In this document: piece after piece, positions 1 to 64,000 of the stretch
Layout of the letters: the number at the start of each line of letters is the position of its first letter
Numbering within the stretch: the stretch's first letter is position 1
Origin: Escherichia coli
GTDB taxonomy: Bacteria > Pseudomonadota > Gammaproteobacteria > Enterobacterales > Enterobacteriaceae
Assembly (NCBI RefSeq): GCF_024700885.2
Contig: NZ_CP117016.1
Reading direction: 5' to 3' (one strand)
DNA length: 64,000 nucleotides
Position numbers and translations under genes: made by a program
The notes under the pieces: model-generated
Databases searched by the model: none
Told to the model about the DNA's origin: nothing
Seen by the model: the letters and a program-made list of their open reading frames with translations, nothing else

Positions 1-41
1 GGTTGTTTTGCCGTGGTCAACGTGTCCGGCAGTCGCAATAA

Positions 42-1433
42 TCATTTCAACAACATCTCCAAAAACCGTTGCTCATCTTCAAGGCAGCGTAAATCCAGCC
101 ACAATCGTCCGTCATAAATACGACCAATCACCGGCACTGGCAATTCACGCCAGCGGGCGGCTAATGACTCAAGGTGGCTACCGCGTCCATCATGGGGTGT
201 AAACGTTAATGCCGCACTCGGCAGGCGATCAACCGGCAGCGAACCACTGCCAATCTGCGAAAGACATGGCATAACCTGTACCGCAAACTCCGCGCCGTAA
301 TGTGTGGCAAGGGGGGCCTGTAAACGTTGTGCCTGGATTTGAATGACCTCTGCGCTGCGGGTAAGCAGACGCAGGGTCGGTAATTTTTCACTCAGCGCCT
401 CAGGGTGTAAATAAAGACGCAGCGTGGCTTCCAGCGCCGCGAGGGTCATTTTATCCGCGCGTAATGCACGCTTCAGTGGATGGCTTTGCAGGCGGGCGAT
501 CATCTCTTTTTTACCAACAATAATTCCAGCCTGCGGCCCGCCTAACAACTTGTCGCCGGAGAAGCTCACCAGACTGACGCCCGCCGCAATCAACTCCTGC
601 GGCATTGGCTCTTTCGGCAAACCGAACTGGCTAAGATCGACCAGCGAGCCACTGCCTAAATCAGTCACTACGGGAACATCCAGCTCTTTGCCGAGCGCCA
701 CCAGTTCCGCTTCATCTATCGCTTTGGTGAATCCCTGAATGCTGTAGTTACTGGTGTGTACTTTCATCAACAGCGCGGTATTTTCATTCACCGCCTGACG
801 ATAATCATTAGCGTGCGTGCGGTTGGTGGTCCCCACTTCGTGTAGGGTGCAGCCTGCCTGACGCATGACATCAGGAATACGAAACGCGCCGCCAATCTCC
901 ACCAGTTCGCCGCGAGAAACCACCACCTCTTTCCCGCTGGCAGTGGCCGCCAACATCAATAACACCGCCGCCGCATTGTTATTAACGATACAGGCATCTT
1001 CCGCTCCCGTAATGCGGCACAGCAGCTGCGCCAGCGCCCGATCGCGATGTCCGCGTCCGGCGTCGTCCAGATCGTACTCGAGGGTCACTGGCGAACGCAT
1101 AGCCTGCGCAACGGCTTCCACCGCGGCTTCTGCCTGTAAAGCTCGCCCAAGATTGGTATGCAGCACGGTTCCCGTCAGGTTGATCACCGGACGCAGCGCG
1201 CTCTGCGCCTCCTTCGTCAGTCGGGCATCGACTTCTTGCGCCCAGTTTTCACACCATGCGGGCAGCGTCTGGCTGTCACGAATCACTTCTCGCGCTTCGT
1301 CAAGCATCTGACGCAGCAATTCCACTACGCGGGTGTGGCCATAAGTATCACGCAAAGAAAGGAAGGAGCTATCGCGCAATAAGCGATCAATAGCCGGAAG
1401 TTGACTATAGAGGGAACGCGTTTCGGTTGTCAT
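42..1433 (-). CDS. selA: L-seryl-tRNA(Sec) selenium transferase
   Basis: 463-aa ORF, N-terminus [19 protein letters not shown] matches recalled SelA; full length; gene order selA-yibF-rhsA. Confidence 0.93.
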
Positions 1434-1530
1434 AGGAAACCTGGCTGATCAAGGCCCTCTCACACGGAGAAGGGCGTTTAACATAACCACGGATTGTAAC
1501 GTGAGATGGGTCAGGAGGACATATCGCGCA

Positions 1531-2139
1531 TCAAGCCTTTGGCGGTTCGGTGCGAGCAAAACTTTCGCGGCTAAACAGGTTTTCGACCAGTTTGACTAAG
1601 TGTGGGCGGTCGACACACCAGCCTGGCGCAACGCGGCGGAAATTGAGATATCCGACGGCACAGGCAATGGCGATAGTCGCCAGATTGACCGTATCGGTTT
1701 TGAGCGTGCCATCGACCAGATATCCTTCCAGCACATCCAGACTGCGGTTGATTTTCTCCCGCTGGCGTAACAATTCATCTTCAGACTGCTGCGCCGCCGG
1801 ACGCGCCTGTTCACGCACCGATACCAGCCCGGCATCCATAATGCCATCCGCCAGCGCCTCAATTTTGCGCACCCGCAACGACTCCAGCGGATCGCGCGGC
1901 AACATCGCCGGAGCGACATTCATTAATTCAATATATTCAGCGATGATCGGCGAATCAAACCAACATTCGCCCTCTTCGGTCACCAGCACCGGCACTTTCC
2001 CTAACGGGTTAAATTGCGCCACGCCGTTGTCCGCGTTATAGGGCAGTTCATTAATAAATTCGAAAGTTATGCCCTTTTCTAACAACAGAATAGAAAGTTT
2101 GCGTACAAACGGGCTGGTGTAGCTACCGACGAGTTTCAT
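1531..2139 (-). CDS. yibF: glutathione S-transferase-like protein
   Basis: 202-aa ORF with GST-like N-terminus ([14 protein letters not shown]); position between selA and rhsA. Confidence 0.88.
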
Positions 2140-2367
2140 GCCGAGTCCTTTGTGCGAGGAAAAATATCAGTATGGCCTGGTGATGGGAAAAAGGGCAGAA
2201 AATGTTGATGGTTTGTTACTTCCCAATAAATCACATATTTATCATGGTGATATAAATATTTTCCTAATTGTTCTTATCTGACAGATATCTCACTTAAGGC
2301 TTTCTTATAAATCTGTAGGGTTTCGCCTGTCAGCAGACAAATAACCCGATAAAACAAGGATGAGCAG

Positions 2368-5300
2368 ATGAGCGGAAAACCGGCGGCGCGTCAGGGCGAC
2401 ATGACGCAGTATGGCGGTAGCATTGTTCAGGGTTCAGCCGGGGTACGTATTGGTGCCCCCACCGGCGTGGCCTGTTCGGTGTGCCCCGGCGGGGTGACGT
2501 CCGGCCATCCGGTCAATCCGCTGCTCGGTGCGAAGGTCCTTCCCGGCGAAACCGACCTTGCCCTGCCCGGCCCGCTGCCGTTCATCCTCTCCCGCACCTA
2601 CAGCAGTTACCGGACAAAAACGCCCGCGCCGGTGGGGAGCCTCGGCCCCGGCTGGAAAATGCCCGCGGATATCCGCTTACAGCTGCGCGATAACACACTG
2701 ATACTCAGTGATAACGGCGGCAGGAGCCTGTATTTTGAGCACCTGTTTCCCGGTGAGGACGGTTACAGCCGCAGCGAGTCACTCTGGCTGGTGCGCGGCG
2801 GCGTGGCGAAACTGGATGAAGGTCACCGGCTGGCCGCACTCTGGCAGGCACTGCCGGAAGAGCTTCGCCTGAGTCCGCATCGTTATCTGGCGACGAACAG
2901 TCCGCAGGGGCCGTGGTGGGTACTCGGCTGGTGTGAGCAGGTGCCGGAGGCGGATGAGGTGCTGCCCGCGCCGCTGCCGCCGTACCGGGTACTGACCGGG
3001 CTGGTGGACCGCTTCGGGCGCACACAGACGTTTCACCGTGAGGCTGGCGGCGAAATCACCGGCGTGACGGATGGCGCAGGCCGTCACTTCCGGCTGGTAC
3101 TGACCACGCAGGCGCAGCGGGCAGAAGAAGCCCGGCAGCAGGCCATTTCCGGCGGGACGGAACCGTCCGCTTTTCCTGATACCCTGCCGGGTTACACCGA
3201 ATATGGCCGGGACAACGGCATCCGTCTGTCTGCCGTGTGGCTGACACACGACCCGGAATATCCGGACAACCTGCCAGCCGCGCCGCTGGTACGCTATGGC
3301 TGGACGCCGCGTGGCGAACTGGCGGCGGTGTATGACCGCAGCAATACACAGGTGCGCAGCTTTACTTACGATGATAAATACCGGGGCCGGATGGTGGCGC
3401 ACCGTCACACGGGCCGACCGGAAATCCGTTACCGTTACGACAGTGACGGGCGGGTGACAGAACAGCTAAACCCGGCGGGCTTAAGCTACACGTATCAGTA
3501 TGAGAAAGACCGCATCACCATCACCGACAGCCTGGACCGCCGTGAAGTCCTGCACACGCAGGGCGAAGGCGGGCTGAAGCGGGTGGTGAAAAAGGAACAC
3601 GCGGACGGCAGCGTCATGCAGAGTCAGTTTGACGCGGTGGGCAGGCTTAAGGCACAGACGGATGCCGCAGGCCGGACGACTGAGTACAGCCCGGATGTGG
3701 TGACGGGACTCATCACGCGCATCACCACACCGGATGGCAGGGCATCGGCATTTTACTATAACCACCACAACCAGTTAACGTCAGCCACCGGGACTGACGG
3801 GCTGGAGTTGCGCCGGGAATATGATGAATCCGGCCGTCTGATTCAGGAAACCGCACACAACGGCGATATCACCCGCTACCGTTATGATAATCCACACAGT
3901 GACTTACCCTGCGCAACGGAAGATGCCACCGGCAGCCGGAAAACCATGACATGGAGCCGTTACGGTCAGTTGCTGACCGTCACTGACTGTTCCGGTTATG
4001 TAACCCGTTATGACCATGACCGTTTTGGTCAGGTGACGGCGGTGCACCGCGAGGAAGGGCTGAGTCAGTACCGCGCATACGACAGCCGTGGACAGTTAAT
4101 TGCGGTGAAAGACACGCAGGGCCATGAAACGCGGTATGAATACAACGCCGCCGGTGACCTGACCGCCGTCATTGCCCCGGACGGCAGCAGAAACGGGACA
4201 CAGTACGATGCGTGGGGAAAGGCCATCCGTACCACGCAGGGCGGTCTGACGCGCAGTATGGAATACGATGCTGCCGGACGGGTCATCCGCCTGACCAGTG
4301 AAAACGGCAGCCACACCACCTTCCGTTACGATGTACTTGACCGGCTGATACAGGAAACCGGCTTTGACGGCCGCACACAGCGTTATCACCACGACCTGAC
4401 CGGCAAACTTATCCGCAGCGAGGATGAGGGGCTGGTCACCCACTGGCACTATGACGAAGCAGACCGCATCACGCACCGCACCGTGAAGGGTGAACCGGCA
4501 GAGCAGTGGCAGTATGATGAACGCGGCTGGCTGACACAAATCAGCCATCTCAGCGAAGGCCACCGGGTGACGGTGCATTACGGGTATGATGAGAAAGGCC
4601 GCCTGACCGGTGAGCGCCAGACGGTGCATCACCCGCAGACGGAAGCACTGCTCTGGCAGCATGAAACCAGACACGCTTACAACGCGCAGGGACTGGCGAA
4701 CCGCTGTATACCGGACAGCCTGCCCGCCGTGGAATGGCTGACTTACGGCAGCGGCTGGCTGGCAGGCATGAAACTCGGCGACACACCGCTGGTGGAGTAT
4801 ACCCGCGACCGCCTGCACCGGGAAACGCTGCGCAGCTTCGGCCGTTATGAACTCACCACCGCTTATACCTCTGCCGGGCAGTTACAGAGCCAGCACCTGA
4901 ACAGCCTGCAGTATGACCGCGATTACACCTGGAACGACAACGGCGAACTCATCCGCATCAGCAGCCCGCGACAGACCCGGAGTTACAGCTACAGCGACTC
5001 CGGCAGGCTGACCGGCGTCCACACCACCACCTCAAATCTGGATATCCGCATCCCGTATGCCACGGACCCGGCAGGCAACCGCCTGCCCGACCCGGAGCTG
5101 CACCCGGACATCACCCTCAGCATGTGGCCGGATAACCGTATCGCCCGTGACGCGCACTATCTTTACCGGTATGACCGTCACGGCAGACTGACGGAGAAAA
5201 CCGACCTCATCCCGGAAGGGGTTATCCGCACGGACGATGAGCGGACTCACCAGTACCATTACGACAGTCAGCACCGGCTGGTGCACTACACGCGGACACA

Positions 5301-6555
5301 ATATGCAGAGCCGCTGGTCGAAAGTCGCTATCTTTACGACCCGCTGGGCCGCAGGGTGGCAAAACGGGTATGGCGGCGTGAACGGGACCTGACGGGCTGG
5401 ATGTCGCTGTCACGGAAACCGGAAGTGACCTGGTACGGCTGGGACGGCGACCGGCTGACCACGATACAGAACGACAGAACCCGCATCCAGACGGTTTATC
5501 AGCCGGGGAGCTTCACGCCACTCATCAGAGTTGAAACCGCCACCGGTGAGCTGGCGAAAACGCAGCGCCGCAGCCTGGCGGATGCGCTTCAGCAGTCCGG
5601 CGGCGAAGACGGTGGCAGTGTGGTGTTCCCGCCGGTGCTGGTGCAGATGCTCGACCGGCTGGAAAGTGAAATCCTGGCTGACCGGGTGAGTGAGGAAAGC
5701 CGCCGCTGGCTGGCATCGTGCGGCCTGACGGTGGAGCAGATACAAAACCAGATGGACCCGGTGTACACGCCGGCGCGAAAAATCCACCTGTACCACTGCG
5801 ACCATCGCGGCCTGCCGCTGGCGCTTGTCAGCACGGAAGGGGCAACAGAATGGTGCGCAGAATACGATGAATGGGGCAACCTGCTGAATGAAGAGAACCC
5901 GCACCAGCTGCAGCAGCTCATCCGCCTGCCGGGTCAGCAGTATGATGAGGAGTCAGGCCTGTATTACAACCGCCACCGCTATTATGACCCGCTGCAGGGG
6001 CGGTATATCACTCAGGATCCGATTGGGCTGAAGGGGGGATGGAATTTTTATCAGTATCCGTTAAATCCGGTTCAGTATATAGATTCAATGGGACTGGCAT
6101 CTAAATATGGACACTTAAATAATGGCGGATATGGAGCGAGACCCAACAAACCGCCTACGCCCGATCCAAGTAAGTTGCCAGACATAGCGAAACAATTAAG
6201 ACTGCCATATCCTATTGACCAGGCCAGTAGTGCGCCTAATGTTTTCAAAACATTCTTCAGAGCATTAAGTCCTTACGATTACACACTGTATTGCAGGAAG
6301 TGGGTAAAACCCAATCTGACTTGTACGCCGCAGGATGATCCCCAGTATCCAGGGATGGAGACAAAGACAGCAAGTGATTACCTGCCACAGACAACTTGGC
6401 CAACAACTCAATTACCACCAGGATATACTTGTGCAGAACCCTATTTATTCCCAGACATTAATAAACCCGATGGGCCAGCAACAGCAGGGATAGATGATTT
6501 GGGTGAAATTTTAGCTAAAATGAAACAGAGAACATCGAGAGGAATAAGAAAATGA
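2368..6555 (+). CDS. rhsA: Rhs polymorphic toxin: PAAR-like N-terminus, YD-repeat core, variable C-terminal toxin tip
   Basis: 1395-aa ORF; N-terminal [17 protein letters not shown] (PAAR-like); many YD/RYxYD repeats; core ends with the DPIGL motif near nt 6016-6030, followed by an AT-rich ~175-codon tip of unrecognised family. Confidence 0.93.
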
Positions 6556-7121
6556 AAAGAGCTTTGTTCTTTTTGCTGATGATATTCGTTAGTTTTGGTG
6601 TTATAGCTAATTGCGAAACACAAGCTAAAGATCAAGATTGCTTTACCATTTTCACTAAGGGTACTATTTTTTCCGCGTTTCCTGTCTTAAATAATAAAAC
6701 CATGTGGAGATGGTATCAGAATGAGGACATAGGTGAGTATTATTGGCAAACAGAGCTTGGTATATGTAAAAATAACAAATTCACACCAAGCGGGGCGAGA
6801 CTCTTAATTCTCGTCGGATCACTACGCCTTAATGAAAATCATGCAACCAAAGGAACGTTGCAGGAGTTGCTAAATACAGCAGAAAAAACGGCGTTTCTCG
6901 GCGATCGGTTTAGAAGTTATATAAGAGCGGGTATCTATCAAAAAAAGAGCAGTGATCCAGCTCAGTTGTTGGCAGTCCTTGATAATTCAATCATGGTTAA
7001 ATATTTTAAAGATGAGAAGCCAACTTATGCTCGAATGACAGCACATCTCCCGAACAAAGATGAGTCTTACGAATGTTTAACAAAAGTACAGCATGAACTG
7101 CTTCGTAGTGAAGAAAAATAA
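6552..7121 (+). CDS. putative cognate Rhs immunity protein, secreted (N-terminal signal peptide)
   Basis: start codon overlaps the rhsA stop (ATGA at 6552-6555); GAGG RBS about 10 nt upstream; N-terminus [21 protein letters not shown] is signal-peptide-like; AT-rich like the rhsA tip. Confidence 0.6.
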
Positions 7122-7289
7122 AATCTCTTCCTGAGAAAATAAATTAACTATTCGAAAAAATATGTTCTTAATGGGTATCCAGGAACACCAGAAGGTCGAT
7201 TTGGAAAAATGGATTCCGATGGTAAGAATATCATATATTCTGAATGTAATGTTTTACCCACAACTTTTGAGATTCGATAGGTGTAGAGC

Positions 7290-7637
7290 ATGAGAAACTC
7301 ACTAATATTACTTATTATGATATTGTTTACAATATCACACTCAGTATTTGGAAAAGAAAATTCAGCGGAAATTTTAGTAAATAGTCGTGAAATGGCTTTG
7401 GAATTATCATATGTTTATATTAAATATATATACGGGAAAGAAAAAGCAGAATTTCAGAAACCATATAGTATTACAGATGACAATAATTGTTGGAAAATCG
7501 AGGGAAAACAACCGAAGACGTTAGGAGGAAATTTTACAATACTAATAGCGAAAAAAGATGGGCAAGCGTTGGATGTAATACACAAAATAATCCACTGTTC
7601 AGACGATTCAAATATTTTACCAAGGTGTGTTTCGTAA
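7290..7637 (+). CDS. small secreted hypothetical protein, possible orphan immunity protein
   Basis: 115-aa ORF with signal-peptide-like N-terminus MRNSLILLIMILFTISHSVFG; has a frameshifted paralog at 9240-9507; sits in the Rhs-associated AT-rich region. Confidence 0.5.
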   Translation: MRNSLILLIMILFTISHSVFGKENSAEILVNSREMALELSYVYIKYIYGKEKAEFQKPYSITDDNNCWKIEGKQPKTLGGNFTILIAKKDGQALDVIHKIIHCSDDSNILPRCVS

Positions 7638-7839
7638 CTATTTTGTGTACAATATGACTCTACATATCGACGAAAAAACCACTTGATTTGACAGGAACAC
7701 ATTCAAAAAAATTTCTTTTTCATTTCAGGAGCGATTTTCATCTGTTACTTGAAGTATCTGTGAGATTAAGTGACTCCCCCTAACGTCGTACTAAATAGTA
7801 ATTACTGGCCATACCGGGAGCAGTATTCGGCGCTTCCCA

Positions 7840-8080
7840 CATGCAGCAGAATAACCGCATCAGCGAAGATGTATTGTATTTTTACTATCACAATGTGTAC
7901 GGACGGTTTATGGAAAAGAATGAACATTAGATACGCGATGCGGCGGCAGGTTACACGGTTATCACTACGATAGCCAATACTGGCTGGTGCATTACCGCCG
8001 TGAACAATAGGACGCCGTACTGCTGGAAATTTCTTACCTTTATGACTCCCCGCGCCGCCGTATTGGGAAACGGGAAGCAA
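7840..8080 (+). pseudogene. decayed internal fragment of an Rhs core
   Basis: aligns by eye to rhsA nt ~5130-5370 (e.g. relic GYHYDSQYWLVHY and YLYDSPRRRIGKR vs rhs[14 protein letters not shown] and [13 protein letters not shown]); interrupted by stop codons; GC-rich patch inside an AT-rich region. Confidence 0.6.
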
Positions 8081-8654
8081 TCAAGATGAGGCTGATATAA
8101 TGTGCGGAATGCCTGAGTATTTTTAGAATAGGGGGGTAATATGTTTGATAGAATATATCTTGGTGATCGAGCAATAAAAAATTGAATTTGATTTATGGAG
8201 TAAACAAATTAGAATTCAGGTTAATTTAATCTCAAGGATAGCCTATGGTACAACAGAATGGAATTTTTATGATAATGAAGACTTAGAAGATGGTTATTTG
8301 GTATTTTCAGATGTTAGTTTCTTCAATATAACTCCTAATGGCTCTATTCCAGATGATTATATAATTTCAATAATTACAGATAATGTCAATGTTGAATATT
8401 TTGAATCAACTATAGTTGCTGTTGGTCAAATTCGAAACACAAATGTTGGTGACATTGATAATATTGGTGAATGTCAAATTTTCATCAGGTATAAAGACAG
8501 CTGGATTGAGAATAAACTCAAAGAAAAAATAATTGAATAACCATGTTATGTATAGACATTTTAGATGGAACGAACCAGAGGAAGGCATGCCTCCGACTTG
8601 GGTTATATGGGCACGGAGTTTTAGTGTAGTGAACTCAACGACGCAAACCGAATA

Positions 8655-8720
8655 ACCTGCCGCTGGCGCTTATCAGCACGTAAGGGACAACAGCGTAGTA
8701 CGTAGAATAATCCTACCCAC
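8655..8720 (+). pseudogene. short decayed relic of the Rhs core 3' end
   Basis: cctgccgctggcgcttatcagcacg is near-identical to rhsA 5811-5835 and to the yibJ copy at ~10669-10693; similarity decays downstream and is interrupted by stops. Confidence 0.5.
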
Positions 8721-8792
8721 GTAGTATGGACACAGGCCTAAGCGAGGTTCTGGTTTTCAAATTTTTCGGGAGTTAGATGATTGGAGGAACAG

Positions 8793-9158
8793 ATGATAAG
8801 AATCGCATTTTTAATAACCAATAAATTTCTTGAGATAGATAGTACCACTCTTGCTGGATATGATTTTAGCGGGATGAATCTACATCGTGCCACCCTCAAT
8901 GGTTATTGTCTTGATGGGGCGAAATTTGAAAAAACTCATTTAAGAAATGTAATGATTCAACATACATCAACTAGAAATGCTGTCTTTCGCAATGCGGCTC
9001 TGATGAATGCTATTCTGAATAACTCAGATTTCACTGGAAGTGATTGTAGTAATTCAAGGTCAATAGGTGAAAATTTTAAAGCAATAGATAATCATGGGAA
9101 AGATATAATAAATGGAAAAGGATTGCCTAATGTTTGCAAAATACATGACAACGTATAA
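8793..9158 (+). CDS. pentapeptide-repeat protein, hypothetical
   Basis: ORF with GGAGG RBS 5 nt upstream of ATG 8793 (the track ORF begins at an in-frame TTG at 8781); sequence shows pentapeptide-like periodicity (GMNLHRATLNGYCLDGAKFEKTHLRNV...AVFRNAALMNAILNNSDFTGSD). Confidence 0.5.
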   Translation: MIRIAFLITNKFLEIDSTTLAGYDFSGMNLHRATLNGYCLDGAKFEKTHLRNVMIQHTSTRNAVFRNAALMNAILNNSDFTGSDCSNSRSIGENFKAIDNHGKDIINGKGLPNVCKIHDNV

Positions 9159-9239
9159 GAAAATATTATTCAGAACCTATGTGATTGTATCTTTATTTTT
9201 ACATACAACACATGGGCGCAGTGTAATAATATTATTATA

Positions 9240-9507
9240 ATGCGCAAGTATGAAAGTGAGGGGAAATACACCGTTAGAAATTTGGTCAAAAATAAAGCTA
9301 TAGCATTGGAATTAGCTGAGATGTATGTTAAAAATCGTTATGGACATGATGCCGAAGAAGAAAAAAAAACCATACAAAATCATGGAATTACCAACAAGTT
9401 GGATTGTTGAAGGCACCATTGAATCAGACCAAATTGCTGGTAGGGTTTTTATTATAGAAATAGGCAAAAATGACGGGAGAATTCTAAATTTTGGCCACGG
9501 AAAATAA
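9240..9507 (+). pseudogene. frameshifted paralog of the 7290-7637 gene, interrupted in an A9 homopolymer
   Basis: frame A (9240-9410, MRKYESEGKYTVRNLVKNKAIALELAEMYVKNRYGHDAEEEKK) and frame B (9325-9507, ...PYKIMELPTSWIVEGTIESDQIAGRVFIIEIGKNDGRILNFGHGK) together align with the 7290 protein (SREMALELSYVYIKYIYGKEKAEFQKPYSITDDNNCWKIEG...ILIAKKDGQALDVIHKI); the frames meet at the A9 run 9361-9369; losing one A restores one ORF. Confidence 0.6.
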
Positions 9508-9611
9508 GTATGTAAGGATAAACAAACATCGTGTGTGCTGATGGCAGAGTAGGTGGAGGACTCCAGACAGTCAAACGATAGAAAAAGATAGTCTTTATGG
9601 AGGTTCCTGCA

Positions 9612-10454
9612 ATGTCGAATACATACCAGAAAAGAAAGGCAAGTAAAGAGTATGGTTTATACAATCAATGTAAGAAACTAAATGATGATGAATTATTTCG
9701 CTTACTTGATAATCGCAATTCATTGAAAAGGATTTCATCTGCCAGAGTATTGCAGCTAAGAGGTGGGCAAGACGCTGTTAGATTGGCAATTGAATTCTGC
9801 GCTGACAAAAATTATATCCGTAGAGATATAGGAGCATTTATACTCGGGCAAATAAAAGTTTGCAAAAAATGCGAAGATAGCGTTTTTAATATTTTAAAAA
9901 AGATGGCACTGAATGATAAAAGTGCTTGCGTTCGAGCTACAGCAATCGAGTCAACTGCTCAGCGATGCAAGAAAAACCCAATTTATTCACCTAAAATAGT
10001 AGAACAATCTCAAATTACTGCTTTTGATAAATCGGCTAATGTCAGACGTGCTACGGCATTTGCTATTTCTGTTATCAATGATAAAGAAACAATTCCACTA
10101 TTGATTAATCTGTTAAAAGATCCAAATGGAGATGTCAGAAACTGGGCCGCATTTGCAATAAATATCAATAAATATGATAATAGTGATATTAGGGATTATT
10201 TTGTGGAGATGCTTCAGGATAAAAATGAGGAAGTCCGTATTGAAGCAATAATCGGACTTTCCTACAGAAAAGATAAAAGGGTTTTATCTGTTTTATGCGA
10301 TGAGTTAAAAAAAAATACTGTTTATGATGATATCATTGAAGCTGCGGGTGAATTAGGTGATAAAACGCTACTTCCTGTTTTAGATACTATGTTGTACAAG
10401 TTTGATGACAATGAAATTATAACTTCCGTTATTGATAAGCTGAAGCGTTCATAG
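9612..10454 (+). CDS. yibA: HEAT-repeat protein
   Basis: N-terminus MSNTYQKRKASKEYGLYNQ at the internal ATG 9612 matches recalled YibA; repeated D/N-x-x-VR-x-x-A HEAT-like units; lies between Rhs modules. Confidence 0.8.
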   Translation: MSNTYQKRKASKEYGLYNQCKKLNDDELFRLLDNRNSLKRISSARVLQLRGGQDAVRLAIEFCADKNYIRRDIGAFILGQIKVCKKCEDSVFNILKKMALNDKSACVRATAIESTAQRCKKNPIYSPKIVEQSQITAFDKSANVRRATAFAISVINDKETIPLLINLLKDPNGDVRNWAAFAININKYDNSDIRDYFVEMLQDKNEEVRIEAIIGLSYRKDKRVLSVLCDELKKNTVYDDIIEAAGELGDKTLLPVLDTMLYKFDDNEIITSVIDKLKRS

Positions 10455-10495
10455 CGTGAGTTGCCTATGCACAGTGAGGTATTCCCGCCGGCACG

Positions 10496-11305
10496 GTGCA
10501 GATGCTCGACCGGCTGGAAAGTGAAATCCTGGCTGACCGGGTGAGTGAGGAAAGCCGACGCTGGCTGGCATCGTGCGGCCTGACGGTGGCGCAGATGCAA
10601 AACCAGATGGACCCGGTGTACACGCCGGCGCGAAAAATCCACCTGTACCACTGCGACCATCGCGGCCTGCCGCTGGTGCTTATCAGCACGGAAGGGGCAA
10701 CAGAATGGTGCGCAGAATACGATGAGTGGGGCAACCTGCTGAATGAAGAGAACCCGCACCAGCTGCAGGGGCGGTATATCACTCAGGATCCGATTGGACT
10801 GAAGGGGGGATGGAATTTTTATCAGTATCCGTTGAATCCGATAACTGATATTGACCCGTTGGGATTAGCGACCTGTTTATACAGCATAACTTTAGGTATG
10901 CTTTCATGCGTTTCAGATACGCCAAGTGATGATAATTCTTATGGTGTGCTTACTATTTCAGTCGCCTCTGGTAATAATGGTAATAATATGCAATGTAAAA
11001 ATAATCCTGGTTGTACACACTTACAAAATAGAGGCCCAATACCTCCAGGGGTATGGAGCTGGAATGTTAATGGTCCTGGAGCAACTAATAGAAAACCTAA
11101 TGGTATACGTTTAGTACCGTCAGCAAATACAGAAACGTATAATCGTGATGGATTTTTAACACATAGTTGTTTAAACGCTTTTGGTCCATCTTTAGGACCT
11201 CGATTCTGTTCCGAGGGTTGTATAACTGGTTCATCTAATGACATGCAAAAATTAAATGAGCTAATATTTTCAGAGCCAGATAGCACATTAACAGTGACGG
11301 ACTAG
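10496..11305 (+). CDS. yibJ: orphan Rhs C-terminal fragment (3' core plus alternative toxin tip) with L,D-transpeptidase-like motif
   Basis: nt ~10472-10840 are near-identical to the rhsA 3' core (5616-6070) including [18 protein letters not shown]; the tip then diverges; tip contains H-S-x14-S-E-G-C-I-T (His codon 11162-11164, Cys codon 11219-11221); symbol is positional only. Confidence 0.7.
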
Positions 11306-11309
11306 AAAT

Positions 11310-11705
11310 ATGGCAAGGTTATTAACAATTGTGCTTTTTTTCTCTATTTCTGCGAATGCAGTTACTGTAAACCAATTTCAGAGAGAGTTGGATTTGGCAG
11401 ACAAGGCAATATTATGGGCACTAATATCAGCCAGTACCCAAGAGGGACGAAAAGCGTGTTCACTTAGCTATTTTTCATGTAAAGCCGCAGAGGCTGAACT
11501 CGGACTGGCATATATGGCTGCTAATGATAACAAGGCATTTCTCACATCCTTATCTAGAATAATGATGTACAAAATAGATGCTGGACTTTCCGAATCCTAT
11601 ACATGCTATTTATTAAGCAAGGGAAAGATCATAAGACCATATCTGAAGAATCTAAATCCACACCAACTTGTCGCTGATTGCATTGAAACTGTAAATAAAA
11701 GATAA
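11310..11705 (+). CDS. putative immunity protein for the orphan Rhs tip, secreted
   Basis: starts 4 nt after the yibJ stop; N-terminus MARLLTIVLFFSISANA is signal-peptide-like; AT-rich. Confidence 0.55.
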   Translation: MARLLTIVLFFSISANAVTVNQFQRELDLADKAILWALISASTQEGRKACSLSYFSCKAAEAELGLAYMAANDNKAFLTSLSRIMMYKIDAGLSESYTCYLLSKGKIIRPYLKNLNPHQLVADCIETVNKR

Positions 11706-12283
11706 AAATAAAAAAATCATTGATATAGATTCAGTTAATATTTGCAATGATAATAAAAATATAAATTGGAGAGTTAATAGTACTATTGTAGCCATTGATG
11801 ATTCTATAAAATGCATCGATGAATAATAACTTAATTATATTTAAAAATATATTAATGACTCACTCTCCAGGAGTTTTTTAACTTAGTGTTATAATGAATA
11901 CGATAATTAAAAGTGAAGAGAAAAATAGTTGTATACATATATTACATGAACCTACATTGTGATCTATAAATTAAATATTTTTAAATGTGACTGTCATCCT
12001 TCAGATAATAAAGCCATCATCGCAATAGATGGAAAAGCACTCCTGCTCTTTTTTGATTAGAGCCGTGGCAGAGGAACAACTCATATCATCATTGCGATCT
12101 CGACAATGTATGGTCTGATCCTTCGGCAGATCAAGACGGATAAAAAATCCAATGAGTTCACACTCATCCCGAACTTCTTAACATAATGGATATTAACGAA
12201 AAATCATCGCAGCCAATGAAGTAATATGCAAAAATAATTAGTCCTTACAGGGAGCAAAGTTCCATAATCTCCCCCTTCCCTAC

Positions 12284-13420
12284 TCAATGATCCAAATAAA
12301 GATAATGCATCCAACTGGTCATTCTCAGCAGCACCTTCCGCATCACCGAAACATGGCTGAAATGGTCGGAGTAAACTGCCACCTGGGCGTAGATGCCGTC
12401 GGGTAAGGCATCGATATCAGCGTTAGGGTCCAGTTCAATGGTTCCCAGCACACCGTCCGTGCCGGGCACGACCGTTAATGATTGCAATACCCCCTGCGCC
12501 TGATAAGAACCGCCTGGCACGACAGGTAAAATACTGGTCAGTTTGCCGTGGAACACCTGCCCAGGTAGCGCGTTAAACACCACTTCCGCATCATCGCCGG
12601 GTTTCAGACGTAACAGCGAGTTTTGCCGAAATTGGGCGACAATTTGCCGTTTTTGCTCGGGGATGAAAACCATCACCGGACGCAACGGCAAGGCAGCTGC
12701 GTATGTACCTGGGCGGATCAGTACCTGAGTAACGTAGCCATTGCTCGGCGCGCGAATGACAGTCTGCTCAAGGTTATATTTTGCTTCAGTAAGTTGCGCT
12801 CTTAAGCTCACAATCTGCGATTGCTCGCCGTTAACCATACTATCGAGCTGGCTCTGGATCTGCGCCTGCTCCGCCACCGAGCCTTTCACCAGCGCATCCT
12901 GCGCGAGGAAATTTTGCCGCGCATCGTCGATGTCACGTTCCGAGAACGGATTCACCGCCGCCTGGCTGCCTTTCAGATAACGTTGATAATTATTAAACAG
13001 ACGGTCGCGCTCCGCTGAAACCTGGGTGGTGTTGGCCTGCGCTTCAGTGAGCTGCGCGCGCAGCGTCTTTATATTATGCGTCGCCGTCATCAGGTCAGCC
13101 TGAAGTCTGTCAACTCGCGCCTGGTAACGAACCGGGTCGAGCTTAAAAAGCACCTCGCCCTTTTGAATAAGCTGATTATTCTTGTCAGTGACTTCAGTAA
13201 CAATTCCCGTCACCTGTGGCGTGATGGGGATCGCAATCACTGCCTTTTGCGCGGTAAAAGTGTAAGGGTGGTTGTAGTTCATCAACAAAATCAAACCACT
13301 CACCAGAAACACGCCTCCCAGCGCCGCCGTCGCCAGCGTCCACTGATTTACCGGAATGCGGAAGATTTTAAAGACCGCCCACGCCAGCGCCACGTAAGTT
13401 AAAACAATCAATAGATCCAT
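12284..13420 (-). CDS. yibH: HlyD-family membrane fusion-like protein
   Basis: 378-aa ORF with N-terminal TM segment and long coiled-coil region; position upstream of mtlA. Confidence 0.8.
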
Positions 13421-13422
13421 AT

Positions 13423-13785
13423 TTAGATCTCCGGGAACGTGGAATAGTCAGTCTTTTTCTCGGCGGCGAGTTGATGCTCCAGCCGGGAAATTCGGTCAGA
13501 AAGTGCGGCGATTTCCGGGTCAGCCGCTTTCTCCTGCGACGCAACATGTGACTGCATACCCCAGCCACGCTCCGGTTGATAGAGCGTCGCCCAGATCCAC
13601 AGAAACGGCCAGATAACATGCAGAGTAAACAGGCTCACCCAGCCCGCCGTATGAATAGCGTCGGCATGGGGATGGTTGCGCTTTTTGGCAATCAGATAAG
13701 GGATGTCATGTATCGCGATGATTCCATAAAAAATCACCAGAAAGACGAAGATCAGCACTCCCAACGCGAAATAGTTTAGAAACAT
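13423..13785 (-). CDS. yibI: small inner membrane protein (DUF3302-like)
   Basis: 120-aa ORF with two hydrophobic segments; 2-nt gap downstream of it to yibH, co-oriented. Confidence 0.75.
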
Positions 13786-14001
13786 ATCTGCCTCGGATTC
13801 ACGTTTATCGGTGTTGTTTTTTGGCTGGCAGCCAGAAGGGAGTCAGGCTGATATTTTGACAATAATTCGGGTTCGCGATTCTCGCCATAACACCAAAGAA
13901 TAATTTTTAGAGGTGATGAGTTGCTTAGTTACATAACGATTTTATGACGAAGGCATAACATGCTGCAGATCACATCAGGTGAACGCCGTAAGAAAATATC
14001 T

Positions 14002-14178
14002 TGTGATTCAGATCACAAAGATTCAACAAACTAACAAAACAAAAATGTGACATTACTCACATTTAAATGCCATTTTTAGCGAAAATCGCCGCCTTGTTGC
14101 TTTTTTACACAGTCGTTTTGTGATGAGCATCACGTCAATTACCTCTCTACCCCCTATATTTATGTGACTGATATCACA
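14002..14178 (+). promoter_or_regulatory. mtlA regulatory region with four CRP-like palindromes (TGTGA-N6-TCACA)
   Basis: tgtgattcagatcaca 14002-14017; tgtgacattactcaca 14046-14061; tgtgatgagcatcacg 14119-14134; tgtgactgatatcaca 14163-14178; all upstream of mtlA ATG 14322. Confidence 0.75.
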
Positions 14179-14321
14179 CAAAAGGCCGTCGACTGGACAG
14201 TTAACCGATTCAGTGCCAGATTTCGCAGTATCTACAAGGTCCGGCTACCTCTGCCGCCACATTAACAAAAAACCTCGGGCTTCCAGCCTGCGCGACAGCA
14301 AACATAAGAAGGGGTGTTTTT

Positions 14322-16235
14322 ATGTCATCCGATATTAAGATCAAAGTGCAAAGCTTTGGTCGTTTCCTCAGCAACATGGTGATGCCAAATATCGGCGCGT
14401 TTATCGCGTGGGGTATCATCACCGCGTTATTTATTCCAACAGGGTGGTTACCGAACGAAACGCTGGCGAAGCTGGTCGGGCCAATGATCACTTATCTCCT
14501 GCCGCTGCTGATCGGTTATACCGGTGGTAAGCTGGTAGGCGGCGAACGTGGCGGTGTAGTCGGTGCCATCACCACCATGGGCGTTATCGTCGGCGCAGAT
14601 ATGCCAATGTTCCTTGGTTCTATGATTGCAGGTCCGCTGGGCGGCTGGTGCATTAAGCACTTCGACCGCTGGGTAGACGGTAAGATCAAATCCGGTTTTG
14701 AGATGCTGGTGAATAACTTCTCCGCAGGCATCATCGGGATGATCCTCGCTATTCTGGCATTCCTCGGCATTGGCCCGATTGTTGAAGCCCTGTCCAAAAT
14801 GCTGGCTGCGGGCGTTAACTTCATGGTTGTCCATGACATGCTGCCGCTGGCGTCTATCTTTGTTGAACCGGCGAAAATCCTGTTCCTCAACAACGCCATT
14901 AACCACGGTATCTTCTCGCCGCTGGGTATTCAGCAGTCCCATGAACTGGGTAAATCCATCTTCTTCCTGATTGAAGCTAACCCAGGTCCGGGTATGGGCG
15001 TGCTGCTGGCGTACATGTTCTTTGGTCGTGGTAGCGCTAAACAGTCTGCGGGCGGTGCGGCAATCATCCACTTCCTGGGCGGTATCCACGAAATCTACTT
15101 CCCGTATGTGCTGATGAATCCGCGTCTGATTCTGGCCGTTATCCTCGGTGGTATGACTGGCGTGTTCACGCTGACTATCCTGGGCGGTGGTCTGGTTTCT
15201 CCGGCATCTCCGGGTTCTATCCTTGCTGTACTGGCGATGACACCAAAAGGTGCTTATTTCGCTAACATCGCGGGTGTGTGTGCGGCGATGGCTGTCTCCT
15301 TCGTTGTCTCTGCTATTTTGCTGAAAACCAGCAAAGTGAAAGAAGAAGATGATATTGAAGCAGCAACTCGTCGTATGCAGGACATGAAAGCTGAGTCTAA
15401 AGGTGCGTCTCCGCTGTCTGCGGGCGATGTGACTAACGACCTGAGCCACGTACGTAAAATCATCGTTGCCTGTGATGCCGGTATGGGTTCCAGTGCAATG
15501 GGCGCAGGCGTGCTGCGTAAGAAAATTCAGGATGCAGGTCTGTCGCAGATTTCTGTTACTAACAGCGCGATCAACAACCTGCCGCCAGATGTGGACCTGG
15601 TCATCACTCACCGTGACCTGACCGAACGCGCTATGCGCCAGGTTCCGCAGGCACAGCATATTTCGCTGACCAACTTCCTCGACAGCGGCTTGTACACCAG
15701 CCTGACCGAACGTCTGGTTGCTGCCCAGCGCCATACTGAAAACGAAGTGAAAGTGAAAGACAGTCTGAAAGACAGCTTTGACGATTCCAATGCTAACCTG
15801 TTCAAGCTAGGCGCGGAGAACATCTTCCTCGGTCGCAAAGCGGCCACCAAAGAAGAAGCGATTCGTTTTGCTGGCGAGCAACTGGTGAAAGGCGGTTACG
15901 TTGAGCCGGAATACGTTCAGGCGATGCTGGATCGTGAAAAACTGACCCCGACTTATCTGGGTGAGTCTATCGCGGTGCCACACGGTACGGTTGAAGCGAA
16001 AGATCGCGTACTGAAAACGGGCGTGGTGTTCTGCCAGTACCCGGAAGGCGTGCGCTTCGGTGAAGAAGAAGATGACATTGCCCGTCTGGTGATTGGTATT
16101 GCTGCCCGTAACAACGAGCACATTCAGGTTATCACCAGCCTGACCAATGCACTGGATGATGAATCCGTCATCGAGCGTCTGGCACACACCACCAGCGTGG
16201 ATGAAGTGCTGGAACTGCTGGCAGGTCGTAAGTAA
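14322..16235 (+). CDS. mtlA: PTS mannitol-specific EIICBA component
   Basis: 637-aa ORF, N-terminus [31 protein letters not shown] matches recalled MtlA; full length. Confidence 0.97.
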
Positions 16236-16245
16236 TCCAATCCTA

Positions 16246-16301
16246 CCCTCTCCTCACGGAGAGGGTTTGGGTGAGGGAAAAGCCTCACCCCAGCCCTCTC
16301 G
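16246..16301. repeat. GC-rich nested palindromic element in the mtlA-mtlD intergenic region
   Basis: ccctctcc(16246-16253)-tcac-ggagaggg(16258-16265); gggtgagg(16269-16276)-gaaaag-cctcaccc(16283-16290); a third ccctctcg copy at 16294-16301 could pair alternatively with ggagaggg. Confidence 0.6.
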
Positions 16302-16329
16302 GGTAAAAACATTGATGAAGGTTAATACT

Positions 16330-17478
16330 ATGAAAGCATTACATTTTGGCGCAGGTAATATCGGTCGTGGCTTTATCGGTAAACTGCTGGCAGACGCGGG
16401 TATCCAACTGACGTTTGCCGATGTCAATCAGGTGGTACTTGATGCCCTGAATGCCCGTCATAGCTATCAGGTTCATGTGGTCGGTGAAACCGAGCAGGTA
16501 GATACCGTTTCCGGCGTCAATGCCGTCAGCAGCATTGGTGATGATGTCGTTGATCTGATTGCTCAGGTTGATTTAGTCACTACCGCCGTTGGTCCGGTTG
16601 TGCTGGAACGTATTGCTCCGGCAATCGCCAAAGGGCTGGTGAAACGTAAAGAACAAGGTAATGAATCCCCGCTGAACATTATCGCCTGTGAAAACATGGT
16701 ACGCGGCACCACGCAGCTGAAAGGCCATGTGATGAACGCCCTGCCGGAAGATGCCAAAGCGTGGGTAGAAGAACACGTTGGCTTTGTCGATTCCGCCGTT
16801 GACCGCATCGTGCCGCCTTCGGCTTCTGCAACCAACGATCCGCTGGAAGTGACGGTAGAAACATTCAGCGAATGGATTGTTGATAAAACCCAGTTCAAAG
16901 GCGCGCTGCCGAACATCCCAGGAATGGAGTTAACCGACAACCTGATGGCATTTGTCGAACGTAAACTCTTCACCCTGAATACAGGTCATGCTATAACCGC
17001 GTACCTCGGAAAACTGGCCGGTCATCAGACCATTCGTGACGCTATTCTCGACGAGAAAATCCGCGCGGTGGTAAAAGGTGCGATGGAAGAAAGTGGTGCA
17101 GTATTGATCAAGCGCTACGGCTTTGACGCAGACAAACATGCGGCGTACATCCGGAAAATCCTCGGTCGTTTCGAGAACCCGTATCTGAAAGATGATGTAG
17201 AGCGCGTAGGCCGTCAGCCGCTGCGTAAACTGAGTGCTGGCGACCGTCTGATCAAGCCACTGCTCGGAACGCTGGAATATGGTCTGCCACATAAAAACCT
17301 GATTGAAGGTATTGCCGCTGCAATGCACTTCCGCAGTGAAGATGATCCGCAGGCTCAGGAACTGGCAGCACTGATCGCTGACAAAGGTCCGCAGGCGGCG
17401 CTGGCACAGATTTCCGGTCTTGATGCCAACAGCGAGGTTGTATCCGAGGCGGTAACCGCTTATAAAGCAATGCAATAA
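16330..17478 (+). CDS. mtlD: mannitol-1-phosphate 5-dehydrogenase
   Basis: start at internal ATG 16330 ([20 protein letters not shown], Rossmann motif) gives 382 aa; the longer track ORF from 16147 runs through the intergenic palindromes. Confidence 0.96.
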
Positions 17479-18065
17479 TGGTGGACCAGGCGCAGGATAC
17501 CCTGCGCCCGAATAACAGATTGTCAGATATGCAGGCAACAATGGAACAAACCCAGGCCTTTGAAAACCGTGTGCTTGAGCGTCTGAATGCTGGCAAAACC
17601 GTGCGAAGCTTTCTGATCACCGCCGTCGAGCTTTTGACCGAGGCGGTAAATCTTCTGGTGCTTCAGGTATTCCGCAAAGACGATTACGCGGTGAAGTATG
17701 CTGTAGAACCGTTACTCGACGGCGACGGTCCGCTGGGCGATCTTTCTGTGCGTTTAAAACTCATTTACGGGTTGGGCGTCATTAACCGCCAGGAATACGA
17801 AGATGCGGAACTGCTGATGGCATTGCGTGAAGAGCTAAATCACGACGGCAACGAGTACGCGTTTACCGACGACGAAATCCTTGGACCCTTTGGTGAACTG
17901 CATTGCGTGGCGGCGTTACCACCGCCGCCACAGTTTGAACCTGCAGACTCCAGTTTGTATGCAATGCAAATTCAGCGTTACCAACAGGCTGTGCGATCAA
18001 CAATGGTCCTTTCACTGACAGAGCTGATTTCCAAAATCAGCTTAAAAAAAGCCTTCCAAAAGTAA
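17478..18065 (+). CDS. mtlR: mannitol operon repressor
   Basis: 195-aa ORF; ATG overlaps the mtlD stop (TAATG); operon position. Confidence 0.93.
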   Translation: MVDQAQDTLRPNNRLSDMQATMEQTQAFENRVLERLNAGKTVRSFLITAVELLTEAVNLLVLQVFRKDDYAVKYAVEPLLDGDGPLGDLSVRLKLIYGLGVINRQEYEDAELLMALREELNHDGNEYAFTDDEILGPFGELHCVAALPPPPQFEPADSSLYAMQIQRYQQAVRSTMVLSLTELISKISLKKAFQK

Positions 18066-18080
18066 GCAACGTCTGCTTAC
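18062..18080. terminator. perfect 7-bp inverted repeat spanning the convergent mtlR and yibT stop codons
   Basis: gtaagca-acgtc-tgcttac; on the minus strand the hairpin is followed by UUUUGG, so it likely terminates yibT; no U-run on the plus side. Confidence 0.5.
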
Positions 18081-18286
18081 TGCCCCTCTACCTGCTTCGG
18101 CCGATAAAGCCGACGATAATACTCCAGACGTTGTAGATATAACGGCACGCTTTCATCAGGTATTCCGGACGGAATCGCGTTACGGGGAGGTAGTTTTTTC
18201 AGATACTCCCGGAACGCCTGGCTCGATGCCATGAAATCTACGGCTTTATCGATAAGAAGCGGAACGTTTTCACCTAATTTGCCCAT
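18077..18286 (-). CDS. yibT: small protein YibT
   Basis: 69-aa [32 protein letters not shown]; position after mtlR. Confidence 0.75.
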
Positions 18287-18569
18287 GATGATATCTCCGT
18301 ATTACCCCGCGCCGGGAATGCGCGGCCGCCAATTTTAGTTTAGATCCCGGTATAAATGACATTAAGGAAAACGTGCTCAATCCTCAATAATCATCCGTTT
18401 CTATTAACTATCTTTTTTCTTTAAATTTCTTAATTAATCAATAAATTGCGTAGTTTTTAAGCATGTTAATGTTTACGTTATAGAACTATTGCAATGTCAT
18501 CAGTTGTGAACAAAGCACCTGGTCGCGCATACTAGGGGCTATAAATTTATCTTTATCAGAAGCCATCAC

Positions 18570-18932
18570 ATGAAAGAAGTCGAAAAAAACGAAATCAAAC
18601 GTCTCAGCGATCGTCTGGACGCCATCCGCCACCAGCAGGCCGATCTGTCGCTGGTTGAAGCCGCAGACAAATATGCTGAACTGGAAAAAGAGAAAGCCAC
18701 TCTGGAAGCAGAAATTGCTCGCCTGCGCGAAGTTCACAGCCAGAAACTCAGTAAGGAAGCACAGAAGCTGATGAAGATGCCGTTCCAGCGCGCGATTACT
18801 AAAAAAGAGCAAGCTGATATGGGCAAACTGAAGAAGAGCGTTCGCGGACTGGTCGTTGTGCACCCAATGACCGCGCTGGGCCGCGAAATGGGCCTACAAG
18901 AGATGACAGGGTTCTCTAAGACTGCGTTTTAA
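18570..18932 (+). CDS. yibL: ribosome-associated protein YibL
   Basis: 120-aa [29 protein letters not shown]; position. Confidence 0.8.
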
Positions 18933-19490
18933 GTTCCTTTCTCGTCGCTGTAATTACAGCCACTCACGATTTACTCGCTCCTGCTGGCACATGCAGGGGC
19001 CTGTTTTAGCGATCGAATATTTATAACGTTCTTAACATTATATATTCAACTCCACCTACACTTCTGAGCGCTCGGAGCAGGCTAAATTCTGAAAATCCGG
19101 TACAAATTAAAGAATGATGTATCAATATTAACAATGAATTGCCGCATATCAATGCTTGAAACATAATTAATTATTTAAATTTTTCTATCAGCATCGCAAA
19201 CTTCGCAATAAAACATCACTCAACTGAATATTTACCTTTCCCTGCCCTGGGCCTTTATCCGGTGAAACATTTGACATTGATTGACACCGATCATTAAAAT
19301 CCGCGCGATTAATATTATTGGCTACAAACCGAAATTGTTTGACACTTAATAACATATTCGCACAACCAATTAATACAAAAATTCTCTAACAAATTTATTT
19401 GTCGGATATGCTCCACTCTAATCATTCATAAAAAAAATGATTGTGCCGTAATTATCAACTGTATCGGGATTATGAAAAGGAATTCATCCT

Positions 19491-20174
19491 ATGAACCTAA
19501 AGAAAACACTGTTAAGCGTGTTAATAATAGTGCCTCTCTGCTTATTGGCAGGGTGTGACTATATTGAAAAAGCGAGTAAGGTCGACGACCTCGTTACACA
19601 GCAAGAGTTGCAAAAAAGCAAAATTGAGGCGCTTGAGAAACAACAGGAACTCGATAAGCGAAAGATAGAACATTTTGAAAAACAACAAACTACTATCATA
19701 AATAGTACCAAGACGCTCGCTGGCGTGGTGAAAGCGGTTAAAGACAAACAGGACGAATTTGTCTTTACAGAATTTAACCCGGCACAAACACAATACTTCA
19801 TTCTAAATAACGGTTCTGTCGGTTTGGCAGGTCGGGTGCTGGCTATTGATGCGGTTGAAAACGGCAGCGTTATTCGTATTTCACTAGTCAATCTATTAAG
19901 CGTTCCCGTATCAAATATTGGCTTTCATGCGACATGGGGCAATGAAAGACCCACCGATGCCAAAGCTCTGGCGAAGTGGCAACAATTACTTTTCAACACC
20001 ACCATGAATTCCACTCTGCAATTAATGCCTGGTCAATGGCAAGACATTAATCTGACATTAAAAGGCGTTTCGCCTAATAACCTGAAGTATCTGAAGTTGT
20101 CCATCAATATGGCAAATCTCCAGTTCGACACTGTTCAATCTGCTGAAACTCGGCAGCGAAAAAACAAAAAATAA
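19491..20174 (+). CDS. coiled-coil lipoprotein, SadB-like candidate autotransporter-adhesin helper
   Basis: 227-aa ORF; signal peptide with lipobox LLAGC; heptad-rich segment (QQELQKSKIEALEKQQELDKRKIEHFEKQQ); immediately upstream of the adhesin gene and co-oriented. Confidence 0.55.
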   Translation: MNLKKTLLSVLIIVPLCLLAGCDYIEKASKVDDLVTQQELQKSKIEALEKQQELDKRKIEHFEKQQTTIINSTKTLAGVVKAVKDKQDEFVFTEFNPAQTQYFILNNGSVGLAGRVLAIDAVENGSVIRISLVNLLSVPVSNIGFHATWGNERPTDAKALAKWQQLLFNTTMNSTLQLMPGQWQDINLTLKGVSPNNLKYLKLSINMANLQFDTVQSAETRQRKNKK

Positions 20175-20217
20175 ATGCAGCTTCTGCGCTTATATCAAGG
20201 AATAGAGAGCATCAATA

Positions 20218-33278: not shown

Positions 33279-33710
33279 TTATTTGCCGCGCACCAGAGGT
33301 AAGTTTTCGCCAGCCCAGCCAGCAACGCCCTCTTTCAGCACGAATACTTGCGCAAAACCAGCTTTCGTCAGCGCGTTTGCAGGCTCCTGGCACTGCATGC
33401 CAGAACCGTCTACCACGATAACCGGTTTGTCTTTGTGCTTCTCAAGCTCACCAACATTGTTGGCTTTGATTTCGCTCGGCAACAGGTTGATAGAACCTGC
33501 GATATGGCCTTTACGGAAGTCATCACGCTGACGTAAATCCACAACCACAGCGTCTTCTTTGTTGATCAGACGCGTAGCTTCACCACGAGTAATCACCTTC
33601 ACTTTCGAGGTCAGGCTCTTAAACGTAGTCACAAGAACCGCCACCAGTAACGCGATCCAGGCGATACTCAGTATGGGATGACGGCCAACAAATTGCATAA
33701 TTTCTTGCAT
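33279..33710 (-). CDS. yibN: rhodanese-domain protein
   Basis: start at internal Met ([15 protein letters not shown]) gives 143 aa; N-terminal TM segment. Confidence 0.85.
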
Positions 33711-33954
33711 GGGGGGTAACAACTCCCGACGTAGTGATTAAAAAAACCAGGAAAGGAGTATACCTGCGCGGTGCGGCAAATACAGCCAGCGCGTTAACTG
33801 GAATGCAATTTTGCGGGGCGCGACGAAAAAAAAGCGCAAATCTGGCATCGGCTTGCTGCGAGCGGTCGTATATTTTGATCTTCAGAGGCTATTTTATCGA
33901 TTCAGCTGTAGTAAAATTACGCAAATTTTGACTCTTGAGTATGAGGTTGTCGCA

Positions 33955-35499
33955 ATGTCGGTTTCTAAAAAACCTATGGTACTGGTGATTCTGGATGGCT
34001 ATGGCTATCGTGAAGAACAGCAGGATAACGCCATTTTTAGTGCTAAAACCCCGGTAATGGATGCACTGTGGGCCAATCGTCCGCATACCCTGATCGACGC
34101 TTCCGGTCTGGAAGTCGGTCTGCCTGACCGTCAGATGGGTAACTCCGAAGTAGGCCACGTTAACCTGGGTGCCGGCCGCATCGTGTATCAGGACCTGACT
34201 CGTCTGGACGTTGAAATCAAAGATCGCGCTTTCTTCGCTAACCCGGTACTGACTGGCGCGGTAGATAAAGCGAAAAACGCAGGCAAAGCAGTTCACATTA
34301 TGGGTCTGCTGTCCGCAGGCGGCGTACACAGCCACGAAGATCACATCATGGCGATGGTAGAACTGGCCGCTGAACGCGGCGCAGAAAAAATCTACCTGCA
34401 CGCATTCCTTGACGGTCGCGACACTCCACCGCGCAGTGCCGAATCCTCGCTGAAAAAATTCGAAGAAAAATTTGCCGCACTGGGCAAAGGCCGCGTAGCG
34501 TCCATCATTGGTCGTTACTACGCCATGGACCGCGATAACCGTTGGGATCGCGTTGAAAAAGCTTATGACCTGCTAACTCTGGCGCAGGGTGAGTTCCAGG
34601 CCGATACCGCCGTTGCTGGTTTGCAGGCTGCTTATGCTCGCGACGAAAACGACGAATTCGTGAAAGCGACCGTTATCCGTGCAGAAGGTCAGCCAGACGC
34701 GGCAATGGAAGACGGCGATGCGCTGATTTTCATGAACTTCCGTGCTGACCGCGCACGTGAAATCACTCGTGCATTCGTGAACGCTGATTTCGATGGCTTC
34801 GCGCGTAAGAAAGTGGTTAACGTCGATTTCGTGATGCTGACCGAATACGCCGCTGACATCAAAACTGCGGTTGCTTACCCACCCGCTTCCCTGGTTAACA
34901 CCTTCGGCGAGTGGATGGCGAAAAACGACAAAACTCAGTTACGTATTTCCGAAACCGAAAAATATGCCCACGTTACTTTCTTCTTCAACGGTGGCGTAGA
35001 AGAGTCGTTCAAAGGCGAAGATCGCATTCTGATCAACTCACCGAAAGTGGCTACCTACGATCTGCAACCGGAAATGAGCTCCGCAGAGCTGACCGAAAAA
35101 CTGGTTGCGGCAATCAAGAGCGGCAAATACGACACCATTATCTGTAACTATCCGAACGGCGACATGGTAGGTCACACCGGGGTGATGGAAGCGGCGGTTA
35201 AAGCGGTTGAAGCGCTGGATCACTGCGTGGAAGAAGTCGCGAAAGCAGTTGAGTCCGTGGGTGGACAACTGCTGATCACCGCTGACCACGGTAACGCTGA
35301 ACAGATGCGCGATCCGGCAACGGGTCAGGCACACACGGCACACACCAACCTGCCAGTTCCGCTGATTTATGTTGGTGATAAGAACGTGAAAGCGGTTGAA
35401 GGCGGCAAACTTTCTGACATCGCGCCGACCATGTTGTCGCTGATGGGTATGGAAATCCCGCAAGAGATGACTGGTAAGCCGCTGTTCATCGTGGAATAA
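33955..35499 (+). CDS. gpmM: 2,3-bisphosphoglycerate-independent phosphoglycerate mutase
   Basis: start at internal ATG 33955 ([21 protein letters not shown]) gives 514 aa. Confidence 0.95.
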
Positions 35500-35532
35500 T
35501 CCCTCCCCATGAGGGGAAAGGCGATTAATACC

Positions 35533-36792
35533 ATGACACGGGCCGTGAAACCGCGCAGGTTTGCAATCAGGCCCATCATCTACGCCAGCGTTCTTAGCGC
35601 TGGCGTATTGTTGTGCGCCTTTTCCGCCCACGCGGATGAGCGTGACCAACTCAAATCTATTCAGGCAGATATCGCCGCGAAAGAGCGCGCGGTACGCCAA
35701 AAGCAACAACAACGCTCCAGCCTGCTTGCTCAGTTGAAAAAGCAGGAAGAAGCGATCTCGGAAGCCACCCGTAAGCTGCGCGAAACGCAAAACACGCTCA
35801 ATCAACTGAATAAACAGATTGATGAGATGAACGCGTCGATTGCCAAACTGGAGCAGCAAAAAGCCGCCCAGGAGCGCAGCCTCGCCGCACAACTGGATGC
35901 CGCATTCCGTCAGGGCGAGCATACCGGTATTCAGCTGATTCTCAGCGGTGAAGAAAGCCAGCGTGGACAGCGTTTACAGGCTTATTTCGGCTATCTCAAC
36001 CAGGCGCGACAAGAAACCATTGCTCAGTTGAAACAAACGCGTGAAGAAGTCGCTATGCAACGCGCCGAGCTGGAAGAGATACAGAGCGAGCAACAAACGC
36101 TGTTGTATGAGCAGCGCGCCCAACAGGCGAAGCTGACCCAGGCGCTGAACGAACGTAAAAAGACGCTGGCAGGGCTGGAGTCTTCCATCCAGCAAGGTCA
36201 GCAACAGTTGAGCGAGCTGCGCGCCAACGAATCCCGTCTGCGTAACAGCATTGCCCGTGCGGAAGCCGCGGCGAAAGCGCGTGCTGAACGAGAAGCGCGT
36301 GAGGCCCAGGCGGTTCGCGACCGCCAGAAAGAAGCGACGCGCAAAGGCACCACCTACAAACCGACCGAAAGCGAAAAATCGCTGATGTCCCGAACTGGTG
36401 GCCTGGGTGCGCCGCGTGGTCAGGCATTCTGGCCAGTTCGCGGGCCGACGCTGCATCGCTATGGCGAGCAGCTACAGGGCGAATTACGCTGGAAAGGAAT
36501 GGTTATCGGTGCCTCTGAAGGTACTGAAGTTAAAGCAATTGCCGACGGTCGGGTGATTCTGGCTGACTGGCTGCAAGGCTACGGTCTGGTGGTGGTGGTT
36601 GAGCATGGTAAAGGCGACATGAGTCTTTACGGCTATAATCAGAGCGCACTGGTGAGCGTTGGTTCGCAGATTCGCGCGGGCCAGCCGATTGCACTGGTGG
36701 GCAGCAGTGGCGGTCAGGGTCGGCCTTCACTCTATTTCGAAATTCGCCGCCAGGGTCAGGCGGTCAATCCACAGCCGTGGTTGGGAAGATAA
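35533..36792 (+). CDS. envC: murein hydrolase activator EnvC (coiled coil plus LytM domain)
   Basis: start at ATG 35533 (MTRAVKPRRFAIRP) gives 419 aa; long coiled coil then a LytM-like C-terminus. Confidence 0.93.
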   Translation: MTRAVKPRRFAIRPIIYASVLSAGVLLCAFSAHADERDQLKSIQADIAAKERAVRQKQQQRSSLLAQLKKQEEAISEATRKLRETQNTLNQLNKQIDEMNASIAKLEQQKAAQERSLAAQLDAAFRQGEHTGIQLILSGEESQRGQRLQAYFGYLNQARQETIAQLKQTREEVAMQRAELEEIQSEQQTLLYEQRAQQAKLTQALNERKKTLAGLESSIQQGQQQLSELRANESRLRNSIARAEAAAKARAEREAREAQAVRDRQKEATRKGTTYKPTESEKSLMSRTGGLGAPRGQAFWPVRGPTLHRYGEQLQGELRWKGMVIGASEGTEVKAIADGRVILADWLQGYGLVVVVEHGKGDMSLYGYNQSALVSVGSQIRAGQPIALVGSSGGQGRPSLYFEIRRQGQAVNPQPWLGR

Positions 36793-36795
36793 GTT

Positions 36796-37755
36796 TTGTT
36801 TCCATTTCGTCGTAACGTTCTTGCATTTGCCGCTCTGTTGGCGCTCTCCTCCCCCGTAATTGCTGGCAAGCTTGCCATCGTCATTGATGATTTTGGGTAT
36901 CGCCCGCACAACGAAAACCAGGTGCTGGCGATGCCTTCCGCTATCTCCGTCGCTGTATTACCCGATTCACCGCACGCCAGAGAGATGGCGACCAAAGCGC
37001 ATAACAGCGGTCACGAAGTGTTGATTCATCTACCGATGGCACCACTGAGTAAACAGCCGCTGGAGAAAAATACGCTACGCCCGGAGATGAGCAGCGACGA
37101 AATTGAGCGCATTATTCGTAGTGCGGTCAATAACGTGCCCTATGCCGTGGGGATCAACAACCACATGGGCAGCAAGATGACCTCTAACCTGTTTGGTATG
37201 CAGAAAGTGATGCAGGCGCTGGAGCGTTACAATCTTTACTTCCTCGACAGCGTAACCATCGGTAATACCCAGGCGATGCGCGCAGCGCAAGGCACTGGCG
37301 TGAAGGTGATCAAACGGAAAGTGTTCCTCGACGATTCGCAAAATGAAGCGGACATCCGTGTGCAATTCAATCGCGCAATTGACCTGGCACGTCGCAACGG
37401 TTCGACCATTGCCATTGGGCATCCTCACCCTTCAACGGTACGCGTGTTACAACAGATGGTTTATAACCTGCCGCCAGACATTACGCTGGTGAAAGCCAGC
37501 AGCTTGCTGAATGAACCGCAGGTTGATACGTCTACACCGCCGAAAAACACTGTGCCCGACACACCGCGTAATCCGTTCCGTGGCGTGAAGCTCTGCAAAC
37601 CGAAGAAACCGATAGAACCTGTTTATGCTAATCGCTTCTTTGAAGTATTAAGCGAAAGCATCAGCCAGAGCACGCTGATCGTTTACTTCCAGCATCAGTG
37701 GCAAGGCTGGGGCAAACAGCCTGAAGCGGCGAAGCTTAACGCTAGCGTAAATTAA
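36796..37755 (+). CDS. yibQ: divergent polysaccharide deacetylase-family protein
   Basis: 319-aa ORF with signal peptide; position after envC. Confidence 0.85.
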
Positions 37756-38776
37756 AGGCGCTACGCGTAATGCGATGGTGCGACCGCGTTTTGTCGCGCC
37801 ATTGCCATAAGCGGAAAGACCACAGTAACGCCTGATAACCCACCTTCACGCTGCGCACATTGGTAATCAGGCGCTTATACATACCGGAAGTAAATATCTC
37901 GGCAATCATCCGTTGGCGGGTAATAATATCCGGCTCTTTGCGCACCGCATGGCAAACACGCAATGCTTCGTAAGTTATTTGCTGATGAAATTCCGGATAA
38001 ATCGTAATTTTGTCGGCATAATTTCGATTTAATTTCTCTAGCAGGCGGGTAATCTTAATATAGTGACGTTGATAATTAAGGTTTTTATTCCCTTGTCTGT
38101 TCAACCGACTCACTGACGTATTATGCAGATAATATTTATATAACGATTGCTCGGTATATCGCGCACGCAGCGCGTTAAACATGAATTCTGTTGTCCAGAC
38201 AATATCCTGATGATGTAATCCGGCAATAAATTTAATGTTATTTTTTACAATAACATCGCGGCGATAAATCCCCATCCAGACAACGTGAGTCCAACGGCGG
38301 GAAGAAAGCCCCATCCGCAACCAATCCGGGCCGGTTAATACGCCGGTTGAGCGAAGGCGATCGGTGGGGATGGATTGCCAGGTTTCTCCCGTTTCACGAA
38401 AACACCAGTCAGCGTTGCACTGCGCCACGTCGAGGTCGTCCTCTAACGCCATGGTCATCAGCGTTTCGTACATGGTGGGATACACCTCATCGTCAGCATC
38501 GACAAAAGCGACATATTTGCCCGTCGCCGCCTCGATCCCACGATTACGCGCCACCGATGCGCCAGCATTCGCCTGATGCAACAAACGAACGTGCGGATAG
38601 TTTTCTGCGTAATGCTTTGCTATTTCAACAGAATTATCCGTTGAACCATCGTTAATAATAATGATTTCCAGAGCAGTCCAGGTTTGCGTAATTAAAGATT
38701 CCATACACGTGCGGAAATCATCGCCCGCATTATATAACGGGATAATAACACTAAGTTTATTGGTGCTGTTCATCAT
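37742..38776 (-). CDS. waaH: family-2 glycosyltransferase
   Basis: 344-aa [24 protein letters not shown] with DxD motif region (VDADD); formerly yibD. Confidence 0.85.
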
Positions 38777-38985
38777 AAATTACCGACGACCTCTGAAGTT
38801 ATCCTGACGTTTTACAGGCTTTGTATTAAGAAACTATTAAGCCTGTGAGATATTATTTTTACAGGTGAGAGAGTCACTTCAGGGTAGAGAGATAATGAGA
38901 ACAGCTATATAAGAGATCAGCGCAATTACCCATTCTTTATTTTACTGACAGCATTTTACATATTTAACAGATTATCCTCAGGAAA

Positions 38986-39007
38986 AAGGGCTGGAATACC
39001 AGCCCTT
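38986..39007 (-). terminator. rho-independent terminator downstream of tdh
   Basis: aagggctgg-aata-ccagccctt; on the minus-strand transcript the hairpin is followed by UUUUUCC. Confidence 0.6.
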
Positions 39008-39014
39008 GTTTGTG

Positions 39015-40040
39015 TTAATCCCAGCTCAGGATAACTTTCCCGGACTGGCCCGAACGCATGGCGTCAAAGCCCTTCTGGAAATCATCGATAGAGAAACGAT
39101 GGGTAATGATCGGCGAAAGATCGAGGCCAGACTGAATCAGCGCCGCCATCTTGTACCAGGTTTCAAACATCTCACGACCGTAAATACCTTTAATGAACAA
39201 TCCTTTAAAGATCACTTTGGTCCAGTCGATAGACATATCAGACGGTGGAATACCCAGCATCGCAATACGACCGCCGTGGTTCATGGTGTCGAGCATGGTA
39301 CGAAACGCTGGCGGCGCACCGGACATTTCCAGACCGACATCAAAGCCTTCGGTCATGCCCAGTTCTGCCATCACATCATTGAGGTTCTCTTTAGCGACGT
39401 TAACCGCACGGGTGATACCCATTTTACGCGCCAACTCAAGGCGGTATTCGTTAACATCAGTAATCACCACGTTACGTGCACCAACGTGTTTCGCCACCGC
39501 CGCCGCCATAATACCAATCGGGCCTGCACCAGAGACCAGCACATCCTCGCCCACCAGATCAAACGACAGCGCGGTATGCACGGCGTTACCGAAGGGATCA
39601 AAAATGGAAGCCAGATCATCGGAGATATTGTCAGGGATTTTGAAGGCGTTGAACGCCGGAATCACCAGATACTCGGCGAAGCAGCCCGGACGGTTAACAC
39701 CGACGCCGATCGTGTTGCGGCACAGATGGGTACGACCGCCACGACAGTTGCGACAGTGACCGCAGGTGATATGGCCTTCGCCAGAAACGCGATCGCCAAT
39801 CTTGAAGCCTTTCACTTCCTGACCAATACCTACCACTTCACCGACATATTCATGGCCCACGACCATCGGCACCGGGATAGTTTTTTGCGACCACTCATCC
39901 CAGTTATAGATGTGAACGTCAGTCCCGCAGATGGCTGTTTTACGGATTTTAATCAGCAGATCGTTATGCCCGAGTTCCGGTACAGGAACGTCGGTCATCC
40001 AGATGCCCTCTTCCGCTTTCAGTTTGGATAACGCTTTCAT
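39015..40040 (-). CDS. tdh: L-threonine 3-dehydrogenase
   Basis: 341-aa [35 protein letters not shown]; zinc-ADH family. Confidence 0.96.
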
Positions 40041-40049
40041 CTCACATCC

Positions 40050-41246
40050 TCAGGCGATAACGCCCAGTTGTTTACCAATACGCGTGAATGCTTCTACTGC
40101 ACGCGTAATTTGCTCAGGGGTATGCGCCGCAGACATCTGGGTACGAATACGCGCCTGACCTTTCGGAACGACCGGATAGAAGAAACCGGTGACGTAAATC
40201 CCCTCTTTTTGCAGCTCACGAGCAAATTTCTGCGCTACTACCGCATCGCCAAGCATGACCGGAATAATGGCGTGATCGGCTCCCGCCAGGGTAAAGCCCG
40301 CCGCCGACATTTGCTCACGGAACTGACGCGCGTTCGCCCACAGACGGTCACGCAGCTCGCTACCCGCTTCGACCATCTCCAGCACTTTGATGGAAGCGGC
40401 AACAATGGCCGGTGCCAGCGAGTTGGAGAACAGGTACGGACGAGAACGCTGGCGCAGCCACTCAACCACTTCTTTGCGCGCCGCGGTATAACCACCAGAA
40501 GCCCCGCCCAGCGCTTTACCAAGCGTACCGGTGATAATATCGACCCGGCCCATCACATCGCAGTATTCATGGGAACCACGACCATTTTCACCGACAAAAC
40601 CGACCGCGTGGGAGTCGTCTACCATCACCAGGGCATCGTATTTATCTGCCAGATCGCAAACGCCCTTCAGGTTGGCAATCACGCCGTCCATTGAGAACAC
40701 ACCATCGGTGGCAATCAGCACATGACGCGCACCGGCTTCACGCGCTTCTTTCAGACGTGCTTCCAGCTCCTGCATATCGTTGTTGGCATAACGATAGCGT
40801 TTAGCTTTGCACAGACGCACACCATCAATAATAGACGCGTGGTTCAGTGCGTCGGAGATAATGGCGTCTTCCGCGCCCAACAGCGTTTCGAACAGGCCAC
40901 CGTTAGCATCAAAGCAGGAAGAGTAGAGAATCGCATCTTCCATCCCCAGGAAGGCCGCCAGTTTTTGTTCAAGCTCTTTATGGCTGTCCTGAGTGCCGCA
41001 AATAAAACGCACCGAAGCCATGCCGAAACCGTGAGAATCCATTCCCGCCTTTGCCGCCGCAATCAGATCCGGATGATTCGCCAGTCCGAGATAGTTATTG
41101 GCACAAAAGTTAATGACGTGGCTTCCATCAGCCACAGTGATATCTGCTTGCTGCGCAGACGTAATAATGCGCTCTTCTTTAAACAACCCTTCCGCCCGTG
41201 CGGTTTCCAGATCGTTGGTTAACTGCTGATAAAATTCTCCACGCAT
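40050..41246 (-). CDS. kbl: 2-amino-3-ketobutyrate CoA ligase
   Basis: 398-aa [39 protein letters not shown]-dependent family. Confidence 0.96.
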
Positions 41247-41459
41247 TGCGATTCTCCAGACAGGGCAAATTCCAGCACATATTACCCAAACTTATAGGTC
41301 GCGACGAGATGACGCGTTAACACTTCTGCAAAATTCAGGATAAATAACGTCCATCAATCTCACTTTTGGCGAATGGCTGAAGCCAACGCCGTGTAGTGAT
41401 ATGATAGAAGCATTCGTGTCTGAGATTGTCTCTGACTCCATAATTCGAAGGTTACAGTT

Positions 41460-42392
41460 ATGATCATCGTTACCGGCGGCGCGGGCTTTATCGGCAGCAA
41501 CATCGTTAAAGCCCTGAATGACAAAGGCATCACCGATATTCTGGTGGTGGATAACCTGAAAGACGGCACCAAGTTTGTGAACCTGGTGGATCTGGATATC
41601 GCGGACTATATGGATAAGGAAGACTTCCTGATCCAGATTATGGCTGGCGAAGAGTTCGGCGATGTCGAAGCGATTTTCCACGAAGGTGCGTGCTCTTCCA
41701 CCACCGAGTGGGACGGCAAGTATATGATGGATAACAACTATCAATACTCCAAAGAGCTGCTGCACTACTGCCTGGAGCGCGAAATCCCGTTCCTGTACGC
41801 TTCTTCTGCAGCCACTTACGGCGGTCGCACCTCCGACTTTATTGAATCCCGCGAATATGAAAAACCGTTGAATGTCTACGGTTACTCAAAATTCCTGTTT
41901 GATGAATATGTTCGCCAAATCCTGCCGGAAGCCAACTCGCAGATTGTTGGCTTCCGCTATTTCAACGTTTATGGACCGCGTGAAGGCCATAAAGGCAGCA
42001 TGGCGAGCGTCGCTTTCCATCTCAACACTCAGCTTAACAACGGTGAATCACCGAAGCTGTTCGAAGGTAGCGAGAACTTCAAACGTGACTTCGTCTATGT
42101 GGGCGACGTGGCAGATGTAAACCTGTGGTTCCTGGAAAATGGCGTTTCCGGCATCTTCAACCTCGGTACTGGTCGTGCGGAATCCTTCCAGGCGGTAGCC
42201 GATGCAACGCTTGCTTATCACAAGAAAGGCCAGATCGAATACATTCCGTTCCCGGATAAACTGAAAGGCCGCTATCAGGCGTTCACGCAGGCAGATCTGA
42301 CGAATCTGCGCGCGGCGGGTTATGACAAACCGTTCAAAACCGTTGCCGAAGGCGTAACGGAATATATGGCCTGGCTGAATCGCGACGCATAA
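41460..42392 (+). CDS. hldD: ADP-L-glycero-D-manno-heptose 6-epimerase
   Basis: 310-aa [26 protein letters not shown]; formerly rfaD. Confidence 0.96.
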
Positions 42393-42401
42393 GAGCTCTG
42401 C

Positions 42402-43448
42402 ATGAAAATACTGGTGATCGGCCCGTCTTGGGTTGGCGACATGATGATGTCGCAAAGTCTCTATCGCACGCTCCAGGCGCGCTATCCCCAGGCGATAATC
42501 GATGTGATGGCACCGGCATGGTGCCGTCCATTATTATCGCGGATGCCGGAAGTTAACGAAGCTATCCCTATGCCTCTCGGTCACGGAGCGCTGGAAATCG
42601 GCGAACGCCGCAAACTGGGTCATAGCCTGCGTGAAAAGCGCTACGACCGCGCCTACATCTTACCCAACTCCTTCAAATCTGCATTAGTGCCTTTCTTCGC
42701 GGGTATTCCTCATCGCACCGGCTGGCGCGGCGAGATGCGCTACGGTTTACTCAACGATGTACGTGTGCTCGATAAAGAAGCCTGGCCGCTAATGGTGGAA
42801 CGCTATGTCGCGCTGGCCTATGACAAAGGCGTTATGCGCACAGCACAAGATCTGCCGCAACCATTGTTATGGCCGCAGTTGCAGGTGAGCGAAGGTGAAA
42901 AATCATATACCTGTAATCAATTTTCGCTTTCATCAGAACGTCCGATGATTGGCTTTTGCCCGGGTGCGGAGTTTGGTCCGGCAAAACGCTGGCCACACTA
43001 CCACTATGCAGAACTGGCAAAGCAACTGATTGATGAAGGTTATCAGGTGGTTCTGTTTGGCTCGGCGAAAGATCATGAAGCGGGCAATGAGATTCTTGCC
43101 GCTTTAAATACCGAGCAGCAGGCATGGTGCCGGAACCTGGCAGGGGAAACACAGCTTGATCAAGCGGTTATCCTGATTGCAGCCTGTAAAGCCATTGTCA
43201 CTAACGATTCTGGCCTGATGCACGTTGCGGCGGCGCTCAATCGTCCGCTGGTTGCCTTGTATGGTCCGAGTAGCCCGGACTTCACACCGCCGCTATCCCA
43301 TAAAGCACGCGTGATCCGCCTGATTACCGGCTATCACAAAGTGCGTAAAGGTGACGCTGCGGAGGGTTATCACCAGAGCTTGATCGACATTACTCCCCAG
43401 CGCGTACTGGAAGAACTCAACGCGCTATTGTTACAAGAGGAAACCTGA
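42402..43448 (+). CDS. waaF: LPS heptosyltransferase II
   Basis: 348-aa ORF MKILVIGPSWVGDMMMSQSLYRTL. Confidence 0.95.
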   Translation: MKILVIGPSWVGDMMMSQSLYRTLQARYPQAIIDVMAPAWCRPLLSRMPEVNEAIPMPLGHGALEIGERRKLGHSLREKRYDRAYILPNSFKSALVPFFAGIPHRTGWRGEMRYGLLNDVRVLDKEAWPLMVERYVALAYDKGVMRTAQDLPQPLLWPQLQVSEGEKSYTCNQFSLSSERPMIGFCPGAEFGPAKRWPHYHYAELAKQLIDEGYQVVLFGSAKDHEAGNEILAALNTEQQAWCRNLAGETQLDQAVILIAACKAIVTNDSGLMHVAAALNRPLVALYGPSSPDFTPPLSHKARVIRLITGYHKVRKGDAAEGYHQSLIDITPQRVLEELNALLLQEET

Positions 43449-43451
43449 CGG

Positions 43452-44411
43452 ATGCGGGTTTTGATCGTTAAAACATCGTCGATGGGCGATGTTCTCCATA
43501 CGCTGCCCGCACTCACTGATGCCCAGCAGGCAATCCCAGGGATTAAGTTTGACTGGGTGGTGGAAGAAGGGTTCGCACAGATTCCTTCCTGGCACGCCGC
43601 CGTTGAGCGAGTTATTCCTGTGGCAATACGTCGCTGGCGTAAAGCCTGGTTCTCGGCCCCCATAAAAGCTGAACGGAAAGCGTTTCGTGAAGCGCTACAA
43701 GCAGAGAACTATGACGCAGTTATCGACGCTCAGGGGCTGGTAAAAAGCGCGGCGCTGGTGACGCGTCTGGCGCATGGCGTAAAGCATGGAATGGACTGGC
43801 AAACCGCTCGCGAACCTTTAGCCAGCCTGTTTTACAATCGTAAGCATCATATTGCAAAACAGCAGCACGCCGTAGAACGCACCCGCGAACTGTTTGCCAA
43901 AAGTCTGGGCTATAGCAAACCGCAAACCCAGGGCGATTATGCTATTGCACAGCATTTCTTGACGAACCTGCCTACAGATGCTGGCGAATATGCCGTATTT
44001 CTTCATGCGACGACCCGTGATGATAAACACTGGCCGGAAGAACACTGGCGAGATTTGATTGGTTTACTGGCAGATTCAGGAATACGGATTAAACTTCCGT
44101 GGGGCGCGCCGCATGAGGAAGAACGGGCGAAACGACTGGCGGAAGGATTTGCTTATGTTGAAGTATTGCCGAAGATGAGTCTGGAAGGCGTTGCCCGCGT
44201 GCTGGCTGGGGCTAAATTTGTAGTGTCGGTGGATACGGGGTTAAGCCATTTAACGGCGGCACTGGATAGACCGAATATCACGGTTTATGGACCAACCGAT
44301 CCGGGATTAATTGGCGGATATGGGAAGAATCAGGTGGTTTGTAGGGCTCCGCTAATGAATTTAAATAATTTAGAAGCAGCGGCTGTTTATAAAAAAATCA
44401 CATTAATTTAA
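43452..44411 (+). CDS. waaC: LPS heptosyltransferase I
   Basis: 319-aa ORF MRVLIVKTSSMGDVLHTLPALTDA. Confidence 0.95.
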   Translation: MRVLIVKTSSMGDVLHTLPALTDAQQAIPGIKFDWVVEEGFAQIPSWHAAVERVIPVAIRRWRKAWFSAPIKAERKAFREALQAENYDAVIDAQGLVKSAALVTRLAHGVKHGMDWQTAREPLASLFYNRKHHIAKQQHAVERTRELFAKSLGYSKPQTQGDYAIAQHFLTNLPTDAGEYAVFLHATTRDDKHWPEEHWRDLIGLLADSGIRIKLPWGAPHEEERAKRLAEGFAYVEVLPKMSLEGVARVLAGAKFVVSVDTGLSHLTAALDRPNITVYGPTDPGLIGGYGKNQVVCRAPLMNLNNLEAAAVYKKITLI

Positions 44412-44458
44412 TAAATAGTAAGTGGGCATTATACCCACTTACTTAGTCAACGCTTTTA

Positions 44459-45712
44459 TTATTGTGGTTCATTTTTACTCAAAAACGATATAGACAGGAA
44501 GAGGCACACAATCCACGATGCCGGTATTGGTTTAGCATGTGTAATGACATCACTAATGCCAAATAACATAATAGAAGCAGGGAAAACCAAGAGTATATAT
44601 TTTTTCTCTCGTATACAGTAATAGATCATTGCAACATAGAACATAATAAGAACAAGAAGACCAATTTTTCCTTTCGTGGAAAGAGATTCCACAATTTCGT
44701 TATGCATATGTACATCAAGGAATAATAAAGCTCCACTATAAATATTATTTTCTGCACTTAATGCTTTTATCTTTTCAGCACGCTGCTCAAGAGATTGCCA
44801 ATTAAAACCATCAGGACTTCCTTTAATTCCTGCATTAACCATTGCAAAACGTGCTCCGACCGAGGATTGACTGTTATTTTTTGTAGCATATGAAATAACA
44901 TCAGCTTTTAATGAATTAATTCGCCTATCAATTTCCTTATTAAATATCAAACCACAAGCAAGTAGCAATATAAAAACACCACTCAATCCTTTAAATAAAA
45001 ACACTTTTTGATCACGATGCTGAAGAAATAATATGACCATAATCATAAGTGGGAATGTGAAAATTGCCGCACGCGTTCCTGTCATCATTACTGCTGCAAA
45101 GCTTAAAGCAAAGTTAGCATAAAATAGAAACCATTTATATTTCGATTGCATTTTTATGAATACAATTGAAGAATATAAAGTTGTAAATGTAATCACATAA
45201 GCCGCAATAGTCGCTGCCCCCATCTGACCAATATTCCCATTCATGGCGGAGAGGGGAATGCGGTCTGCATGCAAATATATCCCTTGATAATATGCTCTAC
45301 ATAGCATGATTATTTGAACTAAGATAGCTGAAATAAAATGTAGTTTTTCATTTTGCCTGAATTTATTTTTACTTAGTAATAAAAATGTCAACGAGCTAAA
45401 TACTAATAGTTTTCCAGACTCAAGGTAGCCTCGATAAGCATTTCTATATACTACATCTTCTGTTTTATAAAATTCATACCATATAAGGTTCATTGCACCC
45501 AAAAGAAGTAAACCAAGAATTAATATAATGACATTTTTATTATAATTGTGCTTTTTATTTACAATTAATAAGAAAAGAGAAAATGCACCTGTCGCATTAA
45601 TTATTTTAGTGGTGATATTAAGATCAATTGGCACAAACAACAAACCGATTAAATACAATAAAAAAATAAAATTACAGCTATTATTTCGAAATTGCTCAAT
45701 TTTTACTTCCAC
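44459..45712 (-). CDS. waaL: O-antigen ligase
   Basis: 417-aa polytopic membrane ORF, AT-rich; position at the end of the waa outer-core operon. Confidence 0.85.
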   Translation of the reverse strand: MEVKIEQFRNNSCNFIFLLYLIGLLFVPIDLNITTKIINATGAFSLFLLIVNKKHNYNKNVIILILGLLLLGAMNLIWYEFYKTEDVVYRNAYRGYLESGKLLVFSSLTFLLLSKNKFRQNEKLHFISAILVQIIMLCRAYYQGIYLHADRIPLSAMNGNIGQMGAATIAAYVITFTTLYSSIVFIKMQSKYKWFLFYANFALSFAAVMMTGTRAAIFTFPLMIMVILFLQHRDQKVFLFKGLSGVFILLLACGLIFNKEIDRRINSLKADVISYATKNNSQSSVGARFAMVNAGIKGSPDGFNWQSLEQRAEKIKALSAENNIYSGALLFLDVHMHNEIVESLSTKGKIGLLVLIMFYVAMIYYCIREKKYILLVFPASIMLFGISDVITHAKPIPASWIVCLFLSISFLSKNEPQ

Positions 45713-45746
45713 GTTAATATCTCACAACAAATTGAAATTAACAATC

Positions 45747-46520
45747 TCATTTCAAAAGAGAAAAAAAAGCCACCTTTATCCAGGAGCGTATAAACTTCAT
45801 TCTTTTCTGAAGCCTTGTTCTAGGTTGTTTTTTTTCCGATGTTAATAGCCTTTCACTTTCAAGATGACTATTAAACTCATTTAAAATAGGATGTAATATT
45901 ATTTCGTCTAAATAAAACTCTTTTATAATATTATGTTGATGCATTAACTTCCAGCTATCAGCTCGATAGGTGCCATAATCCTTTGTCAATTTGAGCAACT
46001 TTTGTGCCATATCTTTATTCATCAAATATGAACATGTACGACGAATTTTATTTTTATTGAAATTAACACGCCGAAAAGTACAAGTACTTACCTTAACTTT
46101 ACTAAAAAGGCTTTGCCCCAATACCGGATAATCATGTAATCCTTTCTGTCCTCCAAGCAAATACAAATTATTATGTTTTAACTTGTCTTTTTCAGGAAGA
46201 TTAAAATATTGCAGAAATTTTTTAAATTTCTCATTGACGATAACATCATCCTCGAGAATGACTGCCCATTCTATATTTTTATCTATCATATCCTTATATA
46301 TAAGCTGATGACTTAATGTACAAGCAATTTCTCCATCAGTCATTTCTGCGCCGACACCACTTAATCTCATTTTATCAATAATTTCTTTATTTTGAGGGTC
46401 TTTAGCATCTATGGCATCAAAAAAATCAAAATTAATATTTAATCGATGAAAAACATCATTTATTTTATTTCTTCGCTCAATATCTCTTTTAAGTGAGACA
46501 ATATAAATGGGCAGGTTCAT
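45747..46520 (-). CDS. waaV: LPS outer-core beta-glycosyltransferase (GT25-like)
   Basis: 257-aa ORF MNLPIYIVSLKRDIERRNKINDVF; position between waaW and waaL as in R1 (waaV) or R4 (waaX) core types; symbol uncertain. Confidence 0.5.
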   Translation of the reverse strand: MNLPIYIVSLKRDIERRNKINDVFHRLNINFDFFDAIDAKDPQNKEIIDKMRLSGVGAEMTDGEIACTLSHQLIYKDMIDKNIEWAVILEDDVIVNEKFKKFLQYFNLPEKDKLKHNNLYLLGGQKGLHDYPVLGQSLFSKVKVSTCTFRRVNFNKNKIRRTCSYLMNKDMAQKLLKLTKDYGTYRADSWKLMHQHNIIKEFYLDEIILHPILNEFNSHLESERLLTSEKKQPRTRLQKRMKFIRSWIKVAFFSLLK

Positions 46521-46551
46521 TAAAAAATCTCTGGGTGATTAATCTTAATAA

Positions 46552-47580
46552 TTATTTGGAAAAATGCTTACGCGCTATTTTCTTACTATAATAGAGCATG
46601 AAATAGTAAAATGAAGATGCAATATTACCATTTCTTTTCAAATGTCCGGATTTCACTTGATACTGCTTTTCATTCGTGGCTGGAATAAACGCCACATCAT
46701 TCCAGCAAGAAGCCTGATAAGCCTCATTAAAATACTTCTGGCAGGGATAATTCGTCCAGTCGTTCCAGGGCTTCGTTACGCCAACATAATGAATCAGCTT
46801 AGTATCATCGGTAATGGTCTTTTTATAATCTTCATCGCTTTTATTTTTTAACTCATAGTCAATGCCATAAAAGCAATCATAATCGCCGCTAATAAAAATA
46901 CAATGACCAAAGAACAGAATATTTAAAATATCCTGATCAAGGCATTTATACTTCGTATGCTGCGGGTCACTTGCCAGCATAGCAATGGCTTTATTCATAA
47001 AATCATTTTTCGCCCATGCTTCAAGCTGCAGATATACTACACCGGCGTTGAAATAATTACCTGGAAGTCCCTCTATAGCCAGACGCTTCGCTGGTTTTTC
47101 CTGCATAAAAGGCACATCTTTAATAACAGCTGCGAACTTATCGCCATCAAAATTAATATCAAGCAATCCAGCTAATGAGCCTTTACAGATGACATCAGCA
47201 TCGATATATAACAGATTTTCAATAACTTCACTCAGATACTGGAACGCAACTAAACGGAAGAATGTTGCATAAGACCACTGTTTCAGGCTGGGGAAGATAT
47301 CAATAAAGGCACTGGAGACTTTATAAATTCTTACTTCAACGTTAGCATTTTTGCTAGTAAAAGCGTTAACACGTTGTAGATAATCTTCATCAATGTAGTC
47401 GGTAAAGAGATGAAACTTAACCGCAAGGTCCGGGTTATGCATAATAACTGATTGCATAGATACTGCCGCACCAAATAAAAAGTTGCGGTCAATACCGTAA
47501 GCGATATTTAACACACGATCGGTGTTAGTAATTTTCCCAGAGACAGTGACTTCAGTAATACTCTCAGCTAATAAATCCAT
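46552..47580 (-). CDS. waaW: LPS outer-core GT8 glycosyltransferase
   Basis: 342-aa ORF with GT8 features (NIAYGIDRNF; DxD at YIDADV); one of three GT8 paralogs in the locus. Confidence 0.65.
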   Translation of the reverse strand: MDLLAESITEVTVSGKITNTDRVLNIAYGIDRNFLFGAAVSMQSVIMHNPDLAVKFHLFTDYIDEDYLQRVNAFTSKNANVEVRIYKVSSAFIDIFPSLKQWSYATFFRLVAFQYLSEVIENLLYIDADVICKGSLAGLLDINFDGDKFAAVIKDVPFMQEKPAKRLAIEGLPGNYFNAGVVYLQLEAWAKNDFMNKAIAMLASDPQHTKYKCLDQDILNILFFGHCIFISGDYDCFYGIDYELKNKSDEDYKKTITDDTKLIHYVGVTKPWNDWTNYPCQKYFNEAYQASCWNDVAFIPATNEKQYQVKSGHLKRNGNIASSFYYFMLYYSKKIARKHFSK

Positions 47581-47605
47581 GTTGGTTCCGTTTTGACTGT
47601 GTGGT

Positions 47606-48298
47606 TTACGCTTTGCCTTTTAATTTTTTAATAAATTTGCGTAGTTTGGTTCTGTAGATTACTGAATAGTAGCCATAATCTTTTATTTCGTTGGCAATAC
47701 CCAGGTGACGTTCCATGGCCAGACGATCACGAGCTTTACGCTCTGCCGTACAGCTTTTACCGGATAGGTCAATTATCCTGACACCATCTTTACTAACGAT
47801 AAAGTTACCCCGGTGTGGGTCGCCCGATAGCATATTTAAGGCATGCAATTTTTCCATTGAAGCCTTAATTTCTGCTTTAACATTTTCTGGAATAATCGGC
47901 ATATCATTGAGCTCTACGCCCTCGACATACTCGATAAGCATGATAAAAACACTGGCATAGTTGAAAAATTTACGCTCAGCCAGAAAATAAAAATCATTAG
48001 GAAAAGTAAGACCTGCACTTCTGACACGATCGGTTTCAACGATCAAATTCTGATAGTAGTCACCTTTTACAAAAGATTTAAAAAAACGTTCATTCCTTTT
48101 CGTTTTCGGAGCAAAGACTTTAAAAACATAGCGACCATATTTCGTATCAATCAACGATACTTTGGTATCATCAATATTACGTAATACTTTTACTGTTTTA
48201 AAATTATAGGCCAGTATTTCATCAAAGATTTCTTTATATTTATTATCATTATCTTTGTAATAAAATGAGAAGCCGCGATAACGTATACTTGTAATCAT
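47606..48298 (-). CDS. waaY: LPS core heptose II kinase
   Basis: 230-aa kinase-like ORF (MITSIRYRGFSFYYKDNDNKYKEIF) lying between GT8 genes. Confidence 0.8.
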   Translation of the reverse strand: MITSIRYRGFSFYYKDNDNKYKEIFDEILAYNFKTVKVLRNIDDTKVSLIDTKYGRYVFKVFAPKTKRNERFFKSFVKGDYYQNLIVETDRVRSAGLTFPNDFYFLAERKFFNYASVFIMLIEYVEGVELNDMPIIPENVKAEIKASMEKLHALNMLSGDPHRGNFIVSKDGVRIIDLSGKSCTAERKARDRLAMERHLGIANEIKDYGYYSVIYRTKLRKFIKKLKGKA

Positions 48299-48307
48299 AA
48301 GAGTAAT

Positions 48308-49303
48308 TTATTTCTTAAGCTTGTACTTAATTAATGAAGTTATGCCTTTTATATACTCACCATGGGCAAACAGATGCTTATATTGTTTCTGCATTTCTGC
48401 AACAGTCCGCGCCTCTTTAAGAGGATATTTCTTCCAGGGAGATTGTTCACGCGCGATATTAAAGTATGATGCAGACGGATATCCAGCCCAGCTATGCCAT
48501 GGTTTAGTTATCCCTGTATAGTGAATCAACACTGTTTTATCGGTAATGGTTTGCTGATACTTTCGATGACTACGATCATAAAGTTCGTTTTTCAGGGTAT
48601 AAATAGTATCAAAATCCTTCGCAAGGTAGATATTATTCATATTAAATGCGATATTCAACGCATCCTGATCTAAATATTTAAGAGAGCCATATTTAGTTTC
48701 CCCTCGTAAAAGTTTGAGTAAATACGGTGTCAAATTTGCTTCATGCCATTTTTTAAGATTGACATAGATAACGCCTGCATTGAAATAACGTCCATTCATT
48801 TCGGGAATGTTGAGGCGTTTTGCACATGCCGCCTGAGTACTATCATTGTCAGGAATGACCGCAGCAAACTCATCTTTAAATATAATTTCTGTGAGAGGTT
48901 TCAGGCTTCCTTTACAAACAACATCGGCATCCAGATACAGCAGTGTGGAAATACTTTCACTCAGATATTCAAAAGACAATACCCTGAAGTATGTCGCGTA
49001 CGACCAAAACTGTGACGTCGGCAGATCAGCAAAGTATTTGGGGTCAATTAAATATACAATAATTGAGGTATTAAATTGTTTTGCTGTTTCATTAAATGAC
49101 TTTAAATAATCATCATCCACATAATCAGTGAAAACATGAAAGACAAAATTAATATCTGAATTATTAATCAAAACGGAAGAAATTGAAACGCCAGCACCAT
49201 ACAAAAAATTCTTATCGATACCGTAGGAAACATTTAGCTCTGGGGCGTTTTCTTTTTTATTATCTGCTAAATACGAAAACCGTTCTTTTATAAATTCATT
49301 CAT
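48308..49303 (-). CDS. waaT: LPS outer-core GT8 glycosyltransferase
   Basis: 331-aa GT8 ORF (NVSYGIDKNF; YLDADV); position between waaO and waaY. Confidence 0.65.
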   Translation of the reverse strand: MNEFIKERFSYLADNKKENAPELNVSYGIDKNFLYGAGVSISSVLINNSDINFVFHVFTDYVDDDYLKSFNETAKQFNTSIIVYLIDPKYFADLPTSQFWSYATYFRVLSFEYLSESISTLLYLDADVVCKGSLKPLTEIIFKDEFAAVIPDNDSTQAACAKRLNIPEMNGRYFNAGVIYVNLKKWHEANLTPYLLKLLRGETKYGSLKYLDQDALNIAFNMNNIYLAKDFDTIYTLKNELYDRSHRKYQQTITDKTVLIHYTGITKPWHSWAGYPSASYFNIAREQSPWKKYPLKEARTVAEMQKQYKHLFAHGEYIKGITSLIKYKLKK

Positions 49304-49319
49304 TTAACTTTTCTCAATT

Positions 49320-50336
49320 TCATTTTATTATCTTTAAATAAAAATAATAAATATAATTCATTATCCCGTTAATTGGTTTATTTTGTTTAAAATTATGCTT
49401 GGCGCAATAACGAGCATAGTTTGAGTTAACTGGCCGCATTAACGGTTCATTTTTCCAGGGCGATGCTTCTTTGGCTTTGATAAAAGGTTGCGCACTTGGA
49501 TAACCGGCCCAGTAATGCCAGGGTTTTGTCGGGCCGACATAATGAATTAATACGGTTTCATCATTAATTGGACAAACAAATGATTTTTTTAATTCATAAT
49601 TTAAACTAAATTGCGTATTGTATTTAGCATCAATGAATTTAACTTTCCCTAACAGGATAAGATTAAGGATATCTTGATCCATATAGGTTAAACGGGAAAC
49701 GATGGCTTTATCAGCAAGCATCGACATCGCTTTAGCAGAAACGGACTCCTGCGCCCACGCTAGTGTATTAATTAACAGGACACCTGAATTAAAGTAACCC
49801 TTTTCAAGTTCATTACACTGCAGACTTTGACCCCGTAACGACCACCAGTTAGCATCGCGTTCAGTAACAACAGCAGCAACGTTATTGGCAAGATCCATTG
49901 TTATCAGCGGCTTTAAGTTTCCCTGACAGGCGATATCAGCATCCAGGTAAAGGATCTTATCTTGTTGATCAATAAAGTAATCTGCAATTACAAAACGGAA
50001 ATACATGGCAATAGACCAATTTTTGGTCGTCGGTAATGCCTTAAGCCGTTCACAATTTACTAGATGGATCTGGATACAGGTACGATAGCTTTTCGCCAAT
50101 TGGGCTAAACGCTGGATATCGGCTTCAGGGATAGCATCAATAAAAACGTGGAAAACAAAACTCACGTCGTTGTTATGTAACAAAACTGACGTGATTGAAA
50201 CACCACAACCAAAAAGAAAGTTTTTATCAATGCCATAAGAAACATGGAATGATGATGCCACTGACGCCGCTGGCCTTTCATCGAAGATGATTGTCTTATT
50301 GATCATCTCTTGTGGATTAAAATAGTGGGCACTCAT
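49320..50336 (-). CDS. waaO: LPS outer-core GT8 glycosyltransferase
   Basis: 338-aa GT8 ORF (HVSYGIDKNF; YLDADI); position next to waaP. Confidence 0.7.
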   Translation of the reverse strand: MSAHYFNPQEMINKTIIFDERPAASVASSFHVSYGIDKNFLFGCGVSITSVLLHNNDVSFVFHVFIDAIPEADIQRLAQLAKSYRTCIQIHLVNCERLKALPTTKNWSIAMYFRFVIADYFIDQQDKILYLDADIACQGNLKPLITMDLANNVAAVVTERDANWWSLRGQSLQCNELEKGYFNSGVLLINTLAWAQESVSAKAMSMLADKAIVSRLTYMDQDILNLILLGKVKFIDAKYNTQFSLNYELKKSFVCPINDETVLIHYVGPTKPWHYWAGYPSAQPFIKAKEASPWKNEPLMRPVNSNYARYCAKHNFKQNKPINGIMNYIYYFYLKIIK

Positions 50337-50351
50337 ATTTCTCTCCGGAAA

Positions 50352-51149
50352 TTACAACGATTTTCTAATCGTTCTTTCCCTGATTTTTGTGGCTTTTGCT
50401 TCTGCTTGCGACAGCAGCCCTTGTTCCTGCTTGAGAATGTCTTTAAGCGGGGCGACAAAATACTCTTTCATAAACCGCCAGATATCCCGCTGAGTCAGGC
50501 TAATATTCATCGAAGAAAAATAAAGCCCTATAAGATCTTTATCGCGCCAACGACGTGGAACGCGCGTGCGAAGCTGCGCCCGGTGCAGGTCAATTACCGA
50601 AATTTTTAACTCCTCTTCCTTACCGGAAAAAGGCAAGTGCAGCAGGAAATGACAGATATAACAGTCACGGTGGTTAATGCCCGCAGCATGCATATCGCGC
50701 ACCATCGTCGCGACACGCTTAATAAGCATACGCTTTACGCGAACATCTGGAGGGTTAGTCGCCCAGTCAGCACAGTAATCTTCCAGACTTATGGTTGGTG
50801 TCAGATCTTCGGTAATAATAAATGAAGTTCTGGTAAGCGGATTCATGCCTTTTTCGCCAAATGCCACCCCATACATAGTATCAACGCCGACATCCCGCAG
50901 TCGATGAATCGCATTCCATTCGCGGTCTGCGCCTAATACTGGCATCCGCAATGAGAGTAAATTTTTGATTATCTCTTTCAGGGTCGTGCCGCGATGCCAT
51001 TTGAGAAAATAGCTTTTGCCCGCCATTTCAAAGCGCAGAGTGCGGCGAGTTTCCAGTTCACGAAAAACCTCACCCTGCAAGGTTTTAACTTCCTCAAAAG
51101 GATCTTTACCACGCCATAACGTGGCAAACGGCTCTTTAAGTTCAACCAT
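50352..51149 (-). CDS. waaP: LPS core heptose I kinase
   Basis: start at internal Met ([22 protein letters not shown]) gives 265 aa; the track ORF extends 3 codons further upstream. Confidence 0.9.
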
Positions 51150-52266
51150 CCAGACCACCCGTTATGATATCCGCCGCTTTTTCTGGCAGACTGTATAAAT
51201 CTTGTGTATCAGCATAATGTCGCGCATTTTCCGCCCAGGCCTGGCGCAATGAAGATTGCGTTAACGCTTTGCGTAAAATCTCATTCAATGTTTCCTGGCG
51301 GAATGGCTCAGCAATAGCCTCGCCGCAATTGGCGTCAACAATATAATGCGCATAGCCACAAACGGCTGTCGTTAGTACCGGTAATCCTGCAGTAATCGCT
51401 TCCAGCAGCACAATTCCCGCCGCTTCCTGGTAGGCAGGATGCAGTAATAAATCCGCCGCCGCCATTAATTCCGAGACATCGTTGCGCCCCGAGAAGAAGT
51501 GAACATTACTGCGCACGCCGCGTTTTTCTGCCAGCGCCTCAAATTTTCGCGGTTTATCCTGCCCAACAACATATAGCAATGTGTTGTGGCGCAGCGAATC
51601 CGGTAACGAAGCAAGTGCTTCAATGGAACGATCGACACCTTTACGCGTGAAGTCTGAACCGACCTGCAACAATAAATATTGTTGTTCGGTTATTCCATTC
51701 TTCTTACGGAAGATTTCACGGCTATTAGCTGGCTGCTGGCTATATTTACGATCAGGATAAATCCCCGGTGGCAGAATATGAAAACGCTCCGCTTCAGTCT
51801 GATAATGTTTCTGGAAATCGGCGATTTGCTTATCTGTCAGCATCAGCAGCTGTGTCGGCTTGCCCTGTTCGAAGGTTGCCCGCTCAAAGGCGGCATAATG
51901 GCGATAACGTGACGTCAAGCGATAGAAAAAGCCTTTTTCCTGCGCTACTTTCTCGGCATAACAAACATCAGCGGCATAATAAACGTCCAGCCCCGGCATT
52001 TTGTTGAATCCAACGACTTTATCGACGGGATGTTCGCGTAAATGTTTTTGCACCCAGGCAAAATACTCCGCATTGCGCCCGTGATTGGTATGCGATTTAA
52101 CCGGCACTTTGATCAGTTCAAATACATCAGGGCATTCGCCTTCCCACGACTGGGTATAAACCCGAACATGATGACCTCGGGCGGCGACTGTCTGAGCAAT
52201 ACGCATAAAATCGCGCTGCAAACCGCCAAAGGGAAAATATTTATATAAACAAAAAGCAACGATCAT
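51142..52266 (-). CDS. waaG: LPS core glucosyltransferase I
   Basis: 374-aa [29 protein letters not shown]4 family. Confidence 0.95.
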
Positions 52267-53321
52267 AACGACGTACCTGTCGTGGAGGAGGGCAGTAATT
52301 TATCGACAGCAGCAATGACATCTGCCGCCGGAATAACCGAAAGATACATCTCATTTCGGTCACGCTGATCGCGCGTTGGCATTTCCCGGTAATCTCCCGC
52401 CCAGAATTGAATCATGTTATTTGACCAGGGACGCCAGAAAATATGGTCTGTCGCACCAAACAGCGATATCAGCGGCGTATTAACTGCAGCGGCAATATGC
52501 GCCGGTGCGGAATCAACGCCAATAAACAGCTGCGCATGATCGATTAACGCACCAAGTTCCGGGAAGGTCACCTTTCCGGCCAGCGCCGTTACTGGTGGCG
52601 TCTGGCATCCCTGGGCAATTTCATTGACGCAGGCCAGATCGTCTTTATCTGGGCCGGACGTCAGAACGACTTCATAACCACGCGCATGTAAGGCATCAAT
52701 CACAGCGGAAAACTTGGCGTTGTCCCAGCATTTGAAGATTTGCCGCGCCGTAGGTTGGATAACCACATAATTTTGTCCAACACCAGCGTGATCAAGTTCG
52801 CGACGCATACGTTTCCAACTTGCAGGCGGGTAACTCATGGTTGTCTGCTTCACCAACGAATCAAGTCCCAATGGTGTCAGCACGGATAAGTTACTTTCCA
52901 CCACATTTCCACCCTGCAACGGCACCAAATGGGTGAAACTTTTACGCCAAAAAGCAGACTGCCGATGATGATAATCCTGGGAAATTTTCACACGGGCATT
53001 TAATAAGCGAACCAGTATAGCAACCATCCATTGATCGGTAAGATTAACGATAAGGTCATACTTATTGGCACGTAATACCTTGATGAGATGAAAAAAGTTG
53101 GAAATTTTTTCTGCGGCTTTTGCTTTTTTATTTTTTATGCCGTAGAGCGCGTTAATCTCTGGATTTTCAGACAGGATCGGGATGGTGTCCTGATAAAGCA
53201 GCACATCGATTTTTGCGTCAGGGTAATTTTTTTTCAGCGAACTAATGACGGGAGTAGTTAATAACATATCCCCATGAAAACGCATCTTAATGAGCAAAAT
53301 TCTTCGAAATGGCTTATCCAC
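52263..53321 (-). CDS. waaQ: LPS heptosyltransferase III
   Basis: 352-aa ORF with heptosyltransferase-family features; first gene of the outer-core operon; exact start uncertain. Confidence 0.88.
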   Translation of the reverse strand: MDKPFRRILLIKMRFHGDMLLTTPVISSLKKNYPDAKIDVLLYQDTIPILSENPEINALYGIKNKKAKAAEKISNFFHLIKVLRANKYDLIVNLTDQWMVAILVRLLNARVKISQDYHHRQSAFWRKSFTHLVPLQGGNVVESNLSVLTPLGLDSLVKQTTMSYPPASWKRMRRELDHAGVGQNYVVIQPTARQIFKCWDNAKFSAVIDALHARGYEVVLTSGPDKDDLACVNEIAQGCQTPPVTALAGKVTFPELGALIDHAQLFIGVDSAPAHIAAAVNTPLISLFGATDHIFWRPWSNNMIQFWAGDYREMPTRDQRDRNEMYLSVIPAADVIAAVDKLLPSSTTGTSL

Positions 53322-53370
53322 AAGTAACTCTTTTTGTTGAGATTATCCGATTAAGGTGAAGCAGAAAAAG

Positions 53371-53382
53371 CACGCTACCGCC
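53371..53382 (-). promoter_or_regulatory. ops element (RfaH recruitment site) in the waaQ operon leader
   Basis: plus strand cacgctaccgcc is the reverse complement of GGCGGTAGCGTG, about 50 nt upstream of the waaQ start on the minus strand. Confidence 0.75.
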
Positions 53383-53733
53383 CCAGGCTCAACAGCTACC
53401 TGAATACTGATACCGCACTGATATTGACGCGCTAGTGTATCACTTCTTTCGCGGCAATCCGACCCGAATGATTTTTAAGCACATTGTTGATTTTCAATAA
53501 AGAAATCAATCAAATAAAATCATTAGCAACCATATTCTTTCACTGTTGCTCTGCGATTCCTTCCTGCACGTACTGCAGAAATCAATGAATCGCATAAAAA
53601 TACAAAAAAAGTATAGATGTTCAGCAAGAATTGGCGGGTAAATTGCTATTTAAGTCAAAAACGGGAAAAGTAATGGTAAAGCCACAGCTAAATACATAGA
53701 ATCCCCAGCACATCCATAAGTCAGCTATTTACT

Positions 53734-55498
<1,765 letters not shown>

Positions 55499-55505
55499 CG
55501 TTTAT

Positions 55506-55527
55506 GCCGGATGGTATGCCATCCGGC
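55506..55527. terminator. perfect 9-bp hairpin between convergent coaD and mutM
   Basis: gccggatgg-tatg-ccatccggc. Confidence 0.55.
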
Positions 55528-55536
55528 GCGCATGAA

Positions 55537-56346
55537 TTACTTCTGGCACTGCCGACAATAAAACGTTGCCCGCTGCGCATGTTTAGTCGCCACAATCGGC
55601 GTACCGCACACCCGACACGGCTCGCCTTTTCGCCCGTAAACCTGCAATTCTTGAGCGAAATAGCCCGGTTTACCGTCGCTTTGCAGAAAATCTTTCAGCG
55701 TTGTACCGCCCTGCTCAATCGAACGCAGCAACACCGCTTTAATCACCTGAGTTAACAATTCACACTCTGCCAGCGACAGTGATGACGCCAGCCGATCCGG
55801 ATGGATCCCCGCCGCAAACAGAGATTCGCTGGCATAGATATTCCCTACGCCTACCACCAGCTTGTTATCCATCAGCCACGGTTTAATCGCCGTTTTTTTC
55901 TTCGCGCACTTCTGATGCAGGTACTCACCGTTGAAATCGTCGCTAAGCGGCTCCGGTCCAAGATGGGCCAGCACATTATGCCCTTCCAGCTCTTTGGTCC
56001 ACAGCCAGGCACCAAAGCGGCGCGGATCGGTGTAGCGCAGCACTTTACCGTTGCTCATCACCAAATCAACATGGTCATGCTTTTCAGGGGGAAATTCTTC
56101 TGGAAGGATGCGCAGGCTGCCAGACATCCCCAAATGAATGATAATCCAGCCCTCCGGCAGCTCCAGCAGCAGATATTTAGCCCGCCGCTGCACGCTAAGC
56201 ACTGGTTGATCACTTAATCGGTAAATCTCTTCTGAAACCGGCCAGCGCAAGCGTCCGTTGCGCACCACCGCATGAAGAATGGTTGCACCAACGAGATGCG
56301 GTTCTATGCCGCGACGGCTGGTTTCAACTTCGGGTAATTCAGGCAT
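55537..56346 (-). CDS. mutM: formamidopyrimidine-DNA glycosylase
   Basis: 269-aa [24 protein letters not shown]-terminal zinc finger CRVCGTPI...CRQCQ. Confidence 0.96.
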
Positions 56347-56397
56347 AGCATCTCCAGGAATGAACAGATGCAGTCAATATGGGGGCAAGCAGATAAC

Positions 56398-56424
56398 AAA
56401 AAACCCCGCCGGAGCGAGGTTTTT
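56398..56424 (-). terminator. rho-independent terminator of the rpmB-rpmG operon
   Basis: minus-strand transcript forms CCUCGC-UCCG-GCGGGG followed by a U-run; just downstream of the rpmG stop. Confidence 0.6.
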
Positions 56425-56443
56425 TGTTACATCAAAGCGAGAA

Positions 56444-56614
<171 letters not shown>

Positions 56615-56631
56615 TTATTTCCTCTAAGTAC

Positions 56632-56889
<258 letters not shown>

Positions 56890-57084
56890 TTAGCTCGAGC
56901 TTCGTATGGGGTATTGGCGCCTCGTCAGGCTTTACAGCCCGGTCATCGCAGTTCTATGTGAACTCTCGATTGCCAGGCCCAAATGCCAAACCCGAGATTC
57001 TCAAAGGTGGCGTAGTATACGCTGACTCAGCGATGTGCTCAAGTCCCGAACAGACAAAGATCCCGAAGGATCGCGCATAGCGGG

Positions 57085-57759
57085 TTAAATCCAGCCGCGT
57101 TCGGCAAAAGAAACATACTCTCCACGCCCAATCACGATATGGTCGAGCACGCGTAAATCCATGAACTGACAACTCTTTATTATCCGTTCATTAATGAGTT
57201 TATCCGCTTTACTGGGTTCAGCACAACCCGAAGGGTGATTATGTGCAAGGATCAGCGCCGAGGCGTTTATTTTTATCGCTTCGCGGATAATTTCCCGAGG
57301 ATGGACTTCAACATGGTTTAGCGTGCCGGAAAAAAGACGGCTATGCGTTATAACCCGGTGTTGTGAGTCGAGAAAGATCACCATAAAGATCTCCCGCTCC
57401 TCACCCGTGAGCTGGCTTTGTAAAAATTCCCGCGTCATCTCCGGGCTGAGTAAAGGGCTTTCTTCACGCATCCGCACGTTGTAGTAACGCCGCGCCAGTT
57501 CAGCAATCCCCTTTAACTGGGCAAATTTCGCCACGCCAATTCCATGAACACCACTAAATTGTTCATATTCAGAGGTTAACAAGCCATAAAGAGAGCCGAA
57601 ATTCTCCAGCATCTCTTTTGCCAGGGTTAATACATCTTTACCGCGCGTTCCGGTACGCAGAAATAGCGCCAGCAGCTCGACATCAGTTAAGGCGCTAATA
57701 CCAAACTTCAGCATTTTTTCGCGCGGCATCAACAGCTGTGCATTGTTTTTCACCTTCAC
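57085..57759 (-). CDS. yicR: RadC-like JAB-domain protein (UPF0758)
   Basis: 224-aa ORF; JAMM-like motif HNHPSG; position. Confidence 0.88.
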
Positions 57760-57924
57760 CTCCTTTGTGGTGCTCGCATCCTGTCATAGCCGTTCCGTTA
57801 AATCGACGGCCAGTTTTCAATCCTGGAAAGCGCCTCGCAAAGTGATTCTCAGGTGAAGGCACGACAACAAAAGTATTGTGATAAAATCGCCAACTTCTGG
57901 TGTCACCCAACAGGAAAAATCATC

Positions 57925-59145
57925 ATGAGCCTGGCCGGTAAAAAAATCGTTCTCGGCGTTAGCGGCGGTATTGCTGCCTATAAAACCCCTGAACTGGTGC
58001 GTCGTTTGCGCGATCGCGGGGCCGACGTCCGCGTAGCCATGACCGAAGCGGCAAAAGCCTTTATCACCCCACTTAGCTTGCAGGCGGTTTCTGGTTATCC
58101 CGTTTCCGACAGTCTGCTGGACCCGGCAGCCGAAGCCGCTATGGGCCATATTGAGCTGGGTAAATGGGCTGATTTAGTGATTCTCGCCCCTGCCACGGCA
58201 GATTTGATTGCCCGTGTTGCTGCCGGAATGGCGAATGATCTGGTATCGACGATTTGTCTGGCCACACCTGCGCCTGTAGCCGTGCTCCCCGCCATGAACC
58301 AGCAGATGTACCGTGCCGCTGCCACGCAGCATAATTTAGAGGTGCTTGCTTCCCGTGGTTTGCTTATCTGGGGGCCAGACAGTGGCAGTCAGGCTTGTGG
58401 TGATATCGGCCCTGGGCGAATGCTCGATCCGTTAACCATTGTTGATATGGCGGTAGCGCATTTTTCGCCCGTCAACGACCTGAAACATCTGAACATTATG
58501 ATTACCGCCGGCCCGACGCGTGAACCGCTCGATCCGGTGCGTTATATCTCTAATCACAGCTCCGGCAAGATGGGTTTTGCTATCGCCGCCGCCGCTGCCC
58601 GTCGTGGCGCGAACGTCACGCTGGTATCAGGTCCGGTTTCACTACCGACGCCACCGTTTGTTAAACGTGTTGATGTGATGACCGCGCTGGAAATGGAAGC
58701 GGCCGTGAATGCTTCTGTACAGCAGCAAAATATTTTTATCGGCTGTGCCGCCGTGGCGGATTATCGCGCAGCTACCGTGGCCCCAGAGAAAATCAAAAAG
58801 CAGGCCACGCAGGGTGATGAATTAACAATAAAAATGGTTAAAAACCCCGATATCGTCGCAGGCGTTGCCGCACTAAAAGACCATCGACCCTACGTCGTTG
58901 GATTTGCCGCCGAAACAAATAATGTGGAAGAATACGCCCGGCAAAAACGTATCCGTAAAAACCTTGATCTGATCTGCGCGAACGATGTTTCCCAGCCAAC
59001 TCAAGGATTTAACAGCGACAACAACGCATTACACCTTTTCTGGCAGGACGGAGATAAAGTCTTACCGCTTGAGCGCAAAGAGCTCCTTGGCCAATTATTA
59101 CTCGACGAGATCGTGACCCGTTATGATGAAAAAAATCGACGTTAA
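57925..59145 (+). CDS. coaBC: phosphopantothenoylcysteine decarboxylase / phosphopantothenate-cysteine ligase
   Basis: start at internal ATG 57925 ([20 protein letters not shown]) gives 406 aa. Confidence 0.95.
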
Positions 59146-59581
59146 GATTCTGGACCCGCGCGTTGGGAAGGAATTTCCGCTCCCGACTTATGCCACCTCT
59201 GGCTCTGCCGGACTTGACCTGCGTGCCTGTCTCGACGACGCCGTAGAACTGGCTCCGGGTGACACTACGCTGGTTCCGACCGGGCTGGCGATTCATATTG
59301 CCGATCCTTCACTGGCGGCAATGATGCTGCCGCGCTCCGGATTGGGACATAAGCACGGTATCGTGCTTGGTAACCTGGTAGGATTGATCGATTCTGACTA
59401 TCAGGGCCAGTTGATGATTTCCGTGTGGAACCGTGGTCAGGACAGCTTCACCATTCAACCTGGCGAACGCATCGCCCAGATGATTTTTGTTCCGGTAGTA
59501 CAGGCTGAATTTAATCTGGTGGAAGATTTCGACGCCACCGACCGCGGTGAAGGCGGCTTTGGTCACTCTGGTCGTCAGTAA
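59123..59581 (+). CDS. dut: dUTP diphosphatase
   Basis: 152-aa [38 protein letters not shown]. Confidence 0.95.
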
Positions 59582-59687
59582 CACATACGCATCCGAATAA
59601 CGTCATAACATAGCCGCAAACATTTCGTTTGCGGTCATAGCGTGGGTGCCGCCTGGCAAGTGCTTATTTTCAGGGGTATTTTGTAAC

Positions 59688-64000: not shown

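Follow-up and report, generated by a model that had tools for sequence, protein, structure and literature searches.

An armed Rhs locus of Escherichia coli with a probable periplasm-acting toxin tip and a predicted exported YbfC-family immunity protein

We analyzed a 64,000-nucleotide stretch of an Escherichia coli chromosome (contig NZ_CP117016.1; here called the window) that contains the rhsA locus. The best explanation for this locus is that it is an armed Rhs polymorphic toxin locus, encoding an Rhs- and type VI secretion system (T6SS)-delivered toxin that probably acts in the periplasm, together with an exported cognate immunity protein. Roughly two of every three complete E. coli genomes carry the toxin tip and its exported partner, yet we found neither a family name nor functional literature for them. 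The features of the locus are listed in Table 1.

Table 1. Features of the rhsA locus, in window coordinates
Feature	Coordinates	Strand	Details and basis
Full-length Rhs gene	2368..6555	+	1395 aa; ORF; rhsA chromosomal locus
Predicted C-terminal autoproteolysis module	6016..6096	+	DPIGL (aa 1217-1221), 17 residues, DSMGL (aa 1239-1243)
Toxin tip	6097..6552	+	152 aa; residues 1 to ~50 Pro-rich linker, ~50 to 152 conserved domain
Translational-coupling signals	6537..6555	+	Shine-Dalgarno GAGAGGA at 6537-6543, in the last codons of the toxin; ATGA stop/start overlap at 6552-6555
YbfC-family ORF, predicted exported immunity protein	6552..7121	+	189 aa
Orphan NTF2-fold immunity gene with its own signal peptide	7290..7637	+	Annotation and sequence features; first of the orphan array after the main pair
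Orphan Rhs core remnant fused to a Tlde1 domain	10496..11305	+	Pfam Tlde1_dom, E = 5e-7
Imm57-type ORF with a signal peptide, after the Tlde1 orphan	11310..11705	+	Annotation and signal-peptide features

RESULTS

The locus contains an intact Rhs gene

The E. coli Rhs gene at this locus is a contact-weapon gene and is intact. From its N to its C terminus, the protein has a short PAAR-like stub, DUF6531, YD/RHS repeats, an RHS-associated core, and a variable toxin tip. Pfam identified one DUF6531 (aa 46-123), one RHS domain (aa 1139-1175), and 16 RHS_repeat matches, 11 of them with an E value of 0.001 or lower. The NCBIfam model RHS_core (NF041261) covers both ends of the protein, with 313.6 bits for aa 1-145. 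The YD/RHS repeats and the RHS-associated core that define Rhs/YD-repeat polymorphic toxins are both present, as are further hallmarks of this class: a pair of DPxGL-type motifs that marks off the tip, a variable tip of different base composition, and a small downstream gene for the cognate immunity protein. The protein is 100% identical to the RefSeq "RHS element core protein" of E. coli MLI114, where its gene lies between yibF and yibH. Pfam found no bona fide PAAR domain at the N terminus, and the match to NF033420 was below threshold (aa 2-29 against the last 27 positions of the model, 15.3 bits with a cutoff of 124). No T6SS genes or vgrG were seen in the examined part of the window, no vgrG flanks the Rhs gene, and the annotation of the window has no chaperone gene upstream of it.

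The constant core extends beyond DPIGL

In Photorhabdus laumondii Rhs1, 17 residues separate two DPxGL motifs, the second of which supplies the catalytic Asp (PMC8636562). The E. coli Rhs protein matches this spacing (DPIGL-x17-DSMGL). By analogy, D1239 is the predicted catalytic Asp, with cleavage predicted after L1243. The second motif has Ser in place of the canonical Pro, but the Asp is kept. With the predicted cut at this second motif, the released toxin would be the 152 aa that begin at aa 1244 (nt 6097).

An initial annotation of this DNA had described a GC-rich core ending at DPIGL, a sharp change in base composition, and then an AT-rich tip of roughly 175 codons. The change in composition is real: GC content is 0.616 in the Rhs core (GC3 0.72), 0.436 in the tip (GC3 0.34), and 0.375 in the downstream ORF. 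It already falls from DPIGL on, being 0.43 across 6016-6096, and 174 residues follow that motif. However, the constant core does not end there. The tails of three Rhs proteins (the one analyzed here, the orphan at 10496-11305, and K-12 RhsC) share one sequence up to and including YPLNP (aa 1234) and differ only beyond it, and the RHS_core model extends to MGL (aa 1243). Therefore, the variable part starts 13 codons past DPIGL, an exact boundary that the first reading of the sequence had missed.

The tip belongs to a tiny family of Rhs tips and short fragments

As had been noted from the sequence, the tip cannot be assigned to a toxin family. Pfam, NCBIfam, and PADLOC gave no match to a named family (Tox-/Ntox-, Tlde1, Tae, Tle, or colicin type), and Pfam gave none for any member of the tip and YbfC alignments. 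NCBIfam and PADLOC recognized nothing except the Rhs core, and PDB sequence and profile searches with the tip and YbfC returned chance-level matches only. We also looked for a match to a cytoplasmic nuclease family, which would have spoken against periplasmic action, and none occurred in the Pfam, NCBIfam, PADLOC, and PDB searches. A colicin-M-like DxYD(x5)HR motif was considered for an 11-residue segment of the tip but rejected, because the segment lacks the first Asp and the His, and position 67 shows no conservation.

In a full HMMER scan that covered 1.84 billion protein representatives, only 28 fell into the tip family. Homologues are present in Salmonella (P0006 and P0009). Every member found was either part of an Rhs protein or a short fragment. 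Neither that scan nor a profile search of 5.8 billion proteins revealed a non-Rhs carrier, with no fusion of the tip to a colicin, to CdiA, or to anything else besides Rhs. A tblastn search of plasmids hit solely E. coli chromosomal pieces that had been misfiled.

The conserved tip positions in alignment A1 are C66, C76, C112, D94, D134, and R151 (tip numbering), and the three Cys residues are conserved at 90% or more. Conservation is mostly structural (P, G, C, W, and F), together with the two Asp and one Arg; no His or Ser is conserved. The tip has a pI of 9.1 and no hydrophobic segment (19-residue Kyte-Doolittle maximum of 0.14). Its AF2 model is of low confidence (pLDDT 57.5), and no fold match was found for this low-confidence model. 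The C terminus is predicted to form an amphipathic basic helix (AF2 helix at residues 132-148, hydrophobic moment of 0.55), and its R/K residues are conserved in the alignment.

The downstream ORF is coupled to the toxin gene and predicted to be exported

The downstream ORF had been said to start inside the rhsA stop codon and to encode an N-terminal signal peptide, and both observations stand. The ATGA overlap is preceded by a Shine-Dalgarno sequence (Table 1), and distant relatives have the same arrangement. Both signals are the same in K-12; the overlap is also found in the distant loci L002 and L007, and in L005 and L009 there is instead a 1-nt gap. A promoter and terminator scan of 1900-7700 gave a count of 7, which is not above the shuffled expectation of 5.1 ± 2.6. 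Therefore, we claim no internal promoter for the immunity gene.

The signal peptide spans aa 1-20 (6552-6611) and consists of MKR, a 16-residue hydrophobic stretch, and a cleavage site after V-I-A and before N. The 12-residue Kyte-Doolittle maximum of the protein is 2.85, versus -0.75 for cytoplasmic YibA of the same locus. With the basic n-region, the hydrophobic h-region of at least 10 residues, and the small -3/-1 residues of a classical Sec signal, the protein is predicted to be a periplasmic protein exported by Sec and processed by SPase I. Judged by sequence features, signal peptides are present in 23/23 full-length representatives of YbfC homologues and also at 5/5 distant loci. The window protein is not predicted to be a lipoprotein, because Asn at -1 (I-A-N-C) fails the lipobox [LVI][ASTVI][GAS]C. 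Nine of the 23 homologues have Ala or Ser at this position (e.g., L-A-S-C) and could be lipoproteins.

Mature YbfC has 169 aa and four Cys residues. Two of these, C11 and C156, are invariant. C2 and C53 occur together in 24 sequences and are jointly missing in L005, L007, L009, and L010, although this paired loss may represent only one or two evolutionary events. The structure model is a confident Ig-like beta-sandwich, and its structural neighbors are Ig-like. Searches of Pfam, NCBIfam, PADLOC, and PDB assigned YbfC to no family, and for neither YbfC nor the tip did we find a relative of known function whose structure has been solved or predicted with confidence.

The tip and its partner stay together in distant relatives

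Tips of 33 to 47% identity are encoded at L002, L005, L007, L009, and L010. Each is followed directly by a YbfC-like ORF of 188 to 197 aa with a signal peptide, and the junction is overlapping or adjacent at all five loci. A YbfC-like ORF accompanies the tip at 7/7 loci examined and is the only conserved neighbor of the tip there. The pairing of tip and partner persists down to 33%/20% identity in other genera. At L009 (Delftia), a VgrG gene lies directly upstream of the Rhs gene, and at L002 a Gp5_C/DUF2169 gene lies beside the module.

The pair is the ybfO-ybfC module of K-12

The tip and the downstream ORF are the ybfO-ybfC module of E. coli K-12, with 96.6% nucleotide identity over window positions 5050-7163. 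Homology stops ~40 nt past the ORF stop codon. The YbfC proteins are 92% identical over 100% of their length (K-12 YbfC is P0027), and the DNA is 96% identical to the gene annotated ybfC. The tips differ at 3 of 152 amino acids, and their codons have 3 nonsynonymous and 8 synonymous differences, which argues for purifying selection on the tip. In K-12, the tip is on an N-terminally truncated orphan Rhs pseudogene behind the main rhsC-ybfB pair and therefore cannot be delivered. K-12 YbfC is annotated as a "putative secreted protein." Both the identity with ybfO-ybfC and the orphan state of the K-12 copy had gone unnoticed in the initial annotation. It had proposed a horizontally exchanged tip, and this is borne out: the tip and ORF move as one cassette, which occupies the rhsA locus in the window strain and rhsC in K-12.

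The module is carried by 3517 of 5426 complete E. coli genomes (~65%), including K-12 and B laboratory strains. In a 25-row spread sample of carriers, 7 were contiguous and 18 were K-12-like, so in roughly 70% the tip is borne by a truncated orphan. To separate armed from orphan modules, only the presence of the module in one piece or in two within this sample can be used, because counting by query coverage joins a neighboring rhsC core and the orphan into one place. K-12-type strains most plausibly keep the orphan ybfO-ybfC for its immunity gene. The literature that we found on ybfC, ybfO, rhsC, b0703, and b0704 consists of gene lists only, with no toxicity, neutralization, or localization experiments on ybfC, ybfO, or rhsC.

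The locus contains another periplasm-type module

The Tlde1 orphan and the Imm57-type ORF that follows it (10496-11705) are a second periplasm-directed module of the locus. In all, the locus has two periplasm-type tips, of which one is armed and the other (Tlde1) is an orphan, and signal peptides are present on three immunity-type ORFs.

DISCUSSION

The secreted partner had been taken to suggest a toxin that acts in the periplasm or envelope. We still infer this, but support has been added: conserved Cys residues in both proteins, and those of the immunity protein kept or lost in pairs, make periplasmic action more credible. Weighed against the full reading of a T6SS-delivered, periplasm-acting toxin were the missing bona fide PAAR domain, the lack of T6SS and vgrG genes in the examined part of the window, and the DSMGL motif in place of DPxGL.

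The proposed mechanism is as follows. The Rhs protein would be mounted on the spike of a type VI secretion system and shot into a neighboring Gram-negative cell. Its aspartyl-protease module (DPIGL-x17-DSMGL) would cut after DSMGL and free the 152-aa tip, which would remain in the target periplasm, where its conserved Cys residues would be oxidized and it would damage an envelope process. In the producer and its kin, YbfC would be exported by Sec, fold into a disulfide-bonded Ig-like beta-sandwich, and protect the cell by binding the toxin in the periplasm. Translational coupling would tie synthesis of the immunity protein to that of the toxin.

Because conservation in the tip is mostly structural, with no conserved His or Ser and no hydrophobic segment, we give about equal odds to two possibilities: the tip may be a novel enzyme directed at the envelope, or it may inhibit a periplasmic target stoichiometrically. 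A classical helical pore-former is unlikely. A bolder proposal, which we regard as doubtful, is that the tip is the first of a new class of small, disulfide-stabilized, nonenzymatic periplasmic toxins that bind an essential envelope machine stoichiometrically and are neutralized by an antibody-like Ig-fold immunity protein. Candidate targets for such a binder are a cell wall synthase or an assembly factor for the outer membrane or lipoproteins. If this proposal were true, E. coli Rhs cages would routinely deliver periplasm-acting cargo.

There is a slim chance that the inner membrane itself is attacked by the tip from the periplasmic side, with the cationic amphipathic C-terminal helix lying on the outer leaflet and causing loss of membrane potential, as Ssp6- or Tse4-type effectors do. 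The AF2 helix, its hydrophobic moment, and its conserved C-terminal R/K residues fit this idea, and an exported immunity protein is compatible with it. However, the tip lacks hydrophobic and glycine-zipper segments. The Shine-Dalgarno sequence and start codon of the immunity gene overlap the conserved R-G-x-R-K tail and also dictate it, so its conservation need not reflect toxin function. Furthermore, toxins that act on membranes are usually countered by immunity proteins that reside in the membrane, but mature YbfC is soluble.

Just as improbable, in our judgment, is that the module is a decaying or nondeliverable relic, like all rhs genes of K-12, which lacks a T6SS, and that YbfC is a periplasmic protein with another role. 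The frequency of truncated orphans among the sampled carriers, the silence of the functional literature, and the noncanonical cleavage motif would fit such decay. Against this, the window ORF is intact across 1395 codons with the tip fused in frame, the second motif retains its catalytic Asp, and the codon differences from K-12 indicate purifying selection. The tip and partner also co-occur at low identity in other genera, beside VgrG genes.

A cytoplasm-acting toxin such as a nuclease, with the exported ORF either not its immunity protein or intercepting it in transit, is very unlikely: most characterized Rhs tips do act in the cytoplasm (PMC12994826), which counts against a periplasmic reading, and one homologue is named "putative deoxyribonuclease RhsC," but that name is a propagated label without a domain match, matches to nucleases and other cytoplasmic toxin families were absent whatever the threshold, the only conserved neighbor of the tip in seven loci encodes a protein predicted to be exported, and three conserved Cys residues in a domain of ~100 aa suit an oxidizing compartment.

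Rhs cages are usually portrayed as carrying toxins that act in the cytoplasm (PMC12994826). With its two periplasm-type tips and three signal-peptide immunity-type ORFs, the locus is therefore a tractable case for how Rhs cargo is released into, and works in, the periplasm. YbfC is already encoded by standard cloning hosts, so toxin activity may have been masked in routine assays. The prospective gain is a new envelope-targeting activity and its inhibitor, rather than a new kind of system.

Among known systems, P. laumondii Rhs1-Tre23 and its relatives are T6SS Rhs effectors with a cage, double autocleavage, and VgrG mounting. Like Rhs1-Tre23 (PMC8636562), the E. coli protein has a YD-repeat shell and, ahead of the tip, a pair of DPxGL-type motifs spaced by 17 residues. 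In both, GC content shifts at the tip and the immunity gene comes directly after it. However, Tre23 acts in the cytoplasm and Rhs1 is complexed with an EagR chaperone (PMC8636562), whereas the E. coli Rhs has no detectable PAAR domain or upstream chaperone gene and its immunity protein is predicted to be exported. Tlde1/Tldi1, a Salmonella T6SS L,D-transpeptidase-like effector and its periplasmic immunity protein, has the pairing proposed here, a periplasm-acting toxin with exported immunity, but the main tip has no sequence relationship to it and no Tlde1_dom match. The orphan at 10496-11305 joins a Tlde1 domain to an Rhs remnant. A supplementary table of PMC12994826 lists Tlde1 as cargo in 4683 loci and as a fusion in 0.

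Serratia marcescens Ssp2 and Ssp4 are periplasmic T6SS effectors that need DsbA of the target cell (PMC5792426). By analogy, the tip might arrive reduced or unfolded and have its three conserved Cys residues oxidized by the victim's DsbA. Ssp2 and Ssp4 are free-standing cargo effectors rather than Rhs tips, and no homology to the tip was detected.

The closest relative is K-12 ybfO-ybfC, the same tip and partner, which is a truncated orphan behind rhsC-ybfB there and fused to a full-length Rhs at rhsA here. Koskiniemi et al. are said to have described in 2014 how orphan Rhs tips of Salmonella Typhimurium recombine onto the main rhs gene. The E. coli module resembles those orphans in that one tip occurs in two settings, silent in an orphan and fused to a full-length core. 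By the same logic, the homologous core ahead of an orphan tip could serve as a recombination substrate, and the two E. coli forms are at different rhs loci in different strains.

An Rhs gene and its coupled partner

The window DNA is E. coli chromosome and, over positions 5900-7700, matches strain MLI114 at 100% identity. The gene order in MLI114 is selA, yibF, a gene for a 1395-amino-acid (aa) "RHS element core protein," a 189-aa hypothetical gene, an array, yibH, and mtlA. The array between the 189-aa gene and yibH consists of immunity-type and Rhs-remnant genes, yibA among them. The locus is therefore rhsA. Both ORFs proposed in the initial annotation are present, with exactly the boundaries given in the table. 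The larger encodes a complete Rhs protein with a DUF6531 domain, many RHS repeats, and an RHS domain, and both of its ends were matched by the NCBIfam RHS_core model. An N-terminal "KPAARQGD..." stub matched the terminal part of the T6SS PAAR model, but only below threshold (15.3 bits; cutoff, 124), and we stop short of naming it a PAAR domain. Where DUF6531 begins, the sequence is similar to the PVxxxxGE-type motif reported for N-terminal autocleavage of other T6SS Rhs proteins (PMC8636562), which suggests that this protein may also undergo cleavage near its N terminus.

The downstream ORF had been predicted to start inside the rhs stop codon. This ATGA overlap is present in the window and recurs in K-12 and at two distant loci with related tips (L002 and L007), and two others (L005 and the Delftia locus L009) have a 1-nt gap. 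A purine-rich Shine-Dalgarno sequence lies within the toxin's last codons at each junction compared. The tip has a conserved C-terminal R-G-x-R-K, and part of its coding sequence, AGA-GGA-...-AAA-TGA, also encodes the Shine-Dalgarno sequence and the start codon. Part of this conservation may reflect coupling signals rather than toxin function.

Features of the Rhs locus and of the loci compared with it
Feature	Position (nt)	Remarks
Rhs protein ORF	2368-6555 (+)	DUF6531, aa 46-123; RHS domain, aa 1139-1175
PVxxxxGE-like motif	2503-2530	aa 46-55
DPIGL		aa 1217-1221
DSMGL		aa 1239-1243
Predicted toxin (tip)	6097-6552	152 aa, if cut after DSMGL
Coupling signals, window	6537-6555	GAGAGGA Shine-Dalgarno, ATGA stop/start overlap
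Coupling signals, K-12 locus (L008)	6448-6466	GAGAGGA Shine-Dalgarno, ATGA stop/start overlap
Coupling signals, L002 and L007 junctions		GAGAGGA Shine-Dalgarno, ATGA stop/start overlap
Partner ORF	6552-7121 (+)	189 aa
K-12 ybfC (L008)	6463-7032	
K-12 main RhsC-YbfB pair (L008)	396-4915	
Orphan array	7122-11705	
NTF2-fold immunity gene	7290-7637	Signal peptide
DUF6258 gene	8181-8540	
Pentapeptide-repeat ORF	8781-9158	
NTF2 gene		Frameshifted; member of the array
yibA	9597-10454	
Orphan Rhs remnant (fused to Tlde1)	10496-11305	
Module of Rhs remnant-Tlde1 fusion and Imm57-type ORF	10496-11705	Internal deletion, in-frame fusion
Adhesin ORF	20218-25947	1909 aa

The core/tip junction

The core had been said to end at DPIGL, which is followed after 17 residues by a second motif, DSMGL. 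As a boundary of base composition this was right: GC content falls from 0.616 in the core to 0.43 over positions 6016-6096, starting at DPIGL. The variable sequence, however, begins 13 codons later. The tails of the window protein, the orphan remnant, and K-12 RhsC are the same through a shared 18-residue stretch and diverge at the next residue, and the RHS_core model reaches the MGL of the second motif. GC at third codon positions is 0.72 in the core but 0.34 in the tip and downstream ORF alike. This is the usual signature of a swapped tip cassette, as had been proposed.

A small family of tips

The tip family is tiny, with 28 representatives among 1.84 billion proteins and 40 by profile search of 5.8 billion. 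In both searches the carriers were Rhs proteins or short fragments only, from Escherichia, Salmonella, Citrobacter, Phytobacter, Delftia, and metagenomes. The tip had been described as unassignable to a toxin family, and indeed neither it nor its relatives matched Pfam, NCBIfam, PADLOC, or PDB chains. One homologue is named "putative deoxyribonuclease RhsC," a name with no domain support.

Thirteen tip positions are conserved at 90% or more in the alignment. Three are cysteines (C66, C76, and C112), and the others are P, G, W, F, A, two aspartates (D94 and D134), and R151; the alignment has no conserved His or Ser. The tip is 14.5% proline, with a pI of 9.1, and lacks hydrophobic segments (Kyte-Doolittle maximum over 19 residues, 0.14). 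That it is a membrane-depolarizing amphipathic helix is very improbable.

At L009, a VgrG gene lies directly 5' of the Rhs gene, and a Gp5_C/DUF2169 pair adjoins the module at L002. These neighbors appear to tie the tip family to type VI secretion.

YbfC and its pairing with the tip

The claim that the downstream ORF carries an N-terminal signal peptide was borne out. Its first 22 residues comprise a basic n-region and a hydrophobic core of 16 residues, with V-I-A at -3 to -1, and these features are common to all 23 full-length representatives of YbfC homologues. Window YbfC has no lipobox, as Asn precedes the Cys. At this position the residue is Asp or Asn in the E. coli copies. Nine of the 23 representatives have Ala or Ser before the first Cys (for example, L-A-S-C or I-A-A-C), fitting a lipobox, so the family may be mixed, with some members lipoproteins and others soluble periplasmic proteins.

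At all five loci examined with tips of only 33 to 47% identity (L002, L005, L007, L009, and L010), an ORF of 188 to 197 aa lies directly 3' of the tip. All five ORFs begin with a signal peptide and either align with YbfC or have its conserved motifs. The pairing of tip and partner is old, and the two are co-inherited across genera. That the tip is a cytoplasmic nuclease, paired with an exported partner, seems to us a slim prospect, even though the toxins fused to PAAR-Rhs carriers usually act in the cytoplasm, according to a recent Salmonella effector catalogue (PMC12994826).

Two of the four cysteines of mature YbfC, C11 and C156, are invariant; the other two, C2 and C53, are both present in 24 sequences and both absent at L005, L007, L009, and L010. 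Two disulfides would give such a paired pattern, although both cysteines may have been lost in one event.

Relation to the K-12 ybfO-ybfC module

The 189-aa ORF shares 92% identity with YbfC of E. coli K-12. Window positions 5050-7163 align with K-12 DNA at 96.6%, and homology ends about 40 nt past the ORF. In K-12, the main gene rhsC, whose tip differs, is followed by ybfB, then by ybfO, an Rhs pseudogene truncated at its N terminus, and finally by ybfC. Because its tip is on truncated ybfO behind rhsC-ybfB, the K-12 copy is an orphan module, and the window carries the K-12 tip joined to a full-length Rhs protein at a different locus. In the literature searched, ybfC appears in gene lists alone, once as a "putative secreted protein." The main K-12 RhsC tip has a different, very Cys-rich sequence, and its partner, YbfB, is small, strongly hydrophobic, and probably a membrane protein. 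They are a further uncharacterized E. coli Rhs pair, probably envelope directed.

Of 5426 complete E. coli genomes, 3517 carry the tip and ORF, and the downstream NTF2 gene of the window was also matched in 844. Across a spread sample of 25 carriers, the tip was contiguous with a full-length core in 7 and in the K-12 orphan arrangement in 18. Codon differences from K-12 number 3 nonsynonymous and 8 synonymous in the tip and 15 and 14, respectively, in ybfC. These counts indicate that the tip is under purifying selection and that YbfC is changing more quickly than its presumed binding partner, the toxin. A dead module is hardly to be expected.

Neighboring modules

The orphan array follows the main pair. 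Three immunity-type ORFs of the locus have signal peptides; therefore, the Rhs locus collects periplasm-directed modules. At the far end of the array, an Rhs core remnant carries a fused Tlde1 (L,D-transpeptidase-like) domain (Pfam E value, 5e-7); the next ORF, of 131 aa, is of the Imm57 type and has a signal peptide. The fusion appears to be a second periplasm-acting toxin on an Rhs scaffold. Farther downstream, an ORF matches trimeric autotransporter adhesin models (Vomp, EmaA, Ata, and YadA types). It is not known from the corresponding K-12 region.

Discussion

The initial observation is confirmed and its interpretation supported: the tip is probably a periplasm-acting toxin with an exported immunity protein. 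The pair is the ybfO-ybfC module, long annotated yet unstudied, in armed form. In the mechanism we propose, a T6SS spike would deliver the Rhs protein, and autoproteolysis after DSMGL would free the tip. The tip would be kept in the target periplasm, fold oxidatively there, and harm an envelope process. Dependence of periplasm-acting T6SS effectors on the victim's DsbA has precedent (PMC5792426). Exported YbfC would bind the toxin, protecting the producer and orphan-carrying strains. If the tip does act in the periplasm, it is about as likely to be a novel enzyme as a stoichiometric inhibitor, and it is unlikely to be a helical pore-former.

The pair is a good experimental target, although it holds no conceptual surprise. 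MG1655 (K-12) and the B-derived T7Express both have ybfC, at 96% DNA identity (ecoli_genomes H29 and H36), so standard expression hosts may be immune to the tip. Because K-12 and B strains already have the immunity gene, toxicity assays call for a ΔybfC host.

T6SS Rhs proteins are reported to have two DPxGL motifs at a 17-residue spacing, with a catalytic aspartate in the second (PMC8636562), and the motif layout of the window protein is alike. The Salmonella catalogue (PMC12994826) lists Tlde1 as cargo in 4683 loci and as fused in 0, whereas here it is fused to an Rhs remnant. The tip and YbfC are a new, unnamed addition to the Rhs toxin-immunity pairs, one in which the immunity protein is exported, a less common property.

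Follow-up and report, generated by a model that had tools for sequence, protein, structure and literature searches.

The interval at 7122–9600, between the rhsA immunity gene and yibA, very probably consists of the leftovers of Rhs toxin-tip swapping. It lies in a window (the whole stretch of Escherichia coli DNA that was analysed, 64,000 nt long) in which rhsA occupies positions 2368–6555, and both the open reading frame list and the PGAP annotation placed all units between 7122 and 10454 on the + strand, which is the strand of rhsA. The interval appears to be composed of orphan immunity genes, each with the final codons of a toxin still attached, together with scraps of Rhs core and the end of an insertion sequence. 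This debris is mostly broken and is ordinary for E. coli; C-terminal displacement with orphan immunity debris is textbook knowledge, and the RefSeq annotation already reads this way. Beyond annotation, the importance of the locus is slight: it offers a clean worked example of how tip replacement deletes the old toxin and leaves the immunity gene with a few toxin codons, and it also illustrates how whole arrays move between rhsA, rhsB, and rhsC.

Organization of the Interval between rhsA and yibA

Four units, each made of a toxin 3′ stub followed by an immunity gene, were recognized along the ~2.5 kb interval up to yibA, all on the + strand: a DUF4329/Tox-JAB-2 tail with an Imm-NTF2-2 gene (unit 1, 7143–7637), an unnamed Rhs-CT tail with a frameshifted DUF6258 gene (unit 2, 8069–8540), an RhsB-CT tail with a frameshifted yhhH homolog (unit 3, 9072–9507), and the last 32 nt of a K-12-type RhsA-CT with yibA (unit 4, 9560–10454). 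Between the units lay a pair of scraps from Rhs cores, 62 bp from the end of an IS3 element, and a pentapeptide-repeat gene that is truncated. The features were the following:

6552..7121, +, YbfC-type gene, 189 aa, presumed cognate immunity gene of the rhsA tip; left border, outside the interval
7143..7280, +, 3′ stub of a DUF4329/Tox-JAB-2 Rhs toxin tip, last 45 codons and stop
7290..7637, +, orphan Imm-NTF2-2 immunity gene, 115 aa, open frame
7841..8073, +, Rhs core relic 1, corresponding to about RhsA residues 919–1000 (tblastn with the window RhsA)
8069..8126, +, 3′ stub of an unnamed Rhs-CT toxin, last 18 codons and stop, abutting relic 1
8141..8540, +, DUF6258 gene in the rhsI (immunity) position (Pfam PF19772, E 3e-19)
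8656..8709, +, Rhs core relic 2, 85–89% DNA identity to rhs cores (E 1.6e-12)
8710..8771, no strand assigned, terminal ~62 bp of IS3, outer end toward relic 2, remainder of the element deleted
8793..9071, +, 5′ fragment of a small pentapeptide-repeat gene, ~91 of ~160 codons, with its own GGAGG ribosome-binding site
9072..9158, +, 3′ stub of an RhsB-type DUF4329 toxin tip, last 28 codons and stop, in-frame fusion with the pentapeptide fragment
9130..9507, +, yhhH homolog (Imm-NTF2-2), a pseudogene that differs from K-12 yhhH by indels of −4, −3, and +1
9560..9591, +, last 32 nt of a K-12-type RhsA-CT (polymorphic toxin type 34), directly 5′ of yibA
9612..10454, +, yibA, HEAT-repeat immunity protein (Imm-HEAT), intact (NCBIfam PRK09687, E 6.6e-137); right border

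The gene that follows each stub, starting at 7290, 8141, 9130, or 9612, was at most ~20 nt away from it or overlapped it, and these genes belonged to the Imm-NTF2-2, DUF6258, and Imm-HEAT families. The stubs measured 32–138 nt and matched the ends of Rhs toxins at E 6e-14 to 1.5e-26. No complete CT toxin region and no DPxGL motif was found in 7122–9600, and an open frame was kept by one of the three immunity genes within it (Imm-NTF2-2). The first-pass annotation had described the interval as AT-rich, which it is (35.4% GC, where the whole window has 49.1% and the rhsA core 61.6%), and the items that it listed were all found about where it had placed them. Its list did not include the DUF6258 gene (8141–8540), the IS3 end (8710–8771), or the four toxin 3′ stubs.

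A low GC content and several ORFs with no NCBIfam match could also be explained by horizontal acquisition of an unrelated island, or by ORFs arising by chance in an AT-rich spacer. Such an origin is extremely improbable, since cores and toxin tails of Rhs as well as immunity families were matched significantly; moreover, neither Rfam families nor anti-phage defence families had a match within the interval. It is also very unlikely that the interval serves as a silent cassette store, in which orphan tips would be kept for recombination onto an rhs core and toxin switching, by analogy with the orphan-tip switching reported for Salmonella orphan Rhs in PMC3967940. That mechanism is documented in the latter source, and some units are preceded by scraps with core homology (relics 1 and 2); of toxin coding sequence, however, the interval keeps only the 32–138-nt 3′ stubs, and the core scraps are 54 and 233 nt long, one of them decayed.

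Left Border and the Tox-JAB-2/Imm-NTF2-2 Unit

In the preferred reading of the interval as tip-swapping leftovers, the rhsA tip and the YbfC-type gene at the left border are presumed to be the active pair, the latter as the presumed cognate immunity gene, for which a dN/dS of 0.26 was obtained against the E. coli B copy. Beyond it, the stub of unit 1 was 93% identical at the amino acid level (E 1.5e-26) to the C-terminus of an E. coli Rhs ORF on locus L018, which comprises core and a DUF4329 tip and is truncated by its contig at 756 aa; the DNA at 7143–7691 was 90.9% identical to positions 2134–2684 of the same locus. The stub was identified through this Rhs-DUF4329 gene; a tblastn search of 7122–7290 with K-12 RhsB-CT did not recover it, and its match to Pfam DUF4329 was weak (E 0.19, model positions 86–111 of 116). 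At unit 1, only this 45-codon tail is left of the DUF4329 toxin.

The gene that follows, at 7290–7637, had been described as encoding a small secreted protein. A gene is indeed present, and its N-terminus, MRNSLILLIMILFTISHSVFG, resembles a signal peptide, as judged by reading the sequence; its identity, however, is that of an orphan Imm-NTF2-2 immunity gene (Pfam PF15631, E 1.1e-17, model positions 1–67 of 68), and PGAP names the product “NTF2 fold immunity protein”. The Pfam check for immunity families that had been proposed for the interval matched Imm-NTF2-2 as well as DUF6258. A relative 84% identical to the product is encoded 9 nt downstream of a long Rhs ORF with a DUF4329 tip. In the window, a 2-nt deletion after 7579 swaps the ancestral ...TK* end for a 17-residue tail, and in the copy of E. 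coli B the start codon is gone. Between orphan copies, five non-synonymous substitutions and one synonymous substitution were counted (omega ~1.3, from just six substitutions), and no sign of selection maintaining the gene was found in this comparison. Going by the sequence, this gene alone within 7122–9600 could still yield a protein. A search for relatives of solved structure gave no convincing match for the Imm-NTF2-2 protein or for DUF6258.

Rhs Core Relics and the DUF6258 Unit

Two decayed Rhs core relics had been claimed in the interval, and both aligned with Rhs cores, at 7841–8073 (linked E 7.6e-11) and at 8656–8709 (85–89% at the DNA level). Relic 1 (233 nt, 47% GC) is decayed by one frameshift and one in-frame stop, and in tblastn it was 57% identical to the window RhsA over 42 aa and 39% identical over 28 aa. 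Its identity to a second E. coli Rhs clade, ~52%, was no better than that to RhsA. The relic was found, unannotated, in 845 of 5426 genomes; no closer parent was recovered by a distant blastn search of E. coli genomes, which returned the relic itself alone in 845 genomes, and a protein search for a parent gave one 55-aa ORF only.

The stretch from the abutting toxin stub to the end of relic 2 (8069–8709) was 96.6% identical to positions 8001–8642 of the ETEC4067 locus (L008), in which the counterpart of the stub at 8069..8126 terminates an orphan Rhs-CT ORF of 300 aa (7156–8058) with no Pfam toxin domain found. The intact DUF6258 gene of ETEC4067 and many other strains encodes 130 aa and starts 15 nt past the stop of this orphan Rhs-CT. 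In the window, a poly-A tract near 8176 contains A6 and not A8, a 2-nt loss, and the frame is broken after about codon 12; PGAP retains the gene by means of a non-canonical start at 8181. The length of the tract varies by strain (8, 7, 6, or 5), E. coli B having A7. DUF6258 and the Rhs-CT without a Pfam domain could be annotated as a candidate toxin/immunity pair. Relic 2 corresponds to the initial 54 nt of a segment with core homology that belongs to another orphan module; in ETEC4067 this segment runs on as a 285-nt RHS core fragment, and in the window it is cut off by the IS3 end.

IS3 End, Pentapeptide Chimera, and yhhH Homolog

In thousands of records, annotated IS3 copies have ends 93–95% identical to the segment at 8710..8771, and in E. 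coli SE11 the match fell at the element boundary, past the 3′ end of the transposase gene. The segment is the only terminal stretch in the interval, from which a second IS3 end and a transposase gene are absent.

The “pentapeptide-repeat ORF” listed in the first-pass annotation is present at 8781/8793–9158, but it is a fusion artefact of two truncated genes, a chimera in which ~91 pentapeptide-repeat residues run in frame into what remains of an RhsB-type toxin, its last 28 codons. Intact relatives of the pentapeptide fragment (160–161 aa, 44–56% identity) aligned over residues 1–91 only, and PGAP reports a “missing C-terminus”. All NCBIfam matches of the fragment were far below the curated cut-offs, and an identical database ORF matches Pfam PF00805/PF13599. 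Annotation of the locus should not count its “pentapeptide repeat” ORF as a gene. When a parent was sought, a word-indexed protein search returned the same chimeric ORF alone, and an exhaustive search of representatives returned three true pentapeptide relatives of 108–161 aa, near which no toxin gene was found (neighbourhoods fdhD/azlCD and pabB-yoaH). Because its intact relatives have no toxin neighbour, the pentapeptide piece may be unrelated DNA carried in by the IS3 event, and not a displaced cassette. An immunity role for the fragment was likewise unsupported, its relatives being without a toxin neighbour.

The toxin stub of the chimera was 75% identical in amino acids to the end of K-12 RhsB (E 6e-14). 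The frameshifted paralog reported at first proved to be the yhhH homolog at 9130–9507, which PGAP annotates as “NTF2 fold immunity protein, frameshifted”; K-12 YhhH is 42% identical (E 1.3e-14) to the product of 7290–7637. The +1 indel of the homolog lies in an A9 run, which is missing from the rhsB-locus copies.

Right Border and Possible Expression of the Array

Positions 9560–10768 were 96.1% identical to positions 6285–7493 of the K-12 rhsA locus (L005), in which rhsA ends at 6316, and the breakpoint at 9560 in RhsA-CT was also observed in ~1400 other genomes. PMC3150448 cites Hill and colleagues for the neutralisation of the C-terminal region of RhsA by yibA, and among the pairs of the array this is the one for which the literature supports neutralisation. 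Ntox34 was described as paired with Imm-HEAT and Tox-JAB-2 with Imm-NTF2-2 (PMC3482391). The yibA gene has a dN/dS of 0.17 against K-12 and is kept as an orphan immunity gene directed at the Ntox34 tip of RhsA, a tip carried by 32% of E. coli genomes.

Protective immunity arrays have been proposed for the T6SS of Vibrio cholerae, with a retention model in PMC5361080, and by analogy the orphan genes might form a working multi-immunity array, read through from rhsA and shielding against the Rhs toxins of other E. coli. Consistent with this are the toxin genes cut to stubs with the immunity frames kept, the location of all units on the rhsA strand, the lack of terminator-like sites found at 6400–10600, the open Imm-NTF2-2 frame with its start and entire Pfam domain, the published immunity-retention model (PMC5361080), and, for yibA, the low dN/dS and the commonness of the cognate Ntox34 tip (1741 genomes). 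However, a working array is unlikely: two of the three immunity genes inside 7122–9600 are frameshifted, the third has a 3′ frameshift in the window and no start codon in E. coli B, the ratio of 5 non-synonymous to 1 synonymous substitutions among its orphan copies (omega ~1.3, small numbers) does not favour retention, and promoter-like sites occurred at chance frequency in the promoter/terminator scan. Less likely still is an array that is not dead, in which read-through from rhsA would express Imm-NTF2-2, the DUF6258 poly-A tract (A5–A8 by strain) would act as a slippage switch, and the stubs would have been kept as carriers of the ribosome-binding and coupling signals of the immunity genes, any expression being presumed. 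If true, the cell would possess a cheap, partly switchable shield against Tox-JAB-2 and the unnamed Rhs toxins of other E. coli.

Distribution and Mosaic Structure

Among 5426 complete E. coli genomes, the whole array was present in 272, mostly at the rhsB locus, which was inspected in two of the ~235 copies of ~97.6% identity and assigned by map position in the others. Both inspected carriers had the array at rhsB with the same part order and the same breakpoints. Copies of at least 99% identity were confined to ~37 records; the Imm-NTF2-2 unit occurred in 847 genomes and some part of the interval matched in 3820, so that the earlier description of the content as strain-specific was overstated. 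As stated in the first-pass annotation, K-12 has yibA directly after rhsA: the gap is 20 nt, the interval is absent there, and this adjacency was found in 1741 of the 5426 genomes.

In blastn comparisons, positions 185–6092 of the window were 96.3% identical to the K-12 rhsA locus, positions 5050–8709 were 96.9% identical to the rhsC-locus ybfO/ybfC orphan module and downstream array of E. coli B, and positions 9072–9958 were 91.2% identical to K-12 rhsB-yhhH-yrhC (right-end range 89–91%). In E. coli B and O157:H7, the left 1.6 kb of the array follows ybfC at the rhsC locus, and the right 0.5 kb corresponds to the K-12 rhsB-yhhH-yrhC region.

These observations bear on where the debris was assembled. 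Build-up in place at rhsA through successive tip displacements, particular to one strain, would agree with the position of the debris directly after rhsA and its immunity gene, with its absence from K-12 at that point, and with the ~37 records at ≥99% identity, but it is quite improbable, considering that the same part order and breakpoints occur at the rhsB locus, that the left 1.6 kb is found at rhsC, and that the right end is native to the K-12 rhsB locus. The first-pass reading of the interval as successive tip-displacement debris therefore stands as regards the core scraps, toxin stubs, and immunity genes co-oriented after rhsA, and not as regards a stepwise origin at rhsA, as the array is also found at rhsB/rhsC. 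Because the array lies at rhsB in the inspected carriers and its left 1.6 kb at rhsC in E. coli B and O157, it is probably a pre-assembled block shifted by recombination, in one direction or another, between the rhsA, rhsB, and rhsC loci.

Proposed Formation of the Array

It is highly likely that displaced Rhs toxin/immunity cassettes have left their remains in the interval, which would have been imported to rhsA as a composite block. From the homologies, breakpoints, lesions, and distribution observed, we infer an order of events and a mechanism in which each incoming rhs-CT/rhsI cassette would have used core homology at its left and an illegitimate join at its right. By the right-hand join, the tip of the toxin already present would be cut back to a short 3′ stub and its immunity gene pushed downstream, leaving four stub and immunity units: Tox-JAB-2/Imm-NTF2-2 twice, the unnamed CT/DUF6258, and Ntox34/YibA. 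An IS3 insertion and a later deletion would then have fused a core scrap to the truncated pentapeptide-repeat gene, and poly-A slippage would have frameshifted DUF6258 and the yhhH homolog. The composite would have been assembled elsewhere than at rhsA, its left 1.6 kb from an rhsC-type array and its right 0.5 kb from an rhsB-type array, and would most likely have reached rhsA as a block by homologous recombination through the near-identical rhs cores and the shared yibA/yibJ.

Intact pairs exist elsewhere, namely an Rhs ORF with core and DUF4329 tip followed by Imm-NTF2-2, and an orphan Rhs-CT followed by DUF6258. The C-terminal displacement model (PMC2935791), orphan rhs-CT/rhsI modules (PMC3150448), and the loss of an effector while its immunity gene stays (PMC5361080) have all been published. 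In the report of Jackson et al. (PMC2935791), the core fragments of a locus share the clade of its resident gene; against this, relic 1 was only ~52–57% identical to either E. coli Rhs clade tested, with no closer parent.

Comparison with Known Systems

The right part of the interval resembles K-12 rhsB-yhhH-yrhC (9072–9958, 91% identical to the rhsB 3′ end, yhhH, spacer, and yrhC) and K-12 rhsA-yibA (9560–10768, 96% identical to the rhsA tail, yibA, and yibJ), and the K-12 rhsB and rhsA regions show the same pairings, Tox-JAB-2/Imm-NTF2-2 and Ntox34/Imm-HEAT. Unlike in K-12, the toxins of the window are cut to 28 codons and 32 nt, and its yhhH is frameshifted; yibA is whole in the window, whereas only the fragment yrhC remains at the K-12 rhsB locus.

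The left part resembles the rhsC orphan array of E. coli B, ATCC 8739, and O157:H7 (rhsC-ybfB-ybfO-ybfC and the genes that follow), with which it shares 3.66 contiguous kb at 96.9% identity; the breakpoints are identical, and the shared stretch runs from the ybfO-type tip through ybfC, the DUF4329 stub, Imm-NTF2-2, relic 1, and DUF6258 to relic 2. However, the window has the ybfO-type tip on a full-length rhs gene, at rhsA, its relic 2 runs into the IS3 end instead of ISEc1, and the lesions differ (start-codon loss and A7 in E. coli B; 3′ 2-nt deletion and A6 in the window).

The locus also resembles the dissociated rhs tips of Jackson et al. 2009 (PMC2935791), in which an intact rhs gene is followed by core fragments and AT-rich tips, and tips are common to several loci and strains. 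In the window, by contrast, the displaced tips are nearly all deleted, immunity genes with short toxin tails persist, and relic 1 differs from the resident core far more than would be expected under that model. In position, orientation, and pairing logic, the locus agrees with the orphan rhs-CT/rhsI modules described by Poole et al. (2011, PMC3150448) and Koskiniemi et al. (2014, PMC3967940), of which ETEC4067 holds an intact example in its orphan Rhs-CT and DUF6258, whereas the units of the interval have no usable toxin and are reduced to orphan immunity genes or pseudogenes. Finally, as in the T6SS orphan immunity arrays of Vibrio cholerae (Kirchberger et al. 2017, PMC5361080), the old effector is removed and its immunity gene kept; in those arrays, the effector 3′ end can remain and the arrays can grow. 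The scaffold here is nevertheless Rhs and not an auxiliary-cluster effector, and most immunity genes of the window are inactivated.

Setting and content of the rhsA-yibA interval

Gene order in the window identified the locus as the E. coli rhsA locus, in which the interval 7122-9600 separates the presumed immunity gene of the rhsA tip from yibA.

Features of the locus
window start, minus strand: selA, yibF
2368-6555: full-length rhs gene
6552-7121: 189-aa ORF (YbfC-type gene) after the rhs gene
7143-7280: stub of a DUF4329 Rhs tip, last 45 residues; 93% identity, E 1.5e-26, to an E. coli Rhs ORF
7290-7637: ORF, Imm-NTF2-2 gene; profile match E 1.1e-17
7841-8073: relic 1 of an Rhs core, aligning with RhsA residues 919-1000 (linked E 7.6e-11); contains one frameshift and one stop
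8069-8126: stub of an orphan Rhs-CT, last 18 codons; complete counterpart in ETEC4067
8141-8540: DUF6258 gene; profile match E 3e-19; absent from the first-pass annotation
8656-8709: relic 2 of an Rhs core; 85-89% identity with rhs cores
8710-8771: terminal 62 bp of an IS3, one end only; absent from the first-pass annotation
9072-9158: stub of an RhsB-type tip, last 28 codons
9130-9507: yhhH homolog with -4, -3 and +1 indels
9560-9591: K-12-type rhsA end, last 32 nt, immediately 5' of yibA
9612-10454: yibA, after the interval
beyond yibA, in this order: orphan rhs fragment, yibH, yibI, mtlA

Every item that had previously been listed in the interval was recovered, and its description as AT-rich holds, with a GC content of 35.4% vs 61.6% in the rhs core and 49.1% in the entire window. 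In RefSeq, MLI114 is identical across the interval. PGAP already annotates an "NTF2 fold immunity protein" twice there, once as frameshifted, along with a "DUF6258 family protein" and, as fragments, two copies of "pentapeptide repeat-containing protein".

Another orphan module was observed beyond yibA (window 10496-11826), in which a fragment of an Rhs core end, fused to a tip bearing a Tlde1 domain (10496-11305), precedes a frameshifted Imm57 gene. The window lacks positions 7494-8721 of the K-12 rhsA locus (yibJ tip and yibG), and the two homologies flanking this missing segment overlap by 7 nt, at 10762-10768. The region between the Imm57 pseudogene and yibH (11550-12000) is very AT-rich (22-26% GC), and 11987-12211 gave 78% matches to sequences adjoining ISAs1/H-repeat elements at other rhs loci. 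A JUMPstart RNA element (53371-53409, minus strand; Rfam RF01707, 55 bits) presumably indicates that the leader of the LPS core (waa) operon lies there.

Toxin-gene remnants and their immunity-type genes

The region had been proposed to be the debris of successive toxin-tip displacements, and this core idea proved right; a further point missed was that a toxin-gene 3' end precedes every immunity-type gene of the array. The small secreted-protein gene of the first-pass annotation corresponds to the ORF at 7290-7637, whose product combines an N-terminus that, read from the sequence by eye, resembles a signal peptide with a clear Imm-NTF2-2 domain. The Rhs ORF matched by the stub at 7143-7280 is long and contig-truncated, and the gene next to it encodes an Imm-NTF2-2 protein (84% identical). 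The Imm-NTF2-2 reading frame is open in the window, where a 2-nt deletion relative to the E. coli B copy and the toxin-linked copy causes the final "...TK*" to give way to a different end of 17 residues; in E. coli B, the gene has instead lost its start codon. Orphan copies differ by five non-synonymous vs one synonymous change (omega ~1.3, with low power), compared with omega values of 0.17 for yibA and 0.26 for the YbfC-type gene. This unit was found in 847 genomes.

Both Rhs core relics that had been reported are real. Relic 1, present in 845 genomes, is unusually divergent, sharing ~52-57% with each of the two E. coli Rhs clades compared, and no parent was identified in these clades or by protein search.

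The DUF6258 gene carries near its 5' end a poly-A tract whose length varies by strain (window 8165-8185; loci L006, L008, L021 and L022). In the window, the frame is broken past ~codon 12 because 2 nt were lost from this tract (A6 vs A8 of intact copies); E. coli B has A7, and one metagenomic contig A5. This tract is a slippage hot spot, which explains the differing PGAP start calls. In ETEC4067 (L008 7156-8465) and in the comparison loci L024-L029, an intact orphan Rhs-CT, extending ~190 residues past DPLGL, is followed 15 nt on by an intact DUF6258 gene (130 aa in ETEC4067). No Pfam toxin domain was found in the ETEC4067 Rhs-CT, nor any mention of DUF6258 in searchable papers, and the two genes are a candidate uncharacterised toxin/immunity pair.

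The frameshifted paralog noted earlier is the yhhH homolog, two of whose indels shift the frame; YhhH and the product of 7290-7637 share 42% identity. The pairings Tox-JAB-2 (DUF4329)/Imm-NTF2-2 and Ntox34/Imm-HEAT were already listed by Zhang et al. 2012 (PMC3482391), and neutralization of the RhsA C-terminal region by yibA was attributed to Hill's laboratory, as cited in a passage of Poole et al. 2011 (PMC3150448).

The pentapeptide ORF and the IS3 remnant

The reported pentapeptide ORF is present and arose artefactually from two truncated genes. Stand-alone pentapeptide-repeat proteins of 160 aa match its residues 1-91 with their first 90 residues, and its final 28 residues are the RhsB tail. 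The piece lies 22 nt away from the IS3 remnant and may therefore be DNA placed alongside by IS3 insertion and deletion. Its interpretation as a displaced immunity gene was unsupported, since no toxin neighbours were found for its intact relatives near fdhD/azlCD or pabB-yoaH.

Small pentapeptide-repeat relatives (108-161 aa; L009-L016) occur as lone genes in other enterobacteria, either near fdhD/azlCD or beside pabB, with yoaH and yoaC on either side. At the ESBLEC_MG32 rhsB locus (L007 7670-9000), an extra 1331-bp IS3-family element was observed at exactly window 8783-8787, where the pentapeptide fragment has its GGAGG ribosome-binding site. The remnant of the older IS3 end is only ~12 bp away, and the overlap of 5 bp resembles a target-site duplication.

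Distribution and origin

In K-12, yibA had been described as directly following rhsA, and the spacing is 20 nt. This type of junction occurs in 1741 of 5426 complete genomes, and ~1400 more have only the 32-nt stub ahead of yibA. The whole island was found in 272 genomes, with an identity of ≥99% in 37. Both ~97.6% copies inspected occupy the rhsB locus, with nikR and yhhJ as flanking genes, and map positions in the match lists suggest the same location for the remaining ones. One of the two inspected copies is that of ESBLEC_MG32, which has the extra IS3-family element.

The left 1.6 kb (7126-8709), taken with the toxin tip and ybfC-type gene ahead of it, shares 96.9% identity with an E. coli B array located downstream of the rhsC orphan ybfO/ybfC and also present in O157:H7, whereas the right 0.5 kb corresponds to the K-12 rhsB-yhhH-yrhC region at 91%. 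Judged from these identities, the island combines an rhsC-type with an rhsB-type array in a mosaic, joined via the IS3 scar and the pentapeptide gene fragment. Identical breakpoints, shared by three loci, suggest that each event happened once in an ancestor; block transfer among rhs loci would then have followed, a step that we infer.

Comparison with known systems

No terminator-like sites or Rfam match were found in the interval, and its promoter-like sites were no commoner than chance. Evidence for a functional immunity array within the interval itself was weak. The feature is real but ordinary; existing annotation covers it and the literature accounts for it, in which such a pattern was named C-terminal displacement by Jackson et al. 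[quoted passage not shown] 2011 (PMC3150448). The units of the interval differ from the toxin/immunity module of the latter authors in one defining respect, as no complete CT is present. They share the twist described in Vibrio by Kirchberger et al. 2017 (PMC5361080), in which the old effector is lost and the immunity gene is retained, at times with the effector 3' end: here, likewise, the toxin is gone, and both the immunity gene and the toxin 3' end were kept.

Follow-up and report, generated by a model that had tools for sequence, protein, structure and literature searches.

Two distantly related orphan Rhs immunity genes at the rhsA locus of Escherichia coli MLI114, one of them most probably a dead yhhH

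The window (the whole 64,000-nucleotide stretch of DNA analysed here) covers the rhsA locus of E. coli MLI114, where two genes of the Imm-NTF2-2 family, referred to as copy A and copy B, lie downstream of a full-length rhs gene. We conclude, with a probability of about 0.9, that the pair represents distantly related orphan Rhs immunity genes and that copy B is a dead yhhH. The first-pass annotation had read them as duplicated immunity genes with different localization; this reading does not hold, as the two modules appear to have been acquired separately and copy B is leaderless only as a frameshifted pseudogene. Both genes are already present in the NCBI PGAP annotation as 'NTF2 fold immunity protein' (one frameshifted), and the family and its toxin partner have been known since 2012.

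The gene order at the locus is yibF-rhs-...-yibA-yibH, with a GC content of about 0.6 in the main Rhs core and of 0.3-0.4 in the downstream array. Apart from the two immunity modules, the relevant features are

2368-6555, + strand: main Rhs core protein, 1395 aa (ORF; PGAP 'RHS element core protein', WP_001604939.1)
6552-7121, + strand: YbfC-like protein, 189 aa (ORF; PGAP; ortholog 'protein YbfC' in BL21 and O157)
7841-8073, + strand: decayed Rhs core fragment, unannotated, with in-frame stops (tblastn with the main Rhs protein)
8181-8540, + strand: DUF6258 family gene (PGAP)
8656-8709, + strand: short Rhs core scrap, a recombination scar (blastn, 85% identity to window 5811-5864 and 10666-10719)
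8781-9071, + strand: pentapeptide-repeat gene fragment (NCBIfam pentapeptide families, E = 5e-7; PGAP pseudogene fragments)
9597-10454, + strand: yibA, HEAT-repeat protein (PGAP; blastn block alignment)

The main Rhs protein carries its own C-terminal toxin, and the array of orphan modules follows downstream. The start of the YbfC-like gene overlaps the Rhs stop (ATGA) and its product has an N-terminal hydrophobic leader (Kyte-Doolittle score 3.22); the gene probably encodes the cognate immunity protein for the toxin of the main Rhs protein. Residues 919-1000 of the main Rhs protein match 7841-8073 with 57% identity over 42 aa and a stop codon inside (tblastn, E = 6e-11). The DUF6258 gene accompanies copy A in other strains. 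Copy B forms one block with the 5' part of yibA, and in K-12, too, yhhH is followed by a yibA-like pseudogene. Orphan toxin-immunity modules are well known from the regions behind rhs and cdi genes. The present array is a typical example with no notable difference, consisting of AT-rich cassettes of a toxin end and an immunity gene together with Rhs core scraps, all on the same strand and many of them decayed. Both modules considered here are co-oriented downstream of the full rhs gene, contain a truncated toxin part without a start and are flanked by Rhs core scraps. An NCBIfam scan that also took in the DUF6258 protein assigned no family to copy A, copy B or the YbfC-like protein, and scanning for promoters and terminators gave nothing informative (12 promoter-like sites versus 13.3 expected; no terminators).

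The protein similarity claimed for 7290-7637 and 9240-9507 is real and significant after frame correction: BLASTP aligned copy A with the frame-corrected translation at 47.4 bits and E = 2e-13, with 27 of 72 residues identical (38% over 72 aa), and in a shuffle control the alignment of the two copies scored 48.5 bits against a mean of 7.1 and a maximum of 22.7 for 200 shuffles. Both match Pfam Imm-NTF2-2 (PF15631), copy A with E = 1.1e-17 (model positions 1-67 of 68) and frame-corrected copy B with E = 1.1e-21 (model positions 1-68 of 68). The suspected likeness to small immunity domains of polymorphic toxin loci is therewith borne out, the family being Imm-NTF2-2 (YhhH/YbbC) at an Rhs locus. 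Imm-NTF2-2 was described as the partner of Tox-JAB-2/DUF4329 Rhs toxins, with conserved residues listed as 'Y, W' and a distribution stated as 'E. coli only' (Zhang et al., 2012; PMC3482391). The window genes share with those pairs the Pfam match, the conserved Y and W and the position directly 3' of DUF4329 toxin ends; the pairs are intact in L009, L010 and K-12, whereas in the window the toxins are stubs only. The Y and W are invariant in a six-sequence alignment that includes both copies, and Y48 and W68 are conserved at a level of at least 90% in an 84-sequence alignment. The family is far wider than 'E. coli only', with 1450 representatives at E <= 1e-3. An NTF2-like alpha+beta fold was found for Imm-NTF2-2, and this fold is cystatin/PepSY-like. 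A search of the PDB with the YhhH sequence returned nothing at E <= 1, and a literature search returned no experimental report on Imm-NTF2-2 or Tox-JAB-2.

The first module comprises

7143-7280, + strand: relic A, DUF4329/Tox-JAB-2 Rhs toxin end (INYSKK...TTFEIR and stop; DNA alignment to L009; weak Pfam match; BLASTP)
7290-7637, + strand: copy A, Imm-NTF2-2 gene, 115 aa, WP_001246151.1 (ORF; PGAP; Pfam)
7580-7585, + strand: site of a 2-bp (AC) deletion in an ACACAC run (alignment with BL21, O157 and L009; canonical 100-aa forms P0005 and P0007)

Relic A consists of the last 45 codons of the toxin gene and the stop, without a start codon and without the HTH...SxxD motif region, and is directly preceded by an in-frame stop (7140-7142). 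Its match to Pfam DUF4329 is weak (model positions 86-111 of 116, E = 0.19) and was relied on only after DNA alignment to the intact toxin: window 7143-7709 aligns at 90.5% identity (569 bp) with the intact Rhs(DUF4329) 3' end and 100-aa immunity gene of L009. Relic A also matches the RhsB tail (BLASTP, E = 8e-5). In L009, 9 nt separate the end of the full Rhs-DUF4329 gene from the intact 100-aa gene, and the spacing in the window is identical. The signal-peptide-like N-terminus reported for copy A stands, the intact 115-aa ORF beginning MRN-LILLIMILFTI-SHSVFG/K (Kyte-Doolittle 3.34). Residues 1-21 (7290-7352) form the leader and residues 35-99 (7392-7586) the Pfam domain, while the last 17 residues result from a derived frameshift; in the structure model the leader is helical (2-19), the domain has a pLDDT of 96-98 and the tail one of 50-66. 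The motif end 'H.K' that had been ascribed to copy A is missing in the window, where the 2-bp deletion after His98 removes HTK and the stop and replaces the last two residues by a 17-residue tail (...HKIIHCSDDSNILPRCVS and stop). BL21, O157 and L009 all have the extra AC and end in VIHTK or VTHTK. The canonical 100-aa form, which stands beside a full Rhs-DUF4329 gene, has 82% protein identity to copy A and shares its leader and 9-nt spacer; compared with it, the window copy is 2 bp shorter after His98, ends in the low-confidence tail and has a toxin cut to 45 codons. In other strains the copy A block is also found at the rhsC and rhsB loci, and alleles have decayed elsewhere by loss of the start codon (BL21) or a premature stop (O157). 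With leader and domain kept, copy A could still protect against a foreign L009-type toxin.

The second module comprises

9072-9158, + strand: relic B, RhsB-type DUF4329 toxin end (...NFKAIDNHGKDIINGKGLPNVCKIHDNV and stop), last ~29 codons (blastn; tail comparison; K-12 coordinates)
9130-9507, + strand: copy B, yhhH-type Imm-NTF2-2 pseudogene (PGAP 'NTF2 fold immunity protein, frameshifted'; yhhH alignment; repair)
9188-9195, + strand: 4-bp deletion, TTTG lost between 9191 and 9192 (alignment to intact K-12 yhhH)
9361-9369, + strand: A9 homopolymer, second frameshift of copy B (alignment; strain comparison)

Window 9072-9958 is 91.2% identical to the K-12 rhsB 3' end, yhhH and HEAT-repeat gene (blastn), and copy B is ~88% identical in DNA to K-12 yhhH across the whole 386-bp query, including the part upstream of 9240. 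This second copy does not start at the mature region, as had been supposed: the locus begins at 9130, a YhhH-type leader-coding part (MFAKYMTTYKKILFRTYVIVSLF...) is still present at 9130-9205, and ATG 9240 is the internal Met40 of YhhH. Copy B seems leaderless because the 4-bp deletion, which sits in the hydrophobic core of the leader, has pushed this recognizable leader out of frame with the domain; the same deletion is found in strains 1190, WCHEC96200 and PCN033. The frame break suspected within 9240-9507 was located in the A-run at 9361-9369, which reads A9 in the window, whereas most near-identical strains have A8 and K-12 yhhH has GAAGAAGAAAAA. Dropping one A reopens an 88-aa frame from 9240, and repair of both lesions (+4 bp, -1 A) yields a 126-aa protein that, with its leader, is colinear with YhhH.

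As in K-12, where YhhH (127 aa) overlaps the rhsB 3' end, the DUF4329 tail overlaps the start of copy B by 29 nt and a yibA-like HEAT-repeat gene lies downstream. Relative to K-12 yhhH, copy B has lost 4 bp in the leader and a further 3 bp in frame, and in this strain it carries the extra A; because of these changes it is a pseudogene, and its reading frame is broken by two frameshifts in the window and by one in A8 strains. Relative to K-12 rhsB, only about 29 toxin codons remain, joined in frame to the pentapeptide-repeat fragment. PGAP calls a pseudogene in six of the six records inspected with this orphan copy, A8 strains included. Mature copy B is 89% identical to YhhH in protein, with 9 synonymous and 10 non-synonymous codon differences, numbers that do not give the time at which constraint was lost. 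One record (H24), listing 'NTF2 fold immunity protein (x2)', was considered as a strain with both copies intact and rejected, its copy B being frameshifted; in H150-type records, which exceed the window by two bases, the difference proved to be a GAA-repeat expansion and not a longer A-run.

Leaders were judged heuristically from charge, hydrophobicity and the -3/-1 pattern, the score being the maximum Kyte-Doolittle value over 10 residues. Copy A scored 3.34 (VFG/K) and YhhH 2.75 (TWA/Q), while the copy B ORF from 9240 scored 1.35 and has no such region. An N-terminal hydrophobic leader is present in 90 of 124 family representatives, and export therefore appears to be the norm in the Imm-NTF2-2 family. 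Several 'leaderless' database entries are decay products or start-codon miscalls; one candidate for a naturally leaderless member (P0018) was rejected when a leader with a TTG start was found in frame.

Three other explanations were weighed. Two copies of the same family on the same strand, ~1.6 kb apart, would suit a local tandem duplication followed by divergence and loss of one leader, yet their protein identity is only 38% and no significant DNA similarity exists between the modules (best blastn E = 0.11). Each copy follows its own DUF4329 toxin 3' relic (the stubs at 7143-7280 and 9072-9158 match the toxin ends in L009 and K-12, respectively), which argues for separate acquisition and against local duplication. 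Since the nearest relatives also lie elsewhere (copy A-L009 90.5%, copy B-yhhH 88-91%) and the rhsC locus of BL21 and O157 has copy A but no copy B, we give such a duplication practically no credence. It is highly improbable, too, that copy B is a working leaderless cytoplasmic paralogue translated by re-initiation at ATG 9240, with poly-A slippage in A9 strains. The arrangement has some appeal: the leader remnant forms a 36-codon ORF from ATG 9130, with AAGGA 9 nt before it, whose TAA (9238-9240) overlaps ATG 9240 by one base (TAATG); most strains, with A8 or a PCN033-type GAA repeat, have an uninterrupted 88-89-aa ORF; and the mature part has kept its identity to YhhH. However, the A9 run in the window breaks the ORF after 42 of 88 ancestral codons and leaves a 56-aa ORF with its last 14 residues out of frame; no Shine-Dalgarno sequence precedes 9240; and the TAATG overlap can be due to chance because alternative-frame stops are frequent in DNA of 30-35% GC. 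A cytoplasmic copy would moreover be misplaced for the role presumed for a family whose members appear to be exported as a rule, and neighbouring orphan genes, copy A alleles included, have decayed alike. In A8 strains a residual 88-aa leaderless product may, judging from the reading frame, be made from ATG 9240. That the 4-bp deletion re-targeted copy B, with termination-reinitiation and sliding on the A8/A9 lysine run giving a leaderless cytoplasmic NTF2-2 domain, is hardly to be expected; if true, it would be a natural move of an immunity protein by frameshift from periplasm to cytoplasm.

An assembly error in the homopolymer, with the real strain being A8 and the leader deletion its sole frameshift, is less easily set aside, although we consider it unlikely. 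Among the 45 matches listed, A9 occurs in only two genomes, while the run is one base shorter in 22 at 99.3% identity and in further rows of slightly lower identity, and the A-run is the only difference over 5.4 kb between the window and 13 other genomes. Against this, A9 is present in two separate assemblies (MLI114 and E700025) and the tract is truly polymorphic among lineages (A5 with G interruptions, A8, GAA expansion). Copy B is a pseudogene under either allele, and the main conclusion is unchanged.

For two separately acquired orphan modules, the course of events would be as follows. The region 7143-9507 is best seen as part of a trail of displaced ('orphan') toxin-immunity modules behind the main rhs gene, in which two like modules, each a DUF4329/Tox-JAB-2 3' stub with an Imm-NTF2-2 gene, were presumably left behind at different times. 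The intact forms of both immunity proteins have a predicted N-terminal Sec-type leader; export would bring them into the periplasm, and there they presumably bind and neutralize the incoming toxin domain. Copy B is, on this view, a dead yhhH: the 4-bp deletion parts leader from domain, and in this strain the extra A breaks the domain too.

The finding is an ordinary one that carries little weight as a discovery, and its value is mainly corrective: the pairing of a signal-peptide copy with one that lacks it is only apparent and comes from translating a pseudogene from an internal Met. Of possible specialist interest is the relation of this leader-bearing immunity family to its toxin, since Tox-JAB-2/DUF4329 is labelled 'RNase' in the literature on in silico grounds. 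A mostly leader-bearing family with a cystatin/PepSY-like fold fits poorly with that label and suggests that Tox-JAB-2/DUF4329 is a periplasmic, possibly peptidase-type, toxin.

The two small genes, copy A (7290–7637) and copy B (9130–9507), lie in the rhsA locus, where yibF is followed by a 1395-residue RHS core protein (2368–6555), a series of short genes, yibA, more Rhs fragments, yibH, yibI and mtlA. The 5.4 kb around the copies are identical in E. coli MLI114 (NZ_CP117013.1) and near-identical in many E. coli chromosomes. The G+C content is ∼60% in the Rhs core and 30–40% throughout 6000–10400, the usual pattern for an Rhs core versus its toxin/immunity cassettes. Copy A is a real open reading frame of 115 residues. 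The segment 9240–9507 is split over two frames at a run of nine adenines (9361–9369; allele A9), and removal of one A gives an 88-residue translation that aligns with copy A with 27 identities in 72 positions (47.4 bits, E = 2 × 10−13). In a shuffle control, the real score was 48.5 bits, whereas 200 shuffles averaged 7.1 and reached at most 22.7. Both proteins match essentially the whole Pfam model Imm-NTF2-2 (PF15631), with E values of 1.1 × 10−17 (copy A) and 1.1 × 10−21 (copy B), and all testable defining features of the family were found in both. The similarity noticed in the first-pass annotation is therefore genuine, and its guess of an immunity domain was borne out. In the list of Zhang et al. 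(2012; PMC3482391), Imm-NTF2-2 serves as immunity partner for Tox-JAB-2 (DUF4329 in Pfam).

Copy B is not an intact gene. PGAP annotates it as a pseudogene (`NTF2 fold immunity protein, frameshifted') starting at 9130, 110 nt upstream of the start assumed at first, and the segment 9125–9510 (386 bp) is ∼88% identical along its entire length to K-12 yhhH, which encodes 127 residues and overlaps the 3′ terminus of rhsB. Three differences separate the two: a 4 bp deletion (TTTG, between 9191 and 9192) in the hydrophobic core of the leader, an in-frame 3 bp deletion at 9236/9237 and the replacement of GAAGAAGAAAAA by a run of eight adenines (A8), to which the window adds one more. With the 4 bp restored and one A removed, copy B reads MFAKYMTTYKKILFRTYVIVSLFIFTYNTWAQCNNIIIMRKYESEGKY… and is colinear with YhhH (MSAEFMVICKKILFRNCVIVSLFVFTYNTWAQCNNNIKIMRKYESEGKY…), so that the ATG at 9240 corresponds to Met40 of YhhH. 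The second copy had been thought to lack a signal peptide; its leader sequence is in fact still present at 9130–9205 in another frame, and 9240 is an internal methionine. The 4 bp deletion is common to every orphan copy inspected (strain 1190, WCHEC96200 and PCN033), and those of KY1497 and TUM14759 are likewise flagged as frameshifted. In the complete-genome set, the orphan type (≥95% identity to copy B) occurs in 271 genomes and yhhH proper (∼88%) in about 2700. Judged from its sequence, copy B is yhhH in a degraded form.

In the YhhH-type domain, the loop rich in Glu and Lys (9355–9370) is a mutational hotspot of small size: it reads GAAGAAGAAAAA in K-12, has a GAA-repeat expansion (EEEEEK) in PCN033 and carries A8 in most orphans near-identical to the window. 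Of the 45 matches listed, just two (MLI114 and E700025) have A9, 22 genomes at 99.3% identity have A8 and four have a GAA-repeat expansion instead. It is possible, although we consider it unlikely, that A9 is a homopolymer assembly error; the verdict on copy B would be unchanged, and the PGAP frameshift flag persists in strains in which the run is one base shorter. Far less probable is the production of a leaderless copy B by translational re-initiation at 9240: the leader remnant, 36 codons long, does end in a TAA that overlaps this ATG and AAGGA precedes the ATG at 9130, but a Shine–Dalgarno sequence is absent before 9240, A9 breaks the 9240 reading frame in the window and the cytoplasm would be the wrong place for a normally exported protein.

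Each copy is preceded by the 3′ end of its own toxin gene. Homology to the K-12 rhsB–yhhH block (91% identity) begins at 9072 and extends to 9958, inside yibA, which identifies 9072–9158 as the ∼29 codons at the end of an RhsB-type toxin gene. This stub ends in …NFKAIDNHGKDIINGKGLPNVCKIHDNV (…NFKAIDNHGKEITNRKGLPNVCRVHGNM in K-12) and overlaps the original start of copy B by 29 nt, as in K-12. It forms the end of a 125-residue open reading frame (8781–9158), an in-frame chimera with a pentapeptide-repeat fragment; the PGAP label on 9072–9158, `pentapeptide repeat-containing protein, missing N-terminus', looks like a mislabelled toxin tail. Upstream of copy A, the segment 7143–7709 is 90.5% identical to the toxin-end and immunity block of contig L009, and 7143–7280 therefore represents the last 45 codons and stop of a DUF4329 toxin (INYSKK…TTFEIR). 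In contigs L009 and L010 a 100-residue gene lies 9 nt past a full Rhs protein with a C-terminal DUF4329 domain, and in the window the same 9 nt spacer separates the stub from the ATG at 7290. Taken alone, this stub scores only weakly in Pfam (E = 0.19, against the C-terminal portion of DUF4329) and matches the RhsB tail over a short stretch (E = 8 × 10−5); the DNA alignment is what decides its identity. Both stubs begin 3′ of the HTH…SxxD motif visible in intact toxins and hence cannot be active.

The copies had also been taken for duplicated genes. A DNA comparison of the two modules gave no significant match (best E = 0.11), the proteins are only 38% identical and each has its own toxin stub, with separate matches at 7143–7709 and 9072–9958, which contradicts local duplication. 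The block that contains copy A (a YbfC-like gene, the toxin stub, the NTF2 gene and a DUF6258 gene) is present in 847 of 5426 genomes; in BL21(DE3) and O157:H7 it is found at the rhsC locus without copy B, and in KY1497 both occur at the rhsB locus. Both orphan modules in the window consist of a DUF4329 toxin end and an Imm-NTF2-2 gene, copy A being open with a leader and copy B broken. Two remnants of Rhs core lie between the immunity genes:

7841–8073, decayed Rhs-core fragment between copy A and the DUF6258 gene; unannotated, matches Rhs residues 919–1000 and contains in-frame stops

8656–8709, Rhs-core scrap between the two modules

At Rhs loci, layered debris is the expected outcome where recombination lets new toxin/immunity cassettes take the place of older ones, and these scraps would fit such layering. 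A further orphan module lies 3′ of yibA (10473–11826), with an Rhs core fragment, a toxin open reading frame with a tlde1 domain (10898–11305) and a frameshifted Imm57 immunity gene. The YbfC-like protein (6552–7121) that follows the main Rhs toxin has a strong N-terminal hydrophobic leader and no family in Pfam or NCBIfam; its start codon and the stop codon of rhs overlap (ATGA). No terminator-like site was detected between the rhs operon and the immunity genes, and promoter-like sites in the locus occur only at the chance rate, so that expression would depend on read-through.

Copy A belongs to a sister subfamily and is slightly damaged. Its canonical 100-residue relatives (P0005 and P0007 in the protein search) have a leader and end in …HTK. 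Compared with BL21, O157 and L009, the window has lost one AC of the ACACAC run after His98, and copy A consequently ends in …VIHKIIHCSDDSNILPRCVS instead of …VIHTK. Intact YhhH also stops directly past the domain (GHGK), which indicates that the shorter end is the ancestral state. The AlphaFold model gives the domain pLDDT values of 96–98, and the added tail has low confidence (66 and then 50). Other alleles have a start codon changed from ATG to ACG (BL21; L006, 7001–7637) or a TAA stop just past the leader (O157:H7; L007, 7001–7637). PGAP calls versions of 66, 75 and 90 residues from internal starts even where the full frame is open (KY1497; L008). The 115-residue allele is common (455 member sequences in its cluster) and may still work. 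PGAP annotates both window copies correctly, and the finding is in this sense already known.

The family was given as `E. coli only' by Zhang et al. (2012; PMC3482391). A profile search with the mature domain returned 1450 cluster representatives at 50% identity (E ≤ 10−3), some of them multi-domain proteins in which as many as 14 stretches match, and the family thus extends well beyond E. coli. By a simple heuristic hydrophobicity rule, 124 of the top representatives fall into three classes: 90 with a hydrophobic leader before the domain (a lipobox-like motif is present in 20), 19 that begin at the domain and 15 with some different extension at the N-terminus. Among the 19, at least two result from gene decay in E. 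coli: P0010, the BL21 allele without a start codon, and P0033, the Met40 reading frame of copy B. For another apparently leaderless relative, P0018, the gene caller chose an internal ATG; counted from an in-frame TTG 12 nt past the toxin stop, the protein has a typical leader (RSLSLSLSIYLILSQQIFA; L016, 352–663, and L017, 457–768), and some `leaderless' database entries are therefore start-codon miscalls.

Intact family members would be exported through Sec and, when the Rhs protein of a sibling attacks the cell, would neutralize its toxin domain in the periplasm. Copy A may still protect against foreign toxins of the L009 type; copy B would give no protection in this strain. The literature searched contains solely in silico statements on Imm-NTF2-2 and Tox-JAB-2 proteins, and Tox-JAB-2/DUF4329 is labelled there as an RNase by in silico inference only. 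In the sister clade Tox-JAB-1, the corresponding immunity protein (Imm65) carries both a signal peptide and a lipobox (Zhang et al., 2012; PMC3482391). The Imm-NTF2-2 fold resembles cystatin and PepSY domains, folds that include protease inhibitors and propeptides; together with the HxH…SxxD motif of the toxin, this resemblance points to a possible peptidase activity. The predominance of leaders argues for a periplasmic toxin target, and a periplasmic, possibly peptidase-type DUF4329 toxin may fit better than an RNase, which we offer as a lead rather than a result.

What the first reader, a model, noticed from the sequence alone, without database searches (positions are those of the whole stretch)
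7840..8080. Decayed internal Rhs core fragment inside the AT-rich island
A GC-rich patch aligns with rhsA nt ~5130-5370 at roughly 60-65 percent identity by eye and contains stop codons. It is an internal core piece, not the 3' end, so it is not a standard orphan tip module and more likely marks an old rearrangement.
Basis: seen in the sequence. Interest (0 to 1): 0.45.

Follow-up and report, generated by a model that had tools for sequence, protein, structure and literature searches.

The report
Deleted remnant of foreign Rhs toxin gene
The GC-rich patch is the dead stump of an Rhs toxin gene of a Salmonella-type lineage whose toxin was removed by a 1.2 kb deletion; it is an ordinary piece of gene wreckage, now explained base by base.

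Summary
Window 7808-8074, slightly wider than reported, is homologous to the Rhs core (tblastn to the resident RhsA, E 2.4e-11) and carries two TAG stops and two -1 frameshifts.

It is not a decayed copy of the resident rhsA. In a common alignment it is only about 58% identical to rhsA but 73-76% identical (E about 1e-50) to the cores of another Rhs clade, found in Salmonella enterica salamae/houtenae and S. bongori, and it shares that clade's indels.

In S. salamae, one intact 1414-aa rhs gene contains both the patch equivalent and, 1.2 kb further on, the toxin tail and a DUF6258 immunity gene. These match window 8069-8651 at 80%. In the window the two parts abut at a 6-nt microhomology (AACGGG, 8069-8074). 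So a roughly 1213-bp out-of-frame deletion removed the rest of the core and all but the last 18 codons of the toxin.

The downstream DUF6258 gene is itself frameshifted in a poly-A run.

The same junction and lesions occur at the rhsA, rhsB and rhsC loci of E. coli strains (844 of 5426 complete genomes match the patch) and in E. albertii.

Verdict: a non-functional relic of a known kind. Low interest.

The parts
7808..8074 (+). Relic of an Rhs core, equivalent to aa ~905-993 of the S. enterica salamae Rhs gene at L021:4741-8985. It belongs to a non-E. coli clade. Disabling lesions: -1 frameshift near 7839/7840, TAG 7928-7930, -1 frameshift near 7938/7939, TAG 8008-8010.
   Evidence: blastn: 7810-8074 vs L021/L022/L023:7454-7720 at 75-76%, E ~1e-50; vs L015:146-412 at 76.4%, E 5e-54. 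Global alignment with lesions. Identity matrix. tblastn to RhsA. phmmer best full-length hits are Salmonella/Citrobacter Rhs.
8069..8074 (+). Deletion junction. The 6-nt microhomology AACGGG is present once here. It occurs twice in the intact Salmonella gene, at L021 7715-7720 in the core and 8928-8933 in the toxin, 1213 bp apart.
   Evidence: Sequences printed. Homology to Citrobacter, Salmonella and E. coli O55:H7 toxin tails begins exactly at 8069.
8070..8126 (+). Last 18 codons plus stop of the Rhs C-terminal toxin that pairs with DUF6258 (...SNQDEADIMCGMPEYF*). It is out of frame with the core relic.
   Evidence: tblastn of the Citrobacter sedlakii Rhs C-terminus aa 361-378 to 8070-8123, 83%, E 1.8e-5. 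Nucleotide comparison. 96.7% to the intact E. coli O55:H7 allele, L014 7702-8344.
8141..8540 (+). DUF6258 immunity gene, disabled by loss of 2 A in a poly-A run (A6 at 8176-8181; the intact allele has A8). This creates a TGA at 8183-8185. RefSeq annotates only the 3' part (8238-8540).
   Evidence: Frames. The repaired 133-aa protein hits PF19772 from residue 4, E 1.2e-25. Intact 133-aa homologues exist in E. albertii, Citrobacter and Salmonella. A-run comparison.
2368..6555 (+). Resident full-length rhsA (1395 aa, E. coli-type core).
7290..7637 (+). Neighbouring orphan immunity gene (Imm-NTF2-2). This is context: it also lacks its toxin.
   Evidence: Pfam PF15631, E 7e-18; annotation

Best explanation
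The patch is a non-functional relic of an Rhs toxin gene, or of an orphan rhs-CT/immunity module. Its core belonged to a clade now seen intact in Salmonella enterica salamae/houtenae and S. bongori, and more distantly in Citrobacter, not to the E. coli rhsA-type clade.

The progenitor read: core (from at least aa ~905) - core 3' end - C-terminal toxin - 15-nt spacer - DUF6258 immunity gene.

A single illegitimate deletion occurred between two copies of AACGGG, one in the core and one 18 codons before the toxin stop. It removed about 1.2 kb, out of frame, and destroyed the toxin while leaving the immunity gene.

The remaining core stump then drifted, or had already drifted. It carries two CAG->TAG changes, two 1-nt deletions and a strong GC->AT bias.

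The whole block was later moved between the rhsA, rhsB and rhsC loci, together with the upstream toxin tip, by recombination between cores. In this strain the immunity gene has also been lost, to poly-A slippage.

Shown: the homology, collinearity, junction, lesions and distribution.

Inferred:
- the order of events;
- that the deletion was microhomology-mediated slippage or illegitimate recombination;
- that the module came by lateral transfer rather than being an old Escherichia lineage;
- that nothing here is expressed or selected.
For: 1. One intact S. salamae gene (L021 4741-8985) contains both halves in the same order and strand. L021 7454-7720 matches window 7810-8074 at 75%. L021 8928-9520 matches window 8069-8651 at 80%. 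They lie 1.2 kb apart there and overlap by 6 nt here. The AACGGG copy is seen on both sides in L021, L008 and L011 and once in the window.
2. Clade assignment: 0.73-0.76 identity to the salamae/houtenae/bongori cores vs 0.57-0.58 to E. coli rhsA and the other Salmonella core type (L008), with the 15-nt and 4-nt indel states shared. phmmer over 1.84 billion representatives puts Salmonella/Citrobacter Rhs fragments on top.
3. Toxin tail: 18 codons at 83% aa to Citrobacter. It is followed 15 nt later by a DUF6258 start, exactly as in Citrobacter L011, Salmonella L008/L018/L021 and E. coli O55:H7 L014.
4. Pseudogene state: the stops and frameshifts are shared by all five alleles compared. O157 has an extra 5-nt deletion and E. 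albertii an extra TGA.
5. Neutral drift: mismatches to L021 by codon position are 25/15/24; GC->AT 45 vs AT->GC 13; GC 0.49 vs 0.61. Divergence between E. coli and E. albertii alleles in the patch (94.0%) is like that of the flanks (91.8-96.3%).
6. No sign of function: no Rfam match at E<=1, promoter-like sites not above shuffles, no terminator, and the minus-strand ORF has no Pfam hit.
7. All orphan core fragments in the Salmonella loci examined keep the core 3' end (to aa ~1213-1236), with 5' ends from aa 877 to 1125. A stump ending at aa ~993 therefore needs a secondary deletion.
Against: - No undeleted progenitor with this exact core was found in Escherichia. The best relatives are only 75-76% identical, so the real donor is unsampled, and the '1213 bp' is measured on a Salmonella gene.
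- The patch is a little more diverged from Salmonella (75%) than the adjoining tail plus immunity gene (80%; the tail alone is ~95% to Citrobacter/Salmonella). The two halves may therefore have had different histories before they were joined. For example, the deletion may have spanned from an older upstream relic into a younger module.
- A 6-nt microhomology could in principle be coincidence.
- The 5' boundary (~7808) and the 170 nt upstream of it (7638-7807) are unexplained.
- Expression was not tested.
Confidence: 0.85

Rival explanations
1. The patch is a heavily decayed internal copy of the resident E. coli rhsA-type core. It would have been left by an old duplication or rearrangement within the locus. 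This is the reading the first-stage reader's alignment implies.
For: It does align significantly with rhsA 5122-5368. Mismatches are spread over all codon positions and are biased GC->AT, as expected for decay.
Against: It is 15-18 points closer to the salamae/houtenae/bongori clade than to rhsA. It shares that clade's indels, which no amount of point decay from rhsA would recreate. The adjacent toxin tail is non-functional for the same length of time since the deletion, yet is ~95% identical to Citrobacter/Salmonella. Post-deletion decay therefore cannot account for 40% divergence.
Confidence: 0.04
2. The junction arose by insertion rather than deletion. Illegitimate recombination at AACGGG would have placed a younger 'toxin tail + DUF6258' fragment next to an older, unrelated, already dead foreign core relic. 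Alternatively, a deletion much larger than 1.2 kb removed one or more whole modules lying between them.
For: Divergence from Salmonella is unequal: the patch is 75%, the tail plus immunity gene 80%, and the tail alone ~95%. The locus is an array of many such modules.
Against: Both halves are found in the same order within a single intact gene of the same clade in S. salamae. One simple deletion therefore suffices. Relaxed constraint on the stump explains the extra 5 points.
Confidence: 0.1
3. The stump has acquired a function. Candidates are a promoter or leader for the downstream immunity gene, a small RNA, or the 92-codon minus-strand ORF 7802-8080.
For: The block is kept in 844 of 5426 E. 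coli genomes and in E. albertii, at three different loci.
Against: No Rfam match. Promoter-like sites number 5 against 7.2 +/- 2.9 in shuffles, and none lies in 7808-8140. No terminator. No Pfam hit for the minus-strand ORF. The patch is no more conserved than its flanks, and O157 carries a further 5-nt deletion. The gene it would serve is itself frameshifted in every E. coli patch allele examined.
Confidence: 0.03

Closest known systems
Rhs 'gene relics' and dissociated core fragments downstream of rhs genes (Jackson et al. 2009, BMC Genomics 10:584, PMC2935791)
   Same: A partial Rhs core lying downstream of a full-length rhs gene in an AT-rich array of displaced tips. That paper also reports that E. 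coli has lost rhs clades other than its expanded Clade I.
   Different: The fragments described there consist of a partial core, the full core 3' repeat and a recognisable C-terminal tip, and are nearly identical to the core of the rhs gene immediately upstream. This stump lacks the core 3' end and the tip. It belongs to a clade different from the upstream gene.
Orphan rhs-CT/rhsI toxin-immunity modules (Poole et al. 2011, PMC3150448; Koskiniemi et al. 2014, PMC3967940)
   Same: 5'-truncated core fragment, then toxin, then cognate immunity gene, stacked behind the main rhs gene. Intact counterparts of this very module exist: Salmonella L008:6216-8402 as an orphan, and L021 and E. coli O55:H7 L014 as the main gene.
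   Different: Here the module has lost 1.2 kb, including the core 3' homology needed to recombine with the main gene and almost the whole toxin. It therefore cannot be re-activated in the way described for Salmonella orphans.
Orphan immunity genes without a cognate effector (e.g. Serratia Rhs NADase immunity, PMC10539506; Bacteroidales orphan immunity, PMC12247911)
   Same: The deletion left an immunity gene with no toxin. Some E. coli strains (O55:H7, O103, O121) deploy the matching toxin on RhsA, so an intact copy could in principle protect against them.
   Different: In this window, and in the other E. coli patch alleles examined, the immunity gene is frameshifted (A6 or A7 instead of A8). 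Protection is unlikely here and was not tested.

Membership tests
Rhs / YD-repeat core | Significant sequence homology to the Rhs core shell region | tested here: met
   tblastn to RhsA E 2.4e-11. blastn to Salmonella Rhs cores E ~1e-50. 50 phmmer hits at E<=1e-3; those inspected or named are Rhs / YD-repeat proteins or short ORFs called on such relics.
Rhs / YD-repeat core | Match to curated Pfam models (RHS_repeat, TEN_YD-shell, RHS) | tested here: not met
   The repaired 71-aa peptide gave no Pfam family at E<=1. The piece is short, so this is a weak negative.
Rhs / YD-repeat core | Open reading frame | tested here: not met
   Two TAG stops and two -1 frameshifts, shared by all alleles.
Orphan rhs-CT/immunity module | 5'-truncated core fragment behind a full-length rhs gene | tested here: met
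   Homology starts at ~7808, equivalent to aa ~905. Orphans in Salmonella start at aa 877-1125.
Orphan rhs-CT/immunity module | Retains the core 3' end (PF03527 RHS region, PxxxxDPxGL boundary) | tested here: not met
   The core ends at aa ~993-equivalent. All Salmonella orphans compared run to aa ~1213-1236.
Orphan rhs-CT/immunity module | C-terminal toxin domain | tested here: not met
   Only the last 18 codons remain.
Orphan rhs-CT/immunity module | Cognate immunity gene immediately downstream | tested here: met
   DUF6258 starts 15 nt after the toxin stop, as in Citrobacter, Salmonella and E. coli O55:H7. It is frameshifted in this window. That DUF6258 actually confers immunity is inferred from position only.
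Salmonella salamae/houtenae/bongori-type Rhs core clade | Higher identity to that clade than to other clades, with shared indels | tested here: met
   0.73-0.76 vs 0.57-0.58; shares the 15-nt and 4-nt indel states. Mapping onto the numbered clades of Jackson et al. 2009 was not done.

The most novel reading that the evidence does not exclude
The stump is the only surviving trace, in E. coli complete genomes, of an Rhs core clade otherwise seen in Salmonella and Citrobacter. On this reading it is a footprint showing that toxin/immunity cassettes cross both genus and core-clade boundaries carrying a piece of the donor's core.

Three observations together would point to recurrent selection to shed orphan toxins while keeping immunity genes, building an 'immunity array':
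- this deletion;
- an independent toxin-truncating deletion of the same module in E. albertii;
- the toxin-tail-only state of the neighbouring NTF2 immunity gene.

The variable poly-A run might act as a slippage switch on the immunity gene.
Probability: 0.3. Interest if true: 0.4.

Novelty: new member of a known kind. Interest (0 to 1): 0.2.

Why it matters
On its own it matters little. It is unannotated pseudogene debris in a locus known to collect such debris.

Its modest value is as a clean, base-resolved example of how Rhs arrays erode: a microhomology deletion that removes the toxin but not the immunity gene. It is also evidence that an E. coli/E. albertii rhs array once took in a module built on a foreign core clade.

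For annotation, 7808-8126 should be marked as an Rhs pseudogene fragment. The 'DUF6258 family protein' CDS should be marked as a frameshifted pseudogene.

Tried and rejected
- The word-indexed protein search with the repaired patch peptide returned only a 55-aa ORF called on a variant of the patch itself.
- Pfam on the repaired peptide found nothing.
- The toxin domain has no Pfam, NCBIfam or PDB sequence match, so its activity stays unknown.
- Full-text search for 'DUF6258' found 0 papers.
- Rfam and promoter/terminator scans of the region found nothing above chance.
- I first read the 13-nt shortfall against rhsA between the two aligned segments as a deletion in the patch. That was wrong. 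Most of it is a clade-specific 15-nt indel, and the real lesion there is a single 1-nt deletion.
- I first compared the patch with the Salmonella orphan that carries this toxin (L008). Identity was only 61%, because that orphan sits on the other core type. The right comparison was the salamae main gene.
- blastn found no relative of 7638-7807 in any fetched locus other than the patch alleles themselves.
- An exact junction pattern scanned over 100,044 species representatives hit only E. albertii. Being an exact match, this says little about slightly diverged copies.

Full report
**Locus**

The window is the E. coli rhsA locus. selA (42-1433, -) and yibF (1531-2139, -) lie upstream. A 1395-aa rhsA occupies 2368-6555. 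yibH/yibI/mtlA lie downstream.

Between rhsA and yibH is a low-GC array of immunity genes and gene fragments:
- a ybfC-like gene at 6552-7121;
- an Imm-NTF2-2 gene at 7290-7637;
- a 'DUF6258 family protein' at 8238-8540;
- pentapeptide-repeat and NTF2 fragments;
- yibA;
- an Rhs-tip/Tlde1 orphan with Imm57.

The stretch 7638-8237, which holds the finding, carries no annotation in any RefSeq genome listed.

Yes.
- tblastn of the resident RhsA against the island puts aa 919-946 on 7841-7924 and aa 959-1000 on 7948-8073, in two frames, E 2.4e-11.
- blastn gives 7960-8074 vs 5254-5368 at 65%, E 4.5e-9.
- The local alignment score of 72 compares with 25.5 +/- 2.2 for shuffles.
- In-frame stops are present.

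**What is it derived from?**

It is not derived from rhsA. A phmmer search of the repaired peptide against 1.84 billion representatives gave only 50 hits at E<=1e-3. The best full-length ones are Rhs fragments from Salmonella enterica, S. bongori and Citrobacter amalonaticus/sedlakii. They share motifs with the patch that rhsA lacks (EKDERQIRDGG..., [26 protein letters not shown]).

At the DNA level, window 7810-8074 is:
- 76.4% identical to a S. enterica houtenae rhs (L015:146-412, E 5e-54);
- 75-76% identical to S. enterica salamae (L021-L023:7454-7720);
- 71-75% identical to S. bongori cores.

In one common alignment the patch is 0.73-0.76 identical to these. It is only 0.57-0.58 identical to E. 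coli rhsA and to the other Salmonella core type (L008). It shares the 15-nt-shorter and 4-nt indel states of the first group.

No E. coli complete genome has a match above 80% to that clade's core. This fits the statement of Jackson et al. 2009 (PMC2935791) that E. coli has lost rhs clades other than its expanded Clade I.

**What happened to it?**

Homology of the window to the DUF6258 modules of Citrobacter sedlakii, Salmonella and E. coli O55:H7 begins exactly at 8069.

Window 8070-8123 encodes the last 18 residues of the Rhs C-terminal toxin that precedes DUF6258 in those genomes (83% aa, E 1.8e-5). The stop is at 8124-8126, and the immunity start codon follows 15 nt later at 8141. This is the same spacing as in the intact genes.

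In S. salamae a single intact 1414-aa rhs gene (L021 4741-8985, at the mltA/amiC-argA locus) contains both pieces:
- the patch equivalent at 7454-7720;
- the tail from 8928.

The hexamer AACGGG occurs at both L021 7715-7720 and 8928-8933. The window has one copy, at 8069-8074, flanked on the left by core sequence and on the right by tail sequence.

The simplest reading is one illegitimate deletion between the two hexamers. It measures 1213 bp on the Salmonella gene and is out of frame. It removed the rest of the core and all of the toxin except its last 18 codons.

Orphan modules in the Salmonella loci examined always keep the core 3' end, to aa ~1213-1236, and start anywhere from aa 877 to 1125. 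The stump's 5' end (aa ~905) is therefore ordinary, and its 3' end (aa ~993) is what the deletion explains.

**State of the stump**

Relative to L021 it has:
- a -1 frameshift near 7839/7840;
- CAG->TAG at 7928-7930;
- a -1 frameshift near 7938/7939;
- CAG->TAG at 8008-8010.

Mismatches are spread 25/15/24 over codon positions. GC->AT changes outnumber AT->GC changes 45 to 13. GC is 0.49 against 0.61. This is the signature of unconstrained drift.

All lesions and the junction are shared by alleles at rhsC (BL21 and O157:H7), rhsB (strain EBJ003) and in E. albertii. Later private lesions were added: a 5-nt deletion in O157 and a TGA in E. albertii. Between E. coli and E. albertii the patch (94.0%) is no better conserved than its flanks.

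Rfam, promoter and terminator scans and Pfam on the antisense ORF give nothing.

**Distribution**

The patch is found in 844 of 5426 complete E. coli genomes, always at >=95% identity and always unannotated. It travels with the upstream tip: window 5050-8709 is shared with the rhsC-locus orphan of BL21, and 2367-10768 with the rhsB locus of EBJ003. K-12 lacks it; homology stops after ybfC.

An exact junction pattern hit only E. albertii among 100,044 species representatives.

Thirty-nine E. coli genomes (listed examples include O55:H7, O103 and O121 strains) match at least 80% of the Salmonella core-plus-toxin query. In the one examined (O55:H7, L014) the intact toxin is fused to an E. coli-type core as the main rhsA gene, followed by an intact 133-aa DUF6258. 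Window 8069-8709 is 96.7% identical to that allele.

**The immunity gene**

A repaired translation from the ATG at 8141 matches PF19772 from residue 4 (E 1.2e-25). It also matches intact 133-aa proteins in E. albertii, Citrobacter and Salmonella.

The window has A6 where the intact E. coli allele has A8. BL21, O157 and EBJ003 have A7. The gene is therefore dead here, by a different slippage step than in those strains.

**Caveats**

- The donor is unsampled: the best identity is 76%.
- The stump is 5 points more diverged from Salmonella than the adjoining tail plus immunity gene, and the tail alone is ~95% identical. A larger deletion reaching from an older relic into a younger module cannot be excluded.
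- The 170 nt upstream (7638-7807) has no recognised relative.
- Non-function is inferred from sequence, not measured.

**Verdict**

This is a real, correctly spotted feature whose nature is ordinary: the deleted, drifting stump of an Rhs toxin gene. The implied derivation from rhsA and 'not a tip module' are not right. Interest is low. The kind is known and this instance is undescribed.

Noticed in passing
window 8141-8540 (poly-A at 8176-8181): The DUF6258 immunity gene is frameshifted in a homopolymer. It is A6 here, A7 in BL21, O157:H7 and EBJ003, and A8 in the intact O55:H7 allele. Salmonella and Citrobacter have a non-homopolymeric AAGAAAAT at this position. RefSeq annotates only the 3' part, as an apparently intact CDS.
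   Followed up: partly
window ~7160-7285: Upstream of the Imm-NTF2-2 gene (7290-7637), one frame reads ...GYPGTPEGRFGKMDSDGKNII.... This resembles the C-terminal tail of the DUF4329-type Rhs toxin that precedes an Imm-NTF2-2 gene in S. salamae L023 (pairwise BLASTP E 3e-6 over 21 aa). A second immunity gene may therefore be preceded by only the tail of its toxin.
   Followed up: partly
window 8656-8709: A 54-nt piece of E. coli-type Rhs core (aa ~1149-1166 equivalent; 85-93% identical to K-12 rhsC/ybfO cores) lies just after DUF6258. Homology to the BL21 and E. albertii arrays ends at 8709, which suggests another truncation junction before the pentapeptide-repeat fragments.
   Followed up: partly
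L005 and L007 (E. albertii), about 7350-8004: A different allele of the same module has no patch. It keeps toxin residues ~287-372 plus a 16-aa core bit and an intact DUF6258, and has a ~36-nt loss at the toxin-end/immunity-start boundary. This looks like an independent toxin-truncating deletion.
   Followed up: partly
L021:8300-8985 / L011:600-1137 (toxin domain absent from the window): The ~180-aa C-terminal toxin that pairs with DUF6258 has no Pfam, NCBIfam or PDB sequence match, and no paper in the library mentions DUF6258. This is an uncharacterised toxin/immunity pair that some E. coli O55:H7, O103 and O121 strains carry on RhsA.
   Followed up: partly
window 5050-8709 and 2367-10768: The same toxin tip plus downstream array sits at three chromosomal rhs loci in different strains: rhsA here, rhsC in BL21 and O157:H7, and rhsB in EBJ003. 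Identity is 96-98%, showing wholesale exchange of arrays between loci.
   Followed up: yes

Follow-up and report, generated by a model that had tools for sequence, protein, structure and literature searches.

A probable orphan immunity pseudogene of the DUF6258 family, frameshifted downstream of a deleted Rhs toxin tip in Escherichia coli

A stretch of 64,000 nucleotides of Escherichia coli DNA (RefSeq assembly GCF_024700885.2, contig NZ_CP117016.1; hereafter the window) carries at positions 8141–8540 of the plus strand what is, with high probability, an orphan immunity gene of the DUF6258 family that has become a pseudogene by ordinary decay and is shifted out of frame after codon 13. The "414-base ORF" without an ATG, which an earlier note on this DNA had described here, is most likely the out-of-frame remainder of this gene, and a functional protein would not be made from it. 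The surroundings are those of an E. coli rhsA-type locus, with a full-length Rhs gene (2368–6555), a small downstream gene overlapping it (6552–7121), and a downstream array of small AT-rich genes and Rhs fragments, behind which come yibA (9597–10454), another Rhs fragment, and yibH. The main Rhs ORF is open over 1,395 codons in the window; its counterpart in strain PCN033 (L001:779–4966) contains an internal stop and carries a pseudogene annotation, which shows that the window does not stem from PCN033 itself, although 7600–8600 is 100% identical.

The frame of the ATG-less ORF contains three stops across the region, TAG 8124–8126, TAA 8175–8177, and TAA 8538–8540. Early on this frame was taken to be open from 8127 to 8540; its end was borne out by the last of the three stops, but the in-frame TAA 8175–8177 closes the frame, and the open stretch covers 8178–8537 only, i.e., 120 codons (8178–8540 with the terminal TAA, the 3′ fragment of the pseudogene). 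An open stretch of this length is not due to chance: the local GC content is 27.5% and the stop probability ≈ 0.095 per codon, and 120 open codons did not occur in any of 5,000 shuffles of 8127–8543 (mean 40, maximum 112). Where TTG and GTG had been named as the only candidate starts, TTG 8298 is indeed in frame and represents the sole canonical start, whereas in-frame GTG, like ATG, is absent. What had been overlooked is ATG 8141, which lies in another frame 4 nt behind the strong Shine-Dalgarno sequence AGGGGGG (8130–8136), kept in all aligned E. coli alleles. This ATG opens an ORF of 14 codons, MFDRIYLGDRAIKN, which ends with a premature TGA (8183–8185) right after a run of six adenines (8176–8181), and which constitutes the 5′ fragment of the pseudogene in its original frame (8141–8185). 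A scan of 7600–8900 for promoters and terminators gave no signal above shuffle expectation, and a terminator was absent from this interval. Two ORFs on the minus strand, 8406–8588 (60 aa) and 8040–8174 (44 aa), were rejected as coding candidates; they run antisense to the conserved coding frame and lack support.

The relation between the two fragments is evident from the intact arrangement in strain O103 ML775, in which an Rhs protein of 1,425 residues (L003:1760–6037) is followed, after a gap of 14 nt, by a DUF6258 gene of 133 codons (L003:6052–6453, WP_000460276.1). In the alignment of the window with this allele, the sole indel is located in the poly-A tract, with A8 in O103 and A6 in the window; A7 is found in C41(DE3), O157:H7 FRIK2533, and Ecol_545, and in most E. 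coli copies. The first 13 residues read from ATG 8141 are identical to those of the intact protein, but in the window the frame between the conserved ATG and the conserved stop is interrupted, the cause being A6 in place of A8. The ORF thus lacks an ATG because the loss of two bases in the poly-A tract separates it from ATG 8141. When the two adenines were restored, a protein of 133 residues resulted that matched the Pfam profile of DUF6258 (PF19772, gathering threshold 25 bits) with 90.6 bits (E 1.2e-25), and that shares 127 of 133 residues (95%) with intact E. coli members of the family. The repaired pseudogene is therefore a member of DUF6258, while the ORF as it stands, translated over 80 residues from TTG 8298, scored 16.5 bits, below the threshold. 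A comparison of the immunity protein with NCBIfam found nothing. The frameshift would have deprived the window copy of its function; one argument against its being a pseudogene is that the ORF is undamaged apart from the tract, which may mean that inactivation is recent or that some expression persists.

In public annotation the locus is treated in different ways. On identical sequence, RefSeq/PGAP places the start at ATT 8181 in strain 1190 (119 aa, WP_097744632.1) and at ATA 8238 in PCN033 (100 aa, WP_231367441.1). Together with TTG 8298 from the mechanical ORF list, three discordant starts exist for one and the same sequence, and none of these calls flags a pseudogene. The RefSeq annotation is inconsistent, as is expected if automated annotation has to assign a start to a frame that is truncated. 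Taken at face value, the two PGAP entries for a non-pseudo "DUF6258 family protein", along with the 120 open codons, would argue for an intact gene which initiates at TTG 8298, ATT 8181, or ATA 8238 and encodes a shortened, functional DUF6258 protein. Such a gene is very unlikely. The three start calls disagree, none has a Shine-Dalgarno sequence comparable to that of ATG 8141, and ATT and ATA are very rare initiators; the TTG product, besides its score below the Pfam cut-off, would lose the first 53 residues, the most conserved part of the family with most of its near-invariant positions, and the homologs from other genera all start at an ATG equivalent to 8141. The proper annotation is consequently a pseudogene at 8141–8540, and not a protein that begins at TTG, ATT, or ATA.

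The DUF6258 family comprises 220 representatives at 50% identity, most of them 125–145 residues long and nearly all stand-alone. Conservation is concentrated in residues 4–80, and the near-invariant positions include Y6, G8, D9, R10, S32, R33, W41, Y44, and G52. Homologs of 133 residues with ATG starts are present in E. albertii, Citrobacter, and Salmonella (80–94% identity). The intact gene is situated directly 3′ of a full-length Rhs gene in O103 ML775, 2013C-4465, and O121:H19, and its ATG follows 14 nt past the Rhs stop both in E. coli (loci L003, L017, and L020) and in a genome outside this species, GCA_031981805.1 (L014). In the latter, the C-terminal 259 residues of the Rhs protein are 74% identical and the DUF6258 protein is 63% identical to the E. 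coli counterparts, and the immunity ATG is again offset by 15 nt from the final base of the toxin stop. In all intact loci a stop codon and a Shine-Dalgarno spacer lie between the Rhs and the DUF6258 reading frames, the latter being translated separately from its own ATG.

This arrangement bears directly on the proposal of the earlier note that the ORF is a remnant of the decayed Rhs fragment rather than an independent gene, more precisely its C-terminal tip, once part of the Rhs polypeptide. The ORF directly follows an Rhs relic, in the same frame as TAG 8124–8126, and Rhs tips are AT-rich, as is the stretch of the ORF; the proposal is nevertheless extremely unlikely. In the intact loci the Rhs frame ends at the equivalent of TAG 8124–8126, which is the toxin's own stop codon, the toxin tip in front of this stop is a different, unrelated sequence, and the DUF6258 members listed are all small stand-alone proteins. 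The search for homologs fused to Rhs cores, suggested as a check, returned not a single Rhs-sized protein among the best 150 of the 220 family representatives, all of which have at most 219 residues. Continuity of DUF6258 with the Rhs frame was found in none of the intact homologs, and synteny thus refutes an Rhs tip. What stands of the proposal is that the ORF belongs to the module of the adjacent decayed Rhs and is not an intact, free-standing gene; it is the 3′ part of a separate DUF6258 gene. Along the same lines, homologs that are independent genes with conserved non-ATG starts had been named as the observation that would speak against an Rhs remnant; independent genes do exist, but they start with ATG.

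The DNA immediately upstream of the pseudogene documents the fate of the toxin. Positions 8069–8126 correspond to the last 18 codons and the stop TAG of the Rhs C-terminal toxin, and 18 of 18 residues are shared with the C-terminus of the O103 Rhs protein WP_181458658.1 (TGSNQDEADIMCGMPEYF, followed by the stop). Homology to the toxin breaks at 8069, and what lies further upstream are two diverged, frame-broken pieces of an Rhs core. The first (7841–7924, approximately Rhs residues 923–950) showed 39% identity in blastx against the O103 Rhs protein and the window's own Rhs; the second (7948–8073, approximately residues 963–1004), with 57% identity over 42 residues, is read in a different frame and contains an internal stop. 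Both segments together gave a joint blastx E value of 6e-13. Base-by-base comparison with the O103 ML775 locus located the deletion junction at a 6-bp microhomology, AACGGG (8069–8074), a motif present on both sides, such that the core (…GCAAAACGGGTG…) is joined out of frame to the toxin end (…TCAACGGGAAGC…). About 400 codons are gone at this junction, among them the DPxGL cleavage motif and almost all of the toxin. Among 609 genomes with a match to the toxin-tip DNA, 57 cover at least 80% of it and 552 give a partial match only; the partial matches listed all have the same breakpoint (query 491–548) and keep exactly the last 58 nt. The toxin deletion is old and shared. The cassette occurs downstream of different main Rhs genes, at rhsA, rhsB, and rhsC positions.

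Just 3′ of the pseudogene, 8657–8743 holds a short Rhs core fragment with the motif LPLALIST followed by a stop, for which the annotation of C41(DE3) gives a partial "RHS domain-containing protein". The next orphan cassette seems to begin with this fragment and to extend into a pentapeptide-repeat ORF (8781–9158). A second orphan gene of the same array, at 9240–9507, is likewise broken in a poly-A run (A9, 9361–9369) and split into the ORFs 9240–9410 and 9325–9507. This NTF2-fold immunity gene is a paralogue of 7290–7637 (37% identity, E 8e-12), and PGAP labels it as frameshifted in PCN033.

That DUF6258 is the immunity partner of this Rhs toxin is a well-supported inference from position, co-variation, and fold. 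The intact gene has the hallmarks of rhsI genes, being a small ORF directly downstream of a polymorphic Rhs C-terminal domain and being inherited together, and varying together, with one toxin tip; the same toxin family accompanies it in E. coli and in GCA_031981805.1, and its 58-nt tail precedes the pseudogene in the window. The DUF6258 genes of Salmonella and of metagenomic contigs reside in islands together with Rhs fragments and members of known immunity families, e.g., Imm15, Barstar-like, and ankyrin. Poole et al. (2011, PMC3150448) described cognate rhsI immunity genes as well as orphan CT/immunity modules downstream of rhs genes. The window resembles these orphan rhs-CT/rhsI modules in that a displaced cassette of toxin tip and immunity gene follows an rhs core fragment, and in that the cassette is placed downstream of a full-length rhs gene with its own, different tip and immunity gene (PMC3150448). 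In contrast to the orphans tested by Poole et al., which were functional (PMC3150448), the module in the window is doubly decayed: a mere 58 nt of the toxin is left, and the immunity gene is frameshifted.

In the intact O103 locus, the toxin is formed by the last ≈ 180 residues of the ≈ 1,425-residue Rhs protein (C-terminal domain L003:5490–6037). Its core of ≈ 105 residues is conserved, with the invariant residues D44, H46, H63, H72, H74, and H104. The E. coli tip has in addition a C-terminal extension of ≈ 55 residues, a hydrophobic helix (GTLSFFSSVLHMF) and then a Cys-rich end; the extension is absent from most toxin homologs and was poorly modelled (residues 121–128 with pLDDT < 50). The predicted fold of the toxin core is similar to that of PT7, a non-specific DNase that depends on metal, and the predicted fold of the immunity protein is similar to that of PIM7; in both cases the model agreed with the respective fold. 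DNase activity of the Rhs toxin would follow from this likeness. Sequence comparisons did not lead to the same relatives. The toxin tip had no match in Pfam at E values up to 1, phmmer searches of PDB sequences gave no matches for either the toxin or the immunity protein, and the DUF6258 profile run against PDB sequences at E values up to 10 returned chance matches only (E ≈ 1), PIM7 not being among them. Homology to PT7 and PIM7 was thus not detectable at the level of sequence, and the relationship is drawn from the predicted folds.

PT7 has been characterized as a Mg-dependent non-specific DNase, and PIM7 puts an acidic loop into the catalytic pocket of PT7 and thereby occludes the catalytic site (bioRxiv 10.1101/2021.10.19.465003). 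The PIM7 of the PT7–PIM7 pair from Bacillus cereus (PDB 8OWU) shares 16% identity with the DUF6258 protein in the structural alignment. Several features set the E. coli system apart: LXG/T7SS carriers are the main fusion partners described for PT7, whereas the E. coli toxin is carried by an Rhs protein of Enterobacteriaceae; this toxin also differs from PT7 by its Cys-rich extension, and the window copy of the immunity gene differs from PIM7 by its frameshift. No paper mentioning DUF6258 was found in a literature search under this name, and Pfam gives the family no function. The PT7/PIM7-like assignment suggested for DUF6258 and the otherwise unannotated Rhs tip may be regarded as a modest new annotation.

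The distribution of the locus was surveyed by megablast with 8090–8570 in 5,426 complete E. coli genomes. It was found in about 836 of these, always on the chromosome and annotated as "DUF6258 family protein"; the toxin is retained in 57 of the 5,426. Exact-match probes around the tract identified the in-frame A8 in 146 genomes, the shifted A7 in at least 415, and the shifted A6 in 35. In the other ≈ 240 genomes the flank of the tract is variant; to judge from one representative, these probably carry the Ecol_545-type allele, also with A7. About four-fifths of the copies are out of frame, and the in-frame copies outnumber the genomes with toxin.

Homopolymer runs are error-prone, and it may be asked whether the frameshift reflects a sequencing or assembly error in a gene that is really intact. 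Isolated discordant calls do occur, such as A8 in O157:H7 SS17 against A7 in other O157 genomes, or A7 in HCP4S3_I4. For the window, however, such an error is almost certainly not the explanation: the same A6 allele occurs in 35 complete genomes that were obtained independently, by different laboratories and from different hosts, and the difference from A8 amounts to two bases, not one. Over 7600–8600 the window is 100% identical to PCN033 and 34 other complete genomes.

Some individual genomes deserve mention with regard to the tract. O157:H7 SS17 (L007), with A8, and FRIK2533 (L004), with A7, share the nonsense change GGA to TGA after residue 103, and their difference in tract length is due either to recent slippage or to homopolymer sequencing error. 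HCP4S3_I4 (L018, NZ_CM149872.1) possesses a full-length Rhs with the complete PT7-like tip (1–1348), followed by an A7 immunity allele (1363–1763), and a second copy of the locus is present in this genome. The co-occurrence of toxin and A7 could be explained by an assembly error, by protection from the second copy, or by tolerance of A7.

The mode of sequence change in the orphan copies is informative. In the O103-like class, the recent changes that separate orphan copies from the intact allele are all non-synonymous (1–9, against 0 synonymous), and further damage is seen in the form of the O157 nonsense codon and a 3′ frameshift in ETEC4077. Comparison of the two old allele classes gave pN/pS ≈ 0.3. 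This is consistent with purifying selection during the time of pairing with the toxin, and with a later relaxation of selection. The window allele itself is identical to the O103 type over its first two-thirds; all ten substitutions fall into the last third (8333–8430) and are common to the Ecol_545 type, which suggests that the allele is a recombinant (mosaic).

A more elaborate explanation would regard the poly-A tract as a recoding or contingency site, at which slippage of RNA polymerase or ribosome, or heritable switching of tract length, still yields some full-length immunity protein and turns the gene conditionally on. A6, A7, and A8 are all encountered among the genomes, the ORF is otherwise undamaged in the window, C41(DE3), and Ecol_545, and HCP4S3_I4 combines a full toxin with A7. 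As inferred from the sequence, A7 forms the classical −1 slippery heptamer A-AAA-AAA, such that a −1 slip would yield exactly the 133-residue protein, while on A6 a +1 slip of tRNA-Lys would yield a protein of 132 residues. Were this true, orphan DUF6258 genes that look dead would give low or switchable immunity against the PT7-like Rhs toxins of rival E. coli, such as O103 and O121 lineages, and it could be understood why ≈ 80% of the copies are out of frame, often otherwise intact. We consider this explanation very improbable, on several grounds. Family members differ in this respect: Salmonella encodes the same Lys-Lys pair within ATC AAG AAA ATC, and two more distant homologs have a single frame without the A run. 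Full-length, single-frame proteins are the rule, and a programmed frameshift conserved in the family was rejected for want of the run in these homologs. The A6 allele is identical over 481 bp in its 35 genomes, which indicates a stably inherited allele, a stimulatory element is not evident, and orphan copies gather non-synonymous, nonsense, and frameshift changes. Finally, A6 requires a +1 or a −2 event, either of which is much rarer than a −1 event.

With ordinary decay as the preferred reading, the history of the module can be rationalized as follows. The intact immunity protein would be small and cytoplasmic and would have a polymorphic Rhs C-terminal toxin as its cognate partner. Most likely it binds this toxin and thereby keeps the DNA of the producing cell and its kin from being degraded; the PIM7-like protein would do so by blocking the active site of the PT7-like toxin. 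The module in the window is an orphan displaced to a position downstream of a different main Rhs gene (2368–6555). The first event was the deletion at the 6-bp microhomology, by which the remainder of the core and almost the whole toxin were lost and 58 nt were left. In a second event, the A8 tract at codons 13–14 of the immunity gene shrank to A6, with the frame shifting after codon 13. In this order the toxin went first, by a microhomology deletion common to hundreds of genomes, and the immunity gene later, at its homopolymer weak spot.

The locus thus documents a route by which orphan toxin/immunity cassettes decay. Strains of the window type should be sensitive to those 57 E. coli genomes that still possess the toxin. 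For the family as a whole, the analysis proposes a role that can be put to the test: DUF6258 would confer immunity to a PT7-like toxin, probably a DNase, carried on the Rhs proteins of Enterobacteria.

Follow-up and report, generated by a model that had tools for sequence, protein, structure and literature searches.

A nine-adenine frameshift in a decaying orphan yhhH-like immunity gene at the rhsA locus of Escherichia coli

Described systems and the MLI114 locus

Simple-sequence contingency loci are well known in Haemophilus, Neisseria, and Campylobacter. Another class of homopolymer-interrupted genes, the "pseudo pseudogenes", is broken at runs of 9A or 9T, and the open reading frame (ORF) would be restored in the mRNA (Baranov et al. 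2005, PMC1088944, where Campylobacter is mentioned too). Both rhs and cdi genes can be followed by orphan toxin/immunity cassettes (Poole et al. 2011, PMC3150448; Koskiniemi et al. 2014, PMC3967940). Among the toxins concerned here, the DUF4329 domain is the Tox-JAB-2 toxin, which is paired with Imm-NTF2-2, and the YbbC/YhhH family (K-12 yhhH and its paralog ybbC) is predicted to confer immunity to Tox-JAB-2/DUF4329 Rhs toxins (Zhang et al. 2012, PMC3482391).

We analysed a window of 64,000 nucleotides from E. coli MLI114, identical to NZ_CP117013 over the 29.4 kb compared, in which a yhhH-like orphan immunity pseudogene of the Imm-NTF2-2/YbbC-YhhH family (9130-9507, + strand; NL414_RS01120) is interrupted by a run of nine A's (A9). 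Like K-12 yhhH, this gene has yibA sequence downstream and the 3' tail of a toxin gene upstream, and its repaired 88-aa product is 89% identical to residues 40-127 of K-12 YhhH and matches the Pfam model Imm-NTF2-2 (PF15631) over its full length (E=1.1e-21, model positions 1-68 of 68). Unlike K-12 yhhH, the window copy lies at the rhsA locus and not at rhsB, is without the toxin, has its leader uncoupled by a 4-bp deletion, and has its domain split by A9. The surroundings resemble the orphan rhs/cdi cassettes in that displaced C-terminal toxin fragments and immunity genes form a tandem array past a full-length Rhs gene, but the window cassette is an immunity-gene remnant only, disrupted twice. 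As in the "pseudo pseudogenes", the break in the ORF coincides with a 9A run and other strains have homologs in one intact ORF, yet the window gene needs -1 or +2 nucleotides in the RNA and carries another lesion. Finally, the homopolymer lies in a coding region and differs in length between isolates, as at contingency loci, whereas the window tract is short (8-9 bp), is neither conserved nor maintained, and occurs in a mismatch-repair-proficient species.

An orphan immunity gene with an older lesion in its leader

The site is the rhsA locus, with the Rhs element placed between yibF and yibH. A full-length Rhs core gene (2368-6555) is followed by its immunity gene, and a paralog to which the first-pass annotation had compared our locus, an intact NTF2-fold immunity gene whose product has a signal-peptide-like N-terminus, lies at 7290-7637 on the + strand. 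Between that gene and a scrap of rhs core (8560-8709; 92.7% identity to RHS domain genes) is a DUF6258 gene. The scrap and the adjoining IS3 end fragment of ~62 bp (8710-8771; 95% match) are recombination debris, upstream of a 125-aa pentapeptide-repeat ORF (8781-9158) in which the RhsB DUF4329 toxin tail supplies the final 28 residues; PGAP annotates this chimeric junction as two partial pseudogene pieces. Downstream of the yhhH-like gene, yibA is intact (9597-10454) and is followed by an orphan Rhs tip with a Tlde1 domain (about 10473-10873) and an Imm57 immunity gene (about 11310-11826). PGAP labels both the Rhs fragment and Imm57 as frameshifted in MLI114, and the whole orphan array is eroding. 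The orphan region is AT-rich (35% versus 60% GC) and forms a mosaic with the rhs-core and IS3 scraps, and a scan of 8500-9700 for promoters and terminators gave hits at chance level. Elsewhere in the window, a JUMPstart RNA element (Rfam RF01707, 55 bits; 53371-53409, - strand) lies in the LPS core rfaQ-waaG-rfaP region, as expected in E. coli.

The frameshifted status of 9130-9507 is already known from the RefSeq annotation, in which PGAP labels it a frameshifted "NTF2 fold immunity protein". Positions 9072 to 9700 share ~90% DNA identity with the K-12 segment that comprises the 3' end of rhsB, yhhH, and a 5' fragment of yibA. In K-12, yhhH encodes 127 aa from a start equivalent to 9130, with AAGGA upstream, and lies directly 3' of the DUF4329 (Tox-JAB-2) toxin tip of RhsB (K-12 RhsB-CT versus DUF4329, E=4.6e-40). 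In the window, K-12 homology begins at 9072, and directly upstream of the immunity gene the DUF4329 toxin gene is absent except for its last 28 codons (9072-9158, + strand), which are fused to the ORF at 8781-9158 and match the RhsB-CT tail at 21/28 residues. Because only these 28 toxin codons are left, 9130-9507 is an orphan immunity gene.

The A9 tract is not the only lesion. At 9187-9200 (+ strand), one TTTG unit is missing relative to TTTGTTTG of K-12 yhhH, a deletion near 9192 that is common to all orphan alleles inspected, which also lack an in-frame AAA. The 4-bp deletion shifts the frame inside the hydrophobic N-terminal segment and cuts the leader off from the domain, leaving a 36-aa leader ORF (9130-9240, + strand) that runs in the wrong frame after the deletion, is preceded by the Shine-Dalgarno-like AAGGA, and is also called as a 36-aa gene on contig L023. 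It is because of this deletion that alleles of the A9, A8, (GAA)4, (GAA)5, and GCA types are all annotated by PGAP as frameshifted. The TAA stop of the leader ORF overlaps the ATG at 9240 of the 88-aa ORF (TAATG, 9238-9242), an arrangement that could allow termination-reinitiation and translational coupling. A hydrophobic N-terminal leader is present in 109 of the 125 family representatives of at least 94 aa, many of which have a lipobox-like Cys, and with a leader so typical of the family, the leaderless 88-aa form is probably mislocalised. No intact ORF with such a leader is present at 9130-9507, where both the 4-bp deletion and A9 disrupt it. The first-pass annotation was right to fuse the two ORFs that flank the tract, but its gene began at 9240 in place of the homologous start at 9130, and the older deletion near 9192 was overlooked.

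The A9 tract and its alleles

The tract occupies 9361-9369 on the + strand, with 9360-9371 reading GAAAAAAAAACC (G-A9-CC), and represents a +1 insertion relative to the in-frame A8 of close relatives; in an alignment, column 9361 is a gap in 5/5 of the A8 strains compared. As the first-pass annotation had described, two ORFs meet at this run. The upstream ORF (9240-9410, + strand; 56 aa) holds the 5' half of the NTF2 domain, with 43 native residues followed by 13 out-of-frame residues past A9. The downstream ORF (9325-9507; 60 aa) is offset from the upstream one by +1, and only in that frame can the 3' part of the domain be read (9370-9507, + strand; 45 residues, PYKIMELP...NFGHGK), which corresponds to Pfam model positions 24-68. 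With A9 as encoded, the in-frame domain therefore amounts to roughly its first third. Removing one A gives a single 88-aa ORF, and its homology to the product of the 7290-7637 gene, also claimed earlier, is borne out (38% identity, E=2e-13). Scans of the protein against NCBIfam and with PADLOC returned no match. Runs of this kind are not in excess in the window (2 A9/T9 runs observed versus 2.17 expected from shuffles), and both fall in the orphan region, at 34-36% GC.

Comparison across genomes places A9 at the end of a short series of alleles. K-12 yhhH and the 15.TR.026-type orphan allele read GCAGAAGAAGAAAAA (GCA GAA GAA GAA AAA CC); the latter, the class at 96.4% identity, accounts for most of the 95-99% band and is the common one among the 272 complete genomes that carry the orphan allele. 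The ancestral sequence of the tract is GAAGAAGAAGAAAAA (GAA GAA GAA GAA AAA), which we verified in two genomes (L006 and L007) of seven with matching alignment signatures, and four genomes have an extra GAA triplet. The A8 allele (GAA GAA GAA AAA AAA CC), unchanged in length and in frame, is found in 22 complete genomes. A9 is found in 2 of 5,426 complete genomes, MLI114 and E700025 (Pakistan), such that the gene is split in 2 of the 272. Neither A7 nor A10 occurs at the tract among the complete genomes. In a larger collection, 603 contigs carry the 88-aa A8 product and 45 an exact copy of the 56-aa A9 fragment. In this series, a G-to-A change made A8 and a +1 slip then made A9. Outside the G-to-A allele group, K-12-type yhhH and the other orphan alleles read GAAGAAGAAAAA, with a run of A5 only, and the tract is young. 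Slippage there is recurrent, given that A9 is also found on a second haplotype (L035/L036) and that an A6 variant occurs in two sequencing runs. The comparison of tract lengths across relatives proposed in the first-pass annotation thus yields A6, A8, and A9, of which A8 is in frame and A9 and A6 are out of frame.

We note that the purine-rich stretch at 9354-9369 is a mutational hotspot, with C-to-A, G-to-A, +GAA, +A, and -2A changes within 17 nt among close relatives. Outside this stretch, changes among them are very few in the 267-nt ORF.

Homopolymer length errors are common in long-read assemblies, and the first-pass annotation had raised the possibility of such an error, the true genome being A8. 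The second A9 run of the window, in frame inside the intact yibA (10307-10315, + strand), serves as an internal control for variation in tract length. Among 2,953 complete E. coli genomes, this control reads A8 in 210 (7%) and A10 in 3, and the A8 records may be assembly deletions instead of real alleles, since many belong to early long-read-era accession series. The assembly of strain SW4848 is, moreover, full of indels. Against an error, the change at our tract is +1, whereas the control changes are predominantly -1 (210 versus 3), and the tract is the sole indel of MLI114 and E700025 across the 64 kb compared. In addition, A9 is present on 45 contigs and is read in 7/7 of the independent contigs inspected, which are MEGAHIT-style (k127/k141), SPAdes-style (NODE), and one NCBI draft. 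The occurrence of A9 in metagenome assemblies of short-read style, a short-read origin that we infer from contig naming, means that it is no long-read artefact. These independent contigs rule out a sequencing error for the allele, and an A8 genome misread as A9 is exceedingly improbable. Regarding the quality of individual records, yibA is annotated as frameshifted in strain 1943, the one A8 genome checked. In the "complete" assembly of E. coli SW4848 (L012, NZ_CP107284), the Rhs core and YadA-like genes differ by dozens of indels from those of six near-identical strains; consequently, PGAP splits the rhs gene into about ten fragments, and the assembly quality is low.

The distribution of single-nucleotide differences bears on how A9 is transmitted. 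Contig L024 shares the private 6811-T of MLI114, while the other A9 contigs and E700025 have G. This nesting of 6811-T within the A9 carriers shows that A9 is inherited in a sublineage, and for long enough to gain a mutation. The two complete A9 genomes share no SNP in the 64 kb besides the tract, and SNP 57191 (radC, nonsynonymous) groups MLI114 with the A8 strain JNE070796 against E700025, the sole four-gamete conflict with the tract in the 64 kb. As regards the sister status of the two complete A9 genomes, 57191 is a single conflicting site, whereas an A9 clade in which a SNP is nested has support from the metagenome contigs; for reversible switching within a clone, these hints point both ways.

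Gene decay weighed against switching and recoding

Our reading is that replication slippage very probably lengthened A8 to a genuine A9 in an orphan yhhH copy undergoing decay, with no programmed switch involved. Sequence comparison with relatives shows the course of events. Recombination first deleted the toxin, sparing its last 28 codons. The loss of one TTTG then shifted the leader frame to a stop at 9240 and left a leaderless 88-aa ORF from the ATG at 9240. In one allele group, a G-to-A change turned GAAGAAGAAGAAAAA into GAAGAAG-A8, in frame and replacing Glu with Lys. Lastly, the addition of one A by a slip truncated the product after 43 native residues, with the loss of about two thirds of the Pfam domain. 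We infer that little or no function was left in the leaderless 88-aa form before A9 arose, in which case the A9 change would be selectively neutral. The suggestion in the first-pass annotation of a true pseudogene holds, given the frameshifted label from PGAP, the reduction of the toxin to 28 codons, and the 4-bp deletion in all alleles inspected.

A slipped-strand on/off switch, which the first-pass annotation had also proposed, would turn the orphan immunity on (A8) or off (A9) through slipped-strand mispairing as a selected, phase-variable contingency. Its premise of variable tract length is correct, as A6, A8, and A9 coexist among near-identical strains and both in-frame and out-of-frame lengths occur among close relatives. 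Furthermore, A9 lies on two haplotype backgrounds, and SNP 57191, by which MLI114 sides with an A8 strain and not with the second A9 genome, suggests that tract length is homoplastic. This makes the locus a switch only in a trivial sense. The tract is a recent by-product of one G-to-A change in a single allele group; it is confined to that group instead of being kept across lineages and homologs, and neither K-12-type yhhH nor the remaining orphan alleles have it. A9 also appears stably inherited, with a nested SNP, and the gene is otherwise degraded, without leader or toxin partner. The A9 of yibA varies comparably or more (A8 in 210/2,953), and no switch is implied there. The behaviour of the tract is ordinary for any homopolymer of 8-9 bp and not a sign of a selected switch, a reading that we regard as quite unlikely. 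A leaky "pseudo-pseudogene" is a further alternative, in which a minority of full-length 88/89-aa protein is made and A9 acts as a knock-down, not a null. It could operate in transcription, where the RNA polymerase slips on the nine A's and gives mRNA of A8 or A11, or in translation, by +1 sliding of Lys-tRNA on AAA AAA A, where the codon geometry permits perfect AAA-to-AAA re-pairing in the +1 direction. Runs of 9A cause RNA polymerase slippage, which in many bacteria becomes apparent once a run reaches 9A/9T, and E. coli has genes with an A-run frameshift that the mRNA would repair (Baranov et al., PMC1088944); in Shigella spa13, the slipped product reaches 25-30% (PMC5009743). By the length threshold of PMC1088944, the nine A's of the window are a slippery run that is long enough, and since RNA polymerase tends to slip on such runs, part of the mRNA is likely to be in frame. 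Low-level rescue via transcriptional slippage is therefore possible, and some full-length product is plausible. Repair in RNA needs -1 or +2 nt, however, whereas the E. coli case shown in PMC1088944 involves a single insertion. Folding of 9340-9440 revealed no stimulatory structure 3' of the tract (z = -0.10 versus shuffles), and neither the tract nor the two-ORF layout is conserved among homologs, the family representatives being single ORFs. Even a rescued product would still be without leader and toxin partner. Altogether, we judge leaky expression unlikely, and slippage-driven decay of the orphan gene remains our preferred reading.

Programmed frameshifting was tried as a separate candidate and rejected, given the lack of downstream structure and of conservation; the tract region also has no match to an Rfam family, and no Shine-Dalgarno-like motif was seen 5' of the tract.

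We also considered whether the leaderless form could retain a role. Some 98% of the contigs counted carry the 88-aa ORF in intact form, and a residual function of the leaderless form is therefore possible, although in so young a lineage this does not prove selection. In relatives L027-L034, a +1 T insertion near 9220 (locus position about 1596; GCGCAGTGT to GCGCATGTGT) offsets the 4-bp deletion and restores a 125-aa ORF with leader plus domain. It occurs on two haplotypes, P0003 and P0037, each on ~14-24 contigs, which means that it either arose more than once by mutation or was spread by recombination; selection may still favour the full-length protein in some lineages. The dN/dS relative to K-12 yhhH is ~0.25, most of which divergence may predate the lesions, and only 5 differences exist within the orphan lineage, so that the ratio says little about selection on the 88-aa ORF. 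K-12-type yhhH (the 80-90% identity band), which accompanies the RhsB/DUF4329 toxin, is present in 2,682 of 5,426 complete E. coli genomes, about half. A more speculative proposal is that the leaderless 88-aa protein acts as orphan immunity against RhsB/DUF4329 and that A8/A9 is an incipient switch whose OFF state is softened by transcriptional slippage. We regard this as very unlikely; if true, immunity would be heterogeneous within a clone.

When a homopolymer breaks a frame, the entire gene should be considered, as here both the true start and an older lesion are found further upstream, and public short-read assemblies can decide between an error and an allele without the original reads. 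The locus itself represents ordinary gene decay and has little importance on its own. Its value lies in being a fully traceable case in which a point mutation in a purine-rich stretch created a homopolymer that then slipped, and in providing an example of how orphan immunity genes erode in Rhs arrays.

Follow-up and report, generated by a model that had tools for sequence, protein, structure and literature searches.

The rhsA locus of the Escherichia coli DNA analysed here, a 64-kb stretch referred to as the window, raises the question of why a gene for a HEAT-repeat protein, yibA, stands between two Rhs modules. A first-pass annotation had proposed that the gene is an orphan immunity gene rather than an unrelated neighbor. 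Its placement of a HEAT-repeat yibA gene at 9612-10454 agrees with the open reading frame, the RefSeq CDS, the match to PDB entry 1OYZ and the Pfam HEAT_2 and HEAT matches, and the gene and its ribosome-binding site are located as follows:

9612-10454, + strand: yibA, an intact 280-aa HEAT-repeat ORF, very probably of the Imm-HEAT kind that partners the Ntox34 Rhs tip and orphaned in this genome
9599-9603, + strand: Shine-Dalgarno sequence GGAGG, 8 nt 5' of the yibA ATG, read directly from the sequence

In the ORF listing, the ATG at 9612 opens 280 uninterrupted codons that close with the TAG ending at 10454. An alternative start at 9597, taken from the program-made ORF list, overlaps the Shine-Dalgarno sequence, and the 1OYZ chain begins MSNTYQ; for these two reasons, 9612 is the better start. 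K-12 and the other orphan contexts described below share the GGAGG element. Positions 6400-12300 of the window are 100% identical to E. coli MLI114 (NZ_CP117013.1), in which RefSeq annotates the same CDS as yibA, and the gene order of the segment is selA, yibF, rhsA ... yibH, yibI, mtlA. By phmmer, the window protein matches PDB 1oyz ('Hypothetical protein yibA') over residues 1-280 with an E value of 8.6e-175, and Pfam assigns HEAT_2 (5e-23) and HEAT (3.4e-16). The 1OYZ structure is a horseshoe with eight HEAT repeats (PMC3306375). Taken together, the Pfam and full-length 1OYZ matches give window YibA the all-alpha HEAT-repeat fold that characterizes Imm-HEAT proteins. Relative to K-12, the gene is 96.8% identical at the nucleotide level and the protein is 96% identical with 11 substitutions, both over the full length. 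No signal peptide is seen when the N-terminus of window YibA is read, which fits a toxin that acts in the cytoplasm. Unlike YibA, the putative RhsI, NTF2-2 and Imm57 proteins of the same locus have signal-like N-termini.

The features that surround yibA are:

2368-6555, + strand: main rhsA, 1395 aa (RefSeq 'RHS element core protein')
6093-9559: AT-rich block of 3.5 kb between the main rhsA core and yibA
6552-7121, + strand: 189-aa ORF, probably the immunity gene (RhsI) cognate to the main tip; its start overlaps the rhsA stop (6552 versus 6555)
7290-7637, + strand: orphan immunity-like gene of the Imm-NTF2-2 family (PF15631, E = 7.1e-18; RefSeq 'NTF2 fold immunity protein')
8181-8540, + strand: DUF6258 gene in the island (PF19772, E = 2.8e-19; RefSeq annotation)
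8656-8709, + strand: Rhs core remnant of 54 nt in the island (blastn, 85-89% identity to K-12 yibJ and the rhsA core)
8793-9158, + strand: pentapeptide-repeat pseudogene fragments (RefSeq pseudogenes; Pfam Pentapeptide, E = 6.6e-9, on ORF 8781-9155)
9130-9507, + strand: yhhH-type NTF2-fold immunity pseudogene (RefSeq 'NTF2 fold immunity protein, frameshifted'; tblastn with YhhH)
9560-9591, + strand: Ntox34 tip vestige, the last 32 nt of a K-12-type rhsA tip, with an internal TAG
10496-11305, + strand: orphan Rhs C-terminal module, in which a Tlde1 toxin tip is joined to a yibJ/yibS-like Rhs core fragment that carries an internal deletion
11310-11705, + strand: Imm57 immunity gene of the K-12 yibV type (PF15596, E = 6.9e-45), partner of the Tlde1 tip

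The gene is therefore embedded between Rhs modules, as the first-pass annotation had it, with rhsA upstream and a Rhs core fragment with its tip downstream. Two of that annotation's descriptions are modified by these results. Its placement of yibA between an AT-rich island and the next module stands, but yibA itself belongs to the AT-rich block, with a GC content of 33.8%, near the 35.8% of the island and far from the 61.6% of the rhs core. The downstream piece, which had been called an orphan yibJ tip, does match K-12 yibJ in its 5' core, but the tip is of the Tlde1 type and corresponds to K-12 yibS/yibW.

On the upstream side, the main rhsA core is 96% identical to K-12 rhsA up to window position 6092, where the blastn match breaks. 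The C-terminal tip that follows (~6093-6552, ~150 aa) differs from the K-12 tip and has no match in a Pfam search. The 189-aa ORF at 6552-7121 likewise has no Pfam match, its N-terminus is signal- or lipoprotein-like, and its position makes it the probable immunity gene of the main RhsA tip. This tip and the adjacent ORF (6093-7121) suggest an uncharacterised envelope-acting toxin with a periplasmic immunity protein, and the same tip and island are also present at the rhsB locus of other strains (L006). Further along the island, window positions 9072-9619 are 89% identical to the RhsB-tip end, yhhH and yibA junction of strain 90-9280 (L004), which identifies the pseudogene at 9130-9507 as a frameshifted copy of yhhH, the gene found in the immunity position of the RhsB-type tip. 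The 54-nt Rhs core remnant lies just before the pentapeptide pseudogene and looks like the trace of an earlier displaced module.

On the downstream side, the module at 10496-11305 contains Pfam RHS (1.2e-14) and Tlde1_dom (1e-7; L,D-transpeptidase-like) matches, and is annotated by RefSeq as an 'RHS domain-containing' pseudogene plus a 'tlde1 domain-containing protein'. In the window, a single unbroken 269-codon ORF spans the yibJ/yibS core fragment and the Tlde1 tip, which are pseudogenes in K-12. The Imm57 gene starts 4 nt after the Tlde1 ORF, and a longer version of it is marked as frameshifted by RefSeq. A Tox-LD-peptidase is paired with Imm57 in the compilation of Zhang et al. 2012 (PMC3482391).

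The partner of YibA is indicated by the K-12 locus, where yibA starts 20 nt after the rhsA stop codon and the RhsA tip is a Pfam Ntox34 domain (PF15606, E = 1.3e-43). Ntox34 was tabulated by Zhang et al. 2012 (PMC3482391) as a Rhs-borne toxin with 'Imm-HEAT' immunity. In the account that Poole et al. 2011 give of Vlazny & Hill 1995, the C-terminal region of RhsA is stated to block recovery from stationary phase, and yibA, the ORF immediately downstream, is stated to have neutralised this inhibition (PMC3150448). The same neutralisation result is summarised by Jamet & Nassif 2015 (PMC4436062). A further precedent is Nte2, a PAAR-Rhs-Ntox34 effector of Neisseria cinerea that proves toxic when produced in the cytoplasm of E. 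coli and is counteracted by the adjacent gene (PMC8263058); the Ntox34 domain is called a predicted RNase in the same paper. The name yibA in PMC12945103, by contrast, is misspelt for YbiA, a NADAR protein, and has no bearing on this gene. The neutralisation of RhsA-tip toxicity was reported for the K-12 orthologue, and the window allele, which differs from it at 11 residues, could have shifted in specificity.

The first-pass annotation had proposed that yibA homologues be looked for immediately downstream of Rhs or CDI tips, and copies of the gene are indeed found behind an Rhs tip. Among 5,426 complete E. coli genomes, with a tip counted at a coverage of at least 80%, the following numbers were obtained:

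Ntox34 tip (at least 80% covered): 1,760 of 5,426 genomes
Tip and yibA contiguous: 1,746 of 5,426 genomes
Full-length yibA: 2,948 of 5,426 genomes

Contiguous yibA thus accompanies 1,746 of the 1,760 tips, and the same arrangement recurs in Salmonella, Snodgrassella alvi and metagenomes. Approximately 1,200 genomes, or ~40% of the yibA carriers, have a full-length yibA without an Ntox34 tip. The Ntox34 toxin is almost never found without yibA and yibA is often found without the toxin, an asymmetry that is the prediction for an immunity gene.

Outside E. coli, the full-length YibA homologues (42-74% identity) make up a well-conserved family in which 33 columns are invariant. Those that lie directly after an Ntox34 tip, in Salmonella, Snodgrassella alvi and metagenomes, are of 43-74% identity. 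In Salmonella enterica (L007 and L008), the homologue follows an orphan Rhs-Ntox34 fragment after a 22-nt gap. Ntox34 is directly upstream of the homologue in Snodgrassella alvi WF3-3 (L020) and in metagenome contig L012, and it is frameshifted in metagenome contig L011. Wherever a recognisable toxin domain is directly upstream of a homologue, that domain is Ntox34. The location expected of an Imm-HEAT gene, directly downstream of an Ntox34 toxin, is accordingly seen for the family; in the window, only the 32-nt vestige is kept. Other homologues occur in Rhs arrays without a recognisable Ntox34 domain (L013 and L017). In the metagenome locus L013, two tandem YibA-like HEAT genes (4955-6879; 40% and 44% identity to YibA) follow a 1,423-aa Rhs protein, and Ntox34 was not detected in the available sequence of this locus. 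Three homologues of 42-51% identity stand alone among housekeeping genes (L009, L014 and L022), and because of these copies the YibA family may have, or may have gained, another role in some lineages. As a whole, YibA homologues do occur next to toxin genes and have no defined unrelated function, the opposite of what would speak against an immunity role.

Five further hits (L023 and L025-L028) were rejected as family members, with ~30-49% identity over part of the protein only; L023 adjoins a radical-SAM gene. In addition, two MAGs, labelled 'Flavobacterium psychrophilum' and 'Lachnospiraceae', include three short contigs (L015, L016 and L021) with 92-96% identity to E. coli yibA/rhs; these are almost certainly E. 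coli contamination of the MAG bins.

In contrast to K-12, the window lacks the toxin. In a blastn comparison with K-12, window positions 6093-9559 are window-specific DNA that replaces the 365-nt K-12 Ntox34 tip. Homology to K-12 resumes at window position 9560 (K-12 L002 position 5786), 32 nt before the rhsA stop, and extends across yibA to the core fragment of yibJ. The K-12 counterpart of the window from 10762 onward is yibS/yibW/yibV, and the K-12 yibJ tip and yibG are therefore deleted; in the comparison over 10496-11826, the start of yibS is deleted relative to K-12 as well. A tblastn search of the whole window with the K-12 Ntox34 tip finds 9 codons only, at 9562-9588. At the genome level, a chimeric query composed of the K-12 tip joined to 1,081 nt of the window island was searched by megablast against complete E. 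coli genomes. In the MLI114 chromosome, the single match to this query is the island and no second place for the tip was found; among the listed island-type genomes besides MLI114, the island is likewise the single match place in 58 of 59. No match to the Ntox34 tip was found on the plasmids of the complete E. coli collection. The tblastn search of the window and the megablast searches of the matching chromosome and of plasmids agree in that, at nucleotide-level sensitivity, at which a strongly diverged Ntox34 tip would be missed, the cognate toxin is absent from the genome.

Orphan copies of yibA were also found in other contexts. At the rhsA locus of strain 90-9280 (L004), an orphan yibA lies behind an RhsB-type tip and yhhH, and at the rhsB locus in L006 it lies behind a window-type island. 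K-12-type rhsB loci carry a 354-nt yibA fragment after yhhH, cut by the ISEc1/ISAs1-family element yhhI, and it is this fragment that accounts for the median of two yibA matches per genome. Two copies of it were located:

L003 6001-6351: yibA fragment at an rhsB locus, first ~350 nt of yibA
L005 8053-8403: yibA fragment at an rhsB locus, first ~350 nt of yibA

All orphan contexts examined share a common junction, which consists of the yhhH 3' end, 53 nt, the 32-nt tip vestige, the 20-nt leader and yibA. The vestige junction seen at window position 9560 is also present in L003, L004 and L006. The simplest reading of this common junction would be that one founding deletion occurred and was then passed among rhs loci by recombination.

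The best surviving alternative is that yibA is a functionless relic, a former immunity gene that is no longer expressed or selected and awaits decay. The absence of the cognate Ntox34 toxin is what such a relic would show, and the IS-cut fragments at K-12-type rhsB loci demonstrate that copies of yibA do decay. Within the window, two genes immediately 5' of yibA, the pentapeptide and yhhH-type ones, have become pseudogenes, and because these two island neighbors are disrupted, the island array is decaying in part. A distinct promoter for yibA is also lacking: a sigma-70 scan of 6400-12300 gives 24 promoter-like sites, compared with 23.1 expected from shuffled sequence, and a terminator scan of the + strand over the same interval found none. 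With no convincing promoter just upstream, yibA would have to be expressed in this strain by read-through from rhsA or from weak AT-rich promoters. The gene itself fits a relic poorly. Its 280-codon ORF is intact in a region of 34% GC and its ribosome-binding site is preserved. The dN/dS ratio is 0.17 relative to K-12 and 0.19 relative to Salmonella, and none of the 11 substitutions relative to K-12 falls on the 33 family-invariant positions, a pattern of purifying selection on an intact gene. Moreover, the full-length toxin-less gene is kept in ~1,200 complete genomes, and every full-length yibA row that was sampled is annotated as an ordinary CDS. Based on the dN/dS ratio of ~0.17, the intact invariant residues and the GGAGG site, yibA looks maintained, and the relic explanation is considered improbable.

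A second alternative, that YibA is an enzyme or housekeeping scaffold unrelated to Rhs, a 'putative lyase' or a deoxyhypusine hydroxylase (DOHH)-like protein, is far less probable still. It derives from the K-12 annotation 'putative lyase containing HEAT-repeat', from a weak match of window YibA to the Pfam PBS-lyase HEAT-like repeat (2.9e-6), from the modelling of DOHH on 1OYZ (PMC3306375) and from the presence of some homologues among housekeeping genes. The name 'lyase', however, stems only from the repeat model, with no assay behind it. DOHH requires four conserved His-Glu metal-binding motifs on the concave face; window YibA has 0 histidines, no family member has more than one HE dipeptide, and YibA is described in the DOHH paper itself as lacking active-site residues (PMC3306375). 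DOHH and the PBS-lyase HEAT-like proteins share the all-alpha HEAT-repeat horseshoe with YibA, but at ~16% identity and with the His-Glu metal sites absent from YibA, this is a resemblance of fold only, and a DOHH or lyase identity was rejected. The near-absolute linkage to Ntox34 and an AT-rich composition that matches horizontally exchanged rhs tips also argue against an unrelated enzyme. Finally, the idea that yibA protects against a toxin of its own locus, the new RhsA tip or the Tlde1 tip, rather than Ntox34 is scarcely credible: yibA does lie between these two toxin modules and HEAT scaffolds can in principle evolve new partners, but each tip has a gene of its own in the immunity position (the 189-aa ORF and Imm57), these two proteins have signal-like N-termini and YibA has none, and the same yibA cassette is found behind different tips (RhsB-type in L004 and Ntox34 in K-12).

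The reading that yibA is an Ntox34 immunity gene orphaned by tip replacement, and is likely protective against Ntox34-armed neighbors, is thus held with considerable confidence. The Ntox34 linkage, the disappearance of the toxin from the window and the published neutralisation in K-12 all favor the first-pass proposal of an orphan immunity gene over that of an unrelated neighbor. YibA would be the cytoplasmic HEAT-repeat immunity protein (Imm-HEAT) of Ntox34, the domain with which RhsA ends in K-12 and numerous other strains. By analogy with other Rhs and CDI immunity proteins, the HEAT-repeat horseshoe most likely binds Ntox34 directly, one-to-one, and blocks the toxin. In the window strain, rhsA has exchanged its Ntox34 tip for another, which has a probable immunity gene of its own, and older immunity genes remain stacked downstream; yibA is one of these, intact and toxin-less, and is still preceded by the last 32 nt of the missing tip. 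The likely present role of the window allele would be protection against Ntox34-armed E. coli neighbors.

A more speculative extension, which we regard as possible and put at somewhat below an even chance, is that the toxin-less gene is actively retained and serves by itself as a defence against Ntox34-armed E. coli. It would have arisen by a single founding deletion that spread between rhsA and rhsB loci and persists in ~1/5 of complete E. coli genomes. Under this extension, the window allele, with its 11 substitutions and a dS of ~0.1 from K-12, could represent a lineage that is older or has shifted in specificity, and the stand-alone homologues in other genera could be domesticated.

Comparison with known systems places the locus among familiar arrangements. 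The K-12 RhsA-CT (Ntox34)/YibA pair resembles the window in the gene, the 20-nt leader, the GGAGG element and the location between yibF and yibH. In contrast to K-12, the window has lost all but the last 32 nt of the tip, 3 kb of tip and immunity DNA separates rhsA from yibA, and YibA carries the 11 amino-acid substitutions. Orphan rhs-CT/rhsI modules that arise by C-terminal displacement, as treated in Poole et al. 2011 (PMC3150448) and in Koskiniemi et al. 2014 as relayed in PMC4436062, are alike in that former tips and immunity genes lie downstream of a full-length rhs gene, and Tlde1/Imm57 (10496-11705) is a textbook case of such a module. Window yibA differs from such modules in that its toxin half is deleted and not merely detached, which makes it an immunity-only orphan. 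The closest likeness outside the species is in Salmonella enterica (L007), where a 74%-identical YibA homologue belongs to an array of Rhs fragments and immunity-type genes (Imm-NTF2-2), as in the window; L007 differs in that it retains the toxin half.

The immunity function of yibA was published in 1995 and 2012, and orphan immunity in rhs arrays is likewise a known phenomenon; only the counts of orphan versus cognate yibA and the shared junction are small additions made here. Beyond correct annotation, the yibA finding matters little and opens no new question. Database labels for YibA still read 'putative lyase' or 'HEAT repeat domain-containing protein', and the protein is better described as the probable immunity partner of the Ntox34 Rhs tip. 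The locus itself is a clean worked example of rhs evolution, in which the old immunity gene outlasts the replacement of its tip, and the asymmetry between toxin and immunity gene is useful for the interpretation of strain competition in E. coli and for annotation pipelines.

Follow-up and report, generated by a model that had tools for sequence, protein, structure and literature searches.

Orphan Rhs tips in the Enterobacteriaceae are created by C-terminal displacement (Jackson et al. 2009, PMC2935791), and the anatomy of the resulting Rhs and CDI orphan modules has been described (PMC2935791, PMC3150448). In the rhsA array of Escherichia coli K-12 (yibA-yibJ-yibG-yibS-yibW-yibV), displaced tips stand behind the full-length rhs, with a core fragment of variable length, a boundary, an A+T-rich tip and an immunity gene (PMC2935791). 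In Salmonella Typhimurium LT2, the main gene and the orphan share an uninterrupted direct repeat of 522 bp at 95% identity, and recombination between the copies produces a chimeric full-length rhs while removing the main tip together with the cognate immunity gene (Koskiniemi et al. 2014, PMC3967940). The core region that precedes the tip is a C-terminal plug and aspartyl autoprotease, which closes the Rhs shell and sets the toxin free (PMC8636562, PMC8765631); its catalytic aspartates, in the DPxGL motifs, are 22 residues apart (D1324/D1346, PMC8765631). The Tlde1 family (PF10908), to which the tip studied here bears a weak likeness, comprises T6SS L,D-transpeptidase-like effectors with the catalytic motif HXX14-17-(S/T)HGCh (PMC9638812).

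The stretch of DNA analysed here (hereafter the window) comprises 64,000 nucleotides of an E. coli genome (assembly GCF_024700885.2, contig NZ_CP117016.1) and contains the rhsA locus, the region flanked by selA-yibF on one side and yibH-mtlA on the other. Positions 2000-12000 are 100% identical to E. coli strain MLI114, and the gene calls were taken from the PGAP annotation of that identical record (Table 1). The core of rhsA extends to about position 6069 and is followed by a unique tip (6070-6555). The C-terminal part of the protein matches NF041261 RHS_core and TIGR03696 (positions 1-76); family searches with the current tip returned no Pfam or NCBIfam match. The family search was equally negative for the next open reading frame, which is presumed, from its position only, to encode the immunity protein for the present rhsA tip. 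The array of displaced pieces behind these two genes is collinear with the "RhsB tip-yhhH-yibA-orphan" arrays of the DSM 103246 type, and it is followed by the orphan module, after which PGAP places yibH on the opposite strand.

Table 1. Features of the rhsA locus in the window, with position, strand and the evidence for each.
Feature	Position	Strand	Evidence
rhsA, full-length, 1,395 aa	2368..6555	+	ORF list; PGAP "RHS element core protein" (MLI114)
Main repeat copy, upstream block	5616..5913	+	BLAST against 10472-10768
84 bp absent from the orphan, encoding 28 residues	5914..5997	+	Alignment; end points ambiguous within the heptamer
Main repeat copy, downstream block, with both DPxGL motifs	5991..6070	+	Matches 10762-10840
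189-aa ORF, presumed immunity gene of the current rhsA tip	6552..7121	+	ORF list, PGAP; overlaps the rhsA stop
Array of displaced pieces	7290..10454	+	PGAP of the identical locus, repeat search, profile search
NTF2-fold immunity gene	7290-7637	+	PGAP
DUF6258 gene	8181-8540	+	PGAP
Core remnant, 54 nt, 85% identity, in-frame stop	8656-8709	+	Repeat search/BLAST
Two pentapeptide-repeat tip pseudogene pieces	8793-9158	+	PGAP
yhhH-like NTF2-fold immunity gene, frameshifted	9130-9507	+	PGAP
yibA, without its K-12 RhsA tip	9612-10454	+	PGAP; NF007244 match
Orphan 3' core fragment	10472..10842	+	Alignment, BLAST; Pfam RHS PF03527
"RHS domain-containing protein, frameshifted, incomplete" pseudogene	10473-10873	+	PGAP
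Orphan toxin tip, weakly Tlde1-like	10843..11305	+	Pfam Tlde1_dom PF10908, E = 5e-7
"tlde1 domain-containing protein"	10898-11305	+	PGAP
Imm57 immunity gene, K-12 yibV orthologue	11310..11826	+	PGAP; alignment with the intact 10R gene
Frameshifted Imm57 family immunity gene	11310-11826	+	PGAP

As in LT2, the main gene and the orphan are linked by a direct repeat. A preliminary description of this DNA had called the 3' core of rhsA and the orphan fragment near-identical, and the two regions do align. The repeat search, the pairwise alignment and BLAST agreed that window 10472-10842 repeats rhsA 5616-6071 in direct orientation and in the same frame, in an upstream block (10472-10768 against 5616-5913, 298 columns, 96.3% identity, E = 3e-139) and a downstream block (10758-10840 against 5987-6069, 83 nt, 96.4% identity, E = 1.8e-34). 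This confirmed that the repeat is real and well above chance. From 5640 onwards, the perfectly identical blocks in the upstream part measure 63, 31, 6, 79, 4, 43 and 42 nt; those of the downstream part measure 36 and 35 nt. The copies are spaced by 4,855 bp in the upstream block and by 4,771 bp in the downstream block. Exactly 84 bp of the rhsA sequence is missing from the orphan copy. The heptamer GCTGCAG occurs in rhsA at 5907-5913 and again at 5991-5997, 84 nt apart (AGCTGCAG stands at 5906-5913), and the orphan retains one copy, at 10762-10768. Alignment and sequence thus bear out an in-frame 84-bp loss bounded by GCTGCAG repeats, as had been proposed. The starts (5616 and 10472) and ends (6070 and 10840) given earlier for the two copies also held, but the start of the first flanking repeat, read with its leading letter, had been placed 1 nt too early, at 5905 instead of 5906.

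The single-nucleotide difference described earlier near the 5' junction of the orphan proved to be a 1-nt deletion near 10490 (rhsA GGTGCTGGTGC, orphan GGCAC-GGTGC), accompanied by five substitutions within the first 25 nt; because of this deletion, the first eight or so codons of the fragment are out of frame with the rest. Gene conversion that would keep the orphan similar to its own rhsA was considered but left no signal: the orphan shows 6 mismatches to its own rhsA, compared with 4-5 to the orthologous orphans of other strains.

The rest of the orphan has the features of a displaced tip. In a profile search, the core fragment matched only positions 1111-1200 of the RHS_core profile, and it ends in the Rhs core/tip boundary motif (PxxxxDPxGL, motif start at 10838). 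Its G+C content is 60%, in surroundings of 30-43%, and falls at the core/tip boundary to 36-42% in the tip. An open frame of 269 codons runs from a GTG at 10496 to the stop at 11305, through the core and then through the unique A+T-rich tip. The Pfam match of the tip is weak and covers positions 10-105 of the PF10908 model. Like the Tlde1 effectors, the tip has the cysteine, in the motif H-x15-SEGCI (H-x15-S-x-G-C-I); unlike them, it reads SEGCI and not (S/T)HGCh, with a glutamate in place of the second histidine, and it is the putative toxin tip of an Rhs protein and not a stand-alone effector. Compared with the tip that the full-length Rhs carries in strains Ec73552 and 10R, it shows 3 nt differences. 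A dN/dS analysis of the tip had too few differences to be informative.

The immunity gene begins 4 nt past the stop codon of the tip. Its frame ends at codon 131 of 173 (ORF 11310-11705) through the loss of 5 nt from an A-rich tract near 11692, and this frameshift is present in all members seen. In the intact 173-aa orthologue, the Pfam Imm57 domain (E = 3.7e-44) spans residues 30-127, so that the domain is kept in the 131-aa product and the tail is lost. The truncated protein also retains an N-terminal hydrophobic leader.

No Shine-Dalgarno-like sequence was found ahead of the GTG at 10496. A promoter belonging to the orphan itself was rejected, as promoter-like sites occur only at the shuffled expectation (12 against 11.0 ± 3.3). 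The orphan is thus probably silent, with no start signal of its own. All together, a 3' core fragment of rhs that has neither the N-terminal part nor a start signal, the boundary motif, the A+T-rich tip, the adjoining immunity gene and the occurrence of the same tip on full-length Rhs proteins (in PE164, 2013C-4282 and Ec73552) indicate, at the level of sequence, that the feature is a Rhs orphan toxin/immunity module, a class that has long been known.

In its general build, the array is like that of K-12, but the orphan joins two pieces that are separate there. Window 9560-10768 is collinear with K-12 yibA and the first 297 nt of the yibJ core fragment, and the yibA/core junction, including the 1-nt deletion, is identical to that of yibJ. 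Window 10758-14000 is collinear with K-12 yibS(3')-yibW-yibV-yibU-yibH. The tip is orthologous to yibW, which is decayed by many stop codons in K-12 and still an open frame here, and the immunity gene is orthologous to yibV. Thus, the name yibJ, used in the preliminary description, is right for the yibA/core junction, but the tip and immunity gene are those of yibW and yibV. Unlike in K-12, a yibJ-type core fragment minus 84 bp is joined directly to a yibW-type tip; the window has neither the yibJ tip nor yibG, and yibS is missing from the array. The 5' junction with its 1-nt deletion is common to K-12 yibJ, DSM 103246, Santai and KGu016, which shows that it is old.

The 84-bp segment that the orphan lacks encodes about positions 18-45 of TIGR03696, and its loss deprives the orphan of the conserved N-terminal half of the Rhs-associated core domain. 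The rhsA protein scores 84 bits against this model over positions 1-76, compared with 35 bits over positions 42-76 for the orphan, which is therefore left with an incomplete domain: a segment of the form GQxYDxExGLxYNxxRYYDP is gone. The three best solved Rhs structures, 7Q97, 8CP6 and 8H8A, match the lost segment closely, at most positions with identical or similar residues (in 7Q97 it aligns to ...RFQGQYLDRETGLHFNTFRFYDP), and Tc-toxin C subunits still match the stretch that begins with this segment. Like P. protegens RhsA (7Q97, PMC8765631) and P. laumondii Rhs1 (PMC8636562), both copies have the two DPxGL motifs 22 residues apart; in the orphan they read DPIGL-17 residues-DPLGL, and the second motif reads DSMGL in rhsA. 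Unlike P. protegens RhsA, the orphan has no counterpart of the 28 residues just upstream of these motifs. A gap that removes the catalytic aspartates was considered and rejected, as both motifs lie 3' of it. Because these motifs are retained, a loss of function in a fusion that carries the gap is something we infer by reasoning only; the loss of 28 conserved residues is probably harmful to the function of the core.

When 5,426 complete genomes were searched with a 65-nt probe across the deletion joint (E <= 1e-15), the joint was found in 35 of them, once in each and in every case within a fragment that the annotation marks as a pseudogene; no full-length rhs contained it. An assembly artefact was rejected as a source of the gap, given an identical joint in 35 independent complete genomes. 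The yibA-core-Tlde1 arrangement as such occurs in 74 genomes, about 39 of which keep the 84 bp with both heptamers, which makes the gap a derived trait of a single lineage. With this gap and a truncated immunity gene, the orphan of this lineage may be called partly decayed, although the word may overstate the case, since the 269-codon frame of the tip is open, with only 3 nt differences, and the Imm57 domain is intact.

To account for these observations, we favour the reading that C-terminal displacement at rhsA left this repeat behind as a scar, now partly decayed, from which activation would be mostly defective; we would give it a probability of about 0.75. The primary meaning of the repeat is thus historical. 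A tip that rhsA bore earlier, with a weak likeness to Tlde1, would have been pushed downstream along with its Imm57 gene as newer tip/immunity cassettes recombined into the rhs core, and the displaced tip would have carried along a 455-nt piece of core ahead of it. It is because the old tip kept this piece in front that it forms an "orphan" module. In this lineage, the module has also lost the 84 bp between the GCTGCAG heptamers (28 residues) and 5 nt of the immunity gene.

A series of arrays between yibF and yibH is consistent with this history. In PE164, 2013C-4282 and Ec73552, the locus holds only a full-length rhs with the Tlde1 tip (1,389-1,392 aa) followed by Imm57; at least four genomes with such a gene were confirmed by annotation (three intact, and PI24 frameshifted), with two more recognised from identical match geometry. 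In 10R and at least nine others, an rhs with an RhsC-type tip and ybfB precede an orphan made of a 1,048-nt repeat, the Tlde1 tip and Imm57. DSM 103246 has an rhs with the RhsB tip, yhhH, yibA and then the orphan (455 nt plus Tlde1) with Imm57; Santai has the same arrangement with a further RhsC-ybfB unit ahead, and in K-12, yibJ-yibG is inserted before the decayed yibS/yibW/yibV. Across the series, Tlde1-Imm57 is always the most distal unit, adjoining yibH, the position in which serial C-terminal displacement is expected to leave the oldest tip (PMC2935791).

The array in the window is itself a mosaic of stretches of the rhsB-locus type, the DSM type and the 10R/Ec73552 type. Positions 2367-10768 are collinear, at 97.5% identity, with an array at the rhsB locus (nikR-yhhJ) in KGu016, a type apparently present in about 230 genomes as judged from coverage counts, and this homology stops at the deletion joint. 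Positions 9072-11304 are collinear with the DSM type at 95%. The tip and Imm57 show 4 mismatches in 848 nt to the 10R/Ec73552 type, and the sequence to the right of the joint differs at 38-39 sites from the DSM and Santai orphans, though the left side is common to them. The change of affinity is placed between 10768 and 10843, at or just past the joint, a stretch of 74 nt too conserved to place it more finely. No genome was found to carry this array with the 84 bp intact.

These data raise another possible origin of the gap, which we regard as tentative: it may be the right-hand joint of the event that placed the array at rhsA, made out of register at the GCTGCAG microhomology, and not the product of later slippage. 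The partners of such a joint, proposed with no greater confidence, would be an incoming yibA-yibJ-type core fragment and a resident core linked to Tlde1. The end of the KGu016 homology at the joint, the 10R/Ec73552-like sequence beyond it with its many differences from the DSM and Santai orphans, and the failure to find this array with an unbroken core fragment all argue for this origin; yet every intact copy has the two heptamers at a spacing of 84 nt, a classic substrate for slippage, the change of affinity is resolved only to 10768-10843, and a crossover in register followed by slippage fits equally well. The fullest form of the proposal, in which the gap marks the physical joint of a whole array transplanted from the rhsB-locus type onto rhsA through a 7-bp microhomology, seems to us unlikely. 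If it were true, displacement would in some cases finish with an illegitimate join, and the core of the displaced orphan would be crippled in the same step, and a non-homologous route would be added to the published displacement model, which is purely homologous.

It is also conceivable, if rather doubtful, that the module persists solely because its immunity gene protects against neighbours that wield Rhs-Tlde1, and that the core fragment and tip hitch-hike. Strains armed with this tip do exist, the Imm57 domain and the hydrophobic leader are retained, expression of orphan immunity genes is known from comparable CDI arrays (PMC3150448), and yibA is kept here in the absence of its toxin. However, a frameshift cuts the immunity gene short in every member seen, and the open frame of the tip would be left unexplained.

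The displacement scar that we favour leaves the question of whether recombination between the copies would activate the tip in this lineage. In the preliminary description, such recombination had been called the known mechanism for activating orphan tips, and this route has indeed been published (PMC3967940). Here, the orphan would be expressed only if its core fragment and the full-length gene underwent RecA-type recombination, with deletion of the intervening 4.86 kb. The crossover is geometrically valid: the copies are direct and in frame, and the predicted product is an uninterrupted rhsA-tip frame, free of internal stops in either block. With the crossover in the upstream block, 4,855 bp would be lost and the resulting gene of 1,360 codons would carry the gap; one in the downstream block would delete 4,771 bp and leave a gene of 1,388 codons, whose last 200 residues differ from the Ec73552 protein at three positions. 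As in LT2, a chimeric full-length rhs is predicted, and the main tip and its immunity gene would be deleted.

The earlier expectation that the orphan tip would be fused onto full-length rhsA therefore stands for the reading frame, but the core would be intact only for crossovers in the last ~80 bp. Indeed, a complete Rhs-associated core domain is obtained only from crossovers within 5991-6069, which would restore an intact rhsA-Tlde1 gene, whereas crossovers in the 298-nt block give a defective core because the gap removes conserved core residues. In a rough weighting that assumes a minimal pairing length of about 25 bp for E. coli RecA recombination, about 86% of the usable homology is situated upstream of the gap, with about one seventh downstream. 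Most crossovers would thus probably fall in the 298-nt block and yield an rhsA with a damaged core, relative frequencies that we infer from this weighting. A further cost to every recombinant would be the loss of 6552-7121, the presumed source of immunity to the present rhsA toxin. This difficulty was also noted in the Salmonella study, where prior duplication of the locus was proposed as a solution (PMC3967940).

A search with the predicted fusion gave no near-identical match in a single piece, and the matches with full coverage all contain the 84 bp, at no more than 97.2% identity; no recombinant from this arrangement occurs in the 5,426 complete genomes, 35 of which carry it. Hence, the fused arrangement that the earlier description anticipated was not found for this array, but a sister array appears to show it, in Ec73552.

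The difference between Ec73552 and 10R, 6409, EC26 and 45E consists solely of a 1,867-bp segment, which Ec73552 lacks. The flanks of Ec73552 match the 10R type with 0 mismatches in 3,584 + 6,402 nt (9,986 nt). In the 10R array, the repeat shared by main gene and orphan is 1,048 nt long at 98.6% identity; of its 15 diagnostic sites, the first six are main-like in Ec73552 and the remaining nine orphan-like, and the single switch falls within an identical block of 676 nt. The product is a full-length rhs-Tlde1 with an intact Imm57, and the RhsC-type tip and ybfB are gone. At least ten 10R-type genomes were among the listed matches to the predicted fusion, four of them with flanks identical to Ec73552; with one fused genome against these, deletion is the simpler direction. 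From these sequences, Ec73552 is likely a main/orphan recombinant of a 10R-type array, although an insertion in the reverse direction or a collapse of the repeat in the assembly may also account for it. The recombination mechanism thus appears to operate at the rhsA locus with the Tlde1-like tip.

In view of this example, one might suppose that the orphan in the window is a working stand-by weapon and that in this lineage, too, recombination of the copies is in actual use to replace the rhsA tip by the Tlde1-like one. The repeat is direct, in frame and above the minimal homology for RecA recombination, the tip frame is intact and the Imm57 domain kept, the tip is found on full-length Rhs at this locus in other strains, Ec73552 is consistent with a recombinant of a sister array, and there is the Salmonella precedent of 522 bp at 95% (PMC3967940). 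We nevertheless consider this improbable. Unlike the LT2 repeat, the repeat here is split into 298 + 83 nt by a gap that damages the core; its longest perfect block is 79 nt, compared with 676 nt in the 10R array. Most of the usable homology, under the assumed ~25-bp pairing, would give a core that lacks 28 conserved residues, the recombinant would lose the resident immunity gene, and the arrangement has 0 recombinants in 5,426 complete genomes, the nearest natural example being Ec73552 against the 10R type with its 1,048-nt repeat.

Finally, it is very improbable that the orphan tip is translated alone from the GTG at 10496 to form a toxin-antitoxin pair with Imm57, as reported for Salmonella orphan rhs: the frame 10496-11305 is open, and toxin-antitoxin-like behaviour of rhs elements is reported for an orphan-carrying Salmonella strain (PMC7043789), but the frame has no Shine-Dalgarno-like sequence upstream and no excess of promoter-like sites, and Tlde1-type toxins target periplasmic peptidoglycan (PMC9638812) whereas this fragment has no export signal.

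The repeat is thus an ordinary, partly decayed displacement scar of an already known kind. It is of little importance beyond annotation, but it illustrates how Rhs toxin repertoires are built and lost, and the locus offers a well-resolved natural series of arrays together with one likely natural recombinant, Ec73552. It also indicates that an orphan that seems activatable can be disabled by a small in-frame deletion, and counts of orphan tips as a reserve arsenal should therefore verify that the core fragment is intact.

The rhs locus of Ec73552 (L010) looks like a natural recombinant between the main and orphan copies of a 10R-type array, in which an rhs gene with an RhsC-type tip and ybfB are followed by an orphan Tlde1-Imm57 unit. 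The Ec73552 array agrees with the 10R-type arrays of 10R (L002) and of 6409, EC26 and 45E (L011, L012, L014) except that 1,867 bp are absent, and the flanking sequence is identical. Ec73552 carries a full-length rhs-Tlde1 gene, both ybfB and the tip of RhsC type are gone, and the single crossover falls inside a 676-nt identical block. A separate 10R-type array, that of WL297 (L013, ~4214-4637), has a main rhs gene without its N-terminal ~2 kb, so that both rhs copies in this strain are fragments.

The Tlde1-like tip and Imm57 gene of the window are nearly identical to those of 10R (4 mismatches in 848 nt; window 10843-13420 compared with L002), whereas the adjoining yibH shows the greatest divergence from 10R (44 mismatches in 1,137 nt). 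This contrast points to a recombination breakpoint between about 11700 and 12284 in the window. The unit is also found in PE164 (L003), where the rhs-Tlde1 gene is full-length and intact; in its Imm57 gene (L003 8441-8961), 1 nt is deleted near codon 9, and the resulting early frameshift would cost the protein its N-terminal leader. In PI24 (L009), the rhs gene is frameshifted, as is Imm57.

In the window, the second DPxGL motif of the full-length rhsA reads DSMGL (region 6040-6555). Neither the 161-aa rhsA tip nor the product of the 189-aa ORF 3' of the gene (6552-7121) matched an entry in Pfam or NCBIfam. Further along, G+C rises locally to 44-45% between A+T-rich immunity genes (7750-8200), and BLAST found no rhs core similarity in this interval. 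The decayed pieces that follow (see table) make up one further orphan, heavily decayed, which is collinear with the "RhsB tip-yhhH" segment in arrays of the DSM 103246 type. Next to them, yibA (9612-10454) is intact. In K-12 this gene is the neighbour of the RhsA tip; that tip is absent from the window, apart from ~30 nt of its 3' end left upstream of yibA, which makes yibA here an orphan immunity-type gene that lacks its toxin.

Decayed pieces within the array of the window
Feature	Coordinates	Remarks
Core remnant, 54 nt	8656-8709	85%, in-frame stop
Pentapeptide-repeat tip pseudogene pieces, then frameshifted yhhH-like NTF2 immunity gene	8793-9507	

The whole rhs gene and the array up to the deletion joint (window 2367-10768) are collinear, at 97.5%, with KGu016 (L007 1856-10264), where the array sits at the rhsB locus, between nikR and yhhJ. 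Directly 3' of that array, KGu016 carries an insertion of ISEcp1 with blaCTX-M-24 and IS fragments (L007 11516-15343), and thus a chromosomal resistance gene adjoining an Rhs array. The rhsB-locus position is apparently shared by ~230 genomes, and the array is at rhsA in the 35-genome lineage only, a distribution which implies that the complete array moved between rhs loci.
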